In this document: piece after piece, positions 1 through 64,000 of the stretch | How the letters are laid out: each line of letters opens with the position of its first letter | Numbering within the stretch: position 1 is the stretch's first letter | Assembly (NCBI GenBank): GCA_018715125.1 | Contig: DVMF01000007.1 | Location: forward strand, 38,452 to 102,451 | Source of the DNA: Candidatus Coprousia avicola | GTDB lineage: Bacteria > Actinomycetota > Coriobacteriia > Coriobacteriales > Coriobacteriaceae | Reading direction: 5' to 3' | Length of the DNA stretch: 64,000 nt | The notes under the pieces: generated by a model | Told to the model about the DNA's origin: nothing | Databases searched by the model: none | What the model saw: only the letters and a program-made list of their open reading frames with translations | Made by a program: the position numbers and the translations under genes

Positions 1-777
1 GGCCGCAGGGTAGTGCGTTGCTATGAGTGCGCAAATCTCATCGGTGCATGCGGCTGCCAGCTCGTCGTTCTCCCGCGCACTTTGATAGAGCGCGGGGTCG
101 CCTGGAAGCGGCTCCGCTCCGGAGTGGATACGGTCGAGCAGGTAGTGCATGTGCGTGGCGAAGCGCGCAAAGGAAAACCCATCGCGATCGACGGCGATGC
201 CATACCTCCTTTCTATGATGCTGGTGGCGGCGTCTACGATGCTATCGTCGCTCGATGCGTCCGCAGGCATGCTGTTGGATGCATCGGAGGCGAGCGCGGA
301 ATTGATGAGGCACAGCGCCATGCCCGCAACCTCTTGATTGCGCAGCGTGACGTGGAGCCTCTGGTCGACAAGCTCGAGGGCGTAGAGCCCCGCGCGGTAT
401 TCGACGGGGTACATTTGACGCACCTCGTAGGCAAGCGGCATGGCGATCTCCATACCCTTGCGTTGACGCTCGATGGCAAACGAGATATGGTCGGCAAGCG
501 CCAGGACGGCATTGGGGCCAAGCTCGTACGAGAGCGCGGGGGCAAACGTCTCCACGACATCTGCTGCAACGTCGATGACCTCGGAGGATATGGTTTCCAG
601 TAAGTCAAGGTAGTGCGCGTCGATGTTGTAAAAGGTGCGCTCGATCGCCGCAAGCGGCAGTTCGTCGGAGCCTTTGGGAGCGGCGAATGCGATGCCTTTG
701 CCAAACGCAACAACGTCTCGACCGCGCGAGTCGGCGCAGAGCACGGTGTTGTTGTTGATGCGCTTGATGACCTTCAC
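1..777 (-). CDS. BglG/LicT-family PRD-domain transcriptional antiterminator (3' end runs off the window)
   Basis: Manual minus-strand translation from GTG at 777 (RBS GGGAGG just upstream) gives MKVIKRINNNTVLCADSRGRDVVAFGKGIAF...LALADHISFAIERQRKG, matching the CAT RNA-binding domain and PRD 'L.DHI.FAIER' signature. It is absent from the ORF track because there is no stop in the window. Confidence 0.88.
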   Translation of the reverse strand, partial: MKVIKRINNNTVLCADSRGRDVVAFGKGIAFAAPKGSDELPLAAIERTFYNIDAHYLDLLETISSEVIDVAADVVETFAPALSYELGPNAVLALADHISFAIERQRKGMEIAMPLAYEVRQMYPVEYRAGLYALELVDQRLHVTLRNQEVAGMALCLINSALASDASNSMPADASSDDSIVDAATSIIERRYGIAVDRDGFSFARFATHMHYLLDRIHSGAEPLPGDPALYQSARENDELAAACTDEICALIATHYPAA

Positions 778-875
778 GAAGGACCTCCCGGCACAGCTTT
801 TGGACAGAGAGCCTAGACTATGGCTATGTGCATTATAGGCTGTCCGATCATGCCTCAGGGAGTCGCACTCGAACT

Positions 876-888
876 GAGTAAACGTTAC
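876..888. promoter_or_regulatory. Candidate LacI-family operator (GAGTAAACGTTAC) in the divergent antiterminator/esterase promoter
   Basis: Reverse complement GTAACGTTTACTC matches the AACGTTTACTC sites upstream of the GH1 and lacI genes. Confidence 0.5.
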
Positions 889-1005
889 CGCTTCATTGTG
901 CTATGCTTCACGCAATGTTCCGTGAACGGTTGATATTTCCCGATGAGCGGTACGCGGCGATAGATGGTGACCGGATGATCGAATCGGGAGCGAGGAGTGA
1001 ACAGC

Positions 1006-1911
1006 ATGAAGATCGAGCAGCTCTCTTTGAGGCAAGATCGAGCGGATGTGACGCTCACAGCCTATATTCAAGATGCGCGTGCTGGTGAACAGGGTGAACG
1101 GTGCCGACCGGCGGTGCTCATTTGCCCAGGTGGCGCGTACTGTTTTTGTGCCGATACCGAATCGGAGCCCGTTGCGCTCCGATTCTGTGCCATGGGGTTC
1201 AATGCGTTTGTTGTGCGCTACGCAACCGTGTACGGGTCGGGCGTGGAGCGAATCGAGGGACCCGTCATGTACGAGCGGCGGTGGTACCCAACAGCGCTGC
1301 TGGATGTCGCTCGCGCGATGCGCGCGATTGTCGACCGCGCGCATCCTTGGCAGGTTGACGTCGCACACATTGCCATTGCGGGCTTTTCTGCCGGCGGACA
1401 CATGGCGGCGCTGTTTGCGACGCGTTGGCACGAACCGGGCTTGTGGCGCGCCGCCGAGCTACATGGTGGGCCTGTTCGGCCAACGGCGGCGATTTTGGGC
1501 TATATGGTTGGTGACGAATGTTTCCAATCCGACGATACAGATTGCGAGGGCGTTCGCAGTAGCGAGCGCGTTCGACATGTGATGAAACGAGCGCTTGCGG
1601 GGGACGATCCTGGGAGAGATGTGCTTAGGGATCTTATGCCAGCGCGTTTGGTGGGACCTCAGACACCGCCCACCTTTCTTTGGGGAACAGCTTCCGACGC
1701 GACGATTTCCCCCATCAATATACTCTCTATGGCTCAGGCGCTTGCGCACCAGGAAATTCCCTTCGAACTGCATGTGTTTGCAGAGGGGCCTCACGGTCTG
1801 TCGTTGGCGTCGCGTGAAAGCGCAAGTTCGGACGAGATGATTCGTTCCGAAGTCGCGGTTTGGGTTTCGCTCGCTGAGTGCTGGCTCGAGAACCGAGGGG
1901 TTCTCGTTTAG
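1006..1911 (+). CDS. Alpha/beta hydrolase (BD-FAE-like esterase/lipase)
   Basis: CPGGAY oxyanion motif, GFSAGG nucleophile elbow and C-terminal HGLSLA. Start moved to ATG 1006, downstream of GAGGAG. Confidence 0.85.
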   Translation: MKIEQLSLRQDRADVTLTAYIQDARAGEQGERCRPAVLICPGGAYCFCADTESEPVALRFCAMGFNAFVVRYATVYGSGVERIEGPVMYERRWYPTALLDVARAMRAIVDRAHPWQVDVAHIAIAGFSAGGHMAALFATRWHEPGLWRAAELHGGPVRPTAAILGYMVGDECFQSDDTDCEGVRSSERVRHVMKRALAGDDPGRDVLRDLMPARLVGPQTPPTFLWGTASDATISPINILSMAQALAHQEIPFELHVFAEGPHGLSLASRESASSDEMIRSEVAVWVSLAECWLENRGVLV

Positions 1912-2000
1912 CGACGGTACGCCCCGTTCATGATGGGTGGCGTAGCATGCTCATGCTTAATCTGATTGGCTGATTTCACGAGGCTCATGAAGATTGTTTC

Positions 2001-2072
2001 GCTACCGTTTACCCGGATTTGTGTAACCGTTTACTCAATTGGGTTGCCGCTTCACTGCGTAAACGTTTACTC
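2001..2072. promoter_or_regulatory. Three LacI-type operator repeats upstream of GH1
   Basis: GCTACCGTTTAC (2001), GTAACCGTTTACTC (2023) and the perfect palindrome GTAAACGTTTAC (2059-2070). Confidence 0.65.
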
Positions 2073-2135
2073 TCATCTTGAGAGAGTTCAAGGTCTCTTA
2101 TTTAGAGCGGCGGCCAATTGTAAAGGAGCATCACC

Positions 2136-3646
<1,511 letters not shown>

Positions 3647-3682
3647 CCGCCGGCGCGTGCGGGATCACAGGAACCTGGGCTT

Positions 3683-3726
3683 ACGGGCCGGGCATGGCGA
3701 GCAGGCCATGCCCGGCCCGTTTCCTT
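3683..3726. terminator. Intrinsic terminator between convergent GH1 and lacI
   Basis: Perfect 16-bp inverted repeat ACGGGCCGGGCATGGC/GCCATGCCCGGCCCGT followed by TTCCTT. Confidence 0.7.
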
Positions 3727-3767
3727 GCGGGGAGAGCAAGACGGGGCGGGCCCCTGCGGCCGGTGCG

Positions 3768-4781
3768 TTAGGCGGCGGTAGAGGCGCGTTTGACAAGTTC
3801 GACGGGAATGATCGTCTCGAGGGGGACCTGCTCGCCGGCGATGAGGCGCAGCAGCGCGTCGCAGCCAGCGTGAGCGAGTCGCTCGGGAAAGCGCCTCACG
3901 CTTGTGATCGAGGGGTGTGCGATCCGCGTGTAGATGGAATCGTCGAAACCGATAATCTTTACCTCGTGAGGAATCAAGACGCCTGCATGCTGCAGCGCGT
4001 TGAGCGCGCCCACGGCGGCATGGTCGCTCACGGCGAAGATGCCGTCGAGCGGGCGGCCCGTCTCAAGGAACGCGCTCACAAGCTCCGCAGCCTCGAACAT
4101 GCTCGGTTTGTGTCCCGGCAGCAGGATGCGGTAGGCGGGGTCGATGGCGAGCCCCTGCTCGCGCAGCGCTTGGCGATACCCCTCCTCGCGGTTGCGCTTG
4201 TTGAGGTCATCCTCCTCGCTTGAGATGAATAGGATGTACCGGCACCCGCGCTCGATGAGGTGCTCGGTCGCCAGGTTGCCGCCGCGCACGTCGTTCGAGA
4301 TGATGCGCGGGATGGTGGAATCGCGGCCAGGAAAGCGATCGACGCAAACCACGGGAATGCTCTGCGGCACGGCTTCCTCGCCGAGGGCGTTCGACCCGCT
4401 GATGCAGATGATGCCGTCGACCCGCTTGCTCACGAGCGTGCGGATGTAGTCGCGCTCGCGTTCGGTTGAATTGGCGGTGTTGCACACAAAGACCGAGTAG
4501 CCGTCTGTGGCGAGCTTCTGCTCGGTGTGGAGGGCGAGGGTGGAGAAGAAATCGTTCGAGATGTCCGGTACGATCATGCCGATGGTCTTCGATCGCTGCT
4601 CGCGCAGACTCTTGGCTGCCATGTTGGTCACATAGCCGCTCTCGTCGATGGCCTGCTGCACGCGCTTGCGAGTGGCTTCAGAGAAGCGCCCGTTGTTGTT
4701 GATGACGCGCGAGACGGTGGCGATGGACACCCCCGCCATCTGGGCGACGTCGCGAATGGATACGGGTTTCTGTTCTGTCAT
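3768..4781 (-). CDS. LacI-family transcriptional regulator
   Basis: SIRDVAQMAGVSIATVSRVIN helix-turn-helix, a periplasmic-binding-like C-domain and IIGFDD. Confidence 0.95.
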   Translation of the reverse strand: MTEQKPVSIRDVAQMAGVSIATVSRVINNNGRFSEATRKRVQQAIDESGYVTNMAAKSLREQRSKTIGMIVPDISNDFFSTLALHTEQKLATDGYSVFVCNTANSTERERDYIRTLVSKRVDGIICISGSNALGEEAVPQSIPVVCVDRFPGRDSTIPRIISNDVRGGNLATEHLIERGCRYILFISSEEDDLNKRNREEGYRQALREQGLAIDPAYRILLPGHKPSMFEAAELVSAFLETGRPLDGIFAVSDHAAVGALNALQHAGVLIPHEVKIIGFDDSIYTRIAHPSITSVRRFPERLAHAGCDALLRLIAGEQVPLETIIPVELVKRASTAA

Positions 4782-4821
4782 GATGGCTCCGAGGGCTGAG
4801 GGCTGCCGGCACGGCATGTGA

Positions 4822-4835
4822 GCAAACGTTTACTC
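4822..4835. promoter_or_regulatory. Candidate autoregulatory LacI operator GCAAACGTTTACTC
   Basis: Same core as the GH1 operators, about 40 bp upstream of the lacI start. Confidence 0.6.
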
Positions 4836-4940
4836 TTCCTCCATCATAACATGTTTGCGGGACGCGTTTTGCCATCGTAGGCGGTAATGGAGCGAATCGG
4901 AGCCCTTGGCGCCGTGCTCGGCAATGCGTCGGGAGCGGGG

Positions 4941-5729
4941 TCAGCGCCCGACGGACGTGTCCTGCACGATGTCGAGGAGGCGTCGCTCGGCGTATGCGGC
5001 AAAGCGCTCCTCCACCTCGTCAAATGACCACGCGAACTCCTCCATGGAGCCCGCCCAGGTCGCGCGCACGGGGCGGCGGCCGTGGCCCACGTAGGCGGTT
5101 TGGATGCCGCAGTCCGGGGTGGGGAAGTCGCGCTTGGGGTCGTTGCCCACCATGAGGATCTCCTCGGGGGCGAAGCCCAGGGTTTCGGCGCAGGCGAGGT
5201 AATAGGTGGGGCTCGGCTTCACGCGGGTGGTGTTCTCCATATAGGTGACGAGCTTGAACGGGATGTCGGTCAGGTTGCCCCATCCCATGCGGGTGCGGAT
5301 GCAGGCCTCGCTGAAGCTCGGGTTGGTGAGGAGCGCCACGGTATAGCCGCGGTCGAGCGCCCGTTCGACCGCCTCGAGCGCGCCGGGGCGCGGCCGCGCC
5401 GCGATGATCGCGTCGTTTCTGCCGGGGAGGACCTCGCGCTCGTAGTAGGTGAAGGCGTCCGCCACCACGGGGTCGGCGAGGGCGACGCCGCAGCGCCGTT
5501 CGATCTCCGCGTCAAAGAAGGCACGGTTGGTGCGCGTGTCGTCGTCGGGCCGGGTGTTGTTGTTGAGGTCGAGCATGACGCCCGTGAGCGAGGCGAACGT
5601 CGCGAGCGGGTTCTTGCGTCCCACGTCGGCCAAAAGCGTCGCCTCGTCTTTGGCGAACACGGCGATAAACGCGCTCAGGTTGATGCTGAGCAGCGTGTCG
5701 TCCATATCGAATGCGATGCACTTGAGCAC
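4941..5729 (-). CDS. HAD-superfamily hydrolase
   Basis: FDMDDT motif I, TN motif II, KP and VGND motif IV. GTG start after GAGGAGG. Confidence 0.85.
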   Translation of the reverse strand: MLKCIAFDMDDTLLSINLSAFIAVFAKDEATLLADVGRKNPLATFASLTGVMLDLNNNTRPDDDTRTNRAFFDAEIERRCGVALADPVVADAFTYYEREVLPGRNDAIIAARPRPGALEAVERALDRGYTVALLTNPSFSEACIRTRMGWGNLTDIPFKLVTYMENTTRVKPSPTYYLACAETLGFAPEEILMVGNDPKRDFPTPDCGIQTAYVGHGRRPVRATWAGSMEEFAWSFDEVEERFAAYAERRLLDIVQDTSVGR

Positions 5730-6025
5730 GGGGGCACCTCCTCGCGGGTAGAACCGTGTTTTGGCGCGACGCGGTGGGGCCGGGCCGCCGGGTCGCGTAT
5801 GGGTGGGTGTACCCAGAGGCGGGCGGATAATGCGCCGGGGCGCGCGCATCGACACGCCAAGCACATGACCGCCGAGAGAAGCGGGCGGGGAGCGGGCTTG
5901 CCGACGATGCCGCTTGGCGGCCTCGGGCATCCCGTGGACGCGCGACCGTCCGCCGTCTTACGGGGACCGTCTACCGCGCGGATGCGCGAATTTTCGCACC
6001 GAAGGTAAATTTGCGCAAGTCATTC

Positions 6026-6054
6026 TTGAAAAACCGGCGGCAACAACGTATTCT
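6026..6054 (+). promoter_or_regulatory. Housekeeping-sigma promoter of rpsA
   Basis: TTGAAA-N17-TATTCT. Confidence 0.6.
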
Positions 6055-6198
6055 TTACTTCCGTGAGTTTCTATCGAAGCTCACGTCCGTATCTGTCGGC
6101 CCCCGAGTGTTCCCAACCGGTGGGTGACGGCCCCGAGCGGGCCGGCTCCTGTCGTAGGTCTAGCGGTCGGGGCCCCGTACATCGAAAGGGGTCCACCT

Positions 6199-7362
6199 TT
6201 GAGTGAGATTCAGAACGCGTCCATCTTCTCTCTTGACGATGTGAACGAAGAGGAGATGAACAGCCTTATCGACGGTACCATCACCGACTTCGATGAGGGT
6301 GATCTTGTCAGCGGCACCGTTGTCAAGATCGAGAAGGACGAGGTCCTCGTTGACATCGGATTCAAGTCCGAGGGCGTCATCCCGGTCCGCGAGCTCTCCA
6401 TCCGCAAGGACGCTAACCCGGCCGACATCGTCAACCTCGGCGACTCCATCGAGGCCCTCGTCCTTCAGAAGGAGGACAAGGACGGCCGCCTCGTGCTCTC
6501 CAAGAAGCGTGCCGAGTACGAGCGCGCCTGGAACCGCATCGAGGAGAAGTTCAACTCCGGCGAGAACGTCGAGGGCGAGGTCATCGAGGTCGTCAAGGGC
6601 GGTCTCATCCTCGACATCGGCCTGCGCGGCTTCTTGCCCGCTTCCCTCGTTGACCTGCGCCGCGTGAAGGACCTCAGCTCCTACCTCGGCACCCGCATCG
6701 AGGCCCGCGTCATCGAGATGGACCGCAACCGCAACAACGTCGTGCTCTCCCGCCGCGTGGTGCTCGAGGAGTCCCGCAAGGCCGAGCGCACCGAGATCCT
6801 CTCCAAGCTCAAGGCCGGCATGCGCCTCAAGGGCACGGTCTCCTCGATCGTGGACTTCGGCGCCTTCGTGGATCTGGGCGGCATCGACGGCCTCATCCAT
6901 ATCTCCGAGCTCTCCTGGAACCACGTCAACCACCCCTCCGAGGTCGTCAAGGTCGGCCAGGAGGTCGAGGTCGAGGTGCTCGACGTCGATCTCAACCGCG
7001 AGCGCATCTCGCTCGGCCTCAAGCAGACCACCGAGGATCCGTGGCGTTCGCTCGTCAAGAAGTACCCCGTGGGCGCTATCGTCGAGGGCACCGTCACCAA
7101 GCTCGTGCCGTTCGGCGCGTTCGTCGACCTCGGCGAGGGCATCGAGGGCCTCGTGCACATCTCCGAGATGGCCAACAAGCACGTGGACCAGCCCGCTCAG
7201 GTCACCCATGTGGGCGCTAAGGTGCAGGTCAAGGTCATGGAGATCGACCTCGACCGTCGTCGCATCTCCCTCTCGATGAAGTCCGCCGCCGAGACCCTCG
7301 GCGTGGAGATCGAGGTCGCCCCGCTCGACAAGCCGGAGGAGAAGGCCGAGGACGCCGAGTAA
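6199..7362 (+). CDS. rpsA: 30S ribosomal protein S1
   Basis: Four S1 repeats (VDIGFKSEG, GLRGFLPASLVD, GAFVDLGGIDGLIHISELSW, EGLVHISEM). TTG start at 6199 after GAAAGGGG. Confidence 0.97.
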   Translation: MSEIQNASIFSLDDVNEEEMNSLIDGTITDFDEGDLVSGTVVKIEKDEVLVDIGFKSEGVIPVRELSIRKDANPADIVNLGDSIEALVLQKEDKDGRLVLSKKRAEYERAWNRIEEKFNSGENVEGEVIEVVKGGLILDIGLRGFLPASLVDLRRVKDLSSYLGTRIEARVIEMDRNRNNVVLSRRVVLEESRKAERTEILSKLKAGMRLKGTVSSIVDFGAFVDLGGIDGLIHISELSWNHVNHPSEVVKVGQEVEVEVLDVDLNRERISLGLKQTTEDPWRSLVKKYPVGAIVEGTVTKLVPFGAFVDLGEGIEGLVHISEMANKHVDQPAQVTHVGAKVQVKVMEIDLDRRRISLSMKSAAETLGVEIEVAPLDKPEEKAEDAE

Positions 7363-7387
7363 GCGTTCCCGTCATCTCGAGTTTGCC

Positions 7388-7416
7388 AGGCCCGTCGCTT
7401 CTGCGGCGGGCCTTTT
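7388..7416 (+). terminator. rpsA intrinsic terminator
   Basis: AGGCCCGTCGC-TTCT-GCGGCGGGCCT stem followed by TTT. Confidence 0.7.
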
Positions 7417-7442
7417 GCGTCATGGCAGAAGGAGGAACTGGT

Positions 7443-8126
7443 ATGGTCACCGATACGGTGCGCGCATCTGTTGCGAGGCGCCCCGCCGTGCTCTTCGATT
7501 TCGATGGGACGCTCGCCAACACCGGCAACGCGGTCGTGACGACGGTGCGCCGCGTGCTGGGCGCGCATGGGTTCACGCCCGAGGAGATGGGCGACCTGCG
7601 CCGCTTCATCGGCCCGCCGCTCGTCGACTGCTTTCGCGACACCTGTGGGTTTGCCCAGGCTGAGGCCGAGCGCGTGGCCGAGGAGTACCGTGCGGTCTTC
7701 GCCGAGCTCGGTCCTGCCGATTGGCCGCTCATGCCCGGAATGGCCGAGCTCGTGGCGGACCTCGCATCGGCCGGCAAGCGTCTCGCGGTCGCGACGTCGC
7801 GCAAGGAGTCGAGCGCGCGGTTCATGGTCGCCGCCCTCGGCCTCACCGAGTTCGAGGCCGTCATCGGCATGAACGAGGCCGTGGGTCGCCACACGAAGGC
7901 GGACTCGGTGCGCGACGCTCTGGCGGCCCTCGGTCTCGGGGCGGATGACGCCGTTCTCGTGGGCGATACCGCGCACGACATCCGCGGCGCCCACGCCGAG
8001 GGGGTGCCCTGCATCTGCGTCACGTTTGGCGCCGGTGCGGCGGCGGATCTCCGCGCGGCGGGGGCCGACGGCATTTGCACGGACGCGCCTGCGCTTCGGG
8101 CCGCCCTGCTGGGATATGATGGATAA
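7443..8126 (+). CDS. HAD hydrolase (phosphoglycolate phosphatase/nucleotidase-like)
   Basis: LFDFDGTL, FIGPPL, VATS and VGDT.HD motifs. Confidence 0.88.
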   Translation: MVTDTVRASVARRPAVLFDFDGTLANTGNAVVTTVRRVLGAHGFTPEEMGDLRRFIGPPLVDCFRDTCGFAQAEAERVAEEYRAVFAELGPADWPLMPGMAELVADLASAGKRLAVATSRKESSARFMVAALGLTEFEAVIGMNEAVGRHTKADSVRDALAALGLGADDAVLVGDTAHDIRGAHAEGVPCICVTFGAGAAADLRAAGADGICTDAPALRAALLGYDG

Positions 8127-8172
8127 ACATGCGGATGGCGGTGCCCTGCCGCCGATAAGAGATGGGAGATCC

Positions 8173-9591
8173 ATGGACAAGATGCTCGAATCCAAGATCG
8201 ATGCCTACATCGACGAGGTATGGGACGATGTCATCCGCGACATCGAGGCGCTCGTCGCCCACCCCTCGGTGTCCGATGCGTCGAAGGCGCAGCCCGGCGC
8301 CCCCTTTGGCCCCGAGGTCCGCGCCGCGCTCGACGAGGCGCTCGGTATCGCCCGCAGGCTCGGATACGAGACGGGCGAGGACGAAGGCTACATCGGTTGG
8401 GGCGACCTTGCCGGTGCGGAGCCCACGCAGGTCGCGACGATCGCCCACATCGATGTGGTCCCGGCGGGCCCCGGCTGGACGGGCGATCCCTTTACCGTGC
8501 GCCATCGCGAGGGCTGGCTCATCGGCCGCGGCGTCTCCGACGACAAGGGCCCTGCCGTGCTCTCGCTCTACGCGGGCGCGTTCTTCAAGCACGAGGGCAT
8601 CACGCCGCGGTACGCGTTCCGCGCGCTTCTGGGCTGCGACGAGGAAGTCGGCATGACCGACGTCCATCATTATCTCGAGACGCACGACAATCCGGCCTTC
8701 CTCTTCACGCCGGATGCCGAGTTCCCGCTCTGCAACGCCGAGAAGGGCCTTTTTGGCTGCACGTTTGCGAGCGCGCCCATCGAGGGCGGCCGCATTCTTT
8801 CCTGGTCGGGCGCTGAGGCGACGAACGCCATCCCGAGTGAGTCCATTGTGGAACTCGCCGTCGACGCCGCCGAGCTGCCCCAGCCCCGGGCGCACGCCGA
8901 CCGCCTCACCATCGAGGCCGTGCGGCCCGGCGTGGCGCGCGTGACGGCGCACGGCATCGGCGGGCATGCCGCCATGCCCGAGGGCACGCTTAACGCGGTC
9001 GGCATCATCGTCGGCTATCTGCGCGAGCTCACGGGCGTGCTCGCGGCGGGGGAGGAGCGCTTCCTCGAGCTTCTCGCGCTCGTGCACGACGGTACGGACG
9101 GCGCCGCCATGGGCATCGCGAGCGCGGACGAGGCCTTTGGCCCCCTCACCTCCAACGCCGGCGTTATCGCCGTCGCGGACGGGCGCATCACCCAGTCGCT
9201 CGACTGCCGCTGCCCGGCAAGCATCACCGCCGATGAGATCGAGGCGACGCTTCGCGAGCTCGCCTCCCGCTATGGAGCCACGGTCGAGGACGTCTCCACC
9301 AAGGTGCCGTTCTCGGTCGACGCCACGCACCCCGCCGTCCAGACGCTCATCGACGTCTACCGCGAGGTGACGGGCGATACCGAGGCGAAGCCCTTCTCCA
9401 TGGGGGGCGGGACGTACGCGCGCAACTTCGCCTGCGCGGTCTCCTTCGGTCCCGAGGAGCCCATGGCGAACGCCCCGGCATGGGTCGGCCCCATGCACGG
9501 GCCCGACGAGGGCGCGAGCGAGGCGGCGCTGCGCCGTGCGCTCAAGATCTACATTCTCGCGCTCGTGCGCCTGCAGGAGATCGACCTGTAG
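8173..9591 (+). CDS. pepV: M20A-family Xaa-His dipeptidase (PepV/Sapep-like)
   Basis: AHIDVVPAG, GRGVSDDKGP, CDEE, GGGTYAR and MHGPDE metal-binding motifs. Confidence 0.88.
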   Translation: MDKMLESKIDAYIDEVWDDVIRDIEALVAHPSVSDASKAQPGAPFGPEVRAALDEALGIARRLGYETGEDEGYIGWGDLAGAEPTQVATIAHIDVVPAGPGWTGDPFTVRHREGWLIGRGVSDDKGPAVLSLYAGAFFKHEGITPRYAFRALLGCDEEVGMTDVHHYLETHDNPAFLFTPDAEFPLCNAEKGLFGCTFASAPIEGGRILSWSGAEATNAIPSESIVELAVDAAELPQPRAHADRLTIEAVRPGVARVTAHGIGGHAAMPEGTLNAVGIIVGYLRELTGVLAAGEERFLELLALVHDGTDGAAMGIASADEAFGPLTSNAGVIAVADGRITQSLDCRCPASITADEIEATLRELASRYGATVEDVSTKVPFSVDATHPAVQTLIDVYREVTGDTEAKPFSMGGGTYARNFACAVSFGPEEPMANAPAWVGPMHGPDEGASEAALRRALKIYILALVRLQEIDL

Positions 9592-9704
9592 GCGGGCGGC
9601 GAGCCGGCGCGCGGGCGCTGTACCAGTCTCGCGGACGGTGCGCGACGCCCCGCGCAGTGCCTTGCCGGTGTGTTTCAAGCGCGCGTCATGAGGGAGGGGT
9701 CATT

Positions 9705-9748
9705 TGTAAACCCTCCGTAAACCTGACGTAGCGAAGCGGTAACGTTTG
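9705..9748 (+). promoter_or_regulatory. PHO-box-like 11-bp direct repeats upstream of pstS
   Basis: TGTAAACCCTC / CGTAAACCTGA / CGTAGCGAAGC / GGTAACGTTTG at an exact 11-bp period. Confidence 0.6.
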
Positions 9749-9926
9749 ATAAGAGGTGCGTAATGGCTCGCTTGCGAGCCGTGGCGCACCTCTTTTGTGG
9801 GCGTAACCTTCCTAATCGAAGTTCGAGCGGGCCGTATGTGACCAAAGGTCGGGTGCGGCAGCATGCGCATGCGAAAGCCTCTCATGCGCTCCGCCGAAAG
9901 CTATCGTGTTCTTTGGAAGGAGAACC

Positions 9927-10859
9927 ATGCTCGCATTTGATTGCTCTCGTCGTCAGTTCCTCGGCCTCGCCGGTGGCGTGGCCGCCATCGCCGGCCTCGG
10001 CCTCGCCGGCTGCGGTTCTGAGCCCGCTGCCACGGGTTCCGCCGCGGGCGATGCCGCCGCTAGCCTCTCCGGCTCCGTGACCTACGACGGCGCCTCCTCG
10101 TTCCAGGCCCTCGTCGAGGCTGCCGCCGAGCAGTTCATGAACGAGAACCCCGACGTCTCCATCACCGGTTCCGGCAACGGTTCGGGCACCGGCCTTACCG
10201 CTGTCGCCGACGGCACCGTGAACATCGGCAACTCTGACGTCTTCGCCGAGACCAAGCTCGAGGCCGATCAGTGCGAGACCCTCGTCGACCATGAGGTCGC
10301 TGTCGTTGGCATGGGCCCCGTGGTCTCCCTGAACGTCACCGTCGACGACCTCACCCTGGAGCAGCTCGCCGGCATCTTCTCCGGCGAGATCACCAACTGG
10401 TCCGAGGTCGGCGGCGAGGACGCCGAGATCCACGTCCTCAACCGCAAGGCCGGCTCCGGCACCCGCGCCACCTTCGAGGCCGCCGTCTTCGGCGCCGATG
10501 TGCCCGACTTCGCCGGCGAGGCCGAGCTCGATAAGTCCGGCGACGTCCAGACCCAGATGGGCTCCACCGACAACGCCATCTCCTACCTCGACTTCTCGCA
10601 CTTCGACGAGGAGAGCTTCAAGGCCATCAAGGTCAACGGCGTCGAGCCGACGTCCGAGAACGTCGCGGACAACTCCTTCCCCATCTGGGCAACCGAGCAC
10701 ATGTACTGCCAGGAGGACGCCGACGAGGTGACCAAGGCGTTCCTCGAGTACATGCTCTCCGATGCCGTCCAGGGCTCGCTCGTTGAGGAGCAGGGCTTCA
10801 TCCCCGTGTCCTCGATGACCGTCGTGAAGGACGCCGAGGGTAACGTCACCGAGAAGTAA
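9927..10859 (+). CDS. pstS: Phosphate ABC transporter substrate-binding lipoprotein
   Basis: GSGNGSGTG, IGNSD and GSGTRATF motifs; SRRQFL and LAGC lipobox; first gene of pstSCAB. Confidence 0.93.
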   Translation: MLAFDCSRRQFLGLAGGVAAIAGLGLAGCGSEPAATGSAAGDAAASLSGSVTYDGASSFQALVEAAAEQFMNENPDVSITGSGNGSGTGLTAVADGTVNIGNSDVFAETKLEADQCETLVDHEVAVVGMGPVVSLNVTVDDLTLEQLAGIFSGEITNWSEVGGEDAEIHVLNRKAGSGTRATFEAAVFGADVPDFAGEAELDKSGDVQTQMGSTDNAISYLDFSHFDEESFKAIKVNGVEPTSENVADNSFPIWATEHMYCQEDADEVTKAFLEYMLSDAVQGSLVEEQGFIPVSSMTVVKDAEGNVTEK

Positions 10860-10912
10860 TCTCGCTTCGAAGCGACTGTACGCCTGTACTAAAACTGTTC
10901 GAAAGGTGCGCC

Positions 10913-11824
10913 ATGGCAAAGCAAATGCCAAAACGCAACCTTGAGAAGGTCGGCTTGAGTGTCACGGGCGCCTGCGTAGCGCTCGTGACACTTGTGGTAG
11001 TGGCGCTCATCTTCATGGTTGCGCAGCGCGGTCTCTCCACCTTCTTCAAGGATGGCGTTAGTGTCCTAGAGTTCTTCACCGGTACCAAGTGGAACCTCGC
11101 CCAGACCAACGAGGCGACCGGCCTTCCCTTTACCGGCGCCCTGCCGCTCATCATCACGTCGTTCGCGGTCACGATCTTCTCCACCGTCATCGCCGTGCCG
11201 ATCGCCATCGGCGCCGCCATCTACGTGGTAGAGATCTCGCCCAAGTTCGGCCAGAAGTACTTCCAGCCGCTCATCGAGCTGCTCGTGGGCATCCCCTCGG
11301 TCGTCTTCGGCCTCATCGGCTTCCACGTGATCGTGCGTGCGGTGCGCGTGATCTTCAACGTCGAGCTCGGTCTCGGCATCCTGCCGGGCTCCATCGTGCT
11401 CGCCCTCATGATCTTGCCGACCATCACCACGCTCGCCATCGACGCCCTGCGCGCCGTGCCGCAGAGCTACCGTGAGGGCTCGCTCGCGCTCGGCTACACC
11501 CGCTGGCAGACCATCTGGCACGTGGTGCTCAAGTCCGCCACCCCCTCGCTCATGACCGCGGTCATCCTCGGCATGACGCGTGCCTTCGGCGAGACGCTCG
11601 CCGTCCGCATGGTCATCGGCGGCGTCGAGAACATGCCCGCCGGCCTCATCGACTCCGCGTCCACCATCACCACCACGCTCACGACCTCTATGGCCGTGTA
11701 CGCAACGGGTTCGGTCCAAAACGACGCCCTGTGGACGCTCGGCCTGCTCCTCATGGGCATGTCGCTCATCTTCATCCTGATCATCCATCTCATCGGCGCA
11801 AAGGGGGCGAAGGCTCGTGGCTAA
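10913..11824 (+). CDS. pstC: Phosphate ABC transporter permease
   Basis: LIELLVGIPSVVFG, the EAA loop (VPQSYREGSLALG) and RAFGETLAV. Confidence 0.93.
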   Translation: MAKQMPKRNLEKVGLSVTGACVALVTLVVVALIFMVAQRGLSTFFKDGVSVLEFFTGTKWNLAQTNEATGLPFTGALPLIITSFAVTIFSTVIAVPIAIGAAIYVVEISPKFGQKYFQPLIELLVGIPSVVFGLIGFHVIVRAVRVIFNVELGLGILPGSIVLALMILPTITTLAIDALRAVPQSYREGSLALGYTRWQTIWHVVLKSATPSLMTAVILGMTRAFGETLAVRMVIGGVENMPAGLIDSASTITTTLTTSMAVYATGSVQNDALWTLGLLLMGMSLIFILIIHLIGAKGAKARG

Positions 11825-12773
11825 CACAACGGTCGCTCAGGCGACGTCCGGCGGCGCGCACGCGCCGGAGCAGGACGCGCGCATCCGCCGCGCCATGCGC
11901 AACGACAAGATCGCGACGGGCGTGCTCGGTGCCATCGTCGCCATCGTGATGGCCATCGTCGTGGCGATGGTCGCCTACATCCTCTTCCAGGGCGTGGGGC
12001 AGCTGTTCCAGCCCGGCTTCCTCACCGAGGCCAGCCGTTCCAACGGTACCGAGGGCGGCATCGCCTATCAGCTGTTCGACTCGTTCTATCTGCTGATCCT
12101 GACGCTGATCATCTCGCTGCCGATCTCGCTTTTCGGCGCGGTCTTTCTGGTGGAGTACGCACCCGAGGGCCCGGTGACCAAGATCGCATCGACCGCCATC
12201 GAGACGCTGTCCTCGCTGCCGTCGATCGTCGTGGGCATGTTCGGCTTCCTCATGTTCTCCGTCAACTTCGGGTGGGGCTACTCGCTCATCTCGGGCGCCA
12301 TCGCGCTCACCATGTTCAACATCCCGATCCTGACGCGCGTCATCACCCAGGCGCTCGAGGACGTGCCGGCGAGCCAGCGCGATGCGTGCCTCGCCATGGG
12401 CCTCACCCGGTGGGAGACGACGCTCCACGTTCTCATCCCCGCGGCCATGCCCGCCATCGTGACGGGCGTCGTGCTCTCGGCCGGCCGCGTGTTTGGCGAG
12501 GCGGCTGCGCTGCTCTTCACCTCCGGTATGTCGAGCCCGGCGCGCCTGAACTTCCTGTCGCTCAACTTCTCGAGCCCCACGTGCGCCTGGAATATCTTCC
12601 GTCCCGGCGAGTCGCTCGCCGTGCACATCTACAAGATCTACGGCGAGGGCAGCCCCGAGGCGCAGCACATCGTCTGGGGTACCGCCGCGGTGCTTATGAT
12701 CTGCGTGCTTCTGTTCAACGTGCTTTCCCGTATCGCCGGTAAGGCCCTCGCGAGGAGGATGACGGCCGAATGA
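11817..12773 (+). CDS. pstA: Phosphate ABC transporter permease
   Basis: IETLSSLPSIVVGMFG and GRVFGEAAAL; overlaps pstC by 8 bp. Confidence 0.93.
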   Translation: MANTTVAQATSGGAHAPEQDARIRRAMRNDKIATGVLGAIVAIVMAIVVAMVAYILFQGVGQLFQPGFLTEASRSNGTEGGIAYQLFDSFYLLILTLIISLPISLFGAVFLVEYAPEGPVTKIASTAIETLSSLPSIVVGMFGFLMFSVNFGWGYSLISGAIALTMFNIPILTRVITQALEDVPASQRDACLAMGLTRWETTLHVLIPAAMPAIVTGVVLSAGRVFGEAAALLFTSGMSSPARLNFLSLNFSSPTCAWNIFRPGESLAVHIYKIYGEGSPEAQHIVWGTAAVLMICVLLFNVLSRIAGKALARRMTAE

Positions 12774-13606
12774 GTAACACCACCGATGCGTTTCTCGCGA
12801 GTGTTGACTCGAGCGAGCGCGCGCCCCGCGTGACGGGCCGGGCGATCTCTGACGAGGTCATGCTCGAGACGCACGACGTCAACGTCTACTACGGCGACAA
12901 CCATGCCCTGCATGACACGTCGCTTCAGTTCCACACGGGCGAGATCACGGCTCTCATCGGCCCGTCCGGCTGCGGCAAGTCCACGTTTCTGCGCTCGCTG
13001 AACCTCATGAACCGCGAGATCAAGGGCTGCCGCGTCACGGGCGAGATCGTCTACGAGGGCCGCAACATCAACACCAAGACCGAGAACCTCTACGAGCTGC
13101 GCCGCTCCATCGGCATGGTGTTCCAGCAGCCGAACCCGTTCCACAAGTCCATCCGCGAGAACATTACGTTCGCGCCCAAGCGCCACGGCCTCAAGGACAA
13201 GGACGCCTTGGAGCAGCTCGTGGAGGAGAGCCTCCGCGGCGCGGCGCTGTGGGACGAGGTCAAGGACAAGCTGGATGAGAGCGCCTTCGCCCTCTCCGGC
13301 GGCCAGCAGCAGCGCCTCTGCATCGCGCGCACGCTCGCCATGCACCCGGACGTCATCCTGTTTGACGAGCCCTGCTCGGCGCTCGACCCCATCTCGACCC
13401 TCGCCATCGAGGACCTCATGCTCTCCATCGTGGAGAACCGCGCGATCGTGATCGTGACGCACAACATGGAGCAGGCGTCGCGCGTTTCGAACCGCACCGC
13501 CTTCTTCTACATGGGAGACATGGTCGAGTACGGCGAGACGGAGCAGATCTTCCAGCGTCCGAACGACAAGCGCCTGAACGACTATCTGACGGGCATGTTC
13601 TCGTAG
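12770..13606 (+). CDS. pstB: Phosphate ABC transporter ATP-binding protein
   Basis: GPSGCGKST, LSGGQQQRLCIAR, DEPCSALDPIST and VTHNM. Confidence 0.96.
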   Translation: MSNTTDAFLASVDSSERAPRVTGRAISDEVMLETHDVNVYYGDNHALHDTSLQFHTGEITALIGPSGCGKSTFLRSLNLMNREIKGCRVTGEIVYEGRNINTKTENLYELRRSIGMVFQQPNPFHKSIRENITFAPKRHGLKDKDALEQLVEESLRGAALWDEVKDKLDESAFALSGGQQQRLCIARTLAMHPDVILFDEPCSALDPISTLAIEDLMLSIVENRAIVIVTHNMEQASRVSNRTAFFYMGDMVEYGETEQIFQRPNDKRLNDYLTGMFS

Positions 13607-13694
13607 CTGCCGCCGGTATCGGCTACGGCGCCCCTCTGCCGGGACGCATCAACGCGGTATCGCCGCTCGTGCGCGAGCGTGCATTCCTTCCCGA

Positions 13695-13728
13695 AAAAGG
13701 GCGACCCTTGCGAGCGGGTCGCCCTTTT
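13695..13728. terminator. Bidirectional terminator between pstB and the ABC-F gene
   Basis: AAAAGGGCGACCC-N8-GGGTCGCCCTTTT. Confidence 0.75.
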
Positions 13729-13768
13729 GCGTTGTCCTGGGTGCACGGCTCGCCTTTGGTCCGGTGCG

Positions 13769-15580
13769 CTAGCCCTCAAGCTGCTCGGATACCTCGAGCC
13801 ACTGCGTCTCGAGCTCGTCCACGGCATCGCGCGCCGCGGCGATTTTTACCTGCTGGTCCTGCAGGGCCTGATAATCGGTGGGGTCTACCTCAGCCATCGC
13901 AGCCTCGAGCTCCTCGGCGCGCGTGCGCGCGGTGGCGATGCGCCTCTCGAGCGAGGCCACCTCGCGACGGAGGCGCTGGCGCTCGGCGTTGCTGAGGCCG
14001 GAGGAGGGCCCGGCGGGCGCGGCGTCTGCGGAAGGCTCGCTTGCAGGGGAGGCGCCGCCCTGAGCGCCTTTGGCGCGGGTGGCCTCAACCAGGCGCAGGT
14101 ACTCGTCCACCCCGCCCGGCACGTGGCGGAGGCGCCCGTCGATCAGGGCGTACTGCGAATCGGTCACGCGCTCCATCAGGTAGCGGTCGTGGGTGACGAG
14201 GATGAGCGTGCCCGGCCACCCGTCGAGCAGGTCCTCGACGATCGCGAGCATATCCGTATCGAGGTCGTTGCCCGGCTCGTCCAAGATGAGGACGTTGGGC
14301 TCGTCGAGAATGGTGAGCAGCAGCATGAGGCGGCGGCGCTGGCCGCCGGAGAGGTCGGCGATGCGGCTCCAGAGCTGCTGGGTCGTGAAGCCGAGCCGCT
14401 CGAGGAGCTTCTCGGGGCTCGTCTCCTTGCCATCAATCAGGTAGGAGCGCTTGTAGTGCGACAGCACCTCGCGGATGGTGCTGTCGAGATACGGCGTGAG
14501 CTCGTCGAGCTGCTGCGAGAGCACGCCGAAGCGCACCGTCTGGCCGATCTTGACGCGGCCGGCGGTGGGGGCGAGCTTGCCCTGGATGACGTCGATCATG
14601 GTCGATTTGCCCGCGCCGTTCTCGCCGAGCAGGCCGAAGCGGTCGCCTGCGCCGATGAGCCAGGTGACGTCCTCGAGGACCGGATGGTCGGGGTAGCCGG
14701 CGTCCACGTCGATCACGTCGATCACCTGCTTGCCGAGGCGCGCGACGGCGAGGCGCTTGAGCTCGAGGTCGTTGCGCAGCGGCGGCACGTCGGCGATGAG
14801 CGCGCGGGCCGCCTCGACCCTGAACTTCGGCTTGGTGCTGCGCGCCTGGGCGCCGCGGGAGAGCCAGGCGAGCTCCTTGCGCGCCATGTTGCGCCGGCGC
14901 TCCTCGGCCACCTGGGCGAGGCGGTCGCGCTCGACGCGCTGCAGGATGTAGGCGGAGTAGCCGCCCTCGAAGGGCTCGACGGCGCGGTCGTGCACCTCCC
15001 ACATGGACAGGCAGACCTCGTCCAAGAACCAGCGGTCGTGGGTGACGACGAGAAGCGCGCCCGCACCGGCCTGCCAGCGGGTCTTCAGGTGGTGCGCGAG
15101 CCAGTTGATGGAGCGTATATCGAGGTGGTTGGTGGGCTCGTCGAGCATGAGGACGTCCCAGTCGCCGATGAGCAGGCGGGCGAGGTCGACGCGGCGGCGC
15201 TGGCCGCCGGAGAGCGACCCGACCGTCGCCTCCCACGGCACGTCGGAGATCAGCCCGTCGAGGATGCTGCGGATGCGCGGCGAGGCCGCCCATTCGTAAG
15301 CGGGCATGTCGCCCACGACGGCCGTGTGGACCGTCTGCGCGTCGTCAAGGGCGTCGCGCTGGCCGAGGAGGCCCACGGCGAGGTCACGGCGATGCGTGAC
15401 GCGCCCCTCGTCCGGCTCGAGGGCTCCGGCGAGAAGCGCCAGCAGGGTGGACTTGCCGTCGCCGTTCTTGCCGACGATGCCGATGCGGTCGCCCTCGTCC
15501 ACGCCGAGGGTGACGTCATGAAAGACCTGTTTGGTGGGAAAATCGAGCGTGAGCGCGTCGCAGCCGAGCAAGATCGCCAT
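13769..15580 (-). CDS. ABC-F family ATPase (Uup-like, C-terminal coiled coil)
   Basis: Two nucleotide-binding domains (GKNGDGKST, GENGAGKST), two LSGGQ motifs, DEPTNHLD and no transmembrane segment. Confidence 0.9.
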   Translation of the reverse strand: MAILLGCDALTLDFPTKQVFHDVTLGVDEGDRIGIVGKNGDGKSTLLALLAGALEPDEGRVTHRRDLAVGLLGQRDALDDAQTVHTAVVGDMPAYEWAASPRIRSILDGLISDVPWEATVGSLSGGQRRRVDLARLLIGDWDVLMLDEPTNHLDIRSINWLAHHLKTRWQAGAGALLVVTHDRWFLDEVCLSMWEVHDRAVEPFEGGYSAYILQRVERDRLAQVAEERRRNMARKELAWLSRGAQARSTKPKFRVEAARALIADVPPLRNDLELKRLAVARLGKQVIDVIDVDAGYPDHPVLEDVTWLIGAGDRFGLLGENGAGKSTMIDVIQGKLAPTAGRVKIGQTVRFGVLSQQLDELTPYLDSTIREVLSHYKRSYLIDGKETSPEKLLERLGFTTQQLWSRIADLSGGQRRRLMLLLTILDEPNVLILDEPGNDLDTDMLAIVEDLLDGWPGTLILVTHDRYLMERVTDSQYALIDGRLRHVPGGVDEYLRLVEATRAKGAQGGASPASEPSADAAPAGPSSGLSNAERQRLRREVASLERRIATARTRAEELEAAMAEVDPTDYQALQDQQVKIAAARDAVDELETQWLEVSEQLEG

Positions 15581-15752
15581 GGGTGTCCCTTCCGTTTGTG
15601 TCTGAGATATCCTAGCACGTGCGGGCGGCGGTGCCAGGCGGCGCGGCGGGCGGGGCCCATGCTACACTGTCGGGTGATTTCTGCCGCCACGCGGCGCGAT
15701 GGCGCGCGCGGGTGGCCGAGGGGCGGCGCCTCTGCGCCGAGGGAGGATGACT

Positions 15753-16520
15753 ATGATCAAAGCGGCGTTTTTCGATATCGACGGCACGCTCCTGAGTTTT
15801 GAGACGCACGCCATGCCGCCCTCGACCGTGCGCGCCCTCGCCGCGCTGCGCGCCCAGGGGATACGCTGCGTCATCTCGTCGGGGCGCCCCACCTATCAGC
15901 TGCCGCCGGAGCTCCGCGAGGGCTTTGACGCGTACGTCACCCTAAACGGCCAGCTCTGCTATGACGCGGAGGGCGTGTATCGCAGCTGCCCCATCGCCGA
16001 GGCCGATGTGCGCACCATCGTCGGCCAAGTGGAGGAGGGTGTCTTTGACGCCCTTGTCCTCCAGCGCGAGCGCTCGTTTGTCAACGCGCTCACCCCGCGG
16101 GTGCAGGCGGTGGCGCGCCAGGCGAACCTCGTGTACGAGCCCGATGACATCGCGCGCGCCTTCGACGCGCCCGTCTACCAGTTCTGCGTCTTCGTCGAGC
16201 CGGGGGAGGAGGGCGTCTTTCTCGACAAGACGACCTCCGTCGCGGCGACGCGCTGGACCAACCTCTTCTGCGACGTGGTCCCGCGCGAGGGCGGCAAGGC
16301 CTTCGGCGTGGAGGCGACGCTCGCACGCTTTGGGTTGGGACCCGAGGAGGCGGTGGCCTTTGGCGACGGCGAGAACGACCTCAGCATGTTTGGCGCCGTG
16401 GGGACGAGCGTGGCGATGGGGAACGCGTGGGACAGCGTGAAGGAGCGCGCGACGCACGTGACGACCGGCGTCGACGACGACGGCATCTGGAACGCCTGCC
16501 GCGCACTCGGCCTGATATAG
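15753..16520 (+). CDS. Cof-type HAD-IIB hydrolase
   Basis: FFDIDGTL, SSGR, K..G and AFGDGENDLSM. Confidence 0.92.
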   Translation: MIKAAFFDIDGTLLSFETHAMPPSTVRALAALRAQGIRCVISSGRPTYQLPPELREGFDAYVTLNGQLCYDAEGVYRSCPIAEADVRTIVGQVEEGVFDALVLQRERSFVNALTPRVQAVARQANLVYEPDDIARAFDAPVYQFCVFVEPGEEGVFLDKTTSVAATRWTNLFCDVVPREGGKAFGVEATLARFGLGPEEAVAFGDGENDLSMFGAVGTSVAMGNAWDSVKERATHVTTGVDDDGIWNACRALGLI

Positions 16521-16584
16521 GGGCCGGGGCGCGCCGGCGTCCCGCGCAGTTGCGCGTCGCCCGCCCGCGAGGGGAGAGAAGCAC

Positions 16585-16860
16585 CAGATTGCATGCCTGG
16601 GCCCTGAGGGGGGCGCCAGATTGTGCGTCGTGGCCAAGGGGGACAAAAGCGGCGTATTGTATGTCGGCACACCCCGGGGAGAAAGCCCGCAGATTGTATA
16701 GGCAGATTGTATGTTCTGATCTCAAAGCGGCGAAAGCCCAGCTCAGCGCGGTGCAAAGAACGGGCGGATTGTATAGAAAGATACAATCCGCCCCATCTTT
16801 ACCCTGGTTTTCATACAATCTGCCGCATCTCTCCCATTCTGCGTGAATATACAATCTGCC
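16585..16860. repeat. Intergenic array of nine CAGATTGTAT-like motifs arranged around a central palindrome
   Basis: Six forward copies (16585, 16617, 16653, 16690, 16703, 16765), three inverted copies (16781, 16813, 16849) and a 13-bp perfect inverted repeat at 16762-16793. Confidence 0.75.
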
Positions 16861-17005
16861 TCGTTTCTCCCACCACCTTCGTGGTATGCCATCCGCTGCT
16901 TTCGGCCCCTTCACTTCGGTGTGTTCAGTCTGGGGCGCTGCACGGCACTTTTAATCGGTGTCGATTTTGGGCAGCCTCGTGGCGCAATGCGACGCAATGG
17001 GGTAA

Positions 17006-17023
17006 AGTAAGCGCAAGCTAACT
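17006..17023. promoter_or_regulatory. Candidate DtxR/MntR operator AGTAAGC-GCAA-GCTAACT
   Basis: 7-4-7 near-palindrome (one mismatch) about 50 bp upstream of the DtxR/MntR-family gene. Confidence 0.45.
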
Positions 17024-17074
17024 CATATCGTCGCCCCGGGAGCGGTGCGACGTGCCCGTCAAGAAAGGCATCCC

Positions 17075-17470
17075 ATGGCGCACGAGCTGCACGAATCCGG
17101 CGAAGATTACCTCGAGGCCATCCTCATGATCGAGAACGAGCGCGGGCTCGCCCGCTCCGTCGACGTGGCGGAGCGGCTCGGGGTAACCAAGGCGAGCGTG
17201 TCCAAGGCGATGGGAATCCTGGAAGGGCGCGGTTATATCGAGATGGCGCGCCGGCAGGTCAGGCTCACCGAGGCGGGGCGCGTCGTGGCAGAGCGCATGC
17301 TGGAGCGGCACGAGTACTTCCGAGGACTGCTCGTGCGCGCCGGGGTGACGCCGGAGGTCGCGGCGGCGGAGGCCTGTCACATGGAGCACTGCCTCTCGAG
17401 CGATTCCTTCGCCAAGCTGCGCGCCCACTTGGAGGGTATCGACGCGCGGTGCGCTACGCGCCCTTCTTGA
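17075..17470 (+). CDS. DtxR/MntR-family metal-dependent regulator (no SH3-like domain)
   Basis: EDYLEAI, RSVDVAERLGVTKASVSKA helix-turn-helix, RH and EACHMEHCLS. Confidence 0.9.
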   Translation: MAHELHESGEDYLEAILMIENERGLARSVDVAERLGVTKASVSKAMGILEGRGYIEMARRQVRLTEAGRVVAERMLERHEYFRGLLVRAGVTPEVAAAEACHMEHCLSSDSFAKLRAHLEGIDARCATRPS

Positions 17471-18083
17471 GGTTGGGGATGATGCGCTTCACGATCCAGA
17501 AGATCGCGACCACGACGACGAGCGCGATGATGACGTACTTGACGATGCTCGAGACCCACTCCGCCTGCTCGGAGACCTGCATCCACGCACTGCCCGCCGC
17601 GGCGCCGAGCGAGCAGAGCACCGTGTTCCAGACGGCGGAGCCGACAAGTGTGAAGAGCGTGAACTTGACCGGGTTCATGCGCGCGGTGCCGGCGGGGATG
17701 GATATGAGGCTGCGCACGACGGGGATGCAGCGGCAGATGAGGACCGTTGCCTGCCCCTTGCGGTCGAACCAATCGATGGCGCTGGTGATGTCGGACCCCT
17801 TGAAGCCGAGCAGGCGCATGGGGCGCGTCTCGAAGAAGCGCATGAGGCGCTCGCGCGAGAGCACCCAGCCGATGCCGTACAGGATGTAGGCGCCGAGGAC
17901 AGAGCCCGCCGTCGCCGAGATGATGACGAGGGGCAGCACCATGTCGGTCGTGGTGGTGAAAAATCCGGAGAGCGGCAGGATGACCTCGCTGGGTATGGGC
18001 GGGAAGATGTTCTCGATGAAGATGAGGGCGCCTACGGCGAAGTAGCCGAACTGGTTGATGAAATCGAAGAAGAGGGTGTCCAT
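17454..18083 (-). CDS. DedA-family membrane protein
   Basis: ENIFPPIPSEVILPLSG, RCIPVVRSLISIPAG and F.LFTLVGSAVW. Confidence 0.93.
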   Translation of the reverse strand: MDTLFFDFINQFGYFAVGALIFIENIFPPIPSEVILPLSGFFTTTTDMVLPLVIISATAGSVLGAYILYGIGWVLSRERLMRFFETRPMRLLGFKGSDITSAIDWFDRKGQATVLICRCIPVVRSLISIPAGTARMNPVKFTLFTLVGSAVWNTVLCSLGAAAGSAWMQVSEQAEWVSSIVKYVIIALVVVVAIFWIVKRIIPNLKKGA

Positions 18084-18247
18084 GGGGGACCTTTCTGCGG
18101 CCGGCGCGCGGGCCTGACCGTTTGGGGGCGTTGCGAATCCGTGAGCCAGTGTAGCCGATGGGCGCACCGATGCGGAGGGCCGGCCCCGCTTTCCATGGAG
18201 AATCGAGAAGTGGACGGGCCGTCGCGCGTCCGCGGCGGGAGGGGCGG

Positions 18248-19306
18248 TTAGGAGTGCTTGGGGGACGCGGGAAGCCACGTGACCTTGAGCACGCCCGAGA
18301 GCGGCCGCGCGATGGCGGGGAGCGCGCCGAGCGCCGTGGCGCCGGCGGTGACGAGGGCGACGGCGAGCGTGCCGAGGACGGGGTCGAGCATGAAGGCGGG
18401 GTCGTAGAAGGGCGTGTGGAACGTGAGCCAGGCACGGACGAGCCGGTGGACCACGTAGACGGGAAGCGTCCGGCGGCCGAGCGTAGTGAGCCATGAGTCG
18501 CCGGTCGGGGTGATCTTGAGCAGGGCGAGTGAGAAGACGCCCGCGATAACCCACGTGATGAGGCGCGCGGCGATGCCGCCGGCGACGACGGTGCCGATGG
18601 GGGCGCTCCCGAGCCCGGGATAGGGGTTGTCGCCGTAGACGAGGGTGAAGAAGCCGTCGAAGGCGTGGGCGTCCATGAGGCGCAGCGCGCCGATCGCTGC
18701 CGCCGCCCCGACGCACAGCCAGAGGATGCGCCTTGCGCGCAGGCGCTCGAGCGCGGCGGGCGTGAGGTAGTAGCCCAGGGCGAACCAGGGGAGAAACGCG
18801 AGCGCGCGCCCCAGGGCGAGGATGCCGCTCGAGAGGTCGATGCAGCCGCTCGCGAGGGCGATGAGCGCCGTGAGGGCGATTCCACGCGCCGGCTTCATGT
18901 GCGCGAGGACGGGCGTGGCGAGGTACCACCAGGCCATGGCGATGAGGTACCACGGCGCCGAGGTGAAGCGCAGCAGGCGCTCCGGATGGGTGAGAAGCAC
19001 GCCGTTTACGGCGAGCAGCGCCGCCTGAAAGGCGAGCCCGAGCACGGCAAACGAGGTGATGCGGTTGACGTTCAGCCGTCCCGCCCGATACGCGCCCTTG
19101 GCGAAGAGGCCGGACGTGAGCACGAAGAGCGGCATGTGGAAGAGGTAGATGATGTCGAAGGCGGCCGAGAGCGCCGCGTTATCGTTGTGGATGGGATGCG
19201 CGATATGGCCGAAGACGACCAAGATGATGAGTATCCCCTTGAGATTGTCGAACAGCGCGATGCGCGCCCGTCGCGGCGATGCCGCGGCCGTGGCTTCAGC
19301 TCCCAT
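18248..19306 (-). CDS. Acyltransferase family 3 membrane protein
   Basis: DNLKGILIILVVFGH and FHMPLFV..SG motifs; many transmembrane helices. Confidence 0.88.
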   Translation of the reverse strand: MGAEATAAASPRRARIALFDNLKGILIILVVFGHIAHPIHNDNAALSAAFDIIYLFHMPLFVLTSGLFAKGAYRAGRLNVNRITSFAVLGLAFQAALLAVNGVLLTHPERLLRFTSAPWYLIAMAWWYLATPVLAHMKPARGIALTALIALASGCIDLSSGILALGRALAFLPWFALGYYLTPAALERLRARRILWLCVGAAAAIGALRLMDAHAFDGFFTLVYGDNPYPGLGSAPIGTVVAGGIAARLITWVIAGVFSLALLKITPTGDSWLTTLGRRTLPVYVVHRLVRAWLTFHTPFYDPAFMLDPVLGTLAVALVTAGATALGALPAIARPLSGVLKVTWLPASPKHS

Positions 19307-19387
19307 AGAACCCCTCGGTTGTACCTTCCCCCAGCCGGTGCGCGCGGGGTTGCAGCGTGCCCGCGCCCATCCGGGCAAACCGGTATG

Positions 19388-19427
19388 ATAGCAGGGTTGG
19401 AACCGTAATAGCAGTGTTGGAACCGTA
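19388..19427. repeat. 20-bp tandem duplication in the luxS promoter/leader
   Basis: ATAGCAGGGTTGGAACCGTA followed directly by ATAGCAGTGTTGGAACCGTA. Confidence 0.85.
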
Positions 19428-19446
19428 TGAGAGGATGAGGAGCACC

Positions 19447-19929
19447 ATGGACAAGATCGCGAGCTTCACCGTCGACCATCTGACGCTCGAGCCGGGGCTC
19501 TACGTGTCGCGCATCGACCGCGACCCGGCGACCGGCGCCGCGGTGACGACGTTCGACATCCGCGTCACCGCCCCCAACCGCGAGCCGGTCATGAATACGG
19601 CCGAGGTGCACACCATCGAGCACCTGGGGGCGACGTACGTGCGCAACGACGCCGCGTGGGCATCCCGCGTGGTCTACTTTGGCCCCATGGGGTGCCGCAC
19701 GGGGTTCTACCTCGTGGTGTTCGGCGAGGTGGGGTCGCGGGAGGTTCTCCCGCTCGTTCAGGGGCTCTTCCGGTTCGTGACGGGTTTTGAGGGCGAGATC
19801 CCCGGCGCGCACCCGGAGGAGTGCGGCAACTACCTCGACCAGAATCTTGCCGCGGCCCAGTGGTGGGCGCGCCGGTACCTCGGCGTGCTCGACGGGATCG
19901 ACGAGGCGCATCTCGCATACGGCGCTTGA
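19447..19929 (+). CDS. luxS: S-ribosylhomocysteine lyase
   Basis: SFTVDH, HTIEHLGA, GPMGCRTGFY and CGNY. Confidence 0.96.
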   Translation: MDKIASFTVDHLTLEPGLYVSRIDRDPATGAAVTTFDIRVTAPNREPVMNTAEVHTIEHLGATYVRNDAAWASRVVYFGPMGCRTGFYLVVFGEVGSREVLPLVQGLFRFVTGFEGEIPGAHPEECGNYLDQNLAAAQWWARRYLGVLDGIDEAHLAYGA

Positions 19930-19962
19930 TTGCGCATGGGGGAGGGAGTCCCCGAGCCTTCA

Positions 19963-20113
19963 GGGGGTTATTAATTCTAGTGCACGGTTTACGGCGGGTC
20001 CTGTGAGTAGTGGCGAACGCGCGCGGCCTTCTGACCTGCGGGATCTTTAGCGAGGCGCCCCCTCTCTACTCCGAAAGGGGGCGCGCAACTAGGCACTAGA
20101 ATTAATAACCCCC
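19963..20113. mobile_element. MITE-like element (151 bp) with 21-bp perfect terminal inverted repeats
   Basis: GGGGGTTATTAATTCTAGTGC ... GCACTAGAATTAATAACCCCC, AT-rich ends in a GC-rich context, and no ORF inside. Confidence 0.6.
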
Positions 20114-20196
20114 CCGATCTTCCCGTTGAGATCGGGCGGAAGGGCGTGCGGGGTCGGCTGAACGGGCCGGGTCGGGGCCGTAGGCCGCACGCGGCG

Positions 20197-20724
20197 CTAT
20201 GCCGCGGGGCCCGGAACGAACGAGATGAGCGCGCAGGCGCCCGGCATGACGACGTCGGGCACCAGCACGAGCGCGGCGGCGCCCGGGTTGAACGATACGT
20301 CCTCGCCCGTGAGCCAGGCGGTCAGCCGGTTCATGAACGGGATGTGCCCGCAGGCGACGACCGTCTGCGCGTCCGCGGCGGCTACCTCGTCGAGAAACGC
20401 CACGTCGTCCTGCTCCCAGAGGGCCTCGCAGTCTTGGGGTGCGCTGGCGGCCACCCCAAGGCCTTCGAGCGCGCGGCGCGCCTCCTCGGCCGTCGCACGC
20501 GCACGGTCGGCGGGGCTGGTCCAGAGCGCGATGGGGCCCGCCGCGTCGAGCGCGCCGAGTCCGCAGGCGTCCGCCGCCTCGGCGAGCTGGGCAAAGGTGG
20601 CGGGGAAGCCCGTCGGCGCCGCGAGGGCGGCGCGCCCCTCCGGCGTGAGCGCGCGCAGGGCGTCGGTCTCGGCCGCCCCGGGAGGCTCGGGCTTGCCGTG
20701 GCGGATGAAGATGAGCTGCTTCAC
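20197..20724 (-). CDS. SixA-like histidine phosphatase
   Basis: LIFIRHGK, R.LT..G, SPADRARAT and CGHIP. Confidence 0.85.
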   Translation of the reverse strand: MKQLIFIRHGKPEPPGAAETDALRALTPEGRAALAAPTGFPATFAQLAEAADACGLGALDAAGPIALWTSPADRARATAEEARRALEGLGVAASAPQDCEALWEQDDVAFLDEVAAADAQTVVACGHIPFMNRLTAWLTGEDVSFNPGAAALVLVPDVVMPGACALISFVPGPAA

Positions 20725-20746
20725 GGTGACTCCTTTGCCGTGGGGG

Positions 20747-21394
20747 CTAAAGCGTGCCGAAGATGCGGTCGCCCGCGTCGCCGAGGCCTGGCACGATGTA
20801 GGCGTTCTCGTTCAGGCACTCGTCGATGGCGCACGTGTAGATGTGCACGTCGGGGTCGGCCGCCTCGACCGCGGCGATGCCCTCGGGCGCGGCGATGAGG
20901 ACCATGAGCTTGAGGTCGCGCACGCCGCGGGCGCGCAGCGCGCGGATGGCGTCGATGGAGGAGCCGCCCGTGGCGAGCATGGGGTCGACGATGAGGCAGG
21001 TGCGCTCGGCGATGTCGCGCGGCATCTTGCAGTAGTACTCGTGCGGCTCGTGGGTGACCTCGTCGCGCTCCATGCCGATGTGGCCCACGCGGGCGGACGG
21101 GATGAGGTCGAGCATGCCCTCGACCATGCCGAGGCCGGCGCGGAGGATGGGGACGATGGCGACCTTGCGCCCGGCGATCTGCTTGCCCGTCGTGGCGCAG
21201 ATGGGGGTCTCCACGGAAACGTCCTCGAGCGCGAAGTCGCGCGTCGCCTCGTAGCCCTCGAAGATGGCGAGCTCGCGCACCAGCTCACGGAACTGCTTGG
21301 TGCCCGTGCGCTTGTCGCGCATGATGGTGAGCTTGTGCTGCACGAGCGGGTGGTCGATAACGGTCACGCGCGAGGCGTCGAACGACTGTGCCAT
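20747..21394 (-). CDS. upp: Uracil phosphoribosyltransferase
   Basis: [27 protein letters not shown] and [16 protein letters not shown]. Confidence 0.98.
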
Positions 21395-21553
21395 GGGGTC
21401 TCCTAGCGTCGGTGGTGTGCGGTGCCGGCGGCAGGCGCCGGTTACCGTTTGCGTCCGCTGTCGATTATCGCACGCGCGGCCGGCCCTGTTCTGCTATATC
21501 TGCTAAGTGGTGTATTTTGCGCGCCGGGAGCGCGGGCGGAGGGAGTGGCTGCG

Positions 21554-22024
21554 ATGGCTATCGAGCGGGTGCGGGCGTTTTTTGAGGCCGAAGGGATCGC
21601 CGAGCGGATCCTCGAGTTTCCCACGTCGAGCGCAACGGTGGAGCTCGCGGCCGCCGCGGTGGGCTGCGAGCCCGCGCGCATCGCCAAGACGCTCTCGTTT
21701 GCGGTGGGCGAGCGCGTGGCGCTCATCGTCGCCGCCGGTGACGCGCGCATCGACAACCCCAAGTTCAAGGCGCAGTTCCACACCAAGGCGAAGATGCTCG
21801 CCGCCGCGGACGCCGAGCGGCGCATCGGGCACGCGGTGGGCGGCGTCTGCCCCTTTGCCGTGAACGACGGGTGCGACGTCTACCTCGACGCGAGCCTGCG
21901 CCGGTTCGACACGGTCTATCCGGCGTGCGGGAGCGCCAACAGCGCCATCGGCCTCACCCTGTCGGAGCTGGAGCGCTACGCCCGGCCCGTCGCCTGGATC
22001 GACGTCTGCAAGCTCCCCGCGTAG
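21554..22024 (+). CDS. YbaK/EbsC aminoacyl-tRNA deacylase-family protein
   Basis: IAKTL, GHAVGGVCPF and ACGSANS. Confidence 0.9.
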   Translation: MAIERVRAFFEAEGIAERILEFPTSSATVELAAAAVGCEPARIAKTLSFAVGERVALIVAAGDARIDNPKFKAQFHTKAKMLAAADAERRIGHAVGGVCPFAVNDGCDVYLDASLRRFDTVYPACGSANSAIGLTLSELERYARPVAWIDVCKLPA

Positions 22025-22029
22025 AGGCG

Positions 22030-23937
<1,908 letters not shown>

Positions 23938-23955
23938 GGGGACTCCAATTGCACT

Positions 23956-23973
23956 TATGAACACACGCTCATA
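23956..23973. promoter_or_regulatory. Internal CadC/SmtB-type operator upstream of the ATPase
   Basis: TATGAAC-ACAC-GCTCATA, one mismatch from the palindrome upstream of the ArsR gene. Confidence 0.6.
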
Positions 23974-24079
23974 TATAAGCGGGGAAAAAAGCCGCGCGGG
24001 CGGCCGGGGAGAGCCGGCGGGCGGTGTGCGCGGGGCCGTGGGGGGGGGTGGTGCGCGCCGCGCTCGCCGGCGGGGAGGG

Positions 24080-24298
24080 CTACCGGAGGATCTCGCAGTC
24101 GGGCTCGATGTCTGCGGTGAGCCTGACCACGCGTTCGAGCACGTCGTCAAAGACGTCGTCGGCGGCGGTGAGCGTGAGCTTCTGCGTCATGAAGTTGACG
24201 CGTGCGCTCTCGACGCCCTCGATCTTTACGATGGCGTCCTCGAGCTTCTGGGCGCAGTTGGCGCAATCGATCTCATCGAGCTTAAAAGACTTGCGCAT
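24080..24298 (-). CDS. Stand-alone heavy-metal-associated (HMA) domain protein
   Basis: IDCANCA CxxC motif; 72 aa. Confidence 0.9.
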   Translation of the reverse strand: MRKSFKLDEIDCANCAQKLEDAIVKIEGVESARVNFMTQKLTLTAADDVFDDVLERVVRLTADIEPDCEILR

Positions 24299-24401
24299 GG
24301 TGGTTCCTTTCCTTCTTGCGGGCGCCCGCGGGCGGGGCGTTGATTGCTGATGGGGCGCGCGGCTGCGCGCATGGGCACGCCGCGCGACTGCCCGGTCTCG
24401 C

Positions 24402-24731
24402 CTACTCGCAGATATGCGTCATGCCCTGGGCGAGCATGGTGTGCACGTGGTCGTCGGCGAGCGAGTAGATGAGGCTTCTGCCGTCGCGATCGAACCGCAC
24501 GAGGCGGGCTTGCTTCAAGATGCGCAGCTGGTGGCTGACGGCGCTCTGCGTGGCGCCGATGGTATCGGCGATGTCGCCCACGGAGCGGGGGGTGTCGAAG
24601 AGCGCGTAGAGGATCTTGATGCGGGTCGTGTCGGAGAAGACCTTGAAGAGGTCGGCGAGGTCGTAAAGGAGCTCCTCGTCGGGCATGCAGAGATCGTTGG
24701 CAGCGGGAGCCGCGGCGGTGGGTTCTTCCAT
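24402..24731 (-). CDS. ArsR/SmtB-family metal sensor (CadC/CzrA-like)
   Basis: LFKVFSDTTRIKIL, SAVSHQLRILK and YSLADDHV. Confidence 0.93.
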   Translation of the reverse strand: MEEPTAAAPAANDLCMPDEELLYDLADLFKVFSDTTRIKILYALFDTPRSVGDIADTIGATQSAVSHQLRILKQARLVRFDRDGRSLIYSLADDHVHTMLAQGMTHICE

Positions 24732-24755
24732 GGCCCTCCTTTCAAATCTCAAACG

Positions 24756-24807
24756 TATGAACAATCGTTCATATAACTGAGTTTGATTATATGAACCTAT
24801 GCGCATA
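24756..24807. promoter_or_regulatory. ArsR/SmtB operators
   Basis: Perfect TATGAAC-AATC-GTTCATA (24756-24773) plus imperfect TATGAAC-CTAT-GCGCATA. Confidence 0.7.
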
Positions 24808-25005
24808 CGTCAAGAGGAATCTGGCAGTTTTCGGTAAGAGGTCGAATGGGTTGGGGGAGGGGTGCCGTGCGGGATGCCGTTATCCGCGAAATCGCTCGAT
24901 GTGCGCGATGTGCCACAGGTTCATAAGAGGGATGCGCCGCCGCGCGTTGAGGTAGGATAGCTAACGGACACCGACGCGCGGCCGTGGCCGCAGGAAGGGG
25001 AGCAC

Positions 25006-25908
25006 ATGATCATCGAGGAGCACGCCCTGTGGGGCGAGGAGCCCACTGAGGAGCATCCGGCGACATACACGGCGTATCTCGCCGATCCGCTCACCGCGGC
25101 GCCCGACGCGCGGCGTCCTGCGATGGTCGTGTGCGGGGGCGGCGGCTTCGACCATGTGGTCTCCCACGAGAAGGAGCCGGTGGCCCTCGCGTACCTCAAC
25201 AGCGGCTACCAGGTGTTTGTGCTCGAGTACGTGACGATGTCCACCGGAGACGTCGCCTACCCCGCACCCGAGGTCGATCTCGCCCGCATGGTCGCCACGG
25301 TTCGCGCCAACGCCGACGCGTGGCGCGTCGATCCCGAGCGCGTGGCGGTCATCGGGTTCTCGGCGGGCGGCTTCGTGTGCGCGGCACTCGCCGCCGGCTG
25401 GAAGTCCGGTCCGTTTGCCGCCCTCGCCGGCGCCCGCCCCGAGCAGGTGCGCCCCGACGCGGCCGTGCTCTGCTACCCGCTTCTCGACCTGCGCGTGGTG
25501 CGCGACGAGCAGCTGCGCGACCCGCGCATCGACCTGCGCGTGCCCAAGACGGGCGGCAAGACGGGGCGCGACCTCGTGATGGATTACCTGGCGCGCGTCG
25601 CCGGGGAGGCGACCGAGGAGCGCCTGGCGGAGATCGCTCCGGTCAACCATGTCGACCGGTACATGGCGCCGACGTTTGTCTGGGGTGTCGCCGATGACAA
25701 GACGTGCCCGATCGTGCAGGTGCACGAGTTCGCCTGCGCCATGGCGCGCGCCGGCGTTACGCATGAGGTGCACGTGTTCGACCAGGGTGGCCACGGGCTT
25801 TCGATGGCGAACGTCAACACGCGGGTGGATAACGCGGCGGAGCAGGCGATCGTGCGCCCTTGGTTCGACCTCGCCGCGGCCTTTCTTGAGCGGCGCGGGG
25901 TCGCATAG
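25006..25908 (+). CDS. Alpha/beta hydrolase (BD-FAE-like esterase)
   Basis: CGGGGF, GFSAGG and GGHGLSMA; homologous to 1006..1911. Confidence 0.85.
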   Translation: MIIEEHALWGEEPTEEHPATYTAYLADPLTAAPDARRPAMVVCGGGGFDHVVSHEKEPVALAYLNSGYQVFVLEYVTMSTGDVAYPAPEVDLARMVATVRANADAWRVDPERVAVIGFSAGGFVCAALAAGWKSGPFAALAGARPEQVRPDAAVLCYPLLDLRVVRDEQLRDPRIDLRVPKTGGKTGRDLVMDYLARVAGEATEERLAEIAPVNHVDRYMAPTFVWGVADDKTCPIVQVHEFACAMARAGVTHEVHVFDQGGHGLSMANVNTRVDNAAEQAIVRPWFDLAAAFLERRGVA

Positions 25909-26265
25909 TCGAGACTCGCACGCACGAAATACAAAAAACGCATATATAAGTGAATATATGCGTAATTATGAAATGCGATGATTCGCGTGCGTTTGCGCGT
26001 GGCCAAAAACCGCAGCGAAATAATGAAGGCCCCCTCTGGGAGGGCTGATGAAGAGCGCCGTCCGGATGTCGAGGGGGCTGCTCGACGCGATATCCGCCCA
26101 AAACGGGGTCGTTCTGGGCGGGCCTGCGCGGCTTGAGCGCGCGGCGATGGCGCGTTGGCACGGCCGGGGCGCGCGTCGACGCGCCTCGCGCGCGATGCAT
26201 AATTATTTCGGTGAGGATTTTGTCCACCGCGGTGCGCCGCGAGGGGCGCGGGCATCGCTTCTTCG

Positions 26266-26298
26266 GCACCTGTCCCCGCGCGAAGCGGGGACAGGTGC
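26266..26298. repeat. 14-bp perfect hairpin upstream of the corA-like gene
   Basis: GCACCTGTCCCCGC-GCGAA-GCGGGGACAGGTGC. Confidence 0.7.
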
Positions 26299-26327
26299 TA
26301 TGGTAGCTATCAAGAGGTGATGCATCC

Positions 26328-27383
26328 ATGCATACGTGGACATGGGCAGAGGGCGCGTTTGTGGACGCGCATGCCCGGGAGGCGGCCGGCGACGCGTCAC
26401 CGGCGGGCGAGGGTGCGGCTCCCTGCCCCGTCTCCCGGGAGCCTGATGGGGTGCGGGGAGCTGACGGTGCGTGGGTGCGGGTCAGCGTCGGCGCAGCGGC
26501 AGAGCTCGATCTAGACGAGAGCTCCCCGCTGGTGCGCGAGGTGCTGCGCGACATGCCCCATGCGGCCGTTTCGTATGGAGAGCGCGATGCGTCCAGCGCC
26601 TGCGGCATCGTGGTGGTGCCCGCCGGGAAGGGCCGTCGGCGCGAGGCGGCGCGTTTCGCGTTCGTCCTGCGCCCCCACTGCCTGGCGCTGGTTGAAGACG
26701 GACCGCTCGCCCGGCCTCTTATCGAGCGCCTGGCCGCCGAGGGGGCGCCCGTCGAGGGTCCCGCCGACGCGCTCATGGGACTCATCCGGCTTCTGCTCCG
26801 CGACCAGCCGGCGCTGCTCTCGGGGGTGCGCGAGGACCTCGAGCTCATCGAGGAGGCAGTGCTCGAGGGACGCGAGCGCCCGAACCGCGCCCTCATGATG
26901 GAGGACGCGTGCCGCATGCTCGGGCTCGATACGTTCTACCAGGGCCTTTCGGATATCGTTGACAACATCGCCGAGGAGGGGGAGGGCCTCGCGAGCCCGG
27001 CGGAACGGCTGCGGGCAAAGGCGCTCGCCCGCCAGCTCGACCGGCTCGCGACCCGGCTCGAGGCGCTGCAGCAGTACGGCCTCGAGGTGCACAGCCTCTA
27101 CCAGGAGAGCATCGACGTGCACCAGAACCACGTGATGCAGTGGCTGACCGTCGTGACGACGCTCGCGATGCCGCTCACGTTCATCACGGGCTGGTACGGG
27201 ATGAACTTCCCGCATATGGCGCTCTTCGACGCGACGTGGGGGTACCCGGCGGTCATCGTGGTCTGCCTTGCCATCGTCGCGGCCGAGGTGCGCTTCTTTC
27301 ATCGGCGCGGGTGGCTGCGCTTCGGCGGCGGGCGCCCGCGGCGCGGACGCCGGGATCGGCGGCGCGGCGGGGATGCGGCCTGA
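26328..27383 (+). CDS. CorA-family divalent cation transporter
   Basis: C-terminal LTVVTT..MPLTFITGWYGMNF (GMN motif) and two transmembrane helices. Confidence 0.85.
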   Translation: MHTWTWAEGAFVDAHAREAAGDASPAGEGAAPCPVSREPDGVRGADGAWVRVSVGAAAELDLDESSPLVREVLRDMPHAAVSYGERDASSACGIVVVPAGKGRRREAARFAFVLRPHCLALVEDGPLARPLIERLAAEGAPVEGPADALMGLIRLLLRDQPALLSGVREDLELIEEAVLEGRERPNRALMMEDACRMLGLDTFYQGLSDIVDNIAEEGEGLASPAERLRAKALARQLDRLATRLEALQQYGLEVHSLYQESIDVHQNHVMQWLTVVTTLAMPLTFITGWYGMNFPHMALFDATWGYPAVIVVCLAIVAAEVRFFHRRGWLRFGGGRPRRGRRDRRRGGDAA

Positions 27384-27462
27384 CGGCGGGCTCGCGTTCC
27401 CGCCTCGGCGCGCCACGCTATACTGTTGCCGATGACAGATCGTCAACAGGAAGGATGGCGCC

Positions 27463-28854
27463 ATGTGGTCCTTTGAGAGCGTGTTCTATCAGATCTACCC
27501 CCTCGGCTTCTGCGGGGCGCCCCGTGCAAACGACGGCGTTTGCGCCCACCGCATCACCAAGGTGGCGGCATGGGCGGATTACCTGGCGGAGCTCGGGGTC
27601 GGCGCCGTGCTCCTCAACCCGGTGTTCGATTCGTTGACGCACGGGTACGACACGCGCGACCTCACCCGCGTCGACTGCCGTCTGGGCACCAACGAGGATC
27701 TTGCGGACGTGGTGCGCGCCCTGCATGCGCACGGCATCCGCGTGGTGCTCGATGCGGTGTTCAACCATGTCGGCCGTGAGTTCTGGGCGTTTCGCGACGT
27801 GCGAGAGCACCGGTGGGACTCGGCGTACCGCGACTGGTTCTGCCTCAACTTCGACGGGGACTCCGCCTTTGGCGACGGGTTCTGGTACGAGGGTTGGGAG
27901 GGCTGCTACGACCTCGTCAAGCTGAATCTCCGCAATCCCGCCGTCGTGGCGTACCTGCTCGACACGGTGCGCGGATGGCGGCGGGAGTTTGGCATCGACG
28001 GGCTGCGCCTCGATGTCGCCTACTCCCTCGACCATGACTTCCTGCGGAGCCTGCACGGCGTGGCGCGCGAGCTCTCGGCCACGGCGCCGGCGGCGGCGCC
28101 GCTTGCGGGTCCGCGCGCCGAGGACACGGCGTTCGTCCTCATCGGCGAGACGCTCCACGGCGACTACAGCCAGCTCGTCAACCCCGAGATGCTCGACTCG
28201 TGCACCAACTACGAGTGCTACAAGGGGCTGTACTCGAGCTTCAACAGCCAGAACATGTTCGAGATCGCCCACTCGCTCCATCGGCAGTTCGGCGGCGACC
28301 CCTGGTGCATCTACCGCGGGCTCCATCTGCTCTCGTTTGCCGACAACCACGATGTGACCCGCTTGGCGAGCATCCTCACCGATCCTGCCTGCGTGCGGCC
28401 CGCCTACGGGGTGCTCTTCGGCATGCCGGGGATACCCTGCCTCTACTACGGAAGCGAGTGGGGCGCGACGGGCGTCAAGGGCGCGCATGACGACTGGGAC
28501 CTGCGCCCGGCGTTCGAGGCGCCCGTCCAAAACGAGCTCGCCTCCCACGTCGCGCGCCTCATCGCGGCGCGCACTGCGGGACCCGGTGCGCGGGCGCTCA
28601 GCTACGGCGCGTACCGCAACGTGCAGATCCAGAACAAGCAGCTCCTGTTCGAGCGGACGGTGGAGGCCGAGGGCGCGGAGCCGGCGGCGCGCGTGCTGGT
28701 GGCGGTCAACGCCGTGGCGGAGCCCTTCACGTTCTCGGCAGGCGAGCTCACAGGGACCTTTGCCGACCTTCTGGATGGGGACGGCGGGTCGGTCGAGCTC
28801 GCGGGAACCCTTGAGCTCGCGCCGTACGAGGTGCGCTACCTGCTCGCCCGGTAA
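27463..28854 (+). CDS. GH13 alpha-amylase-family (maltodextrin glucosidase/cyclomaltodextrinase-like)
   Basis: HGYDT.D, DAVFNH, GLRLDVA, IGE and FADNHD catalytic regions. Confidence 0.9.
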   Translation: MWSFESVFYQIYPLGFCGAPRANDGVCAHRITKVAAWADYLAELGVGAVLLNPVFDSLTHGYDTRDLTRVDCRLGTNEDLADVVRALHAHGIRVVLDAVFNHVGREFWAFRDVREHRWDSAYRDWFCLNFDGDSAFGDGFWYEGWEGCYDLVKLNLRNPAVVAYLLDTVRGWRREFGIDGLRLDVAYSLDHDFLRSLHGVARELSATAPAAAPLAGPRAEDTAFVLIGETLHGDYSQLVNPEMLDSCTNYECYKGLYSSFNSQNMFEIAHSLHRQFGGDPWCIYRGLHLLSFADNHDVTRLASILTDPACVRPAYGVLFGMPGIPCLYYGSEWGATGVKGAHDDWDLRPAFEAPVQNELASHVARLIAARTAGPGARALSYGAYRNVQIQNKQLLFERTVEAEGAEPAARVLVAVNAVAEPFTFSAGELTGTFADLLDGDGGSVELAGTLELAPYEVRYLLAR

Positions 28855-28895
28855 GGGTGCGCGCCGCCCCCGTGCAGGGTGGCGGCGCGCCGGGG

Positions 28896-31130
28896 CTACA
28901 TCACGTGCGTCTCGGCGAGGCGCTCCTCGATGCGCTCGTTGGCGCGCGCGAGGCGCCGGCGCAGCGCGAGGCCCAGTATGAGGGCGGGCACGAGGTAGGC
29001 GGCGAGGCGGCCGAGGGCCCACCAGAAGTCTCCCTGCCAGAGGCCGAACTGCGCCGCGCGGAACGCGTTCTCGGCATGCACGAAGGGGAGCCACCGGTAG
29101 AGCGTCTGGAAGACGGGCGGCAGCATCTGCGGTGGAAACGTGCCGCCCGAGCCCGCGACCTGCACGACCATGAGCACCACGGCCACGGCCTTGCCCACAT
29201 CGCCGAAGGCGGCGGTGAGCGCGTAGATGATATTCACGAACACAAACGAGGCGACCCATCCGGTGAGGAAGAAGAGTACCGGGTGGGCGCACTGCACACC
29301 CAGGTAGAAGAGGTCGCCGGCGCAGATGAGCGTCGCCTGCGCGAGGCCCACGGCCCCGAAGAACGTGAGGCGCCCGAGGTAGGCGCCGCCGACGCCGCAG
29401 CCGGTCTCGGCGAGGGTGCGCGCGCTCGGCGCGACTTTGACGAGGGCGGCGAGCACGACGCCGCCGATCCAGATCGCGAGGGTGGTGTAGAACGGCGCCA
29501 TGGCCGACCCGTTGTTCTCGACGGGGAAGACGGGCGTGCGGTCGAGCGTCACCGGTGCGGCCATGAAGGCGGCGAGCTCGGTCGGCTCGGCGCCGAGAAT
29601 CTGGCGTATCTGCGCAAGGTCGCCCGCGGCGACGGCGCCCGCGAGCGTCTCGTGAAGCGCATCGAGGCGTGCGGCGGCCCCCTCGAGCGCGTCGGCAGAT
29701 TCGGTGAGCGAGGCGGCGGTCCCGGTGAGGCCGGTCTCGGCGGAGCCGGCGGCGGCGTCGACGGCGGCGAGCGTGTCGTCGAGCCGCGCGGCGAGGGAGC
29801 GGGCGTCCTCGGCGGCGGCGGAGACGGTCCGGGCGAGCTCGTCGAGCGAGGCGCGCACATCGCCCGTCGCGGCGCCCTTGAGCGAGGCGAGGTCACGGGC
29901 GGCAGCGTCGACGAGCCCTTCGAGCTCCTGCTTTGCCGCGGCGGCATCTTGGGCGCCCTGAGAGAGGTCGCCGGCTGCGGTGCCGAGGCCACAGGACAGG
30001 TCGTCGAGCTCGGCTATGAGCGCGCCGAGGCGCTGGGAGAGGCCCTCGAGGTCGCGCGCCACGGCGCCGGCGGCGTTGCCCGCGGGTGTGCCCGCTGCGG
30101 CCTCCTCGAGACGGTGCGCGAGCTCGATCTGGCCGGCAAGGGAGTCGGCGAGCTGCTGCAGGCGCCCGCGATGGCCGTCGACCGTCTCCTTTGCCCGGGT
30201 AAGGCCGGCGGTGAGGTCGCCCACCTGCGCATCTGCCGCGTCGAAGGCACCGTCGATGGCGTCTTGCACATCGCCCATGCCCGCGGAGGCGCCCGCGATG
30301 GCGGTATCCCACGCGGTGCCGGCGCCGGCGAGCGCATCGGAAACGTCGCCCACGCCCGCTGCGGCGGCGCCGAGGGCACCTGCCGCCTCATCGGCGGGCG
30401 CGCCGGCGGCGCCGAGCGCGTCGCCGCTGCCTGCGACGAGCGCACCGGTGGAGGAGAGGAGCTCGGCATAGGCGCGCGCGTCGCCCGCCGCGCCCCTGAG
30501 GCGGCCCGCGGCACCGGTGACGGCATCGTCGAGGCGGCCGGCGAGGCTCGCGAGCCCCTCGTCATCGAGCAGGCCCGATAGCTCGTCGAGGACGCCGGCG
30601 CCCACGTCCGTCACGGCGGCGGCGAAGCCCTTATCGATGTCGGCGCGCACGGCGGTGGCGGCCTTGTCGGTCACGATCTGGGCGATGGCGTTGGCCTTCT
30701 GGTTCTGCAGGAACGTGACCTCGGCGGCGCCCGCGCCCGCGTCGTAGCCGCCGAGGAGCCGCTCGGAGAAATCCTCGGGGATGATGAGCGCGGCGTAGTA
30801 GGCGCCGGAGCGTACGCCCTCGCGCGCGTCGTCTGCCGAGGTGGGCACGTAGCCGATGGCGGTCGACGTGCGGAGCTCGTCGACGACGCGCTCGCCCGCG
30901 TTGAGGGTCACAGGGACGAGCCCGCTCTTGTAACCGGCGTCCTCGCAGGCGACGGCGACCTTGAGGTTCGCGGTGTTGCCGTAGGGGTCCCAGCTGCCGG
31001 CGATGTTGAACCACGCGTAGAACGAGGGCACGACGATCATGCCCGCGACCACCACGAGCGTGACGGCGCTTCCGGTGGCGTGGCGGAAGTCCCGGCGGAT
31101 GAGGGACCAGATGCGGGTGAGGGTGCTCAC
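28896..31130 (-). CDS. YhgE/Pip-domain membrane protein (copy 2)
   Basis: PSFYAWFNIAGSWDPYGNT, a long Ala-rich coiled coil, ENNGSAMAPFYTTLAIWIG and QVAGSGGTFP. Confidence 0.9.
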   Translation of the reverse strand: MSTLTRIWSLIRRDFRHATGSAVTLVVVAGMIVVPSFYAWFNIAGSWDPYGNTANLKVAVACEDAGYKSGLVPVTLNAGERVVDELRTSTAIGYVPTSADDAREGVRSGAYYAALIIPEDFSERLLGGYDAGAGAAEVTFLQNQKANAIAQIVTDKAATAVRADIDKGFAAAVTDVGAGVLDELSGLLDDEGLASLAGRLDDAVTGAAGRLRGAAGDARAYAELLSSTGALVAGSGDALGAAGAPADEAAGALGAAAAGVGDVSDALAGAGTAWDTAIAGASAGMGDVQDAIDGAFDAADAQVGDLTAGLTRAKETVDGHRGRLQQLADSLAGQIELAHRLEEAAAGTPAGNAAGAVARDLEGLSQRLGALIAELDDLSCGLGTAAGDLSQGAQDAAAAKQELEGLVDAAARDLASLKGAATGDVRASLDELARTVSAAAEDARSLAARLDDTLAAVDAAAGSAETGLTGTAASLTESADALEGAAARLDALHETLAGAVAAGDLAQIRQILGAEPTELAAFMAAPVTLDRTPVFPVENNGSAMAPFYTTLAIWIGGVVLAALVKVAPSARTLAETGCGVGGAYLGRLTFFGAVGLAQATLICAGDLFYLGVQCAHPVLFFLTGWVASFVFVNIIYALTAAFGDVGKAVAVVLMVVQVAGSGGTFPPQMLPPVFQTLYRWLPFVHAENAFRAAQFGLWQGDFWWALGRLAAYLVPALILGLALRRRLARANERIEERLAETHVM

Positions 31131-33700
31131 GAGAGACCGCCTCCTTGTGCGGTGGGGTTAGGGGCAGGGTCGGCGGCGCTCTCCGGCACGGCGAGCGCCT
31201 CGCGCGCGCGGTCGTGGAGGTACGCCACCACGAGGAGATAGGTCGTTGTGGCCACGAGCGACACGATCCAGCAGACGAGGAGCGCGAACTTCGCCGGGAG
31301 CACAAAGAGCAGGAGCGTGCACGCGAGCGGGACGGCGATGAGCGCGCCTATGCCCCGCCGCACGAGCGCGGGGTAGGCCCGCTCGAACCGGGCCGCGCGC
31401 TCATGGGCGGCGGCGCGCTGCGCGGGCGTGGCGATGAGCGCCCGGAGGCGCCGCTCGAGGGCGCCGGCGGTATCGGCGGGGATGGTGTGCTCGGCCACCA
31501 TGAGGTCCGTCGCGGCGAGGCTGCGGTCGAAAAGCGCGTTTATCGGCACGAGCCGGCGACGCATGCCGAGCCCGATCACGGCCGCCGGCAGCAGGAAGAC
31601 GGCGAGCATGAGGAGGTTTTTGGCATAGAAGTCGCCGTAGAAGCCCGCCACCGCCTCGCGCATGGCGTCGATGCCGTAGGTGAAGGGGAGCCACGGCTCG
31701 AGCGCGCGGAAAAACGGCGGCTGCATCTGGATGGGGTAGAGGCCCGACGCGCCGGGGATCTGCAGCACGACGAGGAGCACGCCGAGGGCCTTGCCGACAT
31801 GCTTGAAGGCGACGGCGAGGGCGTAGACGATCGACACGTAGACAAATGAGGCGACAAGGCCTGCTCCGATGAACGCGGCGGGCGAGACGCACTGCATGCC
31901 GAGGGCGATGTCGCCTGTGCAGCAGATGAGCGCCTGCACCTGCCCGAGCGCGGCGATGAGCGCTCCGCGGCCGAGGGTTGCCTGCCAAGGGGAGACGGCG
32001 CCGATGCCCTCCTCGTCCACCTCGAGCTTGTAGATGGCCACGAGCACGAAGCCGCCGACCCAGAGCGCGAGGTTGGTGTAGAAGGGGGCGACGCCCGAGC
32101 CGTAGTTGCGCACGGGGAAGACAGCCTCGTCGACCAGTGAGACGGGCGAGCCCATGAAAGCGCCCACCGTGGCGGGGTCCAGCGCGATGAGGTCCCGCAC
32201 GACGGGCATCTCGCGCGCGCTCTCTATAAGGGAGAGGTCGCGGGCAAGCGAGTCGACGTCGTCAGCCGCCGCCGTGACCGCGCCGGTGGTGCGGCCCACG
32301 GCGTCTGCCCCCTGGGCGAGAAGCCCGTCGAGCGTGGCGAGCGTGCCGTCCGCCTGGGCGATGAGCGCGCCCACCGATCCGGCGGCGCCCGTGAGAGCGC
32401 CCCCGGCGTCCGCGAAGGCGTCGAGGCCGCTCGAGAGCGCGGGGAGCGTGGTGGTGAGAAGGTCCGCCTGCAGTCCGGTGAGCGACGCGGTTGCCTGCTG
32501 GATGGCGCCGTTGACGGTGGCCGACAGGCCGCGCATGCTCTCGGCGCCCGCCTTGATGTGGTCGGAGACCTGTTGGAGCGCGGCGATGTTGGCCGTGAGG
32601 TCGCCGATGGCGCCGTCGAGGGCGGCGACGGTGCTGTCCATGCGATCGAGCAGGTCTTGGCGCGCCGCGGCTGCCGCGCCTTCGACGCTTGCCGCCGCGA
32701 TCTCGTCGCGCGCGCGGGCGAGGCTGTCGCGCATGCCCTGGAGGTCGCCTGCAACGCCGGTGAGCGCGGCGAGGGCGGCGTCGATCTTGCCCTGCGCCCA
32801 GCCCACGTCGCCGGCAAGGGCGCCGATATCGTAGGCGGCGGTCGATGAGATGCCGGCGACCGTACCCGAGGCGGTGCCGACGGCGCCGGCGATATCACAG
32901 GTGAGCTGCTGCGCGCCCGTGCGCGTCTGGGCGAGGTGCTGCCGGGCGCCGGCAAGCGCGTCGGCAAGGGACGTCGCCGTGGCGGAGAGCTCGGCCATGG
33001 TCGCACGCGTGGCGCCGACGGCCGTGCGCGCGCCGCCCACGCTCTCGCCCGCCTGGGCGAGGCCGTCGCCGAGGTCGCTGAGGAGCCGGGCGCTCTCGGC
33101 GAGCTCGGACGCGGCGCCGGCGCGGGCGTCGTCGAGGGCCGTGGCGCCCGTATCCGCCGCCCCGCTGAGCCGCTCGGCCACGGTCTCGCCCACGAGCGCC
33201 GTGAAGCGTCCGGCGATCTCCTCCTCGAGCGTGCTCGCCCCCGTGTCGGTCACCTTGGGCGCCACGGCGTTCGCCTTCTCGTTCACCAGGTAGGTGATGT
33301 GCGCCGGCTCGGTATCGCCGGTGAGGACGTCGGCGATCCGCGCGGTGAAGTCCGAGGGGATGATGAAGGCGGCGAAGAAGGTGCCGGCGTTCACGCCGTC
33401 TCGCGCCTCCTCGTCGCTGTCGACGAACGTCCAGCCGAGCTGGTCGTTGTGCGCGAGCTCGTCGCGCAGCATCGAGCCGGCGTTGACGGTGCCCATACCG
33501 GGGATATCGGCCCCCTCGTCCGCGATGACGACGGCGATGGGTATGGTCGAGGTGTTCTGGTAGGGGTCGTCGTTGGCGATGATGTTCGTCCACGCGTAGA
33601 GCGAGGGGATGATGCACACGCCGATGGTGATGACAATGGCGACGGGATTTCTTGCGATTCGCTTGAGGTCGCGTACGAAGATGCGCGCAATGGTTCGCAC
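31127..33700 (-). CDS. YhgE/Pip-domain membrane protein (copy 1)
   Basis: IPSLYAWTNI...DPY.NT, VNEK.NAVAPKVT, NYGSGVAPFYTNLALWVG and QIPGASGLYP; overlaps copy 2 by 4 bp. Confidence 0.9.
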   Translation of the reverse strand: MRTIARIFVRDLKRIARNPVAIVITIGVCIIPSLYAWTNIIANDDPYQNTSTIPIAVVIADEGADIPGMGTVNAGSMLRDELAHNDQLGWTFVDSDEEARDGVNAGTFFAAFIIPSDFTARIADVLTGDTEPAHITYLVNEKANAVAPKVTDTGASTLEEEIAGRFTALVGETVAERLSGAADTGATALDDARAGAASELAESARLLSDLGDGLAQAGESVGGARTAVGATRATMAELSATATSLADALAGARQHLAQTRTGAQQLTCDIAGAVGTASGTVAGISSTAAYDIGALAGDVGWAQGKIDAALAALTGVAGDLQGMRDSLARARDEIAAASVEGAAAAARQDLLDRMDSTVAALDGAIGDLTANIAALQQVSDHIKAGAESMRGLSATVNGAIQQATASLTGLQADLLTTTLPALSSGLDAFADAGGALTGAAGSVGALIAQADGTLATLDGLLAQGADAVGRTTGAVTAAADDVDSLARDLSLIESAREMPVVRDLIALDPATVGAFMGSPVSLVDEAVFPVRNYGSGVAPFYTNLALWVGGFVLVAIYKLEVDEEGIGAVSPWQATLGRGALIAALGQVQALICCTGDIALGMQCVSPAAFIGAGLVASFVYVSIVYALAVAFKHVGKALGVLLVVLQIPGASGLYPIQMQPPFFRALEPWLPFTYGIDAMREAVAGFYGDFYAKNLLMLAVFLLPAAVIGLGMRRRLVPINALFDRSLAATDLMVAEHTIPADTAGALERRLRALIATPAQRAAAHERAARFERAYPALVRRGIGALIAVPLACTLLLFVLPAKFALLVCWIVSLVATTTYLLVVAYLHDRAREALAVPESAADPAPNPTAQGGGLS

Positions 33701-33836
33701 GATGCTGCCTTTCTCTCGCGGTGGCTCCTGAGAGTCAGGCAGCGATAATACCCAATTAGCGATTAAAACACACTTGTGGAATAATTAACGGTGGCTAAGC
33801 CATGGAGACGGCCCTCATGGGGAGTAACGGACAAAG

Positions 33837-34595
33837 GTGGTCGCTATGGGGAGAAATGAGGGGCAGACGTGTGCGATGCGGCGGGAAGCGACGGGGGCGG
33901 TCGCATCGCGCGGGGCTGCGTCCGGCGCGGGCGCGCGTACGGCGCGACCGGCGGGCGTCGATCGGCGCGTCGTGCGGAGCCGCCGCGCAATCATGCAGGC
34001 GTTTGAGGAGCTGCTCGCCGAGCGTCCGCTCGATAAGATCACGGTGAGCGCGATCGCTCAACGGGCGGATGTGGACCGCAAGACGTTCTACCAGCACTTC
34101 GGGAGCATCTCGGGCCTCATCGACGCGCTTGCCGACGACTTCGCCGCCCGCGTGCTCGACGGTGTGGCGGCACCCGACGCAACGGGCATGCCGGCCAAGG
34201 CGCCCGGAGGCATGGAGGGCGGTCCCGAAGCCGCGGCTCTTGACACGGCGGCCGGCGCGCCCACCCTGCGCATGTTCTTCACCGCCCTCGCGCGCAACTT
34301 GAGCGCGGGCCTCGTGCGGGAGCGCGGCTTTTTCGAGCACATGCCGGCAGATGTCCTCTACGACCGGCTCTACGCCCCCTTTGAGCGGCAGATTCTCGCG
34401 CGCGGCCTCGTCGACGGGCTCATCGCGCCCGATGCCGCCCGGCCCGCGCTCTCGTTCGTGCTCGGCGGCATGCTCTCGCTCATGCGCTGGTGGCTCGGGC
34501 ACGGCGAGGCGCTCGAGCTCGACGAGGTGGTGGCGCTCGCCTCGGTGCTCACCGAGCACGGGCTCGCGGGCGCGGTCGGCGGGCGAGGCGCTTAG
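33837..34595 (+). CDS. TetR/AcrR-family regulator (true start may lie further downstream)
   Basis: DRRVVRSRRAI...KITVSAIAQRADVDRKTFYQHF helix-turn-helix; divergent from the yhgE/pip pair. Confidence 0.9.
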   Translation: MVAMGRNEGQTCAMRREATGAVASRGAASGAGARTARPAGVDRRVVRSRRAIMQAFEELLAERPLDKITVSAIAQRADVDRKTFYQHFGSISGLIDALADDFAARVLDGVAAPDATGMPAKAPGGMEGGPEAAALDTAAGAPTLRMFFTALARNLSAGLVRERGFFEHMPADVLYDRLYAPFERQILARGLVDGLIAPDAARPALSFVLGGMLSLMRWWLGHGEALELDEVVALASVLTEHGLAGAVGGRGA

Positions 34596-35620
34596 GCGCG
34601 CTCGGCCAGATCGAGGATGAGCTGGGCGGTCTTTGCCCAGCCGAGGCAGGGGTCGGTGATGGACTTGCCCCACACGCCGCCGTCGACGGGCTGGTTGCCG
34701 TCCTCGAGGTAGCTCTCGACCATGAAGCCGCGCACGATGCCGCGGATCTGGTCGTTGCGCCGGCAGGAGTCGAGCACCTCCTTGCAGATGCGCAGCTGCT
34801 CGAGCGGGCGCTTGCCGGAGTTGTCGTGGTTGCAGTCCACGATGACGGCGGGGTTGGCGTACTTGTCGGCCGTGTAGTTCTGGGCGAGGCGCTCGAGGTG
34901 CTCGTAGTGGTAGTTGGGGTACGTGCGCCCGTCGAGACCGATGTAGCCGCGCAGCACGGCGTGCGCGAGCGGGTTGCCGGGCGTCTCGACCTCCCAGTTG
35001 CGGAAAATGAAAGACTGCTCCGCCTGGGCGGCGTAAATGGAGTTCAGCATGACGCTCGTCGAGCCGGCCGTCGGGTTCTTCATGCCCACGGGCACGGTCA
35101 CGCCCGAGGCGACGAGGCGGTGCTCCTGGTTCTCGACGGAGCGCGCACCCACCGCAACGTAGGACAGCAGGTCGATCAGGTACTGGTAGTTGGTGGGGTA
35201 GAGCATCTCGTCGGCGGTGAACATGCCCGTCTCCTCGATGACGCGCAGGTGCATCCGACGGATGGCCTTCACGCCCTCGAGGAGGTCGTCAGGCGCCTCG
35301 GGGTCGGGGTTGTGGAGGAGCCCCTTGTAGCCCGTGCCCTTGGTGCGGGGCTTGTTGGTATAGACGCGCGGGATGATGACGATCTTCTCGCTGACCTCTT
35401 GGGCGATGGCGGCGAGGCGCTCCATGTAGGCGAGGACCGAGTCCTCGCGGTCCGCCGAGCAGGGGCCGATGATGAGGAGCTTGCGCGGGTCCTCGCCCGT
35501 AAAGATGCGGGCGACTTCCGCGTCGAAGGCGGCCTTCTTCTCGACCAGGTCGGCCGAGAGGGGCATCTCCTCGCGGATGTCCTTGGGGATGGGCAGCAGG
35601 CGCTTGAACTTCATCGGCAT
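34592..35620 (-). CDS. 3-deoxy-7-phosphoheptulonate (DAHP) synthase, class I
   Basis: IIGPCS, RVYTNKPRT, VGARS, GMKNPT and DCNHDNS...SITDPC. Confidence 0.95.
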   Translation of the reverse strand: MPMKFKRLLPIPKDIREEMPLSADLVEKKAAFDAEVARIFTGEDPRKLLIIGPCSADREDSVLAYMERLAAIAQEVSEKIVIIPRVYTNKPRTKGTGYKGLLHNPDPEAPDDLLEGVKAIRRMHLRVIEETGMFTADEMLYPTNYQYLIDLLSYVAVGARSVENQEHRLVASGVTVPVGMKNPTAGSTSVMLNSIYAAQAEQSFIFRNWEVETPGNPLAHAVLRGYIGLDGRTYPNYHYEHLERLAQNYTADKYANPAVIVDCNHDNSGKRPLEQLRICKEVLDSCRRNDQIRGIVRGFMVESYLEDGNQPVDGGVWGKSITDPCLGWAKTAQLILDLAERA

Positions 35621-35752
35621 GGCGGGTCCTTCGGTCGGGGTTCTCATGTTGGGGAGATGCTACCAAAAGGCGCCCGCGGCCCGCGGGCGGGTGCGGGCGC
35701 GTAACCGATTTGTGACAGAGGGGGCGGGCTCCCGTCGCCCCGGCTGCGGCGG

Positions 35753-37069
35753 CTACTCGCTGACGAGGCTCACAAAGCCGTCGAGGGTGTACTCGCCCGA
35801 GATGCGCACGCGGGGAAGCGACCGCAGGTCGTCGCCCGGCGTGGCCCAGCGGTTCTCCGTGGTGAAGGCGCAGAGGATCCCGGCGTCGTCCACCGCGGCG
35901 CGCGCGTCGTCGGTCACGTCGCCATACGGGTAGGCGAGGGCCTCGTGCGTGCCGAGGACCGCCTGCGCCTGCTTGAGGTCGTCGGCGATCTCGGCGCGGG
36001 TGAGGGCGCTCACGATGCCGCCGTGGCCGATGGTGCCGCCGGCGCGGTGCATGTTGTAGCTGTGCGACTGGAACGTCACGTAGGGACTCGCGTGCGCGAC
36101 GACGCGCTCGCCGGCATCGGGTTCGCTCGCGATGATGAACGACGTCGCAGGGACCTGGTACTCCTCCAGAAGCTCGATGCCGCGGGTAAGGAAGCCCGCC
36201 TCGCCGTCGTCGAACGTGAGCACGATGCTCTTGGCCGGGAGGCTGTGCGTGCCCGCGAGGTAGGCGCGCACCTCCTCGTAGGAGGGGAAGTAGAACTCGT
36301 TCTCAGTGAGGTAGGCGAGCTGCTCGGCGAGCTTGGTGTCGAGCAGGTAGTTGCCGTTGAGGTTCTCGGGAGGGGCGTCCGCCGTGTAGACGTAGTGGTA
36401 CATGAGCACGGGGACGCCCGTCTGCATGGTCTCCATGGTGTCGACCACGTGCACGCGGCGCTCGGCGGTGGCCGTGCCGCCGTCGGGGTCCGCCACGGTG
36501 TAGGTGACGGTGTAGTCGCCCGCCTTGGTCGTGTCCACCTCGCCCGCGGCGGTCACCTCGCTGTTCAGGATGCCGTGGACGGGGTCGGTCGCGTGCGCGC
36601 CGGCCTCGAGGTACTCCTCGCCGGTGAGCACGTAGGTGTCAGCATCGCCGTTGAGACCGATGACGATATCGCTCTTTGCCGCGGCGGCGGAATCCGCTAT
36701 CACTGCGGGGTCCGCCGGGGCGGGCGCGTCATGTCCGGCGCCCGTTACCGCGCCGATGAGCGCGCCCGCCACGGTGACGACGCCCCAGAGCGCGAGACCG
36801 ACGACGGCGAGGGCGGCGAGCCCCAAGAGCCGGGGCGCTCGGCGTCGCCGGGGCGCTGCCGGGCGCTGGGGCGCTGGCCGGGCACCCTGCGGCCGGGTGG
36901 CATGCGTGCGCGCTGCTCGTGGTGGTTGCCGCGGAGCTCCGGCGGGCGCCGGACGCCGTCCCGTTCCGGCATGCGATCCGGTATGCGGCTCGACGCGTCG
37001 CGGATGGGGGCGCTGTCCCGCCCCCGCGTATCGATTCGAACCCGTCCTCGGCTGTCGCTCTTGATGCAT
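35753..37069 (-). CDS. Membrane-anchored polysaccharide deacetylase with an Ig-like (DUF5011-type) domain
   Basis: Basic N-terminal tail, one transmembrane helix, GDYTVTYTVAD Ig-like repeat, PVLMYH, LTFDDG, FQSHS and LAYPYG. Confidence 0.85.
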   Translation of the reverse strand: MHQERQPRTGSNRYAGAGQRPHPRRVEPHTGSHAGTGRRPAPAGAPRQPPRAARTHATRPQGARPAPQRPAAPRRRRAPRLLGLAALAVVGLALWGVVTVAGALIGAVTGAGHDAPAPADPAVIADSAAAAKSDIVIGLNGDADTYVLTGEEYLEAGAHATDPVHGILNSEVTAAGEVDTTKAGDYTVTYTVADPDGGTATAERRVHVVDTMETMQTGVPVLMYHYVYTADAPPENLNGNYLLDTKLAEQLAYLTENEFYFPSYEEVRAYLAGTHSLPAKSIVLTFDDGEAGFLTRGIELLEEYQVPATSFIIASEPDAGERVVAHASPYVTFQSHSYNMHRAGGTIGHGGIVSALTRAEIADDLKQAQAVLGTHEALAYPYGDVTDDARAAVDDAGILCAFTTENRWATPGDDLRSLPRVRISGEYTLDGFVSLVSE

Positions 37070-37129
37070 GACGCTTCCCCTCGTCTCGAGTCCGTGACCG
37101 CCGCGCCTTCGCGGAGACGCCTGTGCGGC

Positions 37130-38101
37130 CTATTTGGCAAACATGCTCTTAAGATTGAATTCGGCCTGCACGGTCCGGAGCATCAGGTCCGTGTCGTCGA
37201 GGCCGAGGTGGCGCTCCGCCTCGCCGGCGTCGAGCGTGCCGCGGCGGCGCGCCCAGTTCTCCAGGCTCGCGGGTGCGGACTCGCGCGGCAGCGATTGGAC
37301 CTCGTTGTCGAGTTTGCGGCAGATGTCGCGCGAGTCGACGACCACGATCTTGCCCGCGCGCCTGGCCTCGGCGTACCCATCGAGGTGCAGCTTGAACCAC
37401 GAGTCCTCGAACGCGGCGTTGTGCGCCATGATGGGATAGCGCTTCATGAGCTTCAGGAGCTTGGCCTGCAGCTTCTTGTCCTCACGGAAAGGCGTTTTGC
37501 CCTCGATGTCCGCCCACTGGATGTGGTGGATGTGCTCGAGCGGCACGCCGGTCTCCTTATACGGGTCCTCGGGGATGCCGAAGTACGCGGCCTCGCCGTC
37601 GCGCGGGACCGCGTCGCTGGTGAGGTCCATGAGCTCCCAGCCGGCGTTTAAGATGTAGCCGCGCTCGGGGGCGGTGCCGGTCGTCTCGATGTCGATGCCG
37701 AGGACGGTGCCCTTGATGGGCTTGCGCACGTAGGCGACGGCGTAGGCGTTGCGGTCGCCGCGCACCTCGCGCGCCACGGCCGATGCGGCGCGCTTCTGCA
37801 GGGCGCCGATGCCCGCGCACAGGTCCTCGTCGGTGAGGCCGCGGGCAAGGAAGCTGCTCGAGAGGTTGCGCAGGCGCGTCTCGCCGATGGCGTCGCAGAC
37901 GGCGCGGTTGCGGTCGCCGAGCTCGCGCACGAGGTCGTAGGAGAACGGCTCCTCGGCCGCGTTGCGCCATTCGGTGTCGAGCGTCTTCATGGCGTCCTCG
38001 CCCTTCAGGCGCTCAGCCTCCATCACCTCGTAGCCGCTGCCAAAGATGAGTTCGGGAAAGTAATACGAATTGGCGTAATCGAGTGCTTCCTGGACCTTCA
38101 C
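37130..38101 (-). CDS. DEDDh 3'-5' exonuclease with an uncharacterised N-terminal region
   Basis: GIDIETTG, AHNAAFE and RHLGLDD. Confidence 0.82.
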   Translation of the reverse strand: MKVQEALDYANSYYFPELIFGSGYEVMEAERLKGEDAMKTLDTEWRNAAEEPFSYDLVRELGDRNRAVCDAIGETRLRNLSSSFLARGLTDEDLCAGIGALQKRAASAVAREVRGDRNAYAVAYVRKPIKGTVLGIDIETTGTAPERGYILNAGWELMDLTSDAVPRDGEAAYFGIPEDPYKETGVPLEHIHHIQWADIEGKTPFREDKKLQAKLLKLMKRYPIMAHNAAFEDSWFKLHLDGYAEARRAGKIVVVDSRDICRKLDNEVQSLPRESAPASLENWARRRGTLDAGEAERHLGLDDTDLMLRTVQAEFNLKSMFAK

Positions 38102-38274
38102 GGGGTCTCCTCTCGGTTCTGCGCCTGTGTGCGGCGCGTGCGTATGTTTGCTATATGAAACTCCTGTAGTACCATACCGTGACCGGCCCCTGTTCGCACC
38201 CGCCGGGGTAGGAAGGGTATGAACCTTTCACAACGCACCATGATAGAAGATTGCGCGCGAGGAGAATGAGCGTA

Positions 38275-39360
38275 ATGGATTTGTTCTGGCATGTCATCGA
38301 GCACAGCGTGGAGGACACGCTGCCGCTCGTCCCGTTTCTGTTCCTGACCTATCTGGCCCTCGAGCTGCTCGAGCACGCCGCCGGCACGCGCGCCGGGGCG
38401 CTCGTCCGCCGCGCCGGCGCCGCCGGTCCCGTGGTGGGCGCGCTTTTGGGCATCGTGCCCCAGTGCGGCTTCTCGGCCATGGGCGCGACGCTCTACGCCG
38501 GGCGCGTCATCACGCTCGGCACGCTCGTCGCGGTCTTTCTCTCCACATCGGACGAGATGCTGCCGCTGCTCGTCGCCGAGCAGGTGGACGCGGGCCTTGT
38601 CGCCACGGTCCTGCTGACCAAGGCGGCCGTCGCGGCCGTGGTGGGCCTTGCGGTCGACGCCTGTGTGCGGGCGCTGCGCAACAACCCGCGGGCGCATGCC
38701 CTCGTGCGCCGCGGCGTGCACGGTGCGGCCGTGTCCGCCGCCCCCGACCTTATCGACGAGCTCGCCGAGGCGGGCGAGGGCACGGCACACATCCATCGCC
38801 TCTGCGAGCGCGACCATTGCGGTTGCGACGATGACGGGGAGCCGGGCGCCGGGCACGCCGCGGTGGAGGGCCCTGCCCATCTCGAGGGCGACGGGTGCGC
38901 CGCCGCGCCGGACGGGCAGACTGCAGACGGGCACGCGCATGCCCATGGGCACCACCATCATGCAGGGCCTCTCGCCATCGTGCGGAGCGCGCTCTCGCAT
39001 ACGGTGCAGGTGACGCTCTTCATCTTTCTCGTCACGCTCGCCTTGGTCGCGGTGCTCGAGGGCGCGGGCGAGGAGGCGCTCGCGGGCTTCCTCGCGGGCA
39101 ACGAGACGCTCGCCGTATTCGCCTCGGCCCTCGTCGGCCTCATTCCCAACTGCGCGGCGAGCGTGGTCGTGACGCAGCTCTATCTCGAGGGCGTCCTCTC
39201 GTTCAGCGCGATGATCGCCGGTACGCTCGCGGGCGCCGGCACGGGCTTTCTCGTGCTGTTCCGCACCAACGCGAGCGCGCGCGAGAACGTGCTCATCCTT
39301 CTTCTGCTGTGGTGCACGGCCGTCGTCTGCGGCCTCGTCCTCGCGCTTTTCGGTCTGTAG
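38275..39360 (+). CDS. Putative metal permease (DUF2899/ArsP-like) with a His/Cys-rich loop
   Basis: PQCGFSA, LSTSDEMLP and GLIPNCAASV motifs; central HIHRLCERDHCGC...HAHAHGHHHH. Confidence 0.75.
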   Translation: MDLFWHVIEHSVEDTLPLVPFLFLTYLALELLEHAAGTRAGALVRRAGAAGPVVGALLGIVPQCGFSAMGATLYAGRVITLGTLVAVFLSTSDEMLPLLVAEQVDAGLVATVLLTKAAVAAVVGLAVDACVRALRNNPRAHALVRRGVHGAAVSAAPDLIDELAEAGEGTAHIHRLCERDHCGCDDDGEPGAGHAAVEGPAHLEGDGCAAAPDGQTADGHAHAHGHHHHAGPLAIVRSALSHTVQVTLFIFLVTLALVAVLEGAGEEALAGFLAGNETLAVFASALVGLIPNCAASVVVTQLYLEGVLSFSAMIAGTLAGAGTGFLVLFRTNASARENVLILLLLWCTAVVCGLVLALFGL

Positions 39361-39454
39361 GCTGACCCCGCGGGCGCTAGGCTCCCGCCGTCTGACGCCC
39401 GACGGTGGGACCGGCGGCTTCAAGCCCCATGGTGCCCGCCCCGACGCCCCGACC

Positions 39455-39712
39455 GTACACTCGCGCGTACATTGCCGCGCGTTTTGCCCGGGCCTCGGGA
39501 CATTTTTCGCGGCAAAGAACCCGTCAATGTACGCGCGAATGTACGGTCGGAGAAAGCGCTGGTAGCGGGCTGCACATTTTCCCTCGCAATGTACGCTCAG
39601 CCCCGTCTTGGCTCCCGCAGCGCCCTTTTTAGTACATTGCGCGCGATATTGTACCGAGGCCCGGGCAAAAGGCCCCGCAATGTACGCGGCAATGTACGCG
39701 GCAATGTGCGCG
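39455..39712. repeat. Intergenic CAATGTAC motif array with nested inverted repeats
   Basis: About ten motif copies in both orientations, inverted-repeat pairs 39482-39498/39654-39670 and 39464-39478/39686-39700, and a 3x12-bp tandem GCAATGTACGCG at 39677-39712. Confidence 0.78.
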
Positions 39713-39763
39713 CCTGTGCGGGGCGCGGGCGGGAGGCCGGCAGAAGGACGCGTGCCCTGCCCG

Positions 39764-41017
39764 CTACGCGATGCGGTGGATAAAGAGGCCGCTTCTGAGC
39801 TTGGGCTCGAACCACGTCGACTTGGGCGGCATGAGGAGGCCCGCATCGGCGACGGCCATGAGCTCGTCGACCGTCGTCGCGAAGAGCGTAAAAGCCGCCC
39901 CCTCGGATCCCGCGCGCCCCTCAAGCTCCGCCGTGCCGCGGATGCCGCCCACAAAGGCGATGCGCGGATCCTCGCGGGGGTCGTCGATGCCGAGGACGGG
40001 ACCCAAGATCCGCTCCTGCAGAAGGGAGACGTCGAGCGCCTCGACAGGACCCGCCTCCCGGGCTGCCGTGCGGATGTCGTCGTGCGCGGTGAGGCGCCAC
40101 CAGGAGCCGTCGGTGTAGAGCCCCATCACGCCGGGCGCCTCAGGCTCAACGGGTGCCGATGCCGGCTCGACGGCGAACCCGGCATCGGCGATCGCGTCGC
40201 AGAGCTCGCGGGCGCTGAGCCCGGCGCGGTCGCGCACCACGCGGTTGTAAGGGAGCACGGTGAGCTCGCTCGCGGGGAAGAGCACGGCGAGGAAGTAGTT
40301 GAACGGCTCCTTGCCGGTGTAGGTGCCGGCGGCCTTCGCCTCCGCGCGCATCTCGTGGGCGACGCGCATGGCCGATGCGGTGCGATGGTGCCCGTCGGCG
40401 ATGTAGGCGCACGGCACGCGGCCGAACATCTCCCGTATGGCCTCGACGCTCTCGGGCCGGCGCACCTCCCACACGCGCTGGCGCACGCCCTCGTCGTCAG
40501 TGAAGTCGTAGAGGGGGGTGGCGCCCTTGGCGGTGGAGAGGATGAACGAGAGCACCGGCTCGTCGCGGTAGGTCAGAAAGATCGGACCGGTCTGGCAGCC
40601 CAGCGCGCGGATATGCGCGGCGCGGTCGAGCTCCTTCTCGGGGCGCGTGTTCTCGTGCTTCTTGATGGTGCCGTCGTCGTACTCGTCGACCGAGCAGACG
40701 CCGACGAGCCCCGTCTGCGAGCGACCGCCCTGCGTCAGTTCGTACAGGTAGTAGCTCATGGCTGGGTCGGGGAAATAGCTATGGTCGTCGAGGCGCTCGC
40801 GGAGAAGCTCCGCCGCGCGCTCGTATACCTCGGGCGCGTACATGTCCTGATCGGGCGGGAACTGCGTCTCCGGGCGATCGATGGCGAGAAACGAGCCCGG
40901 GTGCGCCGCGACGTAGCTTGCCGCCTCCGCGCGGTCGAAGACGTCGTAGGGCAGCGCGGCGGCTTCGGCGGCGCGCTCGGGAATCGGGCGGATGCAGGGG
41001 AACGGCAAGACCTTCAT
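39764..41017 (-). CDS. DUF1015-family protein
   Basis: LPYDV, IKKHENT, YIADGHHR and MPPKSTWFEPKLRSGL; lies downstream of serC-serA. Confidence 0.9.
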   Translation of the reverse strand: MKVLPFPCIRPIPERAAEAAALPYDVFDRAEAASYVAAHPGSFLAIDRPETQFPPDQDMYAPEVYERAAELLRERLDDHSYFPDPAMSYYLYELTQGGRSQTGLVGVCSVDEYDDGTIKKHENTRPEKELDRAAHIRALGCQTGPIFLTYRDEPVLSFILSTAKGATPLYDFTDDEGVRQRVWEVRRPESVEAIREMFGRVPCAYIADGHHRTASAMRVAHEMRAEAKAAGTYTGKEPFNYFLAVLFPASELTVLPYNRVVRDRAGLSARELCDAIADAGFAVEPASAPVEPEAPGVMGLYTDGSWWRLTAHDDIRTAAREAGPVEALDVSLLQERILGPVLGIDDPREDPRIAFVGGIRGTAELEGRAGSEGAAFTLFATTVDELMAVADAGLLMPPKSTWFEPKLRSGLFIHRIA

Positions 41018-41059
41018 GGGTGTCCTTTCGGGGGCGGTGCCCGGGGCGGCGTGCAAGGG

Positions 41060-42223
41060 TTACTTGATCACGCGCACGCGGTACACGGCGGGGATGCGCT
41101 TCAGCGCCTCGATGGTGGAGCCGTCGAGGTGCTCGTCGGTGTCGAACATCGTGTAGGCGTTCTCGCCGGCGCTCTCGTTCACCATGCGCTGCACGTTGGC
41201 GTTGTCCTTCGCGAGGATGGCCGTGATCTGGCCGATCATGTTGGGGACGTTGGCGTGCAGGCACGCGATGCGGCTCGCGGCGCGCGCCTTGCCCATGGAG
41301 CAGGCGGGGTAGTTGACCGAGTGGGCGATGTTGCCGTTCTCGAGGTAGTCCTTGAGCTCCGAGATCGCCATGTCGGCGCAGAGCGCCTCGGCCTCGCCCG
41401 TGCCGGCGCCCGAGTGCGTGGTGATGAACGTGTTGGGCATGAGCACGGTCTTGGGGGTGGCGAAGTCGGTGGCGAACCAGGAGAGCGTGCCCTCGTGGAG
41501 GGCGGTGTCGACGGCGTCCTCGTCTACGATGGTCTCGCGCGCGAAGTTGATGAGGATGGCGCCGGGGGCGAGGAGCGCGAGCTGCTCGGGCCCGATCATC
41601 CCTATGGTGTCGGCCTTGCTCGGCACGTGGAGGGTGAGGTAGTCGCACCCGCGGCACAGGTCCTCGAGCGTGCCGACGCGCTGCACGTCGCGCGAAAGCT
41701 CCCAGGCGTGCTCGACGGAGATGAAGGGGTCGTAGCCGTACACCTCCATGCCGAGCGTGACGCAGGCGTTGGCGACCTTGGAGCCCACGTTGCCGAGGCC
41801 GATGACGCCCACGCGCTTGCCGGCGAGCTCGCGGCCGACGAACGCCTTCTTGGCGCGCTCGGCCTCGGCCATGATGTCGGGGTCGGCCTCGTGCGCGCGC
41901 ACCCACTGCATGGACTGCACGATGCCGCGGCTCGAGAGGATCATCATGCAGATGACCATCTCCTTGACGGCGTTGGCGTTGGCGCCCGGCGAGTTGAACA
42001 CCACGACGCCCTGGCGCGCGTACTCCTCCACGGGGATGTTGTTGACGCCCGCGCCGCAGCGCGCGATGGCGCGGATGCCCGCGGGGAGGGTGACGCCGTG
42101 CAGGTCGGTCGAGCGCATGAGGATGGCGTCGGCCTCGTCGATGTCGTCGACGAAGTCATAGCCGTCGCCAAAGGTGACGTCTCCGTCCTTGGTGATGTCG
42201 TCGATGGTCTTGATATGGCGCAT
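41060..42223 (-). CDS. serA: D-3-phosphoglycerate dehydrogenase (with ACT domain)
   Basis: ARCGAGVNNI, NSPGANANAV, VIGLGNVG and C-terminal HANVPNMI. Confidence 0.92.
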   Translation of the reverse strand: MRHIKTIDDITKDGDVTFGDGYDFVDDIDEADAILMRSTDLHGVTLPAGIRAIARCGAGVNNIPVEEYARQGVVVFNSPGANANAVKEMVICMMILSSRGIVQSMQWVRAHEADPDIMAEAERAKKAFVGRELAGKRVGVIGLGNVGSKVANACVTLGMEVYGYDPFISVEHAWELSRDVQRVGTLEDLCRGCDYLTLHVPSKADTIGMIGPEQLALLAPGAILINFARETIVDEDAVDTALHEGTLSWFATDFATPKTVLMPNTFITTHSGAGTGEAEALCADMAISELKDYLENGNIAHSVNYPACSMGKARAASRIACLHANVPNMIGQITAILAKDNANVQRMVNESAGENAYTMFDTDEHLDGSTIEALKRIPAVYRVRVIK

Positions 42224-42232
42224 GGGTTGCTC

Positions 42233-43327
42233 CTAACGGTGGTCGTCTTCGAATTCGCGCATGTAGGCGGCGAGGGCCTGGACGGCCTCGAGCGTGACGG
42301 CGTTGTAGATGCTCGCCCGCATGCCGCCCGTCGAGCGATGGGCGCGCACGCCCTCGATGCCGCGCGCGCGGGCGCCGGCGATGAACTCCTCGTCGAGCTC
42401 CTTTGTCGCGCAGCGGAACGTGACGTTGGCGATCGAGCGCGAGGCGGGCTCGGCATGGGGGATGAAGACGCGGCTGTTGTCGAGGAGGCCGTAGAGGACG
42501 GCCGCCTTCTCGCGGTTTTGCGCCGCGAGCGCCGCGAGGCCGCCCTCGTCCTCGGCCCAGCGCAAGATCTTGCCGGTGAGGTAGATGCCGAAGGTGTTGG
42601 GCGTGTTCATCATCGAGTGCGCGTCCGCCTGGCGCCGGTAGCTCATATATGAGGGGCAGGCGGCGAGGGCGGGGCCGTCGCCGATGAGGTCCTCGCGCAC
42701 GATGACGACGGTGGTGCCGGCCGCGCCGGCGTTCTTCTGCGCGCCCGCGTAGATGAGCCCGTAGCGCGCGACGTCGATCGGCTCCATGAGAAAGCAGCTC
42801 GATACGTCGGCCACGAGCGGCACGTCGCCCACCTCGGGCAGCTCGTGGAACTGCGTGCCGTAGATGGTGTTGTTCTGGCAGAGGTAGACGTAGTCGAGGT
42901 CGCCCTCGGCGGCGCGCGCGGCCACGGGGGCGAGGTCGGGGATGCGGTCGTGGCCGGTCTTCTCGCTCGAGGCGAGGACCTCGACCTCGCCGTACTTCGC
43001 GGCCTCCTCGGCGGCGAGGCGCGAGAACAGGCCCGTCACGAGGTAGCCGGCGCGGCCCCGGCGCATGAGGTTCAGGGGGATGCCGGCGAACTGGAGCGTC
43101 GCGCCGCCCTGCAAGAAGAGCACGCGGTAGGTGTCGGGGATGGACATGAGGCGCCGGAGGGTCGCCTCGGCGTCCTCGATGACCTGCGAGAACGCGGGCG
43201 TGCGATGGCTCATCTCCAAGATGGACATACCGGTGTCGCCATATTCCAGAAGCTCGCGCTGGACCTCGGACAAGACGCGCTCGGGCAGGGCCGAGGGACC
43301 GGCGGAGAAGTTGTAGACGCGGGACAT
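42233..43327 (-). CDS. serC: Phosphoserine aminotransferase
   Basis: NFSAGPS, FLQGGAT.QF, AGAQKN, NTP and HRSTGGMRASIYNA. Confidence 0.97.
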   Translation of the reverse strand: MSRVYNFSAGPSALPERVLSEVQRELLEYGDTGMSILEMSHRTPAFSQVIEDAEATLRRLMSIPDTYRVLFLQGGATLQFAGIPLNLMRRGRAGYLVTGLFSRLAAEEAAKYGEVEVLASSEKTGHDRIPDLAPVAARAAEGDLDYVYLCQNNTIYGTQFHELPEVGDVPLVADVSSCFLMEPIDVARYGLIYAGAQKNAGAAGTTVVIVREDLIGDGPALAACPSYMSYRRQADAHSMMNTPNTFGIYLTGKILRWAEDEGGLAALAAQNREKAAVLYGLLDNSRVFIPHAEPASRSIANVTFRCATKELDEEFIAGARARGIEGVRAHRSTGGMRASIYNAVTLEAVQALAAYMREFEDDHR

Positions 43328-43556
43328 GTATCGTGCTCCTTTGCGGTTGAGCGCTGCTGCGGGCGGTCGTGCGCGGCGCGGCGAGGTGCCCGTGGGGACA
43401 GATGACCGTAGCCTAGCATAGTACGGCAGGCGGGTGCGCGCGGGCGCGAGGGGCCTCAGGCGGCGCGCGGGTTAACGTGCAGGAAACGTTTTGCCCACCG
43501 GATGCGCCCGGGCGCCCGGCGCGCCGCCTATAATGGGGGAGACGTGAGGAGGACCT

Positions 43557-44396
43557 ATGGCGACCTACGTTACCTCAGATGCGCACGGGCACGTGCGCGC
43601 CCTCGACCGCGCCCTCGAGCTCGCCGCGCCCGGGTCGGAGGACACCGTCTTCGTGCTGGGCGACATGGTGGACCGCGGACCGGACCCGGTGGGGGTCATC
43701 CGCCTGGTGCGGAGCCTGCCGCGCGCACAGGTCCTGATGGGCAACCACGAGCGCATGATGCTCGACGTGCTGGCCGAGACGGGCGGGTTCGACGATTTCA
43801 TCTGGGGGCTCAACGGCGGCGCCACCACGGCGCGGGGGTTCGACCGCCTGCCGCCGGAGGAGCTCGGCGAGCTGATCGACTGGATCGCCCATCTGCCGCT
43901 CTTTGCCGTCGTCGAGACCGACGAGCGGCCCTGGATCCTCGTGCACGCCGGCATCGATGCGCTCGAGGCACGCGGGTACCTCGCCACGGCGGGCGTCGCC
44001 GTGAGCGATGAGGAGGGCGCCGCCGCGGCGACGGCCGACGACCTGCGCGCCATGATGGCGAGCCAGGACCCGGAGACGCTCCTGTGGACGCGCGCGGAGT
44101 TCTGGAGCGTTCCGACGGGTCTTGTGGGGGCGGACGGCCGGGGCCCCGTGGTGGTCGCCGGGCATACGCCCTCGATCTACCTCGAGCACTTCGCCGACGC
44201 GCCGGCCTGCCCGGGTGTCAACGAGGACGGTCTGGGCCAGATGGTGCCTGTGGGCGCGTGCACGGCGACGGGCGGCGTGGCAGACCGCATCGACATCGAC
44301 TGCTCGGCTGCGGCGGGTGCGGGTCAGGGGCGCGTGGGCGTGCGCCGGCTCGAGGACGGGGCCGTGTTCTACGCGACGATCGAGCCGGGCGAGTAG
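43557..44396 (+). CDS. Calcineurin-like metallophosphoesterase (PrpA/PphA-like)
   Basis: SDAHG, LGDMVDRG, GNHE, VHAG and GHTP. Confidence 0.9.
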   Translation: MATYVTSDAHGHVRALDRALELAAPGSEDTVFVLGDMVDRGPDPVGVIRLVRSLPRAQVLMGNHERMMLDVLAETGGFDDFIWGLNGGATTARGFDRLPPEELGELIDWIAHLPLFAVVETDERPWILVHAGIDALEARGYLATAGVAVSDEEGAAAATADDLRAMMASQDPETLLWTRAEFWSVPTGLVGADGRGPVVVAGHTPSIYLEHFADAPACPGVNEDGLGQMVPVGACTATGGVADRIDIDCSAAAGAGQGRVGVRRLEDGAVFYATIEPGE

Positions 44397-44467
44397 CCAG
44401 GACCGGCCGCGCGCCCCGCGGCGGCGCCACCCGCCCGACCGGTGCCCGACCCGCCCCGGCCGCGCGC

Positions 44468-45955
44468 CTACCGGTCCCTAAACGGGTTGCGCTCCCGGGC
44501 GATCGTGCGCTGGATGCGCCCGTACTCGAGGGCGATGAGGGCAAAGAGCACCGCCATGGTCGCGAGATAGCTCCAGACCGCCCCGGCGAGCCCCAGGAGG
44601 TTCACGAGGACGAGCGAGAGGACGAGCGCCGCGGCGGTCGCGATCAGGTAGAGGCGGATGACGCCGTCCTGCCGGCGCAGGATCGCGATGACGGCGTAGA
44701 GGAAGTCGATGCCCGCCGTGATGCCGCCGGCGACGATCATGAGGAACGAGAGCAGGGCGAAGCGGCTGAAGTCGACGCCGTAGAGGATGCTCATGAGGGG
44801 CAGGCCGACGGCGTGCATGACGAGCGCCATGACGGCCGTGATCGCGGCGATGACCGCCATGACGGCGACGATGATGAGGTTGAAGCGGCGCCGCTTGCGC
44901 GGATTCGCCCAGATGCTCGCGAGCCGGAGCAGCTGCGGCTTGTAGAGCGCGCCCACGGTGAGCAGGATGCCCTGCGCCGGGAAGTAGAGCGCGTTGAAGT
45001 AGAGCTGGTTCTCGTAGGCGAGGGCGCCTTCCATCACGAACTTCGGGACGCTCTCGATGAGGTTGAAGAGGAAGAGCGCACAGAACAGCGGGAAGCACTG
45101 GCGGAAGATGAGGCCGACCTCCGAGGCCGCGACCGGGCGCGACTTATCGGTCTCGAGCAGGGCGAGCGGCGCGCTGAGCAGCCCCAGGCTCGCGACGGCG
45201 GCGACGGCCATCACGACCGAGGCGACCGCGAGGCTGCGCGTGACGAGAAGCGCGAGGGCAAAGGCGGCGACGGCGCCCACCGAGCGGACCGTCTGCGAGA
45301 TGCCGGCGAGGTAGAGCTTGTCGGCCTGCTGGAGGCGGCCCTCGTAGACGTCGGCGATGCCGTCGACGATCTTGTAAATGAAGACGCCTGCGCAGATGAT
45401 CGCCATCTGGGCGTCGTAGCCGCGCACGGCGACGTAGAGCACGCCCGCGACGGCGGCGATGAGCGCGATGGCGGCGCGGTGCGCCTGGTAGGAGGCGAAC
45501 GAGCAGGCCTCGTCGAGGTCGGAGACCTGGAAGGTGCGGACGCCGTAGTACACGGCGATCATGAGGAGCGTGCCCACGATGAACGCCATGGAGAACATGC
45601 CCGCCTCCTCGACGCCGGCGAGCTGCGTGGCGACGACGGTGAGGGCGGGAAACGTGAGGCCCCAGCTGGAGGTGCCGAGCGTGTTCCACACGTAGTCGCG
45701 GCGCCCGAGGTGCGAGGCGTAGCGCTCCTCCTGCTCGCTGAGCGACCCTTCGAAGACGGCCTCGAGAAGGCGCGTCCACCAATCGTTGACGACGCGGGCG
45801 ATAAACGGCTCGTCGCCGGTGCGGCCGCGCCGGCGGCGCGTGCGCGCGGGCTCATCGGTTGGGTGCGCGTCGGCCTGCACCCGCGGTGCAGGTCTCGGCG
45901 TGGGCTTACGGTTCTCGCCTGGTCGGGGCAGGATGGGCACGGCGCTCCCTCTCAT
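44468..45955 (-). CDS. Polysaccharide flippase (Wzx/MATE-like); start uncertain
   Basis: About 12 hydrophobic segments, YGVRTFQVSD and a basic N-terminal extension. Confidence 0.75.
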   Translation of the reverse strand: MRGSAVPILPRPGENRKPTPRPAPRVQADAHPTDEPARTRRRRGRTGDEPFIARVVNDWWTRLLEAVFEGSLSEQEERYASHLGRRDYVWNTLGTSSWGLTFPALTVVATQLAGVEEAGMFSMAFIVGTLLMIAVYYGVRTFQVSDLDEACSFASYQAHRAAIALIAAVAGVLYVAVRGYDAQMAIICAGVFIYKIVDGIADVYEGRLQQADKLYLAGISQTVRSVGAVAAFALALLVTRSLAVASVVMAVAAVASLGLLSAPLALLETDKSRPVAASEVGLIFRQCFPLFCALFLFNLIESVPKFVMEGALAYENQLYFNALYFPAQGILLTVGALYKPQLLRLASIWANPRKRRRFNLIIVAVMAVIAAITAVMALVMHAVGLPLMSILYGVDFSRFALLSFLMIVAGGITAGIDFLYAVIAILRRQDGVIRLYLIATAAALVLSLVLVNLLGLAGAVWSYLATMAVLFALIALEYGRIQRTIARERNPFRDR

Positions 45956-46095
45956 CGTCAGCGGTCGATCGTCGTATTATACCGTGCGCGCCCCGCAGGA
46001 GGGCTTAAGCACGGGGCTGCACCCCGCATCTCGACGGGTCCCGGGCCCGGTCCCCGGCGCGTCCGCGGTCGACCGATATCTTTTTGAACTCGCTT

Positions 46096-46121
46096 GTCAC
46101 AATCGGGCGCGGCAAAGCGTC
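46096..46121 (+). promoter_or_regulatory. ECF-sigma-type promoter
   Basis: GTCACA-N16-CGTC immediately upstream of ATG 46125. Confidence 0.55.
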
Positions 46122-46124
46122 TTC

Positions 46125-46548
46125 ATGATGAGGGGCCCCAAAGAAAATGCGCAACGCGCCGGACGCAGACGACGTCACGCAAGACGTGTTCGTGCAACTC
46201 TTGCGCAGCAAGACGGCGTTTGAGGGCGAGCGGCACCTGCGCCGATGGCTCGTGCGCGTCACCGTGAACCGCTGCCGGTCGCTGTTCCGCACGCCGTGGC
46301 GGCGCGTCGAGGATATCGAGGAGTACGCGCATGCGCTCGCGATGCCCTCGCGGGAGCACGAAGGCCTGTTTGCCGCCGTAATGCGCCTGCCGGAGCGGTA
46401 CCGCGTGCCGATCGTGCTGTTTTACTACGGCGGCTTTTCCACCGAGGAGATCGCGGAGCTTACCCACGCGCGTCCGGCAACGGTGCGCGCACGGCTCTCG
46501 CGGGCGCGCGTGCGGTTGCGCGCGCAGCTAGGAGATGATGGAGCATGA
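46125..46548 (+). pseudogene. ECF sigma factor with a 5' deletion/frameshift
   Basis: ORF 46147 starts abruptly at MRNAPDADDVTQDVF (region 2.2) and has region 4 (LPERYRVPIVLFYY..FSTEEIA). The promoter-proximal ATG 46125 is 22 nt upstream and out of frame. Confidence 0.7.
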
Positions 46549-47300
46549 TGGACGAGAGGGCGGTGCGTGACGCTATGACGTGCCTGCGCGCATCAGACGA
46601 CCTGTACGAACGGGTGATGGCGGAGGCGTCCGGCGCGGGAGGCGCGGGCCGCGCGCCCCGTCGCCGCGGGCGCGCGGTGCCGCTGGGGCTTGCGATCGCC
46701 CTGGCGCTCGGTGTGGCGCTCGCCACCTCCGGCGTGGCCTACGCGGCGCTTTCCGGTGTATTCGGGGCGCAGGTGTGGGGAGACCACGGTCTCGGCGAGA
46801 CCGTTACGTGGAGCTCGGGCGCCGAGGGTGCCCCGGCAACCTGGACCCAGAGCTTCGGCGGGGTCGACCCGGAATCGCTTCCCCTGCGGTGACCGATTGC
46901 GTGCGCGCGGTCGATGTGTCGACGGAGGGCAACGGCTACACGCTCGCCATCCACGAGATGGTGATCGACGAGAACGGCGGCCGCGAGGGACGGCTCGGGC
47001 GCCGAGGCGTGGCTCTCGCCGCTCACCCTGCGCTTCCAGATACCCGACGCCGAGGATGCGGGCGATAAGGAGTTCGTCCCCAGCTACGTCGCCTTCACCA
47101 TAGCGGACGGCAGCGAGCGCGTCGTCTGGGATGGCAGCGCGGGGATCATGAACCACTACCATGCAGACCTCTCGGAAGATGGGTCCATCACCTACGCGCT
47201 CTCGCAGTACCTGCCCGTCGAGGAGGTGCAGAGCCTCGCGGTCCGCGGCCGGATGGGAGTGGGGGAGACCCAAGAGTACGTCCTGACGGTGCAGCCCTAA
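46545..47300 (+). pseudogene. Anti-sigma factor (DUF4179-like), disrupted
   Basis: N-terminal and transmembrane segment, then a stop at 46890-46892. Coding-like sequence continues in another frame (AVTDCVRAVDVSTEGNGYTLAIHEMVIDENG), then returns to the first frame (AWLSPLTLRF...YVLTVQP*, stop 47298-47300). Confidence 0.65.
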
Positions 47301-47439
47301 GCGAATCCGGACATCGCCGCGCCGGCGGCGCGGAAGATGCGGTGATGGATGACACCCCTGTCGGGCCGCCGAGGGGTCGGGCGGCACGCGATATGTCCGC
47401 CGGACCCCTCCCTACTGCTCCCGGATTACGCCGCGTATG

Positions 47440-47495
47440 AAAAGTCACGCTCGCGGTCGGTCGGGGCGTCCGTCCTGACCGCGGGCGTGACTTTT
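47440..47495. terminator. Bidirectional terminator
   Basis: AAAAGTCACGCTCGCGGTC / GACCGCGGGCGTGACTTTT 19-bp stem with one G-U pair, between convergent genes. Confidence 0.65.
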
Positions 47496-47558
47496 TCTGA
47501 AGGGGGCGTGATGCAAGCAAGTGCTCCTGTCGGTGGGCACCGCGGGGGCGCTTCTCGT

Positions 47559-47879
47559 CTAGAGCCCGGCCGGCCAGCGGCAGCTCGTGAGGTCGACCTT
47601 GCCGTTGGCGCGGAAGCGCACGCCCTCCGCCTCGAGCAGCGCGCGCTGCGCGCCCTCGCCGCCAAAGGCGAAGCCGGCGCAGAGGCTCCCGTCGGCAAAG
47701 ACGACGCGATGGCACGGGACGACGCCCGGGCGCGGGTTGGCGTGCAGGGCAAAGCCCACGTACCGCGCGCGCTGAGGAGCGCCCACGAGCCGCGCGATCT
47801 GACCGTAGGTGGCGACCATCCCCGGGGGAATCTGCTCCACCGCCCCGTAGACGCTATCAAAGAATGCACCGCGCTCCAT
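47559..47879 (-). CDS. Single-domain O6-methylguanine-DNA methyltransferase (MGMT/Ogt family)
   Basis: IPPGMVATYGQIA, ARYVG, PCHRVV and QRALLEAEG. Confidence 0.9.
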   Translation of the reverse strand: MERGAFFDSVYGAVEQIPPGMVATYGQIARLVGAPQRARYVGFALHANPRPGVVPCHRVVFADGSLCAGFAFGGEGAQRALLEAEGVRFRANGKVDLTSCRWPAGL

Positions 47880-48075
47880 CGTTCCTCCCGTCCTCAGCCA
47901 TCGCAGTCCCAGCCCGGATGCGGCCGCATGCTCCTTCCGGCGACCGCATTCGGCGGCGCCTTTTGCCCGCACCCGACGGCTCGGCTGCCGATGAGGCGCC
48001 ATGGTAGCAGACGGCGCGCGCCCTTGCGGTATCCTTCTAAGGTGTCTTGATCGCTGTTCTGGTTGGGAGAACCTG

Positions 48076-49719
48076 ATGGATGTTCTGTCCTTCGTGCTGG
48101 CCCTCGTGCCGATCCTCTGGCTTGTGGTGGTGCTGCTCGTGTTCCGCTGGCCCGCGTGGCGCGCCGCCGCGGGCTCGCTCGTCTTGAGCTGCGTGCTTGC
48201 GGCGCTGTGGTGGCATCTCGGCGCCCTCGAGGTGGCGACGGCCGTGGCCGAGGGCTTCCTCATGGCGCTCTGGCCCATCGTCATCGTCATCATCGCCGCC
48301 GTCTTCACCTACAACCTCTGCGTGCGGACGGGTGCGATGGACGTCATCGGCCGTATGATCACCTCGGTCTCGGCCGACCGGCGCATCCTGGCGCTGCTCA
48401 TCGCTTGGTGCTTCGGCGGCTTTATGGAGGGGATGGCCGGTTTCGGCACCGCCGTCGCCATCCCGGCGGGCATGCTCGCCGCCCTCGGCTATCCGCCGCT
48501 CTCCGCGGTGCTTATGTGCCTTCTCGCCAACGGCGTGCCGACCCCGTACGGGTCGATCGGCATCCCCACGGTCTCTCTCGCCGACCTGGTGGGGCTTGAT
48601 GCCGCCGACCTCGCCTTCACGCAGATGGTGCAGCTGGCGCCCTTCTTCATCGTGGCACCCGTCCTCATCGTGCTCGTCGCCGGGAAGGACGTGCCGGGCT
48701 CCGGCGTCGCCCAGCGCCTGCGCGGCGTTATCGGCGTGGCGCTCGCCGCCGGGGTATCGTTCACCGTGCCGGCGCTTGCCGTCGCCGCGTTGGTGGGCCC
48801 CGAGCTCACCGTGGTGGTGGGGAGCATCTGCTCCCTCGGCGTCACGGCGGCGCTCGGGCGCGCTGTCGAGCGGCGCGGCGCGCTCGACGAAGCGTACCGT
48901 CTGGGGACGGGCGAGAGCGCTGGGGCGGGTCCCTCGGCCGGCGCTCCGGAGAGCGCCCCGGCGGGCTCTCAGGCCGCGTCTCCGGTAGACGCCCCCGCCG
49001 CGCCCCTCACCCTCGGCGCCGCCCTGCGTGCCTGGTCGTGCTTCATCCTCATTTTCTTGCTGCTGCTGGGCACATCGAAGCTCGTCTCGCCCGTCAACGC
49101 CGCCCTCGCGCCGCTCTCGACAACGCTTACGGTCTACAGCGGCCCTAACCCCGGATCGCTGAGCTTCAGCTGGGTCAACACCCCGGGCGTCCTCATCATG
49201 GTGGCCGCCCTCGTGGGCGGCGCCATCCAGGGGGCGAGGCCGCGCGTGATGGGGGAGGTCCTCGTCGCCACCGTCAAGCAGATGCTGCCCACGGTCGCCA
49301 CGATGCTCGCCGTGCTCGGCTGCGCCAAGGTCATGGGCTACGCCGGCATGATCTCGTCTATATCCGCCTTCTGCATCGCGGTGGCGGGCGGGCTCTACCC
49401 GCTTCTCGCCCCGTGGATCGGAGCGGTGGGGACGTTCGTCACCGGCTCCGGTACGAGCTCAGGGATGCTCTTCGGGCAGGTGCAGGCGCAGGCGGCCGAG
49501 GCGCTCGGTGCCGACCCCGTGTGGACGGTGGGCCTCAATTCGCTCGGCGTCGCGGCGGGCAAGATGCTCTCGCCCCAAACGCTTGCCATCGGGCTCGCCG
49601 CCGTGCGCGTGCGCGGCAAGGACGCCGAGCTCCTGCGCGCGGTGGCCCCCTACGCGCTCGGCTTCCTCGTCGTGATGTCGATCATCGGCATGGTGGGAAG
49701 CGTCCTGCCCCTCTGGTAG
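48076..49719 (+). CDS. lctP: L-lactate permease
   Basis: FMEGMAGFGT..AI, G.FVTGSGTSS.MLF and GKMLSPQ.LAI. Confidence 0.9.
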   Translation: MDVLSFVLALVPILWLVVVLLVFRWPAWRAAAGSLVLSCVLAALWWHLGALEVATAVAEGFLMALWPIVIVIIAAVFTYNLCVRTGAMDVIGRMITSVSADRRILALLIAWCFGGFMEGMAGFGTAVAIPAGMLAALGYPPLSAVLMCLLANGVPTPYGSIGIPTVSLADLVGLDAADLAFTQMVQLAPFFIVAPVLIVLVAGKDVPGSGVAQRLRGVIGVALAAGVSFTVPALAVAALVGPELTVVVGSICSLGVTAALGRAVERRGALDEAYRLGTGESAGAGPSAGAPESAPAGSQAASPVDAPAAPLTLGAALRAWSCFILIFLLLLGTSKLVSPVNAALAPLSTTLTVYSGPNPGSLSFSWVNTPGVLIMVAALVGGAIQGARPRVMGEVLVATVKQMLPTVATMLAVLGCAKVMGYAGMISSISAFCIAVAGGLYPLLAPWIGAVGTFVTGSGTSSGMLFGQVQAQAAEALGADPVWTVGLNSLGVAAGKMLSPQTLAIGLAAVRVRGKDAELLRAVAPYALGFLVVMSIIGMVGSVLPLW

Positions 49720-49906
49720 GCGACGTCGTATGACAGTAAGCCAAGGGTAACTTATGGAGGACACGTGGAGGGCTCCGACGCGGAACGGCGATGTCACACA
49801 GTTTGCTATAGTTAACTCAACGACGGAGCAGGTACCAGGCGATGAAATAACCTCTTCGTCGAAGTGGATCGCATCCCTCCCCTCTGTGCGATCAACGGTG
49901 TTTGCG

Positions 49907-50104
49907 GCAGGGCCCGCCATCTGGATGAGATGGCGGGCCCTGCGCAGTTTGGGGATGGGGGCAACTTCAGGGCAGTATTGGGGCGGGGCGGCTTCAGACA
50001 GCACGCGCGCGGACGCAGGGAGGGCTCGCATTCCAACCTCTTCAAAGGAACTCGCGTTTAGGTCCCCTGTAATGCCGGAAAGGGGGTCTAAACGCGAGTT
50101 CCTT
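49907..50104. repeat. Two long perfect hairpins in the lctP-Cof intergenic region
   Basis: 16-bp inverted repeat at 49907-49943 and 17-bp (extendable) inverted repeat at 50045-50104. Confidence 0.75.
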
Positions 50105-50147
50105 AAAAGGTGCGAAAACAGAGGTGCGGCAAGCAGAGGTGCGCGAG

Positions 50148-50990
50148 CTATGCCGTACGATGGTCCGGCTCGATAAAGCGTGCGACAACCTCGGCGAGCG
50201 CGCCCGCCTCGCAATCGGTGTCGAGGATGACGTCGCAGGCGGATCGGATGTCATCGGTGGCGTTGGCGACGCCCACGCCGAGCCCCGCTGTGCGGATGAG
50301 GGCGAGGTCGTTGGCCGAGTCACCCATGCCGATGGTGTCGGCCACATCGATTCCCAGGTGCGCCGCGAGGTGCGCGAGGCCCGTGCCCTTGTCGATGCCC
50401 GCCGGCATGCACTCGGCATAGCGGTTGGACGAGAACGTGATGTCGACGGGGAGGTCGGGCATCGCCGCGGCGGCCTCGGAGGCAAGGCGCTTCACCTGGG
50501 CGAAGTCGGGATCCATATAGAGGATCTTGACGATGGGCTCGTCGTCCGCAAAGCCGAGGTCCCGCCAGCCGTCGTCGACAAACTCCACGCCGGCGACCCC
50601 CTCGATCGCCCGGCGCTCCGCCTCGGGGGCGAACTGGATGAGGATGCGGCCGCTCGGTGTATAGGCGTGTACGCACTGGCGGCGCTCGAGCGCGAAGCCG
50701 TAGAGGGCGTCGGCGGTAGGCTGGTCAAGCGTGGCTGAGATGAGCGGGCGGGCGTCGCCCCAGCGGTTGATGAAGGCGCCGTTGTACGAGATCACGTAGC
50801 CGCCCTCAAACAGCGCGGGGTCCACGCCCGCAAAGCTCGCTACGATGGAGGGGTAGGGGCGCCCCGAGCACGGGACGAAGGGCACGCCGAGCTCCTTCAG
50901 GCGCTCAAGCGCGGCGACGTTCTCTGCCGGCAGACGATGGCCGGCGCCGAGCATGGTCTCGTCCATATCGCTGGCGATCAGGCGGTACAT
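50148..50990 (-). CDS. Cof-type HAD-IIB hydrolase
   Basis: ASDMDETML, CSGR, DKGTGL and MGDSANDLAL. Confidence 0.9.
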   Translation of the reverse strand: MYRLIASDMDETMLGAGHRLPAENVAALERLKELGVPFVPCSGRPYPSIVASFAGVDPALFEGGYVISYNGAFINRWGDARPLISATLDQPTADALYGFALERRQCVHAYTPSGRILIQFAPEAERRAIEGVAGVEFVDDGWRDLGFADDEPIVKILYMDPDFAQVKRLASEAAAAMPDLPVDITFSSNRYAECMPAGIDKGTGLAHLAAHLGIDVADTIGMGDSANDLALIRTAGLGVGVANATDDIRSACDVILDTDCEAGALAEVVARFIEPDHRTA

Positions 50991-51024
50991 GGCGTCTCCT
51001 TCCCTAAAGCGCCCGGCGGCGCCG

Positions 51025-52074
51025 CTAGTAGACCATCCCCATGGCCTCGCGCACCTCGTCGAGCGTGCGCTCCGCGATCTCGTTGGCACGGCGGTTGCCC
51101 TCGGCGAGGACGTCCCTCACATAGGAGAGGTCGCCCTCAAACTGGTGACGGCGCTCGCGGATTGGGGCGAAGTAGCTGTTGACGGCTTCGGTCACGTACG
51201 CCTTGAGGGCGCCGGAGCCGCCCATGCCGATCTCGGCGGCGATATCCTCGGGCGCGCGGCCGGTGCAGATGGCGGCGGTCGAGAGCAGGCCGGAGACGCC
51301 GGGGCGCTTCTCGGGGTCGAAGGTGATCATGCGCTCGGAGTCGGTCTGGCTCTTCTTGATGCGCTTCGCCGTCTCCTCGGCGGTCATCGAGATCGAGATG
51401 GCGTTACCGTAGGACTTGCTCATCTTGCGTCCGTCGAGGCCGGGCAGAAGCGGGGTCTCGGAGAGCAGGGCGTCCACCTCGGGGAAGACCTTGCCGTAGC
51501 GGTTGTTGAAGCGCCGCGCGATGAGGCGCGTGAGCTCGATGTGCGGCAGCTGGTCGCGACCCACGGGCACGATGTTGCCCTTGCAGAACAGGATGTCGCA
51601 CGCCTGGTGCACCGGATAGGTGAGCAGAAGGCCGGTGAGCTCGTGGCCCGAGGCCTCCATCTCCGCCTTGACGGTGGGGTTGCGGGCGAGCTCCGCCTCG
51701 GAGACGAGCGAGAGGAACGGCAGCATGAGCTGGTTGCACGCGGGGACCGCGGAGTGCGCGTAGATCATGGTCTTGTCCGGGTCGATGCCGCAGGCCAGGT
51801 AGTCCATGATCATGTTGTAGACGTTGTCCTGGATGTGCTCGGTGGTGTCGCGGTCGGTGATGACCTGGTAGTCGGCGATGAGGACGGCCGTGTTGACGCC
51901 CTTGTCCTGCAGCTCCACGCGACGCTTGAGCGTGCCGAAGTAATGGCCGAGGTGAAGCCTGCCGGTGGGGCGGTCGCCCGTGAGCATGCGATAGGCGCCG
52001 GGGTTCTTCTCGAGGTCGGCCGCGATCTGGTCGCTGCGTCTGCTCGCGGTCTCGTAGCTGCGTTCGTTGGGCAT
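51025..52074 (-). CDS. trpS: Tryptophan--tRNA ligase
   Basis: TGDRPTGRLHLGHY, YPVHQACDIL, VPVGRDQ and KMSKS. Confidence 0.97.
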   Translation of the reverse strand: MPNERSYETASRRSDQIAADLEKNPGAYRMLTGDRPTGRLHLGHYFGTLKRRVELQDKGVNTAVLIADYQVITDRDTTEHIQDNVYNMIMDYLACGIDPDKTMIYAHSAVPACNQLMLPFLSLVSEAELARNPTVKAEMEASGHELTGLLLTYPVHQACDILFCKGNIVPVGRDQLPHIELTRLIARRFNNRYGKVFPEVDALLSETPLLPGLDGRKMSKSYGNAISISMTAEETAKRIKKSQTDSERMITFDPEKRPGVSGLLSTAAICTGRAPEDIAAEIGMGGSGALKAYVTEAVNSYFAPIRERRHQFEGDLSYVRDVLAEGNRRANEIAERTLDEVREAMGMVY

Positions 52075-52170
52075 GGGTCTCTCCTAACTCGGGTGCTGAT
52101 GGGGGTAGTGCGGGAAGGACCCGCAAGACGGGGCGGGGAGCAGGGCTCCCGGGTCCGTGGGTCCGGAGTC

Positions 52171-53415
52171 TTAAGGCCGATCGTGGTCGTGCAGATGGTC
52201 CTGAAGCCGTTGGAGCTCCTCGCGGACCTCCTCGTGGCGCTCGACGCGGGCGCGTTCGGCCGCCGCGGCCTCCTCCACAAACGCGGGGTCGTCCGGGGTG
52301 ACGAGCTCGTCTTCGTGCGTCTTGGGATTGTAATGGTGACGGAGCACCGGTTCAAACAGGTGCAGGCGCATGGCAAAGAAGGCGGAGCATACGAGGAGCA
52401 CGATGAAGATGACGATACGCGCCTCGATGGGCACCTGGTTGATGAGGGTGGCGCCGAGGGCGAGCAGGATGCACCACGCGTAGATGAGAAGCACCGCCTG
52501 GCGCTGGTCGTATCCCTCTTGGATGAGGCGGTGGTGGATGTGGCCCTTATCGGCCTGGCCGATGCTCACGTGCGCGCGCTTGCGGCGGACGATGGCGGAG
52601 AGCGTGTCCAAGATGGGCACGCCGGCGACGATGAGCGGGATGAGGAGCGACGTGAGGGCCGCGGTGCGGCTGACCGAGAGGAGCGAGATCATGCCGAGGG
52701 CGAAACCCAGAAGGAGCGAGCCGGCGTCGCCCAGAAAGATGCTCGCCGGATGGAAGTTGTAGCGCAGAAAGGCGACGCACGAGCCGAAGAGCGCGATGGA
52801 GAGCGCCGCCGCGTCGCCGCGGCCGGAGAGCACGGCGAAGCCGAACATCGCGATAGCGGCGATGGCGGAGATGCCCGTCGCCAGACCGTCGAGCCCGTCG
52901 ATCAGGTTGATGATGTTGGCGAAGGCGACGAGGTAGACGACCGTGATGGGATAGGCGAGCCAGCCGAGGTCGATGTAGGTCCCGGGAACGAACGGGTTGA
53001 CGATGCTGCCGATGGTGAGGCCGCCGGCGGCCGCGACGATGGCGGCGACGACCTGCCCGGCGAGCTTGGCGCGCGGTCTGAGCGACACGACGTCGTCGAT
53101 GGCGCCCGTCGCGGTGATGATGCAGACCGAAAGCGCGAGGACCGGGTAGTTGACGGTGAGGCTCGGGTGCGGGACGAGGGCGGACGGCCAGCCCCAGTGC
53201 CAGGTGCCAAAAACCTGCAGCGCGCAGGCGACGACGAGCCCGGCGAACACCGCAAGGCCACCCATGCGCGGAACGGGCTCGGTGTTGATGCGCCGCTTGG
53301 AGGGGTAGTCGACCGCGTCGAGGCGGATGGCGAGGCCCTTGACGGCGGGCACGAGCAGAAGCGTCGTCAATGCCGCCGCGGCCGCGAGGCATATGTAGGG
53401 AACGAGCGAATCCAT
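52171..53415 (-). CDS. Undecaprenyl-phosphate GlcNAc-1-phosphate transferase (WecA/TagO, MraY family)
   Basis: PRMGG, GAIDD, NIINLIDGLDGLA, FLGDAGS and ADKGHIHHRL. Confidence 0.92.
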   Translation of the reverse strand: MDSLVPYICLAAAAALTTLLLVPAVKGLAIRLDAVDYPSKRRINTEPVPRMGGLAVFAGLVVACALQVFGTWHWGWPSALVPHPSLTVNYPVLALSVCIITATGAIDDVVSLRPRAKLAGQVVAAIVAAAGGLTIGSIVNPFVPGTYIDLGWLAYPITVVYLVAFANIINLIDGLDGLATGISAIAAIAMFGFAVLSGRGDAAALSIALFGSCVAFLRYNFHPASIFLGDAGSLLLGFALGMISLLSVSRTAALTSLLIPLIVAGVPILDTLSAIVRRKRAHVSIGQADKGHIHHRLIQEGYDQRQAVLLIYAWCILLALGATLINQVPIEARIVIFIVLLVCSAFFAMRLHLFEPVLRHHYNPKTHEDELVTPDDPAFVEEAAAAERARVERHEEVREELQRLQDHLHDHDRP

Positions 53416-53703
53416 AGGGGCAAAACCGCCGGGAGTCGGGGACGAATATGCTGCGACGGCGCCCCTCCGGCGGGGGAGCGGTGCCGAATCGCCATCCATG
53501 ATACTCGAAGCGGGCGTGCGGATGAGGTGCGGCGCCGATCGACCACGCAGCTATCAGAATTGCGCGGCCAAATGTGCCCCAAAAGTAACAATATAGGCTT
53601 TTACGTGGAGAAATGTGTTGTTCAGACGAACACTCCCATCATCTGACACAGGTTTTGATAAGTCAAGACTGGTATTACAAATTGCGTCGCGTATGATGAA
53701 GTT

Positions 53704-53868
53704 GTTCCGCTCCCCGCGGAGCAACTGGGTGAACCGTCGCGTTTTACTAGGGAGCCCACACAGTCGCGTTAGTACAGGTATCCTTCGTTGTTAAGGACGC
53801 TGGAAGAGGCGATGAGGGCGCCCACCTTGCAGAGGTGGGTTCATTATGGCAAAGCGGGGAGCGGTCAT
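53704..53868 (+). ncRNA. ssrS: Probable 6S RNA
   Basis: About 165-nt rod structure. The closing stem is CCGCTCCCCGC/GCGGGGAGCGG, with inner helices TGAACC/GGTTCA and CGTCGC/GCGATG. It carries Firmicutes-like 6S motifs GAACCGTC, GGGAGCC and CCCACC, with a -10 TATGAT upstream and a terminator downstream. End coordinates are approximate. Confidence 0.72.
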
Positions 53869-53880
53869 CTTGTGCGTATG

Positions 53881-53910
53881 GCGGCTCCCGCGTTTGCGGG
53901 GCCGCTTTTT
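53881..53910. terminator. Intrinsic terminator after the ncRNA
   Basis: GCGGCTCCCGC-GTTT-GCGGGGCCGC followed by TTTTT. Confidence 0.75.
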
Positions 53911-53915
53911 TGTCG

Positions 53916-54638
53916 CTACACGGCGCTGCGTACGGCGGTGTCGTGGAAGCAGAACATCTCGGGATGATGGCGCGACTCGGTGTACTCGAACATGATGCCC
54001 TGGCCGTCGAACGTCTGGCTCGTCATCACCGCCACGTAGTCGGCGTCGCCCAGATCGAGCATGTCCCGGTCGTGGTCGGTCGCGCGCTCCACGGTGATGG
54101 TGCGCTTGCTGGTGGCGACGGTGAGCCCGCGCTCGTCCTCGAGGAAGGCGTAGATGGAGTCCTCGGCGATCGTTGGCGTGAGGCCCTCGACGCTTGACGC
54201 GAGAAAATAGCTGCGGTCGAGAATGAGGGGGCGGCCGTCGAGGATGCGCTTGCGCTCGACGGTCACGAGTTCGGTGCCCTCGGGATGCCCGGTGCGGTGC
54301 GCGAGCGCCCCGTCGGCGACGAGGGTGGAGAAGTCGGTCACCTCGGTTCGGGCGTGCAGGCGGTTGTGCGCAGACGTCTCCCTAAACGACTGGATGCCGC
54401 CGACCTCGAAGGTCGCCCGCTCGCGCGCCTGCCAGATGACGCGCACGCCCTTGCCGTGGACGGGCTGGACGTAGCCCTTCTCCTTCAACAGGGCGAGGGC
54501 GCGCCTGAGCGTGTTGTGCGAGCAGGAGAACGCCTGGGTGAGCGCGCTCTCGGAGGGGAGCAGGCTCTGGTACGGATAGGTGCCGTCCTCGATGTGCTCG
54601 CGGAGGGTGCGGTAGATGGTGTCGTAGCGCGCTTTCAT
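53916..54638 (-). CDS. treR: GntR-family trehalose operon repressor
   Basis: LLPSESAL, SHNTLRRAL, GYVQPVHGKGV, UTRA domain with SIYAFLE and YTESRHHP; divergent from treB-treC. Confidence 0.9.
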   Translation of the reverse strand: MKARYDTIYRTLREHIEDGTYPYQSLLPSESALTQAFSCSHNTLRRALALLKEKGYVQPVHGKGVRVIWQARERATFEVGGIQSFRETSAHNRLHARTEVTDFSTLVADGALAHRTGHPEGTELVTVERKRILDGRPLILDRSYFLASSVEGLTPTIAEDSIYAFLEDERGLTVATSKRTITVERATDHDRDMLDLGDADYVAVMTSQTFDGQGIMFEYTESRHHPEMFCFHDTAVRSAV

Positions 54639-54700
54639 AGCGGTTATCTCCTTTGGGTGCATGGTCGCACCAACTATAGCTCAGATACGCGAGCGAAGGA

Positions 54701-54823
54701 CAACTCATATGAATAAGTATGCCGTTTGCCGGCGCACGGGGACCGTTCGCCGGAATGCCGAGGTTCCCGCAACTCATTCAAATGAGTTGCGGCATACTGT
54801 AGTCAACTTATTCAGATAAGTTG
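54701..54823. promoter_or_regulatory. Three palindromic TreR operator candidates
   Basis: CAACTCAT-ATGA-ATAAGTAT (54701), GCAACTCATT-CA-AATGAGTTGC (54769-54790, perfect) and CAACTTAT-TCAG-ATAAGTTG (54804-54823, perfect). Confidence 0.72.
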
Positions 54824-54866
54824 CATCCCACGGGATGCGGGGTACGGCTACAAAGGAGGTAGCTCG

Positions 54867-56330
54867 ATGGCGAAGTACACGGAGGACGCGTCGCGTCTAC
54901 TCGACCTCGTCGGCGGCAAGGAGAACATCTCAGCGGTGACGCACTGCATGACGCGCATGCGGTTCGTGCTGGTGGACGAGGGCAAGGCCGACGTCTCGGC
55001 GATCGAGGCGCTGCCCGCGGCGAAGGGCACGTTCACCCAGGCGGGGCAGTTCCAGGTCATCATCGGCAACGACGTCGCCGACTTCTACCAGGAATTCAGC
55101 AAGGTATCGGGTATCGAGGGCGTTTCCAAGGAGGCGGCTAAGGCGGCGGCCGGCGCCAACCAGAACCCGCTGCAGCGCGCCATGGGCGTGCTCGGCGAGA
55201 TTTTCGCCCCGCTCATCCCCGCGCTCATCTGCGGCGGTCTGATCCTCGGCTTCCGCAACATCATCGGCGAGGTCAACTTCTTCAACGACGCGGGCGCCTT
55301 CGACCTCGAGCACGGCACGCTCTCGATCGCGGACATCTCCACGTTCTGGATGGGCATGTACAACTTCCTGTGGGTCATCGGCGAGGCCGTCTTCCACATG
55401 CTGCCCGTGGGGATCTGCTGGTCGGTAACCCGCAAGATGGGGACGACGCCCATCTTGGGCATCATCCTCGGCCTGACGCTCGTGTCGCCGCAGCTGCTCA
55501 ACGGCTTCTCGGCGGCGGGTGCCGATGCCGAGACCATCGCCGCGCACACCTACGACTTCGGGTTCTTCTCCTTTGTGGGGACCGGCTACCAGGGGCAGGT
55601 CATCGCCGCGCTCATGGCCGCCTTCGTCCTGGTGGCGCTCGAGAAGTTCTTCACCAAGGTCACGCCTGAGGTCGTGCGCATGATCGTCGTGCCGTTCATG
55701 TCGCTCGTGCCCGCCGTGTTCATCGCGCACCTCGTGGTGGGTCCCATCGGCTGGGCCATCGGCAACGGCATCGCCGACGTCGTCAACTGGGGCCTCTCGT
55801 CCAACGTGCGCGTCCTCTTCGCGGCCGTGTTCGGTGCGCTCTACGCCCCGCTCGTCATGACCGGCCTGCACCATATGACCAACGCCATCGACACCCAGCT
55901 CGTCAACAGCCTCGGTTACACCACGCTCTGGCCCATGATCGCGCTCTCCAACATCGCGCAGGGCTCCGCCGTGCTCGCCATGATCGTGCTCCAGAAGAAC
56001 AACGAGCGCGCCCAGCAGGTCAACATCCCCGCTTGCGTGTCGTGCTACCTCGGCGTGACCGAGCCGGCGCTCTTCGGCGTCAACCTCAAGTACAAGTTCC
56101 CGCTCCTCTGCGGTATGGCGGGATCGGCGCTCGCGGCCATGGTGTGCACGGGCTTCTCGGTCAAGGCGCTCTCCATCGGCGTCGGCGGCGTGCCCGGCAT
56201 CCTCTCTATCATGTTCGAGTACTGGGGCCTCTTCGCGCTCTGCATGGCCATCGCCATCGTGGTGCCGTTTGCCCTCACGCTCGTGTTGGGCGGCCGCCGG
56301 CTTGCGGCTGAGGAGCGCGGGCTCGCCTAG
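54867..56330 (+). CDS. treB: PTS trehalose-specific EIIBC
   Basis: HCMTRMRF active-site Cys, GQFQVIIG, TGLHHM and GVTEPALFGVNL. Confidence 0.92.
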   Translation: MAKYTEDASRLLDLVGGKENISAVTHCMTRMRFVLVDEGKADVSAIEALPAAKGTFTQAGQFQVIIGNDVADFYQEFSKVSGIEGVSKEAAKAAAGANQNPLQRAMGVLGEIFAPLIPALICGGLILGFRNIIGEVNFFNDAGAFDLEHGTLSIADISTFWMGMYNFLWVIGEAVFHMLPVGICWSVTRKMGTTPILGIILGLTLVSPQLLNGFSAAGADAETIAAHTYDFGFFSFVGTGYQGQVIAALMAAFVLVALEKFFTKVTPEVVRMIVVPFMSLVPAVFIAHLVVGPIGWAIGNGIADVVNWGLSSNVRVLFAAVFGALYAPLVMTGLHHMTNAIDTQLVNSLGYTTLWPMIALSNIAQGSAVLAMIVLQKNNERAQQVNIPACVSCYLGVTEPALFGVNLKYKFPLLCGMAGSALAAMVCTGFSVKALSIGVGGVPGILSIMFEYWGLFALCMAIAIVVPFALTLVLGGRRLAAEERGLA

Positions 56331-56483
56331 CGATGGGCGCCCCGGCGCGGACCCGGCGCCCGTTGCTGCGCGCGGCGGGTACCGGGCCCGGCCTCGAAGG
56401 GCGCGCCGCCCCGACCCTAGATTCTTGGCGGGGCGGCTCGCGACTGAGGATGCTGAAACGACCGACACGAGAGGAGGGCGACC

Positions 56484-58220
56484 ATGGGCGCCCATGAGAG
56501 GGACCTCGGCAAGACCGTGGTCTACCAGATCTACATCAAGAGCTTCTGCGATAGCGACGGCGACGGTGTCGGCGATTTGCGCGGCATCACCTCCAAGCTC
56601 GATTACCTCGCCTACCTGGGGGTCGACTACGTGTGGATCACCCCGTTCTTCCCGTCGCCGCAGCGCGACAACGGCTACGACATCTCCGATTACTGCGCGG
56701 TCGACCCGGTCTTCGGCACGATGGACGATTTTGACGAGCTGGTGGCCGAGGCCCGCCGCCGCGGGATCGGCATCATGCTCGACATGGTGCTCTGCCATAC
56801 CTCGAGCGAGCACGTCTGGTTCCAGCGGGCGCTTGCGGGCGACGAGCGGTACCGGAGCTACTATATCCTGCGCGACGGCAGGGGCTCGACCGGCCCCGGC
56901 GACCCCGGTGAGCCGCCGACCAACTGGCAGAGCGCCTTTGGCGGCAGCATGTGGGAGTGGGAGCCGCGCCTTGGCAAGTGGTACCTCCACATGCACGACG
57001 TGACCCAGCCGGACCTCAACTGGGACAACCCCGAGGTCCGCGCCGAGCTCGCGCAGGTGGTGCGCTTCTGGCGCGACCGCGGGGTGGCGGGCTTCCGCTT
57101 CGACGTGGTGAGCCTCATCTCCAAGCCGGAGGTGTTCGAGGACGCCGGTCCCGAAGGCGGGCGCTCGCTCATCGCGGACGGCCCGCATGTGCACGAGTAC
57201 CTGCGGGAGCTGGTGCGCGAGGCGGGTATCGACGGGATGCTCACGGTGGGCGAGATGGCGGCGACCACGCTTGAGAACTGCGTGCGCTACACCAACCCCG
57301 CAAGCCATGAGCTCGGCATGGTCTTCAGCTTCCATCACCTGAAGGTCGATTACCTGAACGGCAGCAAGTGGGCGCTCCAGGACCCCGACATCGCTCGTCT
57401 GCGCGAGCTCTTTTCCACCTGGCAGGAGCGCATGCAGGAGGGGCACGGCTGGAGCGCGCTCTTCTGGAACAACCACGATCAGCCGCGCGCCGTCACGCGC
57501 TTCGGCGGGCGTGAGGGCGTGGGCGAGGCCGTCGGCAGCTGGGAGCTCGCGGCCAAGATGCTCGGCGTCTGTGCGCATCTCATGCAGGGCACGCCCTATA
57601 TCTTCCAGGGCGAGGAGATTGGCATGGTAAACGCCGGGTACGCATCGATCGACGACTATCGCGACGTCGAGAGCCATAACGCGTACCGCACGCTGGTGGA
57701 GGCGGGGTCGACGCCCGCCGAGGCGCTGCACGTGGTGGGCGAGCGCTCGCGCGACAACGGGCGGACGCCCATGCAGTGGACGGATGCGCCGGGGGCCGGC
57801 TTTACGGCGGGCGAGCCCTGGCTCGCGATCCCGCCCTCGTCGGCGCTGGTGAACGTGGCCGCCGAGAAGGGCCGTCCGGGCTCGATCCTCGAATTCTATC
57901 GCGAGCTCGCGCGCCTGCGCCATGAGCTCGCGGTGATCGCCGATGGCCGCGTCCGCTTTATCGACCCCGGTGAGGGGGCGCCCCGTGCGATCATGTTCGA
58001 GCGCTGGCTCGAGGGCGAGGCGGCGCGCGAGGCCGCCGATGCGGGCGCCCCGGTGCGCCTCCTTACGGTGTGTTCGTTTGATGAGGGGGCATCTTCGGTG
58101 GATCTGCCGGACGCCTGGCGCTCGGCCGAGCAGCTCATCGGCAACTACGGCGACGTGCGGCAATGCGGAGGGACGCTTGCGCTCAGGCCCTTCGAGGCGC
58201 AGGTTCTCTGGACGCGCTGA
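56484..58220 (+). CDS. treC: Trehalose-6-phosphate hydrolase (GH13)
   Basis: YQIYIKSF, SPQRDNGYDISDY, QPDLNW, GFRFDV, NNHDQPR and RSRDNGRTPMQW. Confidence 0.92.
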   Translation: MGAHERDLGKTVVYQIYIKSFCDSDGDGVGDLRGITSKLDYLAYLGVDYVWITPFFPSPQRDNGYDISDYCAVDPVFGTMDDFDELVAEARRRGIGIMLDMVLCHTSSEHVWFQRALAGDERYRSYYILRDGRGSTGPGDPGEPPTNWQSAFGGSMWEWEPRLGKWYLHMHDVTQPDLNWDNPEVRAELAQVVRFWRDRGVAGFRFDVVSLISKPEVFEDAGPEGGRSLIADGPHVHEYLRELVREAGIDGMLTVGEMAATTLENCVRYTNPASHELGMVFSFHHLKVDYLNGSKWALQDPDIARLRELFSTWQERMQEGHGWSALFWNNHDQPRAVTRFGGREGVGEAVGSWELAAKMLGVCAHLMQGTPYIFQGEEIGMVNAGYASIDDYRDVESHNAYRTLVEAGSTPAEALHVVGERSRDNGRTPMQWTDAPGAGFTAGEPWLAIPPSSALVNVAAEKGRPGSILEFYRELARLRHELAVIADGRVRFIDPGEGAPRAIMFERWLEGEAAREAADAGAPVRLLTVCSFDEGASSVDLPDAWRSAEQLIGNYGDVRQCGGTLALRPFEAQVLWTR

Positions 58221-58229
58221 TTTTTGTTG

Positions 58230-58257
58230 TTGACAGCCGCGTGGGACTTGCTAGAAT
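58230..58257 (+). promoter_or_regulatory. Strong housekeeping promoter of tRNA-Ala
   Basis: TTGACA-N16-TAGAAT. Confidence 0.75.
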
Positions 58258-58269
58258 TAATCCTCGCTT

Positions 58270-58345
58270 GGGGACGTAGCTCAGCTGGGAGAGCGCTGCC
58301 GTCGCATGGCAGAGGCCGAGGGTTCGATTCCCTTCGTCTCCACCA
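58270..58345 (+). tRNA. tRNA-Ala (anticodon CGC)
   Basis: 76-nt cloverleaf with acceptor stem GGGGACG/CGTCTCC including the G3:U70 Ala identity pair, anticodon stem CTGCC/GGCAG with loop GTCGCAT, GTTCGA T-loop and encoded CCA. Confidence 0.97.
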
Positions 58346-58359
58346 CAAGCCAATCAGCC

Positions 58360-58395
58360 AAACCCGTAGGTTTACCTGCGGGTTTGTTGCTTTTT
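58360..58395. terminator. Terminator hairpin after tRNA-Ala
   Basis: AAACCCGTAGGT/ACCTGCGGGTTT stem followed by a T-rich tract. Confidence 0.6.
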
Positions 58396-58580
58396 AGGTC
58401 CTTCTTGATGAGATTCGGGCGAGGAGCACTTCGCCATGCCCTCGAGCGCCGACTCAAGGATGATGCCCTCCTGGCAGTCCGGCACGTCCTCGGGTCATAT
58501 GCTTGGCATAACAAGTTTTGCCGGTCTTTCAGCCCCTTCCCTCCCGTCGTTGTCAAGCTAGAGGAGGAAAGGGACGGTCT

Positions 58581-59444
58581 CTATTTCAGGATGTCACGCC
58601 ACTCTTCGGGAAAGCGCATCGGTTGCAGCGATACATCGCCATGCTTCGAGATGGCGGCATCAAGTCCGTCGAGCATCAAAGGCCATCGTTTCGGCCACGA
58701 TTGTTCGTAGATTCTTTTGAGCACCAGGAACGTCGGGAATTCTTTGTCGCTATCATGTCTCGTGTCTCGTTTCAGAAGGTTCGCCCTCGTAGTCATGATG
58801 CGGTTATACAGTCGACTGTGGTGGCCACAAATGTTCCTTATGTACGTTAAGTGTCTCAACCAGCTCTTCAGGATGAATGGTTTGACTCCGAACCCGCTGG
58901 CTATCGACTTCGCAACGCCGCTTTTCGCTGAATCAAGGTTGCCGTAAAGCTGGGATACCGTTCCCATACTCATGATTTCAACGGCGGCCCATATCGGAAG
59001 ATCCCCGTATTTTTCGATGTTGTGCACAACGCAGGGGACGCCGTCGCGAAGGGCTCTGTTCCGCTCCCTAGTTAGGGATTCCATGGAATGGGCGTGCGCG
59101 ATGGTGCTTTTGAAGTACCGGTTGTCCTCGTGGGCGAGTGCCCCGCACTCCATCGACATGTGGTATGCGAAGAGGGTGCGCACTTTTATCTCGATGGGCG
59201 CGATGGCCTCCCATACCCACGTGCGCAAAGCGCAGTCAAGTTCGTAGGTATCCCAGATGGAATCAAATGTCGTGCCAGGAATAAACTGACCGTCCAGCTC
59301 GTATGTGAGCCAATACCCGCGCAGCCTGTAATAGTTCGTCTCGGACAGACGCCGCAAAGCCAGCTCCTCGTCGCCGACAGTCAGGCCGCGATTGCGCATG
59401 AGCTCGAGCTGGTCGGTGAACGACAGAGGGGGCTTCAGCGGGAT
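58581..59444 (-). CDS. Abi_2 (AbiD/AbiF)-family HEPN nuclease; expected start codon reads ATC
   Basis: KPPLSFTDQLELMRNRGL, NYYRLRGY, IEI.VRT, PIWAAVEIMSMG.VS.LY and the RNICGHHSRLYNR HEPN RxxxxH motif; AT-richer than the flanks. Confidence 0.88.
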   Translation of the reverse strand: MPLKPPLSFTDQLELMRNRGLTVGDEELALRRLSETNYYRLRGYWLTYELDGQFIPGTTFDSIWDTYELDCALRTWVWEAIAPIEIKVRTLFAYHMSMECGALAHEDNRYFKSTIAHAHSMESLTRERNRALRDGVPCVVHNIEKYGDLPIWAAVEIMSMGTVSQLYGNLDSAKSGVAKSIASGFGVKPFILKSWLRHLTYIRNICGHHSRLYNRIMTTRANLLKRDTRHDSDKEFPTFLVLKRIYEQSWPKRWPLMLDGLDAAISKHGDVSLQPMRFPEEWRDILK

Positions 59445-59446
59445 AG

Positions 59447-59501
59447 AAAACGACCCCGCCTGGTTCGCTCCACTTTCGTGGGTCGCGCGCGGGGTACTGT
59501 C
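59447..59501 (-). ncRNA. abiF-motif-like structured RNA/leader
   Basis: Minus strand reads ACCCCGC...CCAC-GAAA-GTGG...GCGGGGT-CGTTTT, directly between a TTGAAA-N18-AATAAT promoter and the abi ORF. Confidence 0.6.
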
Positions 59502-59896
59502 TAGAGCATTATTGCCCAATCTGCCACATCCTTTCAACTCCATTCGCCGATTCGACATTTGGATTGCGAGATGCAACGCCATTGTAAGTGTCGCACGACC
59601 CTGCAGGGGCGGCAAACCAACGTGCGGCAGCGATCAGGCTGTCATGTGCTATTCCGGGGTACGCGTCAGCCTGAACCGTTTGTGGTTGATGGGGTGGTCC
59701 CGATATGGGAGAATCGTACGCGCAGAGCGTAGCACACTACGAGGAGTGCTTCTGATAGGGGAAACACAGGCGCAGATTCTGTCGTCGCACGGGATCCGCT
59801 CCAGCAATGGGGCGGTGTTTTACTATGAGCTGGACAGTGCCAAGAGGAAAAACCGAGCCCGCCGTGCGCGCCCGGTGCGCAGAGGGGGAGTGCCAC

Positions 59897-60499
59897 ATGG
59901 TTGTGACCGTCGCCGCTGAGCGGGACCTGCCGGCCGTAGAGCGTCTGTACCGAGCGGCAATCGAGGAGATGTGCGGCGCGCCGCATGATGTGTGGTGGGA
60001 GTTTGGCGTGCATCCTAGTCGCGAGGGGCTGCGCGCCTCCGCCTCGCGCGGCGAGCTCATCGTTGCGCGCGATGGCGCGCCCGCCACCGTAGGCGACGGG
60101 GCGGTACCTCAGCCGGAGGCACCGCTTCTCGGCGCCTGCGTGGTTGATGGCGCGCAGGATGCGGGATATCGCACGGCCGCATGGCCCACACCTGCCCCCG
60201 ACCACGAGGTCGCCGTGCTGCACCTGCTCGCGGTCGCACCCGAGGGGCGCGGGCGGGGCGTCGCGCGCCGCTTGGTCGCTGCGGCGGCTCGGGAGGCGCG
60301 CGCCCGGGGCGCCCGAGTGCTGAGGCTCGATGTGTTCGACAACAACGCGCCAGCGATTGCGCTCTACCGGTCCTGCGGCTTTACCGATCTGGGCGCGCGG
60401 GCGTTTGCCTACGACGAGGGCTTCACGCACGGGGCGCACCTCATGGAGCTCGACCTGGGGCTGCCGGGCGCCCTAGACACGACGGTGGTGACACGATGA
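59897..60499 (+). CDS. GNAT-family N-acetyltransferase
   Basis: LHLLAVAPEGRGRGVARRL, LRLDV...N.PAIALYRSCGF. Confidence 0.9.
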   Translation: MVVTVAAERDLPAVERLYRAAIEEMCGAPHDVWWEFGVHPSREGLRASASRGELIVARDGAPATVGDGAVPQPEAPLLGACVVDGAQDAGYRTAAWPTPAPDHEVAVLHLLAVAPEGRGRGVARRLVAAAAREARARGARVLRLDVFDNNAPAIALYRSCGFTDLGARAFAYDEGFTHGAHLMELDLGLPGALDTTVVTR

Positions 60500-61437
60500 G
60501 CGCCCTTCTCGGCGGGTGCGCACCCGCCGCTTGCGAGCTCTGCCCGCGCCGTTGCCGGGCCGACCGCGCCCAGGGGGCGCGCGGCATCTGCGGCGCGGAC
60601 GACACGCTCAAGATCGCCCGCGCGGCGCTCCATTTTTGGGAGGAGCCGCCCATCTCGGGCGAGGCGGGGTCCGGCACTGTCTTTTTCAGCGGCTGCCCGC
60701 TCAAATGCGTCTACTGCCAGAACCACGAGATCTCGACCGGCAATTTCGGCCTCGAGGTCGCGCCCGAGCGCCTCGTCGAGATCATGCTCGAGCTCGAGGA
60801 CCAGGGTGCGCTCAACATCAACCTCGTCACGGCGACGCATTACGCGCACCTACTGCCCGCCGCGCTTGCCGCGGCGCGGGAGCGCGGCCTTACGGCCCCC
60901 ATCGTCTACAACACGAGCGGCTACGAGCGGGTCGAGGCGGTGCGCGAGCTCGGCGATCTGGTGGACATCTGGCTGACCGACTTCAAGTACGCCGACCCCG
61001 CGCTGGGCAGGGCGCTCAGCCATGTGGACGATTACCCCGCCGTCGCCGCCCGGGCGCTCGCGCAGATGGCGGCCGAGCTCGCGCGCCGGGGAGGAGCTGC
61101 GGAGCGGCGGGACGGCACATGGACGCGCGGCATCATCGTGCGCCACCTGGTGCTGCCGGGGCACGCGGACGACTCGTGCCGCGTGCTCGACCTCATCTGG
61201 CAGACGGTGGGAGATGTGCCCATCTCGGTCATGAACCAGTACACGCCCAACGCCGCCATGCGCGCCGCCGGCGGCGACCTCGCCCGCGCCGTGACGGACG
61301 ACGAGTACGAGCTCGTGCTCGACCATGCCGACGACCTCGGCTTCACGCAGCTCTTCTGGCAGGAGGGCGGCGCGGTGGACGAGAGCTTCACCCCGGCGTT
61401 CGATACGACGGGCGTGCTCGAGCGCGCCGACCGGTAG
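60496..61437 (+). CDS. Radical SAM protein (PflX-like)
   Basis: CELCPRRC, HFWEEPPISG and FFSGCPLKCVYCQN (CxxxCxxC), RHLVLPG. Confidence 0.9.
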   Translation: MSALLGGCAPAACELCPRRCRADRAQGARGICGADDTLKIARAALHFWEEPPISGEAGSGTVFFSGCPLKCVYCQNHEISTGNFGLEVAPERLVEIMLELEDQGALNINLVTATHYAHLLPAALAAARERGLTAPIVYNTSGYERVEAVRELGDLVDIWLTDFKYADPALGRALSHVDDYPAVAARALAQMAAELARRGGAAERRDGTWTRGIIVRHLVLPGHADDSCRVLDLIWQTVGDVPISVMNQYTPNAAMRAAGGDLARAVTDDEYELVLDHADDLGFTQLFWQEGGAVDESFTPAFDTTGVLERADR

Positions 61438-61695
61438 CGGCGTCCCGCATCGCGCGGCCCCGGCGGGGCTGTTGCCGTAGACATCCCCGGGGCTGCTGCC
61501 GGGTGCCGGGGCGCCCGGGCGCGCCCGGATGCGCCCGGGCGCGGGTGCGCCCGCGGTAGGTTGCGGGTAGGTTGCGCCCGCGCCCGCGCCCGCGCGCGTT
61601 ACGAATCTGTGTGCGCAACCTAACCTCGGGGTATACTGGGGGGCGTAAATTTCGCGCCGCCCGCGCCGCGGCGCCACGTGAGGGAAGGGGTCTCC

Positions 61696-62106
61696 ATGGC
61701 CGAACAGGATGCGCGCCCGCTGACCGACGAGGAGCGCGCCGAACTCGAGGCGCTGCGCGCCGAGAAGGCCCGCCGCGAACGCGCCGAGCTCGAGGCGCTG
61801 CGCGCGGAGGGGGCTGCCGCGGTGCCGTCGACGCCCGCACCTGCCCCGCAGCCCGCGTCGGCTGCCCGCCAGGCCCCGGCGGCGCCCGCCGCGGCGCCCC
61901 GCGCCGCCGCCCCGGATAAACCCGTCGTTGCCGAGGACCCCGCCGAGCGGACGTTCGGCCAGCGCATGGTGCTCTCGGACACCGAGGACGAGGACGGCCT
62001 CCCGTCGATGCCGCCCGCCCAGAAGATCGTCATCGGCGTCTGCCTCGTCCTCGCCGTCGTGGTCATCATCTACGTGACCATGACCAATAACGGCATGATC
62101 GGATAG
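61696..62106 (+). CDS. Hypothetical C-terminally anchored membrane protein
   Basis: RBS GGAAGGGG, host-like codon usage, RAELEALRAE repeat, Ala/Pro linker and one C-terminal transmembrane helix. Confidence 0.7.
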   Translation: MAEQDARPLTDEERAELEALRAEKARRERAELEALRAEGAAAVPSTPAPAPQPASAARQAPAAPAAAPRAAAPDKPVVAEDPAERTFGQRMVLSDTEDEDGLPSMPPAQKIVIGVCLVLAVVVIIYVTMTNNGMIG

Positions 62107-62142
62107 CGCCCCGCGCGCCGTCTGAGGAAAGGAAGCGTTCCC

Positions 62143-63657
62143 ATGGCACTCACCGACACCGCCCGCCCCACCGACGTGGCGCTTCTGACCGACCTCTACG
62201 AGCTCACCATGGCCCAGGGGCTGTGGGAGAACGGCAAGCTCGACGAGGAGGACTGCTTCTGCGCGTTCTACCGCGACAACCCCTTTGGCGGCGTCTTCGC
62301 GGTGATGTGCGGGACCTCGGACTTGGCGGACCTGGTGGAGAACCTGCGCTTCACCGATGAGGACATCGCCTACCTCGGCTCGCTCGAGGCCCCCGCGGGC
62401 GGCGCCCTCTTCAAGCCGGGCTTTCTGGAGTACCTGCGCGGATTTCGCGCGCACCTCGATATCGACGCGGTGCCCGAGGGCGAGATCGTCTTCCCCCGCG
62501 AGCCCATGGTGCGCGTCATGGGGCCGGCGCTCGAGTGCCAGCTCGTGGAGACGGCGCTGCTCAACACCATCAACTTCCAGACGCTCGTGGCCACCAAGAC
62601 CGCGCGCGTGGTGCAGGCGGCCCAGGGTCGCCCTGTGGCGGAGTTCGGCCTGCGCCGCGCCCAGGGACCTGACGGCGGCATGGCCGTCGCCCGCGCGAGC
62701 TACGTGGCGGGCTGCGCCTCGACGTCCAACGTCCTCGCCGGGCGCCGCTATGGCATCCCCGTCTTCGGCACGCACGCGCACAGCTGGGTCATGAGCTTCG
62801 ACAGCGAGCTCGAGGCGTTCCGCGCCTTCGCGCGCACGGCGCCCAACAACTGCACGCTGCTCATCGACACGTACGACGTGCGCGAGGGCGTGGAGAACGC
62901 CATCACCGTCGCGCACGAGATGGAGGAGCGCGGCGAGCGGCTCGCGGCCATCCGCATCGACTCGGGCGACCTCGCCAAGCTCTCCGCCTACGTGCGCGGG
63001 CGCTTCGACGAGGAGGGGCTCGACTACGTCAAGATCTCGGTTTCCAACGACCTCGACGAGTACACCATCCAGTCGCTCATCAACCAGGGCGCGCCCATCG
63101 ACTCGTTTGGCGTGGGCACCAAGCTCGCCACCTGCTACGACCAGCCGGCGCTCGGCGGCGTCTACAAGCTCGCTGCGCGCCGGCCTGCGGGCACGCACGC
63201 GTGGACGCCCGTCGTGAAGCTCTCCGAGCAGCCCTACAAGCGCACCATCCCCGGTATCCAGCAGGTGCGCCGCTATATGGACGACGCCGGCAGCCCCGCG
63301 TGCGACATGATCGTCGACGAGGCGTATCTGGAGGGCGAGGGCGCCGACCGCGGCTCCACGCTGGTGGCGGTGAACGACGCCGCGCTCGTGACGAGCGTCG
63401 CCGGTATGGATTACCGCGAGATCCTCGTGCCCGTGGTGCGCGACGGCCGTGCCGTGGCGCCGCGCGAGCCGCTCGAGGTCGCGCGCGCCCGCTGCCAGGC
63501 GGCGCTCGAAGCGCTCGACCCCGTGTACAAGCGCTTCCTCTACCCGCAGTCCTACGTGGTGGGTATGGAGTCCGGCCTGGCCCGCGTGCGCGACGAGCTC
63601 GTGCGCACCCGCATGGCCGAGACCAAGACGGCGCTGCCCTGGAAGGCGCGCCGCTAA
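62143..63657 (+). CDS. pncB: Nicotinate phosphoribosyltransferase
   Basis: LLTDLYELTM, EFGLRRAQG, GTHAHSW, LIDTYD, IRIDSGD and GVGT. Confidence 0.96.
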   Translation: MALTDTARPTDVALLTDLYELTMAQGLWENGKLDEEDCFCAFYRDNPFGGVFAVMCGTSDLADLVENLRFTDEDIAYLGSLEAPAGGALFKPGFLEYLRGFRAHLDIDAVPEGEIVFPREPMVRVMGPALECQLVETALLNTINFQTLVATKTARVVQAAQGRPVAEFGLRRAQGPDGGMAVARASYVAGCASTSNVLAGRRYGIPVFGTHAHSWVMSFDSELEAFRAFARTAPNNCTLLIDTYDVREGVENAITVAHEMEERGERLAAIRIDSGDLAKLSAYVRGRFDEEGLDYVKISVSNDLDEYTIQSLINQGAPIDSFGVGTKLATCYDQPALGGVYKLAARRPAGTHAWTPVVKLSEQPYKRTIPGIQQVRRYMDDAGSPACDMIVDEAYLEGEGADRGSTLVAVNDAALVTSVAGMDYREILVPVVRDGRAVAPREPLEVARARCQAALEALDPVYKRFLYPQSYVVGMESGLARVRDELVRTRMAETKTALPWKARR

Positions 63658-63710
63658 GCTGCTTGAGTGAGGGGGCGCCCGGCGAGCCCGGCGCCCTGCA
63701 AGGAGGATTC

Positions 63711-64000
63711 ATGTCCCGAGACCGCACGGCCCCGTCGGGCCGCCCGCGCATCATGGTGGTGAAAATCGGCTCGTCGACGCTCGTGCGCGGGACGGACGGG
63801 CCCGACCGCGCCTTTATCGACGCCCTCGCCGCGCAGGCGCGCGACCTCGCCCGCCGCGGCTGGGCGCTCGTGGTCGTGAGCTCCGGCGCCATCGCCTGCG
63901 GCGCGCCCATCTTGGGGTTTGTGCGCCGGCCTGCCGACATGCCGAGCCTGCAGGCCTGCGCCTCGGTGGGGCAGTGCGCGCTCTCGGCCGTGTACGACGA
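63711..64000 (+). CDS. proB: Glutamate 5-kinase (5' part; runs off the window)
   Basis: Manual translation gives MSRDR...MVVKIGSSTLV...VVVSSGAIACG...QACASVGQ; RBS AAGGAGG. Confidence 0.9.
   Translation, partial: MSRDRTAPSGRPRIMVVKIGSSTLVRGTDGPDRAFIDALAAQARDLARRGWALVVVSSGAIACGAPILGFVRRPADMPSLQACASVGQCALSAVYD

Follow-up and report, generated by a model that had tools for sequence, protein, structure and literature searches.

A palindrome-centred intergenic array in Candidatus Coprousia avicola is one copy of a dispersed, decaying repeat family that seems to be paired with a DUF559 nuclease-like gene

The array of short motifs described here is one copy of a dispersed repeat family, which we call F1, with about 11 loci in the draft genome of Candidatus Coprousia avicola (G000, 2.42 Mb). 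We consider it probable, taking all parts of the reading together, that F1 belongs to a superfamily of repeats spread through the genus, that these repeats are cognate to proteins with a DUF559 domain, and that F1 has been orphaned in the present genome. Our analysis started from a 64-kb stretch of DNA (positions 38452-102451 of contig C73), hereafter called the window, in which the array occupies a 555-bp gap between the stop codon of a HAD-hydrolase gene (16520) and the start codon of an MntR-like gene (17075).

A first-pass annotation of the window had described nine copies of a 10-nt motif, six of them forward, mirror-arranged around a perfect palindrome in an AT-richer gap of about 550 bp. 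This description was borne out by the data. The GC content of the gap is 0.51-0.57 as compared to 0.66-0.73 in the surroundings, and the motif CAGATTGTAT was found seven times with at most one mismatch in the 64-kb window, all within positions 16585-16858, against an expectation of 0.63 and a count of seven in none of 100 shuffles. Two further copies with two mismatches, at 16617 (CAGATTGTGC) and 16653 (CGTATTGTAT), raise the number to nine, of which six are forward and three inverted, and the palindrome GGGCGGATTGTAT-AGAAAG-ATACAATCCGCCC is perfect at 16762-16793. However, the true repeat unit is longer than the 10-nt motif. It is bipartite and about 24-25 nt in length, with GGGGAGAAA followed by 3-5 variable bases and GCRGATTGTAT, and the array (16570-16909) consists of ten such units of about 24 nt with the consensus GGGGAGAAAAGCGGCRGATTGTAT, six forward and four inverted around the palindrome, the tenth being a degenerate copy at 16885-16909. 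The unit itself has no self-complementarity, and the palindrome is found only at the centre of the element. The features of the window that are relevant here are listed below.

15747-16520: Cof-type HAD hydrolase gene
16570-16909, both strands: whole F1 element copy of ~340 bp with left arm, central palindrome and right arm (repeat search and PWM scan)
16571-16595, plus strand: outer left unit, GGGGAGAGAAGCACCAGATTGCATG (PWM score 33.5)
16606-16626, plus strand: degenerate left unit, GAGGGGGGCGCCAGATTGTGC (inverted-repeat pair I10)
16639-16663, plus strand: left unit, GGGGACAAAAGCGGCGTATTGTATG (PWM score 36.1)
16676-16713, plus strand: left double unit, a full unit and an overlapping half-unit 13 nt apart, GGCAGATTGTATG (PWM score 36.3)
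16732-16761, plus strand: conserved non-unit block, GAAAGCCCAGCTCAGCGCGGTGCAAAGAAC, near-invariant among copies
16755-16800, both strands: central palindrome with 13-bp perfect arms at 16762-16774 and 16781-16793 and the 6-nt spacer AGAAAG (inverted-repeat pair I7)
16780-16804, 16812-16836 and 16848-16872, minus strand: three right-arm units, inverted relative to the left arm (PWM scores 31.8, 35.2 and 33.7)
16885-16909, minus strand: outermost right unit, degenerate, the tenth unit (PWM score 18.6)
17002-17026, plus strand: candidate MntR/DtxR-type operator, GTAAAGTAAGCGCAAGCTAACTCAT, outside the array
17075-17470: DtxR/MntR-family regulator gene
39445-39715, both strands: copy of the related family F2, unit GCAATGTACGCG

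The extensions of the palindrome beyond its perfect arms, within 16755-16800, are A/T-rich and partly complementary. The F1 units at this locus occur in both orientations with linkers of 12-40 nt, which distinguishes the array from a CRISPR, as was correctly noted at the outset. The CRISPR arrays of the genome are located on contigs C6 and C93, and their repeat, which we take to be of a type I-C-like class, shares only GGATTG with the F1 unit.

The first-pass annotation had recommended a genome-wide search for copy number. We identified about 11 F1 loci in the genome of Candidatus Coprousia avicola and another 11 in its sister, Collinsella sp. An268 (G009), all of which are intergenic. The former is a draft assembly of 93 contigs, so that an unassembled partner or further copies are possible. 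The motif GATTGTAT occurs 47 times in the genome as compared to 4 times for its reversed control, mostly in clusters, and a PWM scan recovered 58 units. Outside the 10 repeat loci, which account for 56 of them, there are only a solitary remnant on C88 and a weak solitary match on C89. The window copy can be aligned with 16 other copies from the two genomes. The spacing had been called irregular, and it does look so in any one copy, but across copies it is rigid: the 160-nt core measures 159-160 nt in all 17 aligned copies, with about one third of its columns variable, and the same start-to-start distances (37, 13, 62, 14, 32 and 36) recur. In the left arm, a full unit is followed at 13 nt by a half-unit, a spacing that is kept in every F1 copy, and then comes a 62-nt step with the non-unit block GAAAGCCCAGCTCAGCGnnGTGCAAAGAAC, while the units of the right arm, after the central palindrome, are 32 and ~36 nt apart. 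A solitary copy of the non-unit block at 16732-16761 is also present on C70. The best-conserved part of the element is its centre; the outer units degrade and vary in number, and there are no sharp ends. Among F1 paralogues, the sequence identity is 89% in the unit columns and 42% in the linker columns, with almost no indels, which suggests that both the units and their spacing were under constraint as the family took shape.

The F1 copies are found between tandem, convergent and divergent genes, their orientation relative to the genes is random, and their neighbours, judged by sequence alone, are unrelated housekeeping genes, such as those for DnaB, RF1, ABC transporters and tRNAs. The earlier remark that the flanking genes do not explain the array holds for about 11 copies with unrelated neighbours, and the copy in the window has no specific tie to the HAD-hydrolase or the MntR gene.

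F1 is not the only family of its kind. The F2 elements, one of which is located in the window, are about 255-290 bp long and present in 13-15 copies with 80-89% identity, and they have fairly sharp ends with terminal inverted repeats of ~45 bp. Most F2 loci are common to the two sister genomes. F1 and F2 have in common the GCAAAGAAC block, the double unit and the 62-nt step, as well as a bipartite unit design with an A/T-rich tail, a G+C linker and a TGTA-type head. The double-unit pattern GCAAWGAACCCGNNRRTGWAC, with one mismatch allowed, was identified in 8 of 12 genomes in the genus, with counts of 17 in Candidatus Coprousia avicola, 21 in An268 and 18 in G007, as compared to none for the reversed control. 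We also considered a 6.3-kb segment in An268 as a possible mobile-element core at the F2 site of the window, but it turned out to be a binding-protein-dependent ABC transporter operon.

The F1 family itself was found only in Candidatus Coprousia avicola and An268, both among 41 relatives searched with BLAST and among 401 genomes of the family scanned with the central-palindrome pattern (1 mismatch allowed). The HAD protein is 99% identical to its An268 homologue, and the flanks of the F1 loci are 95-98% identical between the two. At seven loci, the two genomes share an element at the same position, colinear in five cases and with the element itself strongly diverged in two, and two further loci are partial in one of the sisters. 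All four presence/absence differences represent deletions or replacements in which remnants were left behind. At C43, 10 bp are left as compared to 483 bp in An268; 1.5 units remain on C88, where the junction shows GAGAGA microhomology; C82 has lost one arm and the centre as well as the adjoining 700 bp; and in An268, the site of copy C62b retains the outermost left unit and, of the outermost right unit, the final 8 nt. Since the differences between the sisters are all deletions with remnants, we conclude that F1 is old and decaying, and the remnants together with the shared loci indicate that the common ancestor of the two had at least 13 F1 copies.

Relatives were searched for an empty site, as had also been proposed. 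The HAD-MntR gene order is kept in Enorma phocaeensis (L016) and in the metagenome-assembled genome L023, in which the gaps are 240 and 215 bp, motif-free and ~315 bp shorter than the 555-bp gap here. No recent insertion, clean filled/empty pair or target-site duplication was seen among the polymorphic F1 sites of the two genomes, which counts against our preferred reading. Orthologous F1 copies have diverged by 7.8% in the conserved columns and by 18.8% in the variable columns (Fisher p = 8e-8), while the divergence at third codon positions in the flanks is 7.0%. Because the rate in the conserved columns is close to that at third codon positions, we do not claim that F1 is under purifying selection today.

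The first-pass annotation had further suggested that related arrays might flank a coding gene elsewhere, and this is indeed the case, although the gene is not a known transposase. In seven of eight gene lineages that we examined, close homologues of a DUF559 protein of ~325 amino acids are located beside or between unit arrays, with units whose sequence differs by protein lineage. The genes and their arrays are as follows (percentages are identities).

G007: 323-aa ORF with a C-terminal DUF559 domain, bracketed by two arrays 1.5 kb apart
G000, C66:5440-6414 (A-type): 68% to the G007 protein; in the rpoC-rpsL interval, with an F2 copy 67 bp away
G009 (An268), C3: 67% to the G007 protein; orthologous F2 copy 65 bp away
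G004, C5: 62% to the G007 protein; an array to either side of the gene, the downstream array having the layout + + + - - - and steps of 38, 38, 41, 61 and 12
L127 (P0006), a metagenomic species: 48% to paralogue B; rpoC-rpsL position, arrays on both sides with CTGAGCTGG and GTGCAAAAC blocks
P0010: 48% to paralogue B; flanked on either side by units of its own, of the TTGTGAAC type
P0020: 42% to paralogue B; likewise between units of its own, of the AAGTGCA type
G006: 43% to paralogue B; the gene is followed by an element with CTGTTCCCTAGA units
P0029: 40% to paralogue B; nothing but a downstream inverted repeat of 42 nt, in which GTGCAAAA is present

The layout of the downstream array in G004 is the same as that of F1, and the CTGAGCTG(G) and GTGCAAAA(C) blocks recur in the arrays that flank the DUF559 genes in G007 and L127. 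At least three species (G000, G007 and L127) have the A-type gene in the same rpoC-rpsL interval, together with flanking arrays. Wherever this was checked, namely for F1 and F2 in the two sisters and in G007 and G006, the lineage's own unit or array is also scattered across the genome; in G006, for example, a 15-mer of the unit occurs 27 times at about 10 dispersed loci, with a control count of 0. The exception is P0029, in which the flanks of the gene contain no clear unit array, and this counts against the pairing.

Paralogue B, which is 47% identical to A, is intact in An268 (G009:C2:21200-22201), where it starts ~215 bp from the F1 copy on that contig, with an array on the 5' side only, a further point against our reading. 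In Candidatus Coprousia avicola, only residues 160-333 of B are left (85% identity), and they abut the half-deleted F1 copy on C82. B-type sequences were found solely in these two genomes, which is also the species distribution of F1, and the other genomes of the genus that carry the protein family have A-type genes with 43-47% identity to B. Each repeat family thus seems, from these comparisons of sequence and position, to be paired with its own nuclease-like gene. No such partnership was described in the papers retrieved by a full-text literature search for DUF559 with repeats. Another candidate partner, a RAYT-like gene with a Y1_Tnp domain (C31:4412-5431) for which orthologues in six genomes of the genus were assigned by matching scores, was rejected, as there were no units in the flanks of this gene, of its An268 orthologue or of three other Y1 genes.

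The A-type proteins match the DUF559 family (PF04480) with 29-32 bits as compared to a cut-off of 20.6, with an E-value of 8e-7 for the G007 protein. No Pfam match was obtained for B or for P0001, its 96% relative, and B is assigned as a nuclease by its 43-47% identity to the A-type proteins and the invariant residues shared with them. The N-terminal ~170 residues of the partner protein match no Pfam family. Five residues (E187, D232, E243, H249 and R261) are invariant in 39 of 39 homologues, and conserved motifs include RDGSRSPMETA, GGLG, cDAy, IEYnGxxH and DEER. The invariant residues are compatible with a Vsr-like active site, but catalysis is uncertain because the third residue of the E-x-D motif is variable. 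A confident AF2 model of the protein (pLDDT 90.9, pTM 0.89) gave no significant whole-protein match and nothing at E <= 0.001 in a Foldseek search against PDB. At the domain level, the best hits comprised the catalytic domain of I-Bth0305I (PDB 3r3p; probability 0.84, E 0.3), a weak match, and mitoribosome chains from Toxoplasma and Tetrahymena, which are presumably RAP-domain proteins, with TnsA far below. The protein family comprises 142 clusters at E <= 1e-5, one of which has about 13,000 member sequences, and all clusters with a named source are from Collinsella or Coriobacteriaceae, each labelled "hypothetical protein."

The symmetry of the central palindrome has been kept by changes on both arms: 15 such cells were counted as compared to an expectation of 7.9, a value reached in 1 of 500 shuffles. 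The C76 copy, for example, has CAG/CTG, and one An268 copy has GGCCGG/CCGGCC. Two-sided changes of this kind would be in keeping with templated correction or with an intermediate in the form of a hairpin or cruciform.

According to the reading that we favor, the DUF559 protein may bind the repeat units through its N-terminal part, and the several sites in each arm could then assemble into a phased nucleoprotein complex. The Vsr-like domain would nick or cut at or near the palindrome, and repair or strand transfer would either copy the element to new intergenic sites or homogenize the existing copies. Paralogue B would be the partner of F1: in An268, the complete gene lies beside an F1 copy, and here the first 160 residues of the protein are missing along with half of the neighbouring F1 element. 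F1 would thereby have been orphaned in Candidatus Coprousia avicola and eroded by deletions that end inside or at the element, leaving remnant units. A bolder version, which we advance tentatively and hold to be somewhat short of an even bet, is that the Coriobacteriaceae contain a second, non-HUH class of repeat-associated enzymes, in which a Vsr-fold nuclease with a new N-terminal domain multiplies its own repeats. Such a DUF559 nuclease would maintain, and occasionally multiply, its own family of phased palindromic repeats. In the common ancestor of the two sisters, a duplication of gene A would have given rise to B, the DNA specificity of B would have changed from CAATGTAC to GATTGTAT, thereby founding F1, and the truncation of B in Candidatus Coprousia avicola would have left F1 as an orphan that is eroding by deletions.

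The main rival hypothesis, which we consider unlikely yet worth taking seriously, is that the repeats came first, that a homing-endonuclease-like or cassette gene with a DUF559 domain inserts into or next to them because they are its target or a recombination hotspot, and that F1 spread or persisted via another route than this gene. The association of genes with arrays could equally come from the homing of genes into older repeats, and the change of unit by protein lineage fits either model. Genes bracketed by arrays look as if a gene insertion had split one element, the best structural match of the C-terminal domain, albeit weak, is to the catalytic domain of a homing endonuclease, and paralogues are located at several unrelated loci. 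However, the A-type gene at the rpoC-rpsL position in G000, G007 and L127 argues for vertical inheritance rather than fresh homing, and there is one gene copy per repeat family despite 10-15 potential targets. The other alternatives rank lower. In one of these, to which we give a small probability, F1 would be a classical MITE that goes back to the ends, with their multiple sites, of a DDE transposon (Tn7, Mu or IS21 type), and its autonomous partner would have been lost or not been sampled. The ends of Tn7 and Mu contain several transposase sites of ~22-25 bp, direct within an end and inverted between ends, with unequally spaced arms, and the ~24-nt F1 units are likewise direct within each arm and inverted between the arms, which are spaced differently; the fairly sharp F2 ends with their ~45-bp terminal inverted repeats also speak for this explanation. 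Yet Candidatus Coprousia avicola has no transposase with units on its flanks and none beside any F1 copy, and self-BLAST of this genome revealed no large repeats bounded by units. A pattern scan of IMG/VR gave 2 AT-rich chance matches, scans of JGI metagenomes gave 0 and then 3 chance matches, and BLAST searches against plasmids (F1 and F2) and phages (F1) gave none. Moreover, target-site duplications were not found, and the conservation of the F1 centre over the degraded outer units is the opposite of what is expected for transposon ends. In the C91/C3 copy, a 1353-bp IS has inserted next to the central palindrome, but it was set aside, as its ends are unrelated. The earlier suggestion of a multi-site protein-binding platform or a MITE-like element thus survives in part: F1 is a dispersed, multi-copy, non-coding element with subrepeats that resemble protein-binding sites, but no target-site duplication, sharp termini or fresh insertion was found, and the gene flanked by the arrays is not a known transposase.

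No more probable than the lost transposon, in our view, is an element selected by the host, such as a platform for nucleoid proteins, an insulator or bidirectional terminator, or a structured non-coding RNA, that is kept at about 11 loci. The rigid spacing in the face of variable linkers and the difference in identity between unit and linker columns among paralogues would suit such a function. The central palindrome is also predicted to be terminator-like on the minus strand, with a G+C-rich stem-loop followed by a T-run, and the folding energy of the whole element is -113 to -123 kcal/mol. Against this, elements have been deleted at three to four loci in either sister with no obvious consequence, F1 is absent from all relatives beyond these two genomes, the orientation relative to genes is random, and the element at C43 is preceded by an ordinary terminator. 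An Rfam scan of positions 16000-17500 at E <= 10 gave only noise, far below the gathering scores, and a scan for sigma-70-like promoters found none. A coding function was also considered, but the one frame noticed when reading by eye is closed by a stop in the C71 copy. Finally, the idea of an operator cluster for the adjacent MntR-like regulator has its position upstream of that gene in its favor and nothing else, and we regard it as having next to no chance of being correct. A single-copy, position-conserved operator is not what we found, as there are about 11 copies in each of only two species, and an F1 regulon as well as an MntR operator cluster are ruled out because the copies are intergenic, have unrelated neighbours and occur in all gene orientations. 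A motif of the form AGTAAGC...GCTAACT, a DtxR-type palindrome-like sequence nearer to the gene, is retained upstream of mntR in the syntenic, array-free relatives L016 and L023, and the motif at 17002-17026 is thereby a candidate for the MntR/DtxR operator.

Our findings have a practical consequence for genome annotation, in that arrays of this type should not be labelled as operators, CRISPRs or promoters. What the locus adds is a genome in which two related families with different units each lie beside a paralogue of their own, a species distribution shared by paralogue B and F1, and a natural knock-out of the partner with decaying repeats. Should the tentative scenario of duplication and orphaning be true, it would represent a natural case in which a selfish or domesticated protein-DNA pair has speciated within one genome. 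And if the pairing is real, a partner with a restriction-endonuclease fold is present in a group, Collinsella and its relatives, that ranks among the most common Actinomycetota of the human and animal gut.

Among known systems, F1 resembles the BIMEs of enterobacteria and the BOX elements of Streptococcus pneumoniae in being an extragenic, hairpin-capable mosaic of short motifs with a variable number of units, but differs in having units that run in the same direction within an arm and point towards a single palindrome at fixed distances, and in having a candidate cognate gene. Like the MITEs, such as Correia elements and Tn3-derived TIMEs, it is small, non-coding, multi-copy and rich in inverted repeats, and F2 has fairly sharp ends, but neither a target-site duplication nor a matching IS or defined termini were found for F1. 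Elements of the Tn7/Mu type have 5'-TG...CA termini, a 5-bp duplication and an adjacent DDE transposase. The similarity in the arrangement of the F1 units is a resemblance only: there are no DDE transposase or TnsA/TnsB genes nearby and no definable termini or duplications, and the centre is conserved over the tips. The partner protein resembles I-Bth0305I, a Vsr-like EDxHD homing endonuclease, in having a DUF559 match and, in its C-terminal domain, a weak fold match to that enzyme (E 0.3), but its gene is located outside introns and inteins and is syntenic across species.

The closest parallel is provided by the REP/REPIN-RAYT systems of Proteobacteria, in which intergenic palindromes are scattered through the genome and each family has one vertically inherited partner gene flanked by repeats. 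The repeat sequence in these systems varies with the gene lineage, and the families are long-lived with a variable copy number. The REP unit is an imperfect palindrome of 20-40 nt with a GTAG or CGTC head, and the RAYT protein is a Y1 HUH transposase. The families described here are likewise dispersed extragenic palindromic repeats with a vertically inherited partner gene at a fixed locus, flanked by cognate repeats. They differ in that the partner is a DUF559/Vsr-like protein with a PD-(D/E)xK fold rather than a Y1 HUH enzyme, in that a non-palindromic, bipartite unit of ~24 nt in phased arrays takes the place of a hairpin tagged with GTAG or CGTC, and in that there are tens rather than hundreds of units per genome. 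Since no target-site duplication, sharp termini or fresh insertion was found for F1, and since the flanked gene is not a known transposase, we suggest that the logic of the F1 family is closer to that of REP/RAYT than to that of a classical MITE. If the pairing is real, partnerships of the REP/RAYT type are limited neither to HUH transposases nor to Proteobacteria.

In F1, the dispersed composite palindromic repeat with units of approximately 24 nt (window copy at 16570-16909, with its orthologue at locus L103), divergence between the sister species reaches 18.8% in the variable linker columns, as against 7.0% at third codon positions, which corresponds to a rate about 2.7-fold higher. This excess in the linkers might be explained by hypermutability of loops that stay unpaired or by patchy gene conversion among the copies.

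Two further features were noted in the window:

17002-17026, candidate DtxR/MntR-type operator, AGTAAGCGCAAGCTAACT
39445-39715, copy of the second repeat family, F2, with the unit GCAATGTACGCG

The candidate operator is located upstream of mntR, the gene 3' of the array, and its motif is retained in two relatives that have no F1 array. The F2 family is related in its design to the F1 array at 16.6 kb and is present in about 13-15 copies in the genome under study. A comparison with the genome of the sister species Collinsella sp. An268 showed that the F2 copy of the window is absent there, its site being taken by an operon of 6.3 kb for a binding-protein-dependent ABC transporter.

Two F1-related loci were also observed elsewhere in the genome. 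In another F1 copy, an insertion sequence of 1353 bp, with the ends GGCTTATAGGACAAAAAGTGTGTC and a single ORF of 388 amino acids, immediately adjoins the central palindrome (contigs C91:1-131, C3:1-255 and C28:15993-17345), and the assembly is interrupted at this insertion. A solitary copy of the non-unit block of F1, CCAGCTCAGCGCGTTGCAAAG, is situated within a small imperfect palindrome 3' of the stop codon of a gene (C70:270-305), with no units nearby.

Furthermore, an AT-rich inverted repeat of 49 nt (L125:550-773, a locus on contig C61:15749-15972) may represent yet another cognate element. The DUF559-family gene, the proposed partner of such repeats, has a more distant paralogue, with 33% identity, and this repeat lies approximately 500 bp upstream of that paralogue.

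A RAYT-like gene is located at a contig end (C31:4412-5431), outside the window, preceded by two direct repeats of approximately 50 nt (ATCTGGGGACGGGGTCGAAGCATGC...). Its product contains a Y1_Tnp domain with the HUH and Y motifs and a C-terminus that, judged by eye, looks like a DnaA-C-type HTH. Genes with matching scores, from which orthology was assigned, were identified in at least six genomes of the genus, and no F1 or F2 units were found to be linked to the C31 gene. Also outside the window are two CRISPR arrays, with at least 42 (C6:1-2790) and 6 (C93:41366-41697) copies of the repeat GTCGCACCCTTCACGGGTGCGTGGATTGAAAC, which we take to be type I-C-like.

Follow-up and report, generated by a model that had tools for sequence, protein, structure and literature searches.

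A candidate AbiF/AbiFr-type module of a gut actinobacterium with an abiF-type RNA motif in the reading frame of the nuclease gene

Does the Abi_2 gene on the minus strand of this contig form a functional unit with the small structured RNA element at its 5′ end, and what does it mean that this element lies inside an open reading frame? RNA-antitoxin modules of the AbiF/AbiFr type were characterised experimentally in 2025, in Bacillota and Bacteroidota (PMC12373285, PMC12737573). The locus studied here comes from the actinobacterium Candidatus Coprousia avicola and was analysed in a stretch of 64,000 nucleotides, in the following called the window. A preliminary description had pointed to a promoter, an element of ~50 nt, an Abi_2 ORF and a catalytic RNICGH motif, and all four were recovered at the same minus-strand positions. 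It had interpreted them as an RNA-protein module in which an AbiD/F HEPN RNase has a promoter of its own and is paired with a cognate structured RNA. This interpretation is supported by the architecture of the locus, the match to the family model R1, covariation, the association of the motif with Abi genes and the homology to PbAbiF. We consider the locus likely to be an abortive-infection or toxin-antitoxin module of the AbiF/AbiFr type with a single AbiD/F (Abi_2) gene, the inhibition step being assigned by analogy.

The nuclease gene and its surroundings

The core ORF (58581..59435, minus strand) is intact and encodes 284 aa followed by a stop codon. As had been expected for an Abi_2 protein, it matches the Pfam family PF07751 with 158 bits (E 4e-46, cut-off 25.6) over profile positions 3-184 of 184, and the PADLOC AbiD profile is matched over its full length (positions 5-276 of 277, E 5.5e-74). 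An NCBIfam search of the Abi protein returned no family. The alignment with PbAbiF (8VZ6_A) includes residues 1-280 at ~25-30% identity (E 1.6e-25) and brings the HEPN catalytic motif RNICGH (58821..58838, minus strand), an Rx4H motif that fits R[NHD]xxxH, into register with the catalytic RNSCCH of PbAbiF (PDB 8VZ6), whose catalytic residues are R210 and H215 (PMC12373285). Compared with the copy in C. intestinalis, the gene shows a dS of 0.17 and a dN/dS of 0.11.

The module sits within a region, spanning ~58200-59800, in which the GC content drops from ~0.70 to 0.51-0.58. A convergently oriented tRNA-Ala(CGC) gene, identified by ARAGORN (58270..58345, plus strand), marks one edge of this region. 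No tRNA-derived att duplication, as a scar of integration, was found around the locus, and there are no tandem repeats or repeat arrays at 58100-60000. A 21-nt, 81% direct repeat at 58195 and 59768 may be due to chance.

An abiF-type RNA motif behind the promoter

Upstream of the core lies a conserved promoter of the sigma-70 type, in which a -35-like hexamer TTGAAA (59532..59537, minus strand) and a -10-like hexamer AATAAT (59508..59513, minus strand) are separated by a spacer of 18 nt. A promoter scan recovered this promoter independently with 10 of 12 matches; the scan reported 2 sites in 2.2 kb, compared to 0.6 ± 0.7 in shuffled sequences. In homologous loci a TTGnnn hexamer recurs 16-18 nt upstream of the -10 element, where the amino acids that would be encoded vary while the DNA always fits TAnnnT, and the spacing from the -10 element to the motif is 10 nt in 45 of 48 high-GC loci. 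From these positions, a transcription start at ~59502-59500 is predicted. The -10 element and the motif (59518-59447, 72 nt) are identical in the window and in C. intestinalis despite the dS of 0.17 within the gene, which argues for constraint at the nucleotide level. No second upstream promoter in the window passed the promoter scan. A TACAAT at 59586-59581 is present without a -35 element.

The RNA motif, with a length of ~47 nt, folds into a branched hairpin that spans 59495-59453 on the minus strand. Its outer helix of 7 bp is formed by a 5′ arm ACCCCGC (59489..59495) and a 3′ arm GCGGGGU (59453..59459), as indicated both by folding and by covariation between the arms. A bulged G (59488), which is an A in most relatives, precedes a 3-bp inner helix, in which CGC (59485..59487) pairs with GCG (59466-59468) at the same place as AGC/GCU in the consensus of the Rfam family RF03085. 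The 16-nt terminal loop GACCCACGAAAGUGGA (59469..59484) holds a hairpin of its own, CCAC-GAAA-GUGG (59481-59470), according to folding and comparison with relatives. On the 3′ side, a single-stranded bulge of 6 nt, AACCAG (59460..59465), is nearly invariant: among 83 motif variants it reads AACCAG in 34 and CACCAG in 21. There is also a class of motifs with GACCAA as bulge. The helix is followed by the U-tract UUUUCU (59445..59450, with UUUU at 59450-59447), which is UUUUUU in C. intestinalis, and a U-run after the helix was found in almost all homologues. This tract is a possible intrinsic terminator or attenuator. It is short and interrupted, and a simple terminator scan made no call at this site owing to the branching of the hairpin. 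Taken alone, the fold is no more stable than expected by chance (MFE of -24.6 kcal/mol versus -22.8 ± 3.2 kcal/mol in shuffled sequences, z = -0.58), so that its significance comes from the comparison of homologues only.

The element had been expected to match the abiF family of Rfam. However, the RF03085 model gave no match in the window even at E <= 10, whether 3 kb or 161 nt were searched (cmscan), and its gathering threshold of 37 bits was not reached. This miss is not evidence of absence, because RF03085 does match relatives of the window locus and because a covariance model built for the wider family matches the window itself. This model, R1, was built from 45 non-actinobacterial instances and contains no actinobacterial sequence. 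Searched with cmsearch, it gave a full match at 59447..59499 on the minus strand (37.7 bits, E 1.8e-9, model positions 1-53), which is the sole significant match in the 64 kb. Matches to R1 were also found just upstream of ~74 of the 80 Abi loci that had been collected by protein alone, and all 78 R1 matches lie on the gene strand. A DNA pattern modelled on the window motif picked up genuine RF03085 members, which score above the gathering threshold, and an intermediate form (L105) reaches 29.5 bits compared to the RF03085 gathering score of 37.

The architecture of the window element is the same as that of the RF03085 consensus (CCCGCC-A-AGC-loop-GCU-CAAAUC-GGCGGG-U), comprising a GC-rich outer helix of 6-7 bp, a 1-nt bulge on the 5′ side, a 3-bp inner helix, a loop, a 6-nt bulge on the 3′ side and a 3′ U. 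The two also share the location behind a promoter and immediately 5′ of an Abi_2 gene that has the same orientation. The conserved loop CUCUnAAC(G/A)AU is absent from the window, and intermediate loci (L019-L025 and L105) keep CUCUC...AACGAU. Among the actinobacterial loops, 42 of 43 variants differ in sequence yet still form a hairpin of at least 3 bp, and their lengths are 13, 16 or 19 nt only. The aligned loci of the actinobacterial clade have a variable hairpin in place of the conserved CUCU...AACGAU loop. The contacts between RNA and protein may differ in the window, where the catalogued conserved nucleotides of the loop are missing.

Strong covariation, for which the alignment of upstream regions of homologues had been suggested, was detected in the helices. 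Double changes occur at 4 of the 7 pairs of the outer helix in the actinobacterial set; in a wider set, which was pre-filtered for pairing and counts only by its diversity of pair types, they occur at 6 of 7, and the first pair of the inner helix varies between CG, AU and GU. An unbiased test of pairing, using a pattern with four free pair positions, yielded 80 matches, 77 of them fully paired, with at least 8 helix sequences. Sequence comparison across hundreds of loci establishes the motif as conserved and covarying. This also bears on GGCGGGG, which had been read as a Shine-Dalgarno-like run hidden by folding. This reading has to be given up: the run is the 3′ arm of the conserved helix, is separated from the start position by 15 nt and changes in concert with the 5′ arm, and it is therefore conserved for pairing. 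In low-GC relatives a real Shine-Dalgarno sequence (AAGGAG) is located downstream of the U-run.

Start codons and the reading frame through the motif

That the ORF follows the element directly is correct in so far as it adjoins the hairpin and the reading frame of the window copy is open through it. However, the window copy has no ATG, GTG or TTG in the interval from the hairpin to the conserved core of the protein, and a CTG (59436..59438, minus strand) is found at the place of the ancestral ATG start (MKPP...), as seen by comparison with C. intestinalis and further homologues. The codon at 59438-59436 is ATG in C. intestinalis L200 and in most close homologues, and a near-identical metagenome contig (CTATCCCGATGAAGC) still carries ATG at this position. 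An in-frame TTG (59517..59519, minus strand), 27 codons upstream of the core, is ATG in C. intestinalis; it overlaps the promoter spacer and the -10 region and is the NCBI-annotated start of a 312-aa form. Since neither of the two candidate starts has kept its ATG (CTG at 59438, TTG at 59519), translation of the toxin is probably low in the window copy. Leaderless translation from the motif promoter was considered and rejected, because the predicted 5′ end has no AUG or GUG.

Inactivating point mutations are common in toxin genes, and the window copy might accordingly be a silenced or decaying module, whose toxin is no longer made and of which the RNA alone, or nothing, is functional. Within the control region of 100 nt, the window and C. 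intestinalis differ at few positions; two of the changes remove ATGs and one breaks the U-run, whereas the near-identical metagenome variant has kept its ATG. Nevertheless, we regard decay as unlikely: the ORF of 284 codons is intact with all catalytic residues present, the dN/dS of 0.11 was obtained against the closest relative, TTG and CTG can initiate, and other lineages that lack an ATG after the motif keep both the gene and the frame.

Loss of the post-motif ATG was observed in several lineages, namely in B. longum-type loci, in 'group 2' and in the window. Proteins of 312-345 aa with upstream starts have been annotated by NCBI and other callers, and the position of the upstream in-frame start varies (-4, -7, -22 or -27 codons). 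A conserved proximal in-frame ATG was not found among 65 loci, with frame 0 in 25 of them versus frame 2 in 24.

The motif itself is in frame 0 with the toxin ORF in 40 of 41 distinct actinobacterial proteins (Coriobacteriia and Bifidobacteriaceae). At least 9 changes in loop length and at least 10 in linker length, together at least 19 independent events, are every one a multiple of 3, whereas motifs of other phyla are distributed over the three frames as 18/10/20 without preference. An antisense ORF as the cause of these indels was rejected. The element had been called an upstream one, which is right with respect to the protein core, as it lies 5′ of it; in the actinobacterial clade, however, it is located in frame inside the open reading frame. 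This in-frame conservation is unusual, and it is a new observation.

We infer that the ORF is translated at least partly from a start upstream of the motif, and that the toxin-binding fold within the first ~25 codons would in addition serve the toxin mRNA as a translational operator or a roadblock. If the motif is translated, the promoter of the motif itself cannot supply the respective mRNA. It is tentatively proposed, with rather less than even confidence, that in gut Actinobacteria the same ~47 nt serve as an AbiF-binding antitoxin RNA made in excess, as the first ~20-25 residues of the toxin when read from a longer mRNA, and as a translational operator, where ribosome passage competes with folding. 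Toxin synthesis and antitoxin folding would then be coupled on one sequence.

Public transcript data contribute little at this point. The runs that hold the window are low-depth chicken-gut contigs, which probably derive from DNA and are without transcript ends. For the B. longum-type locus L128, a gene that lies upstream in the same orientation confounds the metatranscriptome contigs; a search for locus L152 returned no public runs, and for L013 two low-depth contigs, a weak record, include the 5′ region only.

Function of the RNA and comparison with known systems

As judged from characterised relatives, transcription of the module would start at ~59501 and most transcripts would stop at the U-tract, giving an RNA of ~55 nt, while read-through would yield the toxin mRNA. 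The RNA would bind the AbiF dimer and neutralise the toxin, with the AACCAG bulge, presumably the segment that occupies the active site, placed in or near the HEPN site. When the supply of RNA fails or a phage acts as trigger, free AbiF would cut cellular RNA and growth would stop.

The block of promoter and motif was also detected on many contigs of actinobacterial phages or prophages, where the gene in frame with it is not an Abi gene but an unrelated one that encodes an ImmA/IrrE-like peptidase. Such a block could be a decoy antitoxin against the AbiF of the host, analogous to pseudo-ToxI, or a portable 5′ control module. The orphan copies on phages suggest a possible RNA-based counter-defence.

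The RNA might alternatively be a purely cis-acting leader, an attenuator or terminator that limits read-through and has neither an antitoxin role in trans nor a contact with the protein. A GC-rich helix with a U-run directly between promoter and gene is present in nearly all loci, and in C. difficile transcription mostly stops before abiF, which alone counteracts toxicity in cis (PMC12373285). On the other hand, a plain terminator would need neither the AACCAG/CACCAG bulge nor the fixed 1-nt bulge and the 3-bp inner helix that are kept across phyla, in both relatives studied the RNA is bound to the protein and has an effect in trans (PMC12373285, PMC12737573), and the orphan copies, which occur on phage contigs that lack an Abi gene, point to an independent function of the RNA. 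A role restricted to the leader thus appears decidedly improbable.

We give very little credit to the proposal that the conserved block simply encodes an N-terminal peptide (DSTPHA...ANQAGSF) as part of an extended Abi protein, with the hairpin being incidental. The frame kept through the block in the actinobacterial proteins, the annotated 312-345-aa forms and the lineages without a start codon after the block would fit this proposal, as would two metatranscriptome contigs that reach 75-214 nt upstream of the motif. But third codon positions are invariant among proteins that are just 48-70% identical, compensatory changes combine a non-synonymous site in one arm with a synonymous site in the other, other phyla carry the motif in 5′-UTRs in all three frames and often with stops, and PbAbiF has just 8 residues ahead of the aligned core. 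These points count against the peptide only as the sole explanation, since translation and an RNA function are compatible.

Hardly credible at all is an inverted repeat acting as DNA, be it as the operator of a DNA-binding regulator or as a site of recombination: covariation alone cannot distinguish a DNA cruciform from RNA pairing, and the joining of the block to peptidase genes on phage contigs could reflect recombination, but G-U pairs occur on the transcribed strand and would become A-C mismatches in the complementary one, the orientation relative to promoter and gene is constant (78 of 78 R1 matches), the bulge is asymmetric with the U-tract on the 3′ side only, and an RNA-protein complex has been solved for a relative (PMC12737573).

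The AbiF/AbiFr-type module, which remains the preferred reading, is widespread in Coriobacteriia and Bifidobacteriaceae, which are common gut bacteria of humans and animals. Since the actinobacterial form is missed by the Rfam model, current RNA annotation under-counts it. The freely varying loop hairpin together with the retained AACCAG bulge shows which parts of the RNA are essential and might help to understand the evolution from antitoxin RNAs to guides.

Type III toxin-antitoxin systems (ToxIN, TenpIN, CptIN) offer an analogy, as they also comprise an endoribonuclease toxin, a cis-encoded RNA that shares the promoter of the toxin and neutralises it, a terminator that sets the ratio of RNA to toxin, and an abortive-infection phenotype. 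In contrast to these, the window has a single motif copy and no tandem array of antitoxin units processed by the toxin, the classical mark of ToxIN, and its toxin has a HEPN fold and not a ToxN/Kid-like one. AbiD1 of Lactococcus lactis, from the same AbiD/D1/F family, is a further example of a toxin whose synthesis depends on how the 5′ end of its mRNA is folded: reportedly, as described by Bidnenko et al., such a structure holds down translation of abiD1, and a phage protein activates it. To our knowledge, no in-frame RNA motif has been described for AbiD1. AbiF has been proposed as the ancestor of Cas13 (PMC12737573), and in type VI systems a HEPN Rx4H RNase, with two HEPN domains in one large effector, is likewise bound by a structured RNA; by contrast, the window shows no CRISPR array, spacer or guide, and its protein of 284 aa has a single HEPN domain and would act as a homodimer.

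The RF03085 'abiF RNA' (PMC5737381) resembles the window element in architecture, in most of the flanking nucleotides and in its place 5′ of Abi_2 genes, but differs in the loop, which has 16 self-paired nt in the window and is the 11-nt CUCUCAACGAU in the catalogued motif. The main text of Weinberg et al. 2017 (PMC5737381) contains no discussion of abiF. In AbiFCd-RCd22 from phage phi027 of C. difficile the order of promoter, abiF-motif RNA, U-rich terminator and abiF gene is the same. RCd22 is an antitoxin both in cis, by termination, and in trans, by binding, and the toxicity of AbiFCd depends on R and H of RNxxxH (PMC12373285). With its ~100-130 nt, RCd22 contains two RF03085 motifs and, apart from these, a terminator hairpin, and its transcription start lies 168 nt before an ATG with a clear RBS (PMC12373285), whereas in the window there is one motif, the helix abuts the U-tract, and the former start follows after 16 nt without an RBS. 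Two tandem motif units are also seen in a Gordonibacter relative (L022).

The closest parallel in structural terms is PbAbiF of a Prevotellaceae bacterium, for which a structure in complex with the antitoxin RNA exists (PDB 8VZ6), the work of Zilberzwige-Tal et al. (Cell 2025) that both PMC12373285 and PMC12737573 cite. According to the account in PMC12737573, a single-stranded bulge of AbiFr inhibits the RNase. Here the Abi_2 HEPN proteins align end to end with Rx4H in register, and a cis-encoded structured RNA with a single-stranded bulge is located just 5′ of the gene in each case. The actinobacterial RNA differs in that a hairpin replaces the conserved loop and that the motif is in frame with the ORF. 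The module type, AbiF/AbiFr, is known; new is an actinobacterial variant with a differing RNA element that lies in frame with the toxin gene.

Promoter, hairpin and Abi gene in the window

On the minus strand, TTGAAA (59537-59532) and AATAAT (59513-59508) are separated by an 18-nt spacer, and this promoter (59537-59508), named already in the preliminary description, was also reported by an independent consensus scan (10/12 matches; 2 sites in 2.2 kb versus 0.6 +/- 0.7 in shuffles). The motif starts 9 nt 3′ of AATAAT and reads AGUACCCCGC-G-CGC-GACCCACGAAAGUGGA-GCG-AACCAG-GCGGGGU-CGUUUUCU. RNAfold recovered both the outer helix ACCCCGC/GCGGGGU and the inner hairpin CCAC-GAAA-GUGG described before, though the fold energy is ordinary for the composition (z = -0.58 against shuffles). 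The U-run after the helix is UUUUCU, interrupted at 59446, versus UUUUUU in Collinsella intestinalis.

The ORF 3′ of the hairpin was assigned to Abi_2 by profile search and to AbiD over its full length by PADLOC. Residues 1-280 of its product align with PbAbiF (8VZ6, the only solved relative; E 1.6e-25), and RNICGH (58838-58821, minus) aligns with the catalytic RNSCCH of PbAbiF, in agreement with the intact HEPN RxxxxH motif described earlier. The closest genome locus (L200, C. intestinalis) has the same neighbours, namely PTS EIIBC, an alpha-amylase-family glucosidase, Abi, GNAT and radical SAM; between the two abi genes dS is 0.17 and dN/dS is 0.11.

The gene lies in a low-GC stretch (~58200-59800; GC 0.51-0.58 versus ~0.70 around), convergent to a tRNA-Ala (58270-58345). 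An imperfect 21-nt direct repeat (81%; 58195-58215 and 59768-59788, plus; spacing 1573 nt) brackets the tRNA-Ala and the abi low-GC stretch; it may have been left by an insertion or have arisen by chance. Below its gathering threshold, the Rfam model of the SpF41 sRNA matches 59717-59823, plus (31 bits versus 52; E 0.028). At the end of this match, just before the GNAT start at 59807, lies a hairpin resembling a terminator, CCGCTCCAGCAATGGGGCGG + TGTTTTAC (59796-59815). The match may be fortuitous or reflect a small RNA or a leader. The ~100 nt 5′ of the motif promoter (59541-59645, minus) can be aligned with C. intestinalis, with ~10% substitutions and an 11-nt indel at 59573, and contain TACAAT (59586-59581), which might belong to a second promoter or to a 5′ UTR; beyond 59650 no alignment of the two was possible.

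Membership in the abiF motif family and constraint on the RNA

A search with the Rfam abiF RNA model RF03085, proposed as a check in the preliminary description, gave no match to the window at E <= 10, neither in 3 kb nor in 161 nt. The model is present in the library and matches distant Abi loci (L034, L041, L043) just 5′ of the gene. Its consensus, CCCGCC-A-AGC-CUCUCAACGAU-GCU-CAAAUC-GGCGGG-U, matches the window element in architecture: a GC helix of 6-7 bp, a 1-nt bulge, a 3-bp helix, a loop, a 6-nt 3′ bulge, the closing helix and U. RF03085 misses the window element because the conserved loop, CUCUnAACGAU, is replaced by a self-pairing segment of 13, 16 or 19 nt, whose hairpin is retained in 42/43 variants with a sequence differing in nearly every lineage.

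Metagenome contigs were scanned with a degenerate pattern derived from the window motif, in which four pair positions were left free. All seven outer pairs are intact in 77 of the 80 matches, with diverse helix sequences (among others ACCCGAC/GUCGGGU, ACCCAUC/GAUGGGU, AGCCGCC/GGCGGCU). The RF03085 gathering threshold is exceeded by the low-GC matches whose loops have 11 nt, and a high-GC intermediate (L105) reaches 29.5 bits. Our covariance model R1, trained on 45 instances, all of them non-actinobacterial, gave a single significant match in the 64-kb window, at 59447-59499(-) (37.7 bits, E 1.8e-9). Among 80 Abi loci gathered by protein similarity alone, R1 finds the motif upstream of ~74, in every case on the strand of the gene and at a distance of 25-100 nt. 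The window element is thus a member of the abiF motif family in the broad sense, and only with the curated model does it fail.

Weak R1 matches at 27283-27310 and 40888-40968 (-) (E 0.17 and 0.63) are partial or poorly paired and probably due to chance. At L026 the R1 match (1594-1649) lies downstream of the Abi gene (610-1458), whose own upstream region has a degenerate version only; two modules may stand in tandem here.

Across 21 actinobacterial variants, 99% of the outer helix is paired, with compensatory double changes in 4/7 outer pairs, a number reached by 0/500 shuffles. A wider set shows covariation at 6/7 outer and 2/3 inner pairs; it was pre-filtered for pairing, so only the diversity of pair types counts as evidence. 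Over the 72 nt that span the -10 and the motif (59518-59447), window and C. intestinalis do not differ at all, despite the divergence of the gene. Most variants have AACCAG or CACCAG as the 6-nt bulge; in the complex of PbAbiF with its antitoxin RNA AbiFr, nucleotides of a single-stranded bulge inhibit the RNase (PMC12737573).

Reading frame and start codons

Homologous proteins are annotated with 312-345 aa and an 'N-terminal extension', ...DSTPHA-(variable)-ANQAGSF..., which is the RNA motif translated in frame. The motif is in frame 0 relative to the Abi ORF at 26/27 genome loci, collected independently of gene calls, and in 40/41 high-GC proteins, counted per distinct protein. Actinobacterial loops are limited to 13, 16 and 19 nt, linker lengths differ by multiples of 3 only, and parsimony on the protein tree places at least 9 loop and at least 10 linker changes, every one frame-preserving. 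The frame is thus conserved in the actinobacterial clade. At 48 motif-bearing loci of other phyla the frames are distributed 18/10/20; here, as in the low-GC set, stops occur often and the conserved core has a start codon right before it. An antisense ORF does not explain the pattern and was rejected as its cause.

The preliminary description let the ORF follow the hairpin directly. The ORF is there, but the window copy has no canonical start codon between motif and core (from 59435), only CTG at 59438-59436 (minus), which is ATG in C. intestinalis, in most close homologues and in a near-identical metagenome contig. An in-frame TTG at 59519-59517 (minus) is likewise ATG in C. intestinalis, so that both candidate ATGs are changed and the U-run is broken in the window strain, around 72 identical nt. 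A post-motif start is also absent from other actinobacterial lineages: the B. longum-type ('SQVKPALSF', GTT), group 2 ('SPLPEATTYEEQL') and L006 (CTT). GGCGGGG, previously taken for a Shine-Dalgarno sequence hidden in the stem, was rejected in this role: it makes up the 3′ side of the helix, shows covariation with the 5′ side and stops 15 nt short of the start position, and in low-GC relatives a canonical AAGGAG with ATG/GTG lies after the U-run.

Since the frame is kept and the post-motif start was lost in several lineages, translation from a start upstream of the motif is the simplest reading and our leading inference. The upstream in-frame start differs by sub-clade (-4, -7, -22, -27 codons). 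A difficulty is the conserved promoter immediately 5′ of the motif (TTGnnn -35, TAnnnT -10; in 45/48 loci exactly 10 nt separate the -10 from the motif), because transcripts from such a promoter would lack any upstream start. Two low-depth metatranscriptome contigs of a group-2 locus, reaching 75-214 nt upstream of the motif, hint faintly at a longer mRNA.

Phage-borne copies, proposed mechanism and known systems

At L104:9539-10003 a promoter-plus-abiF-like motif is followed by a ~150-aa Peptidase_M78/ImmA-IrrE-like ORF (HELIH) in place of the Abi gene, next to RhuM-family and GmrSD_N/DUF262 genes. Further ImmA-linked copies were found (L081, L087, L106, L112, L131, L137, L139, L156, L167, L168, L194), as well as on ~25 IMG/VR contigs (L204, L207, L209, L214, L216, L218-L221, L224, L229, L231, L232, L234, L237, L239, L240, L242, L246-L250), and this form is the commonest on viral contigs. 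Its loop is GAGCG(C/U)CUUCGGCGCG, the AACCAG bulge is unchanged, and the ImmA-like ORF is in frame with the motif, without a start codon between them. The block might serve phages as a decoy antitoxin or else represent a portable 5′ module. In a B. longum-type abi gene (L128:3149-3726), three chicken-gut metatranscriptome runs yield a contig joining 3149 to 3726, with 576 nt (192 codons) absent, a sign that part of the population may have a toxin gene with an internal deletion that keeps the frame.

For the module, whose anatomy, family membership and evolutionary constraints are documented here, we propose that transcription from 59537-59508 would begin at ~59501, the motif would fold and much transcription would halt at the U-tract, yielding an AbiFr-like RNA of ~55 nt; toxin mRNA would come from read-through or a longer transcript. 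The RNA would keep AbiF dimers inactive, with AACCAG at the HEPN site, until the RNA is lost or a phage cue acts, whereupon the freed RNase would arrest growth. Promoter firing, folding with termination and AbiF inhibition are inferred from relatives. In the actinobacterial clade the motif lies within the first ~25 codons and, once folded or bound by the toxin, would in addition hold up ribosomes on the toxin mRNA.

The system type, AbiF with an antitoxin RNA, is already known. New are the actinobacterial motif variant missed by Rfam, its in-frame embedding, and the orphan promoter-plus-motif copies that many phage contigs have in front of an ImmA/IrrE-like peptidase; some of this may already be noted by Zilberzwige-Tal et al. 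(Cell 2025). As cited in PMC12373285 and PMC12737573, that study solved PbAbiF with its ncRNA and proposed AbiF as the Cas13 ancestor. [quoted passage not shown] Because of these two systems, the core of the preliminary description, a HEPN RNase with a cognate structured RNA, agrees with an experimentally established type. Gordonibacter sp. Marseille-P2775 (L022:3824-3984) has two tandem promoter-plus-motif units, 114 nt apart and both in frame with the Abi ORF, a pair resembling the two abiF motifs of RCd22.
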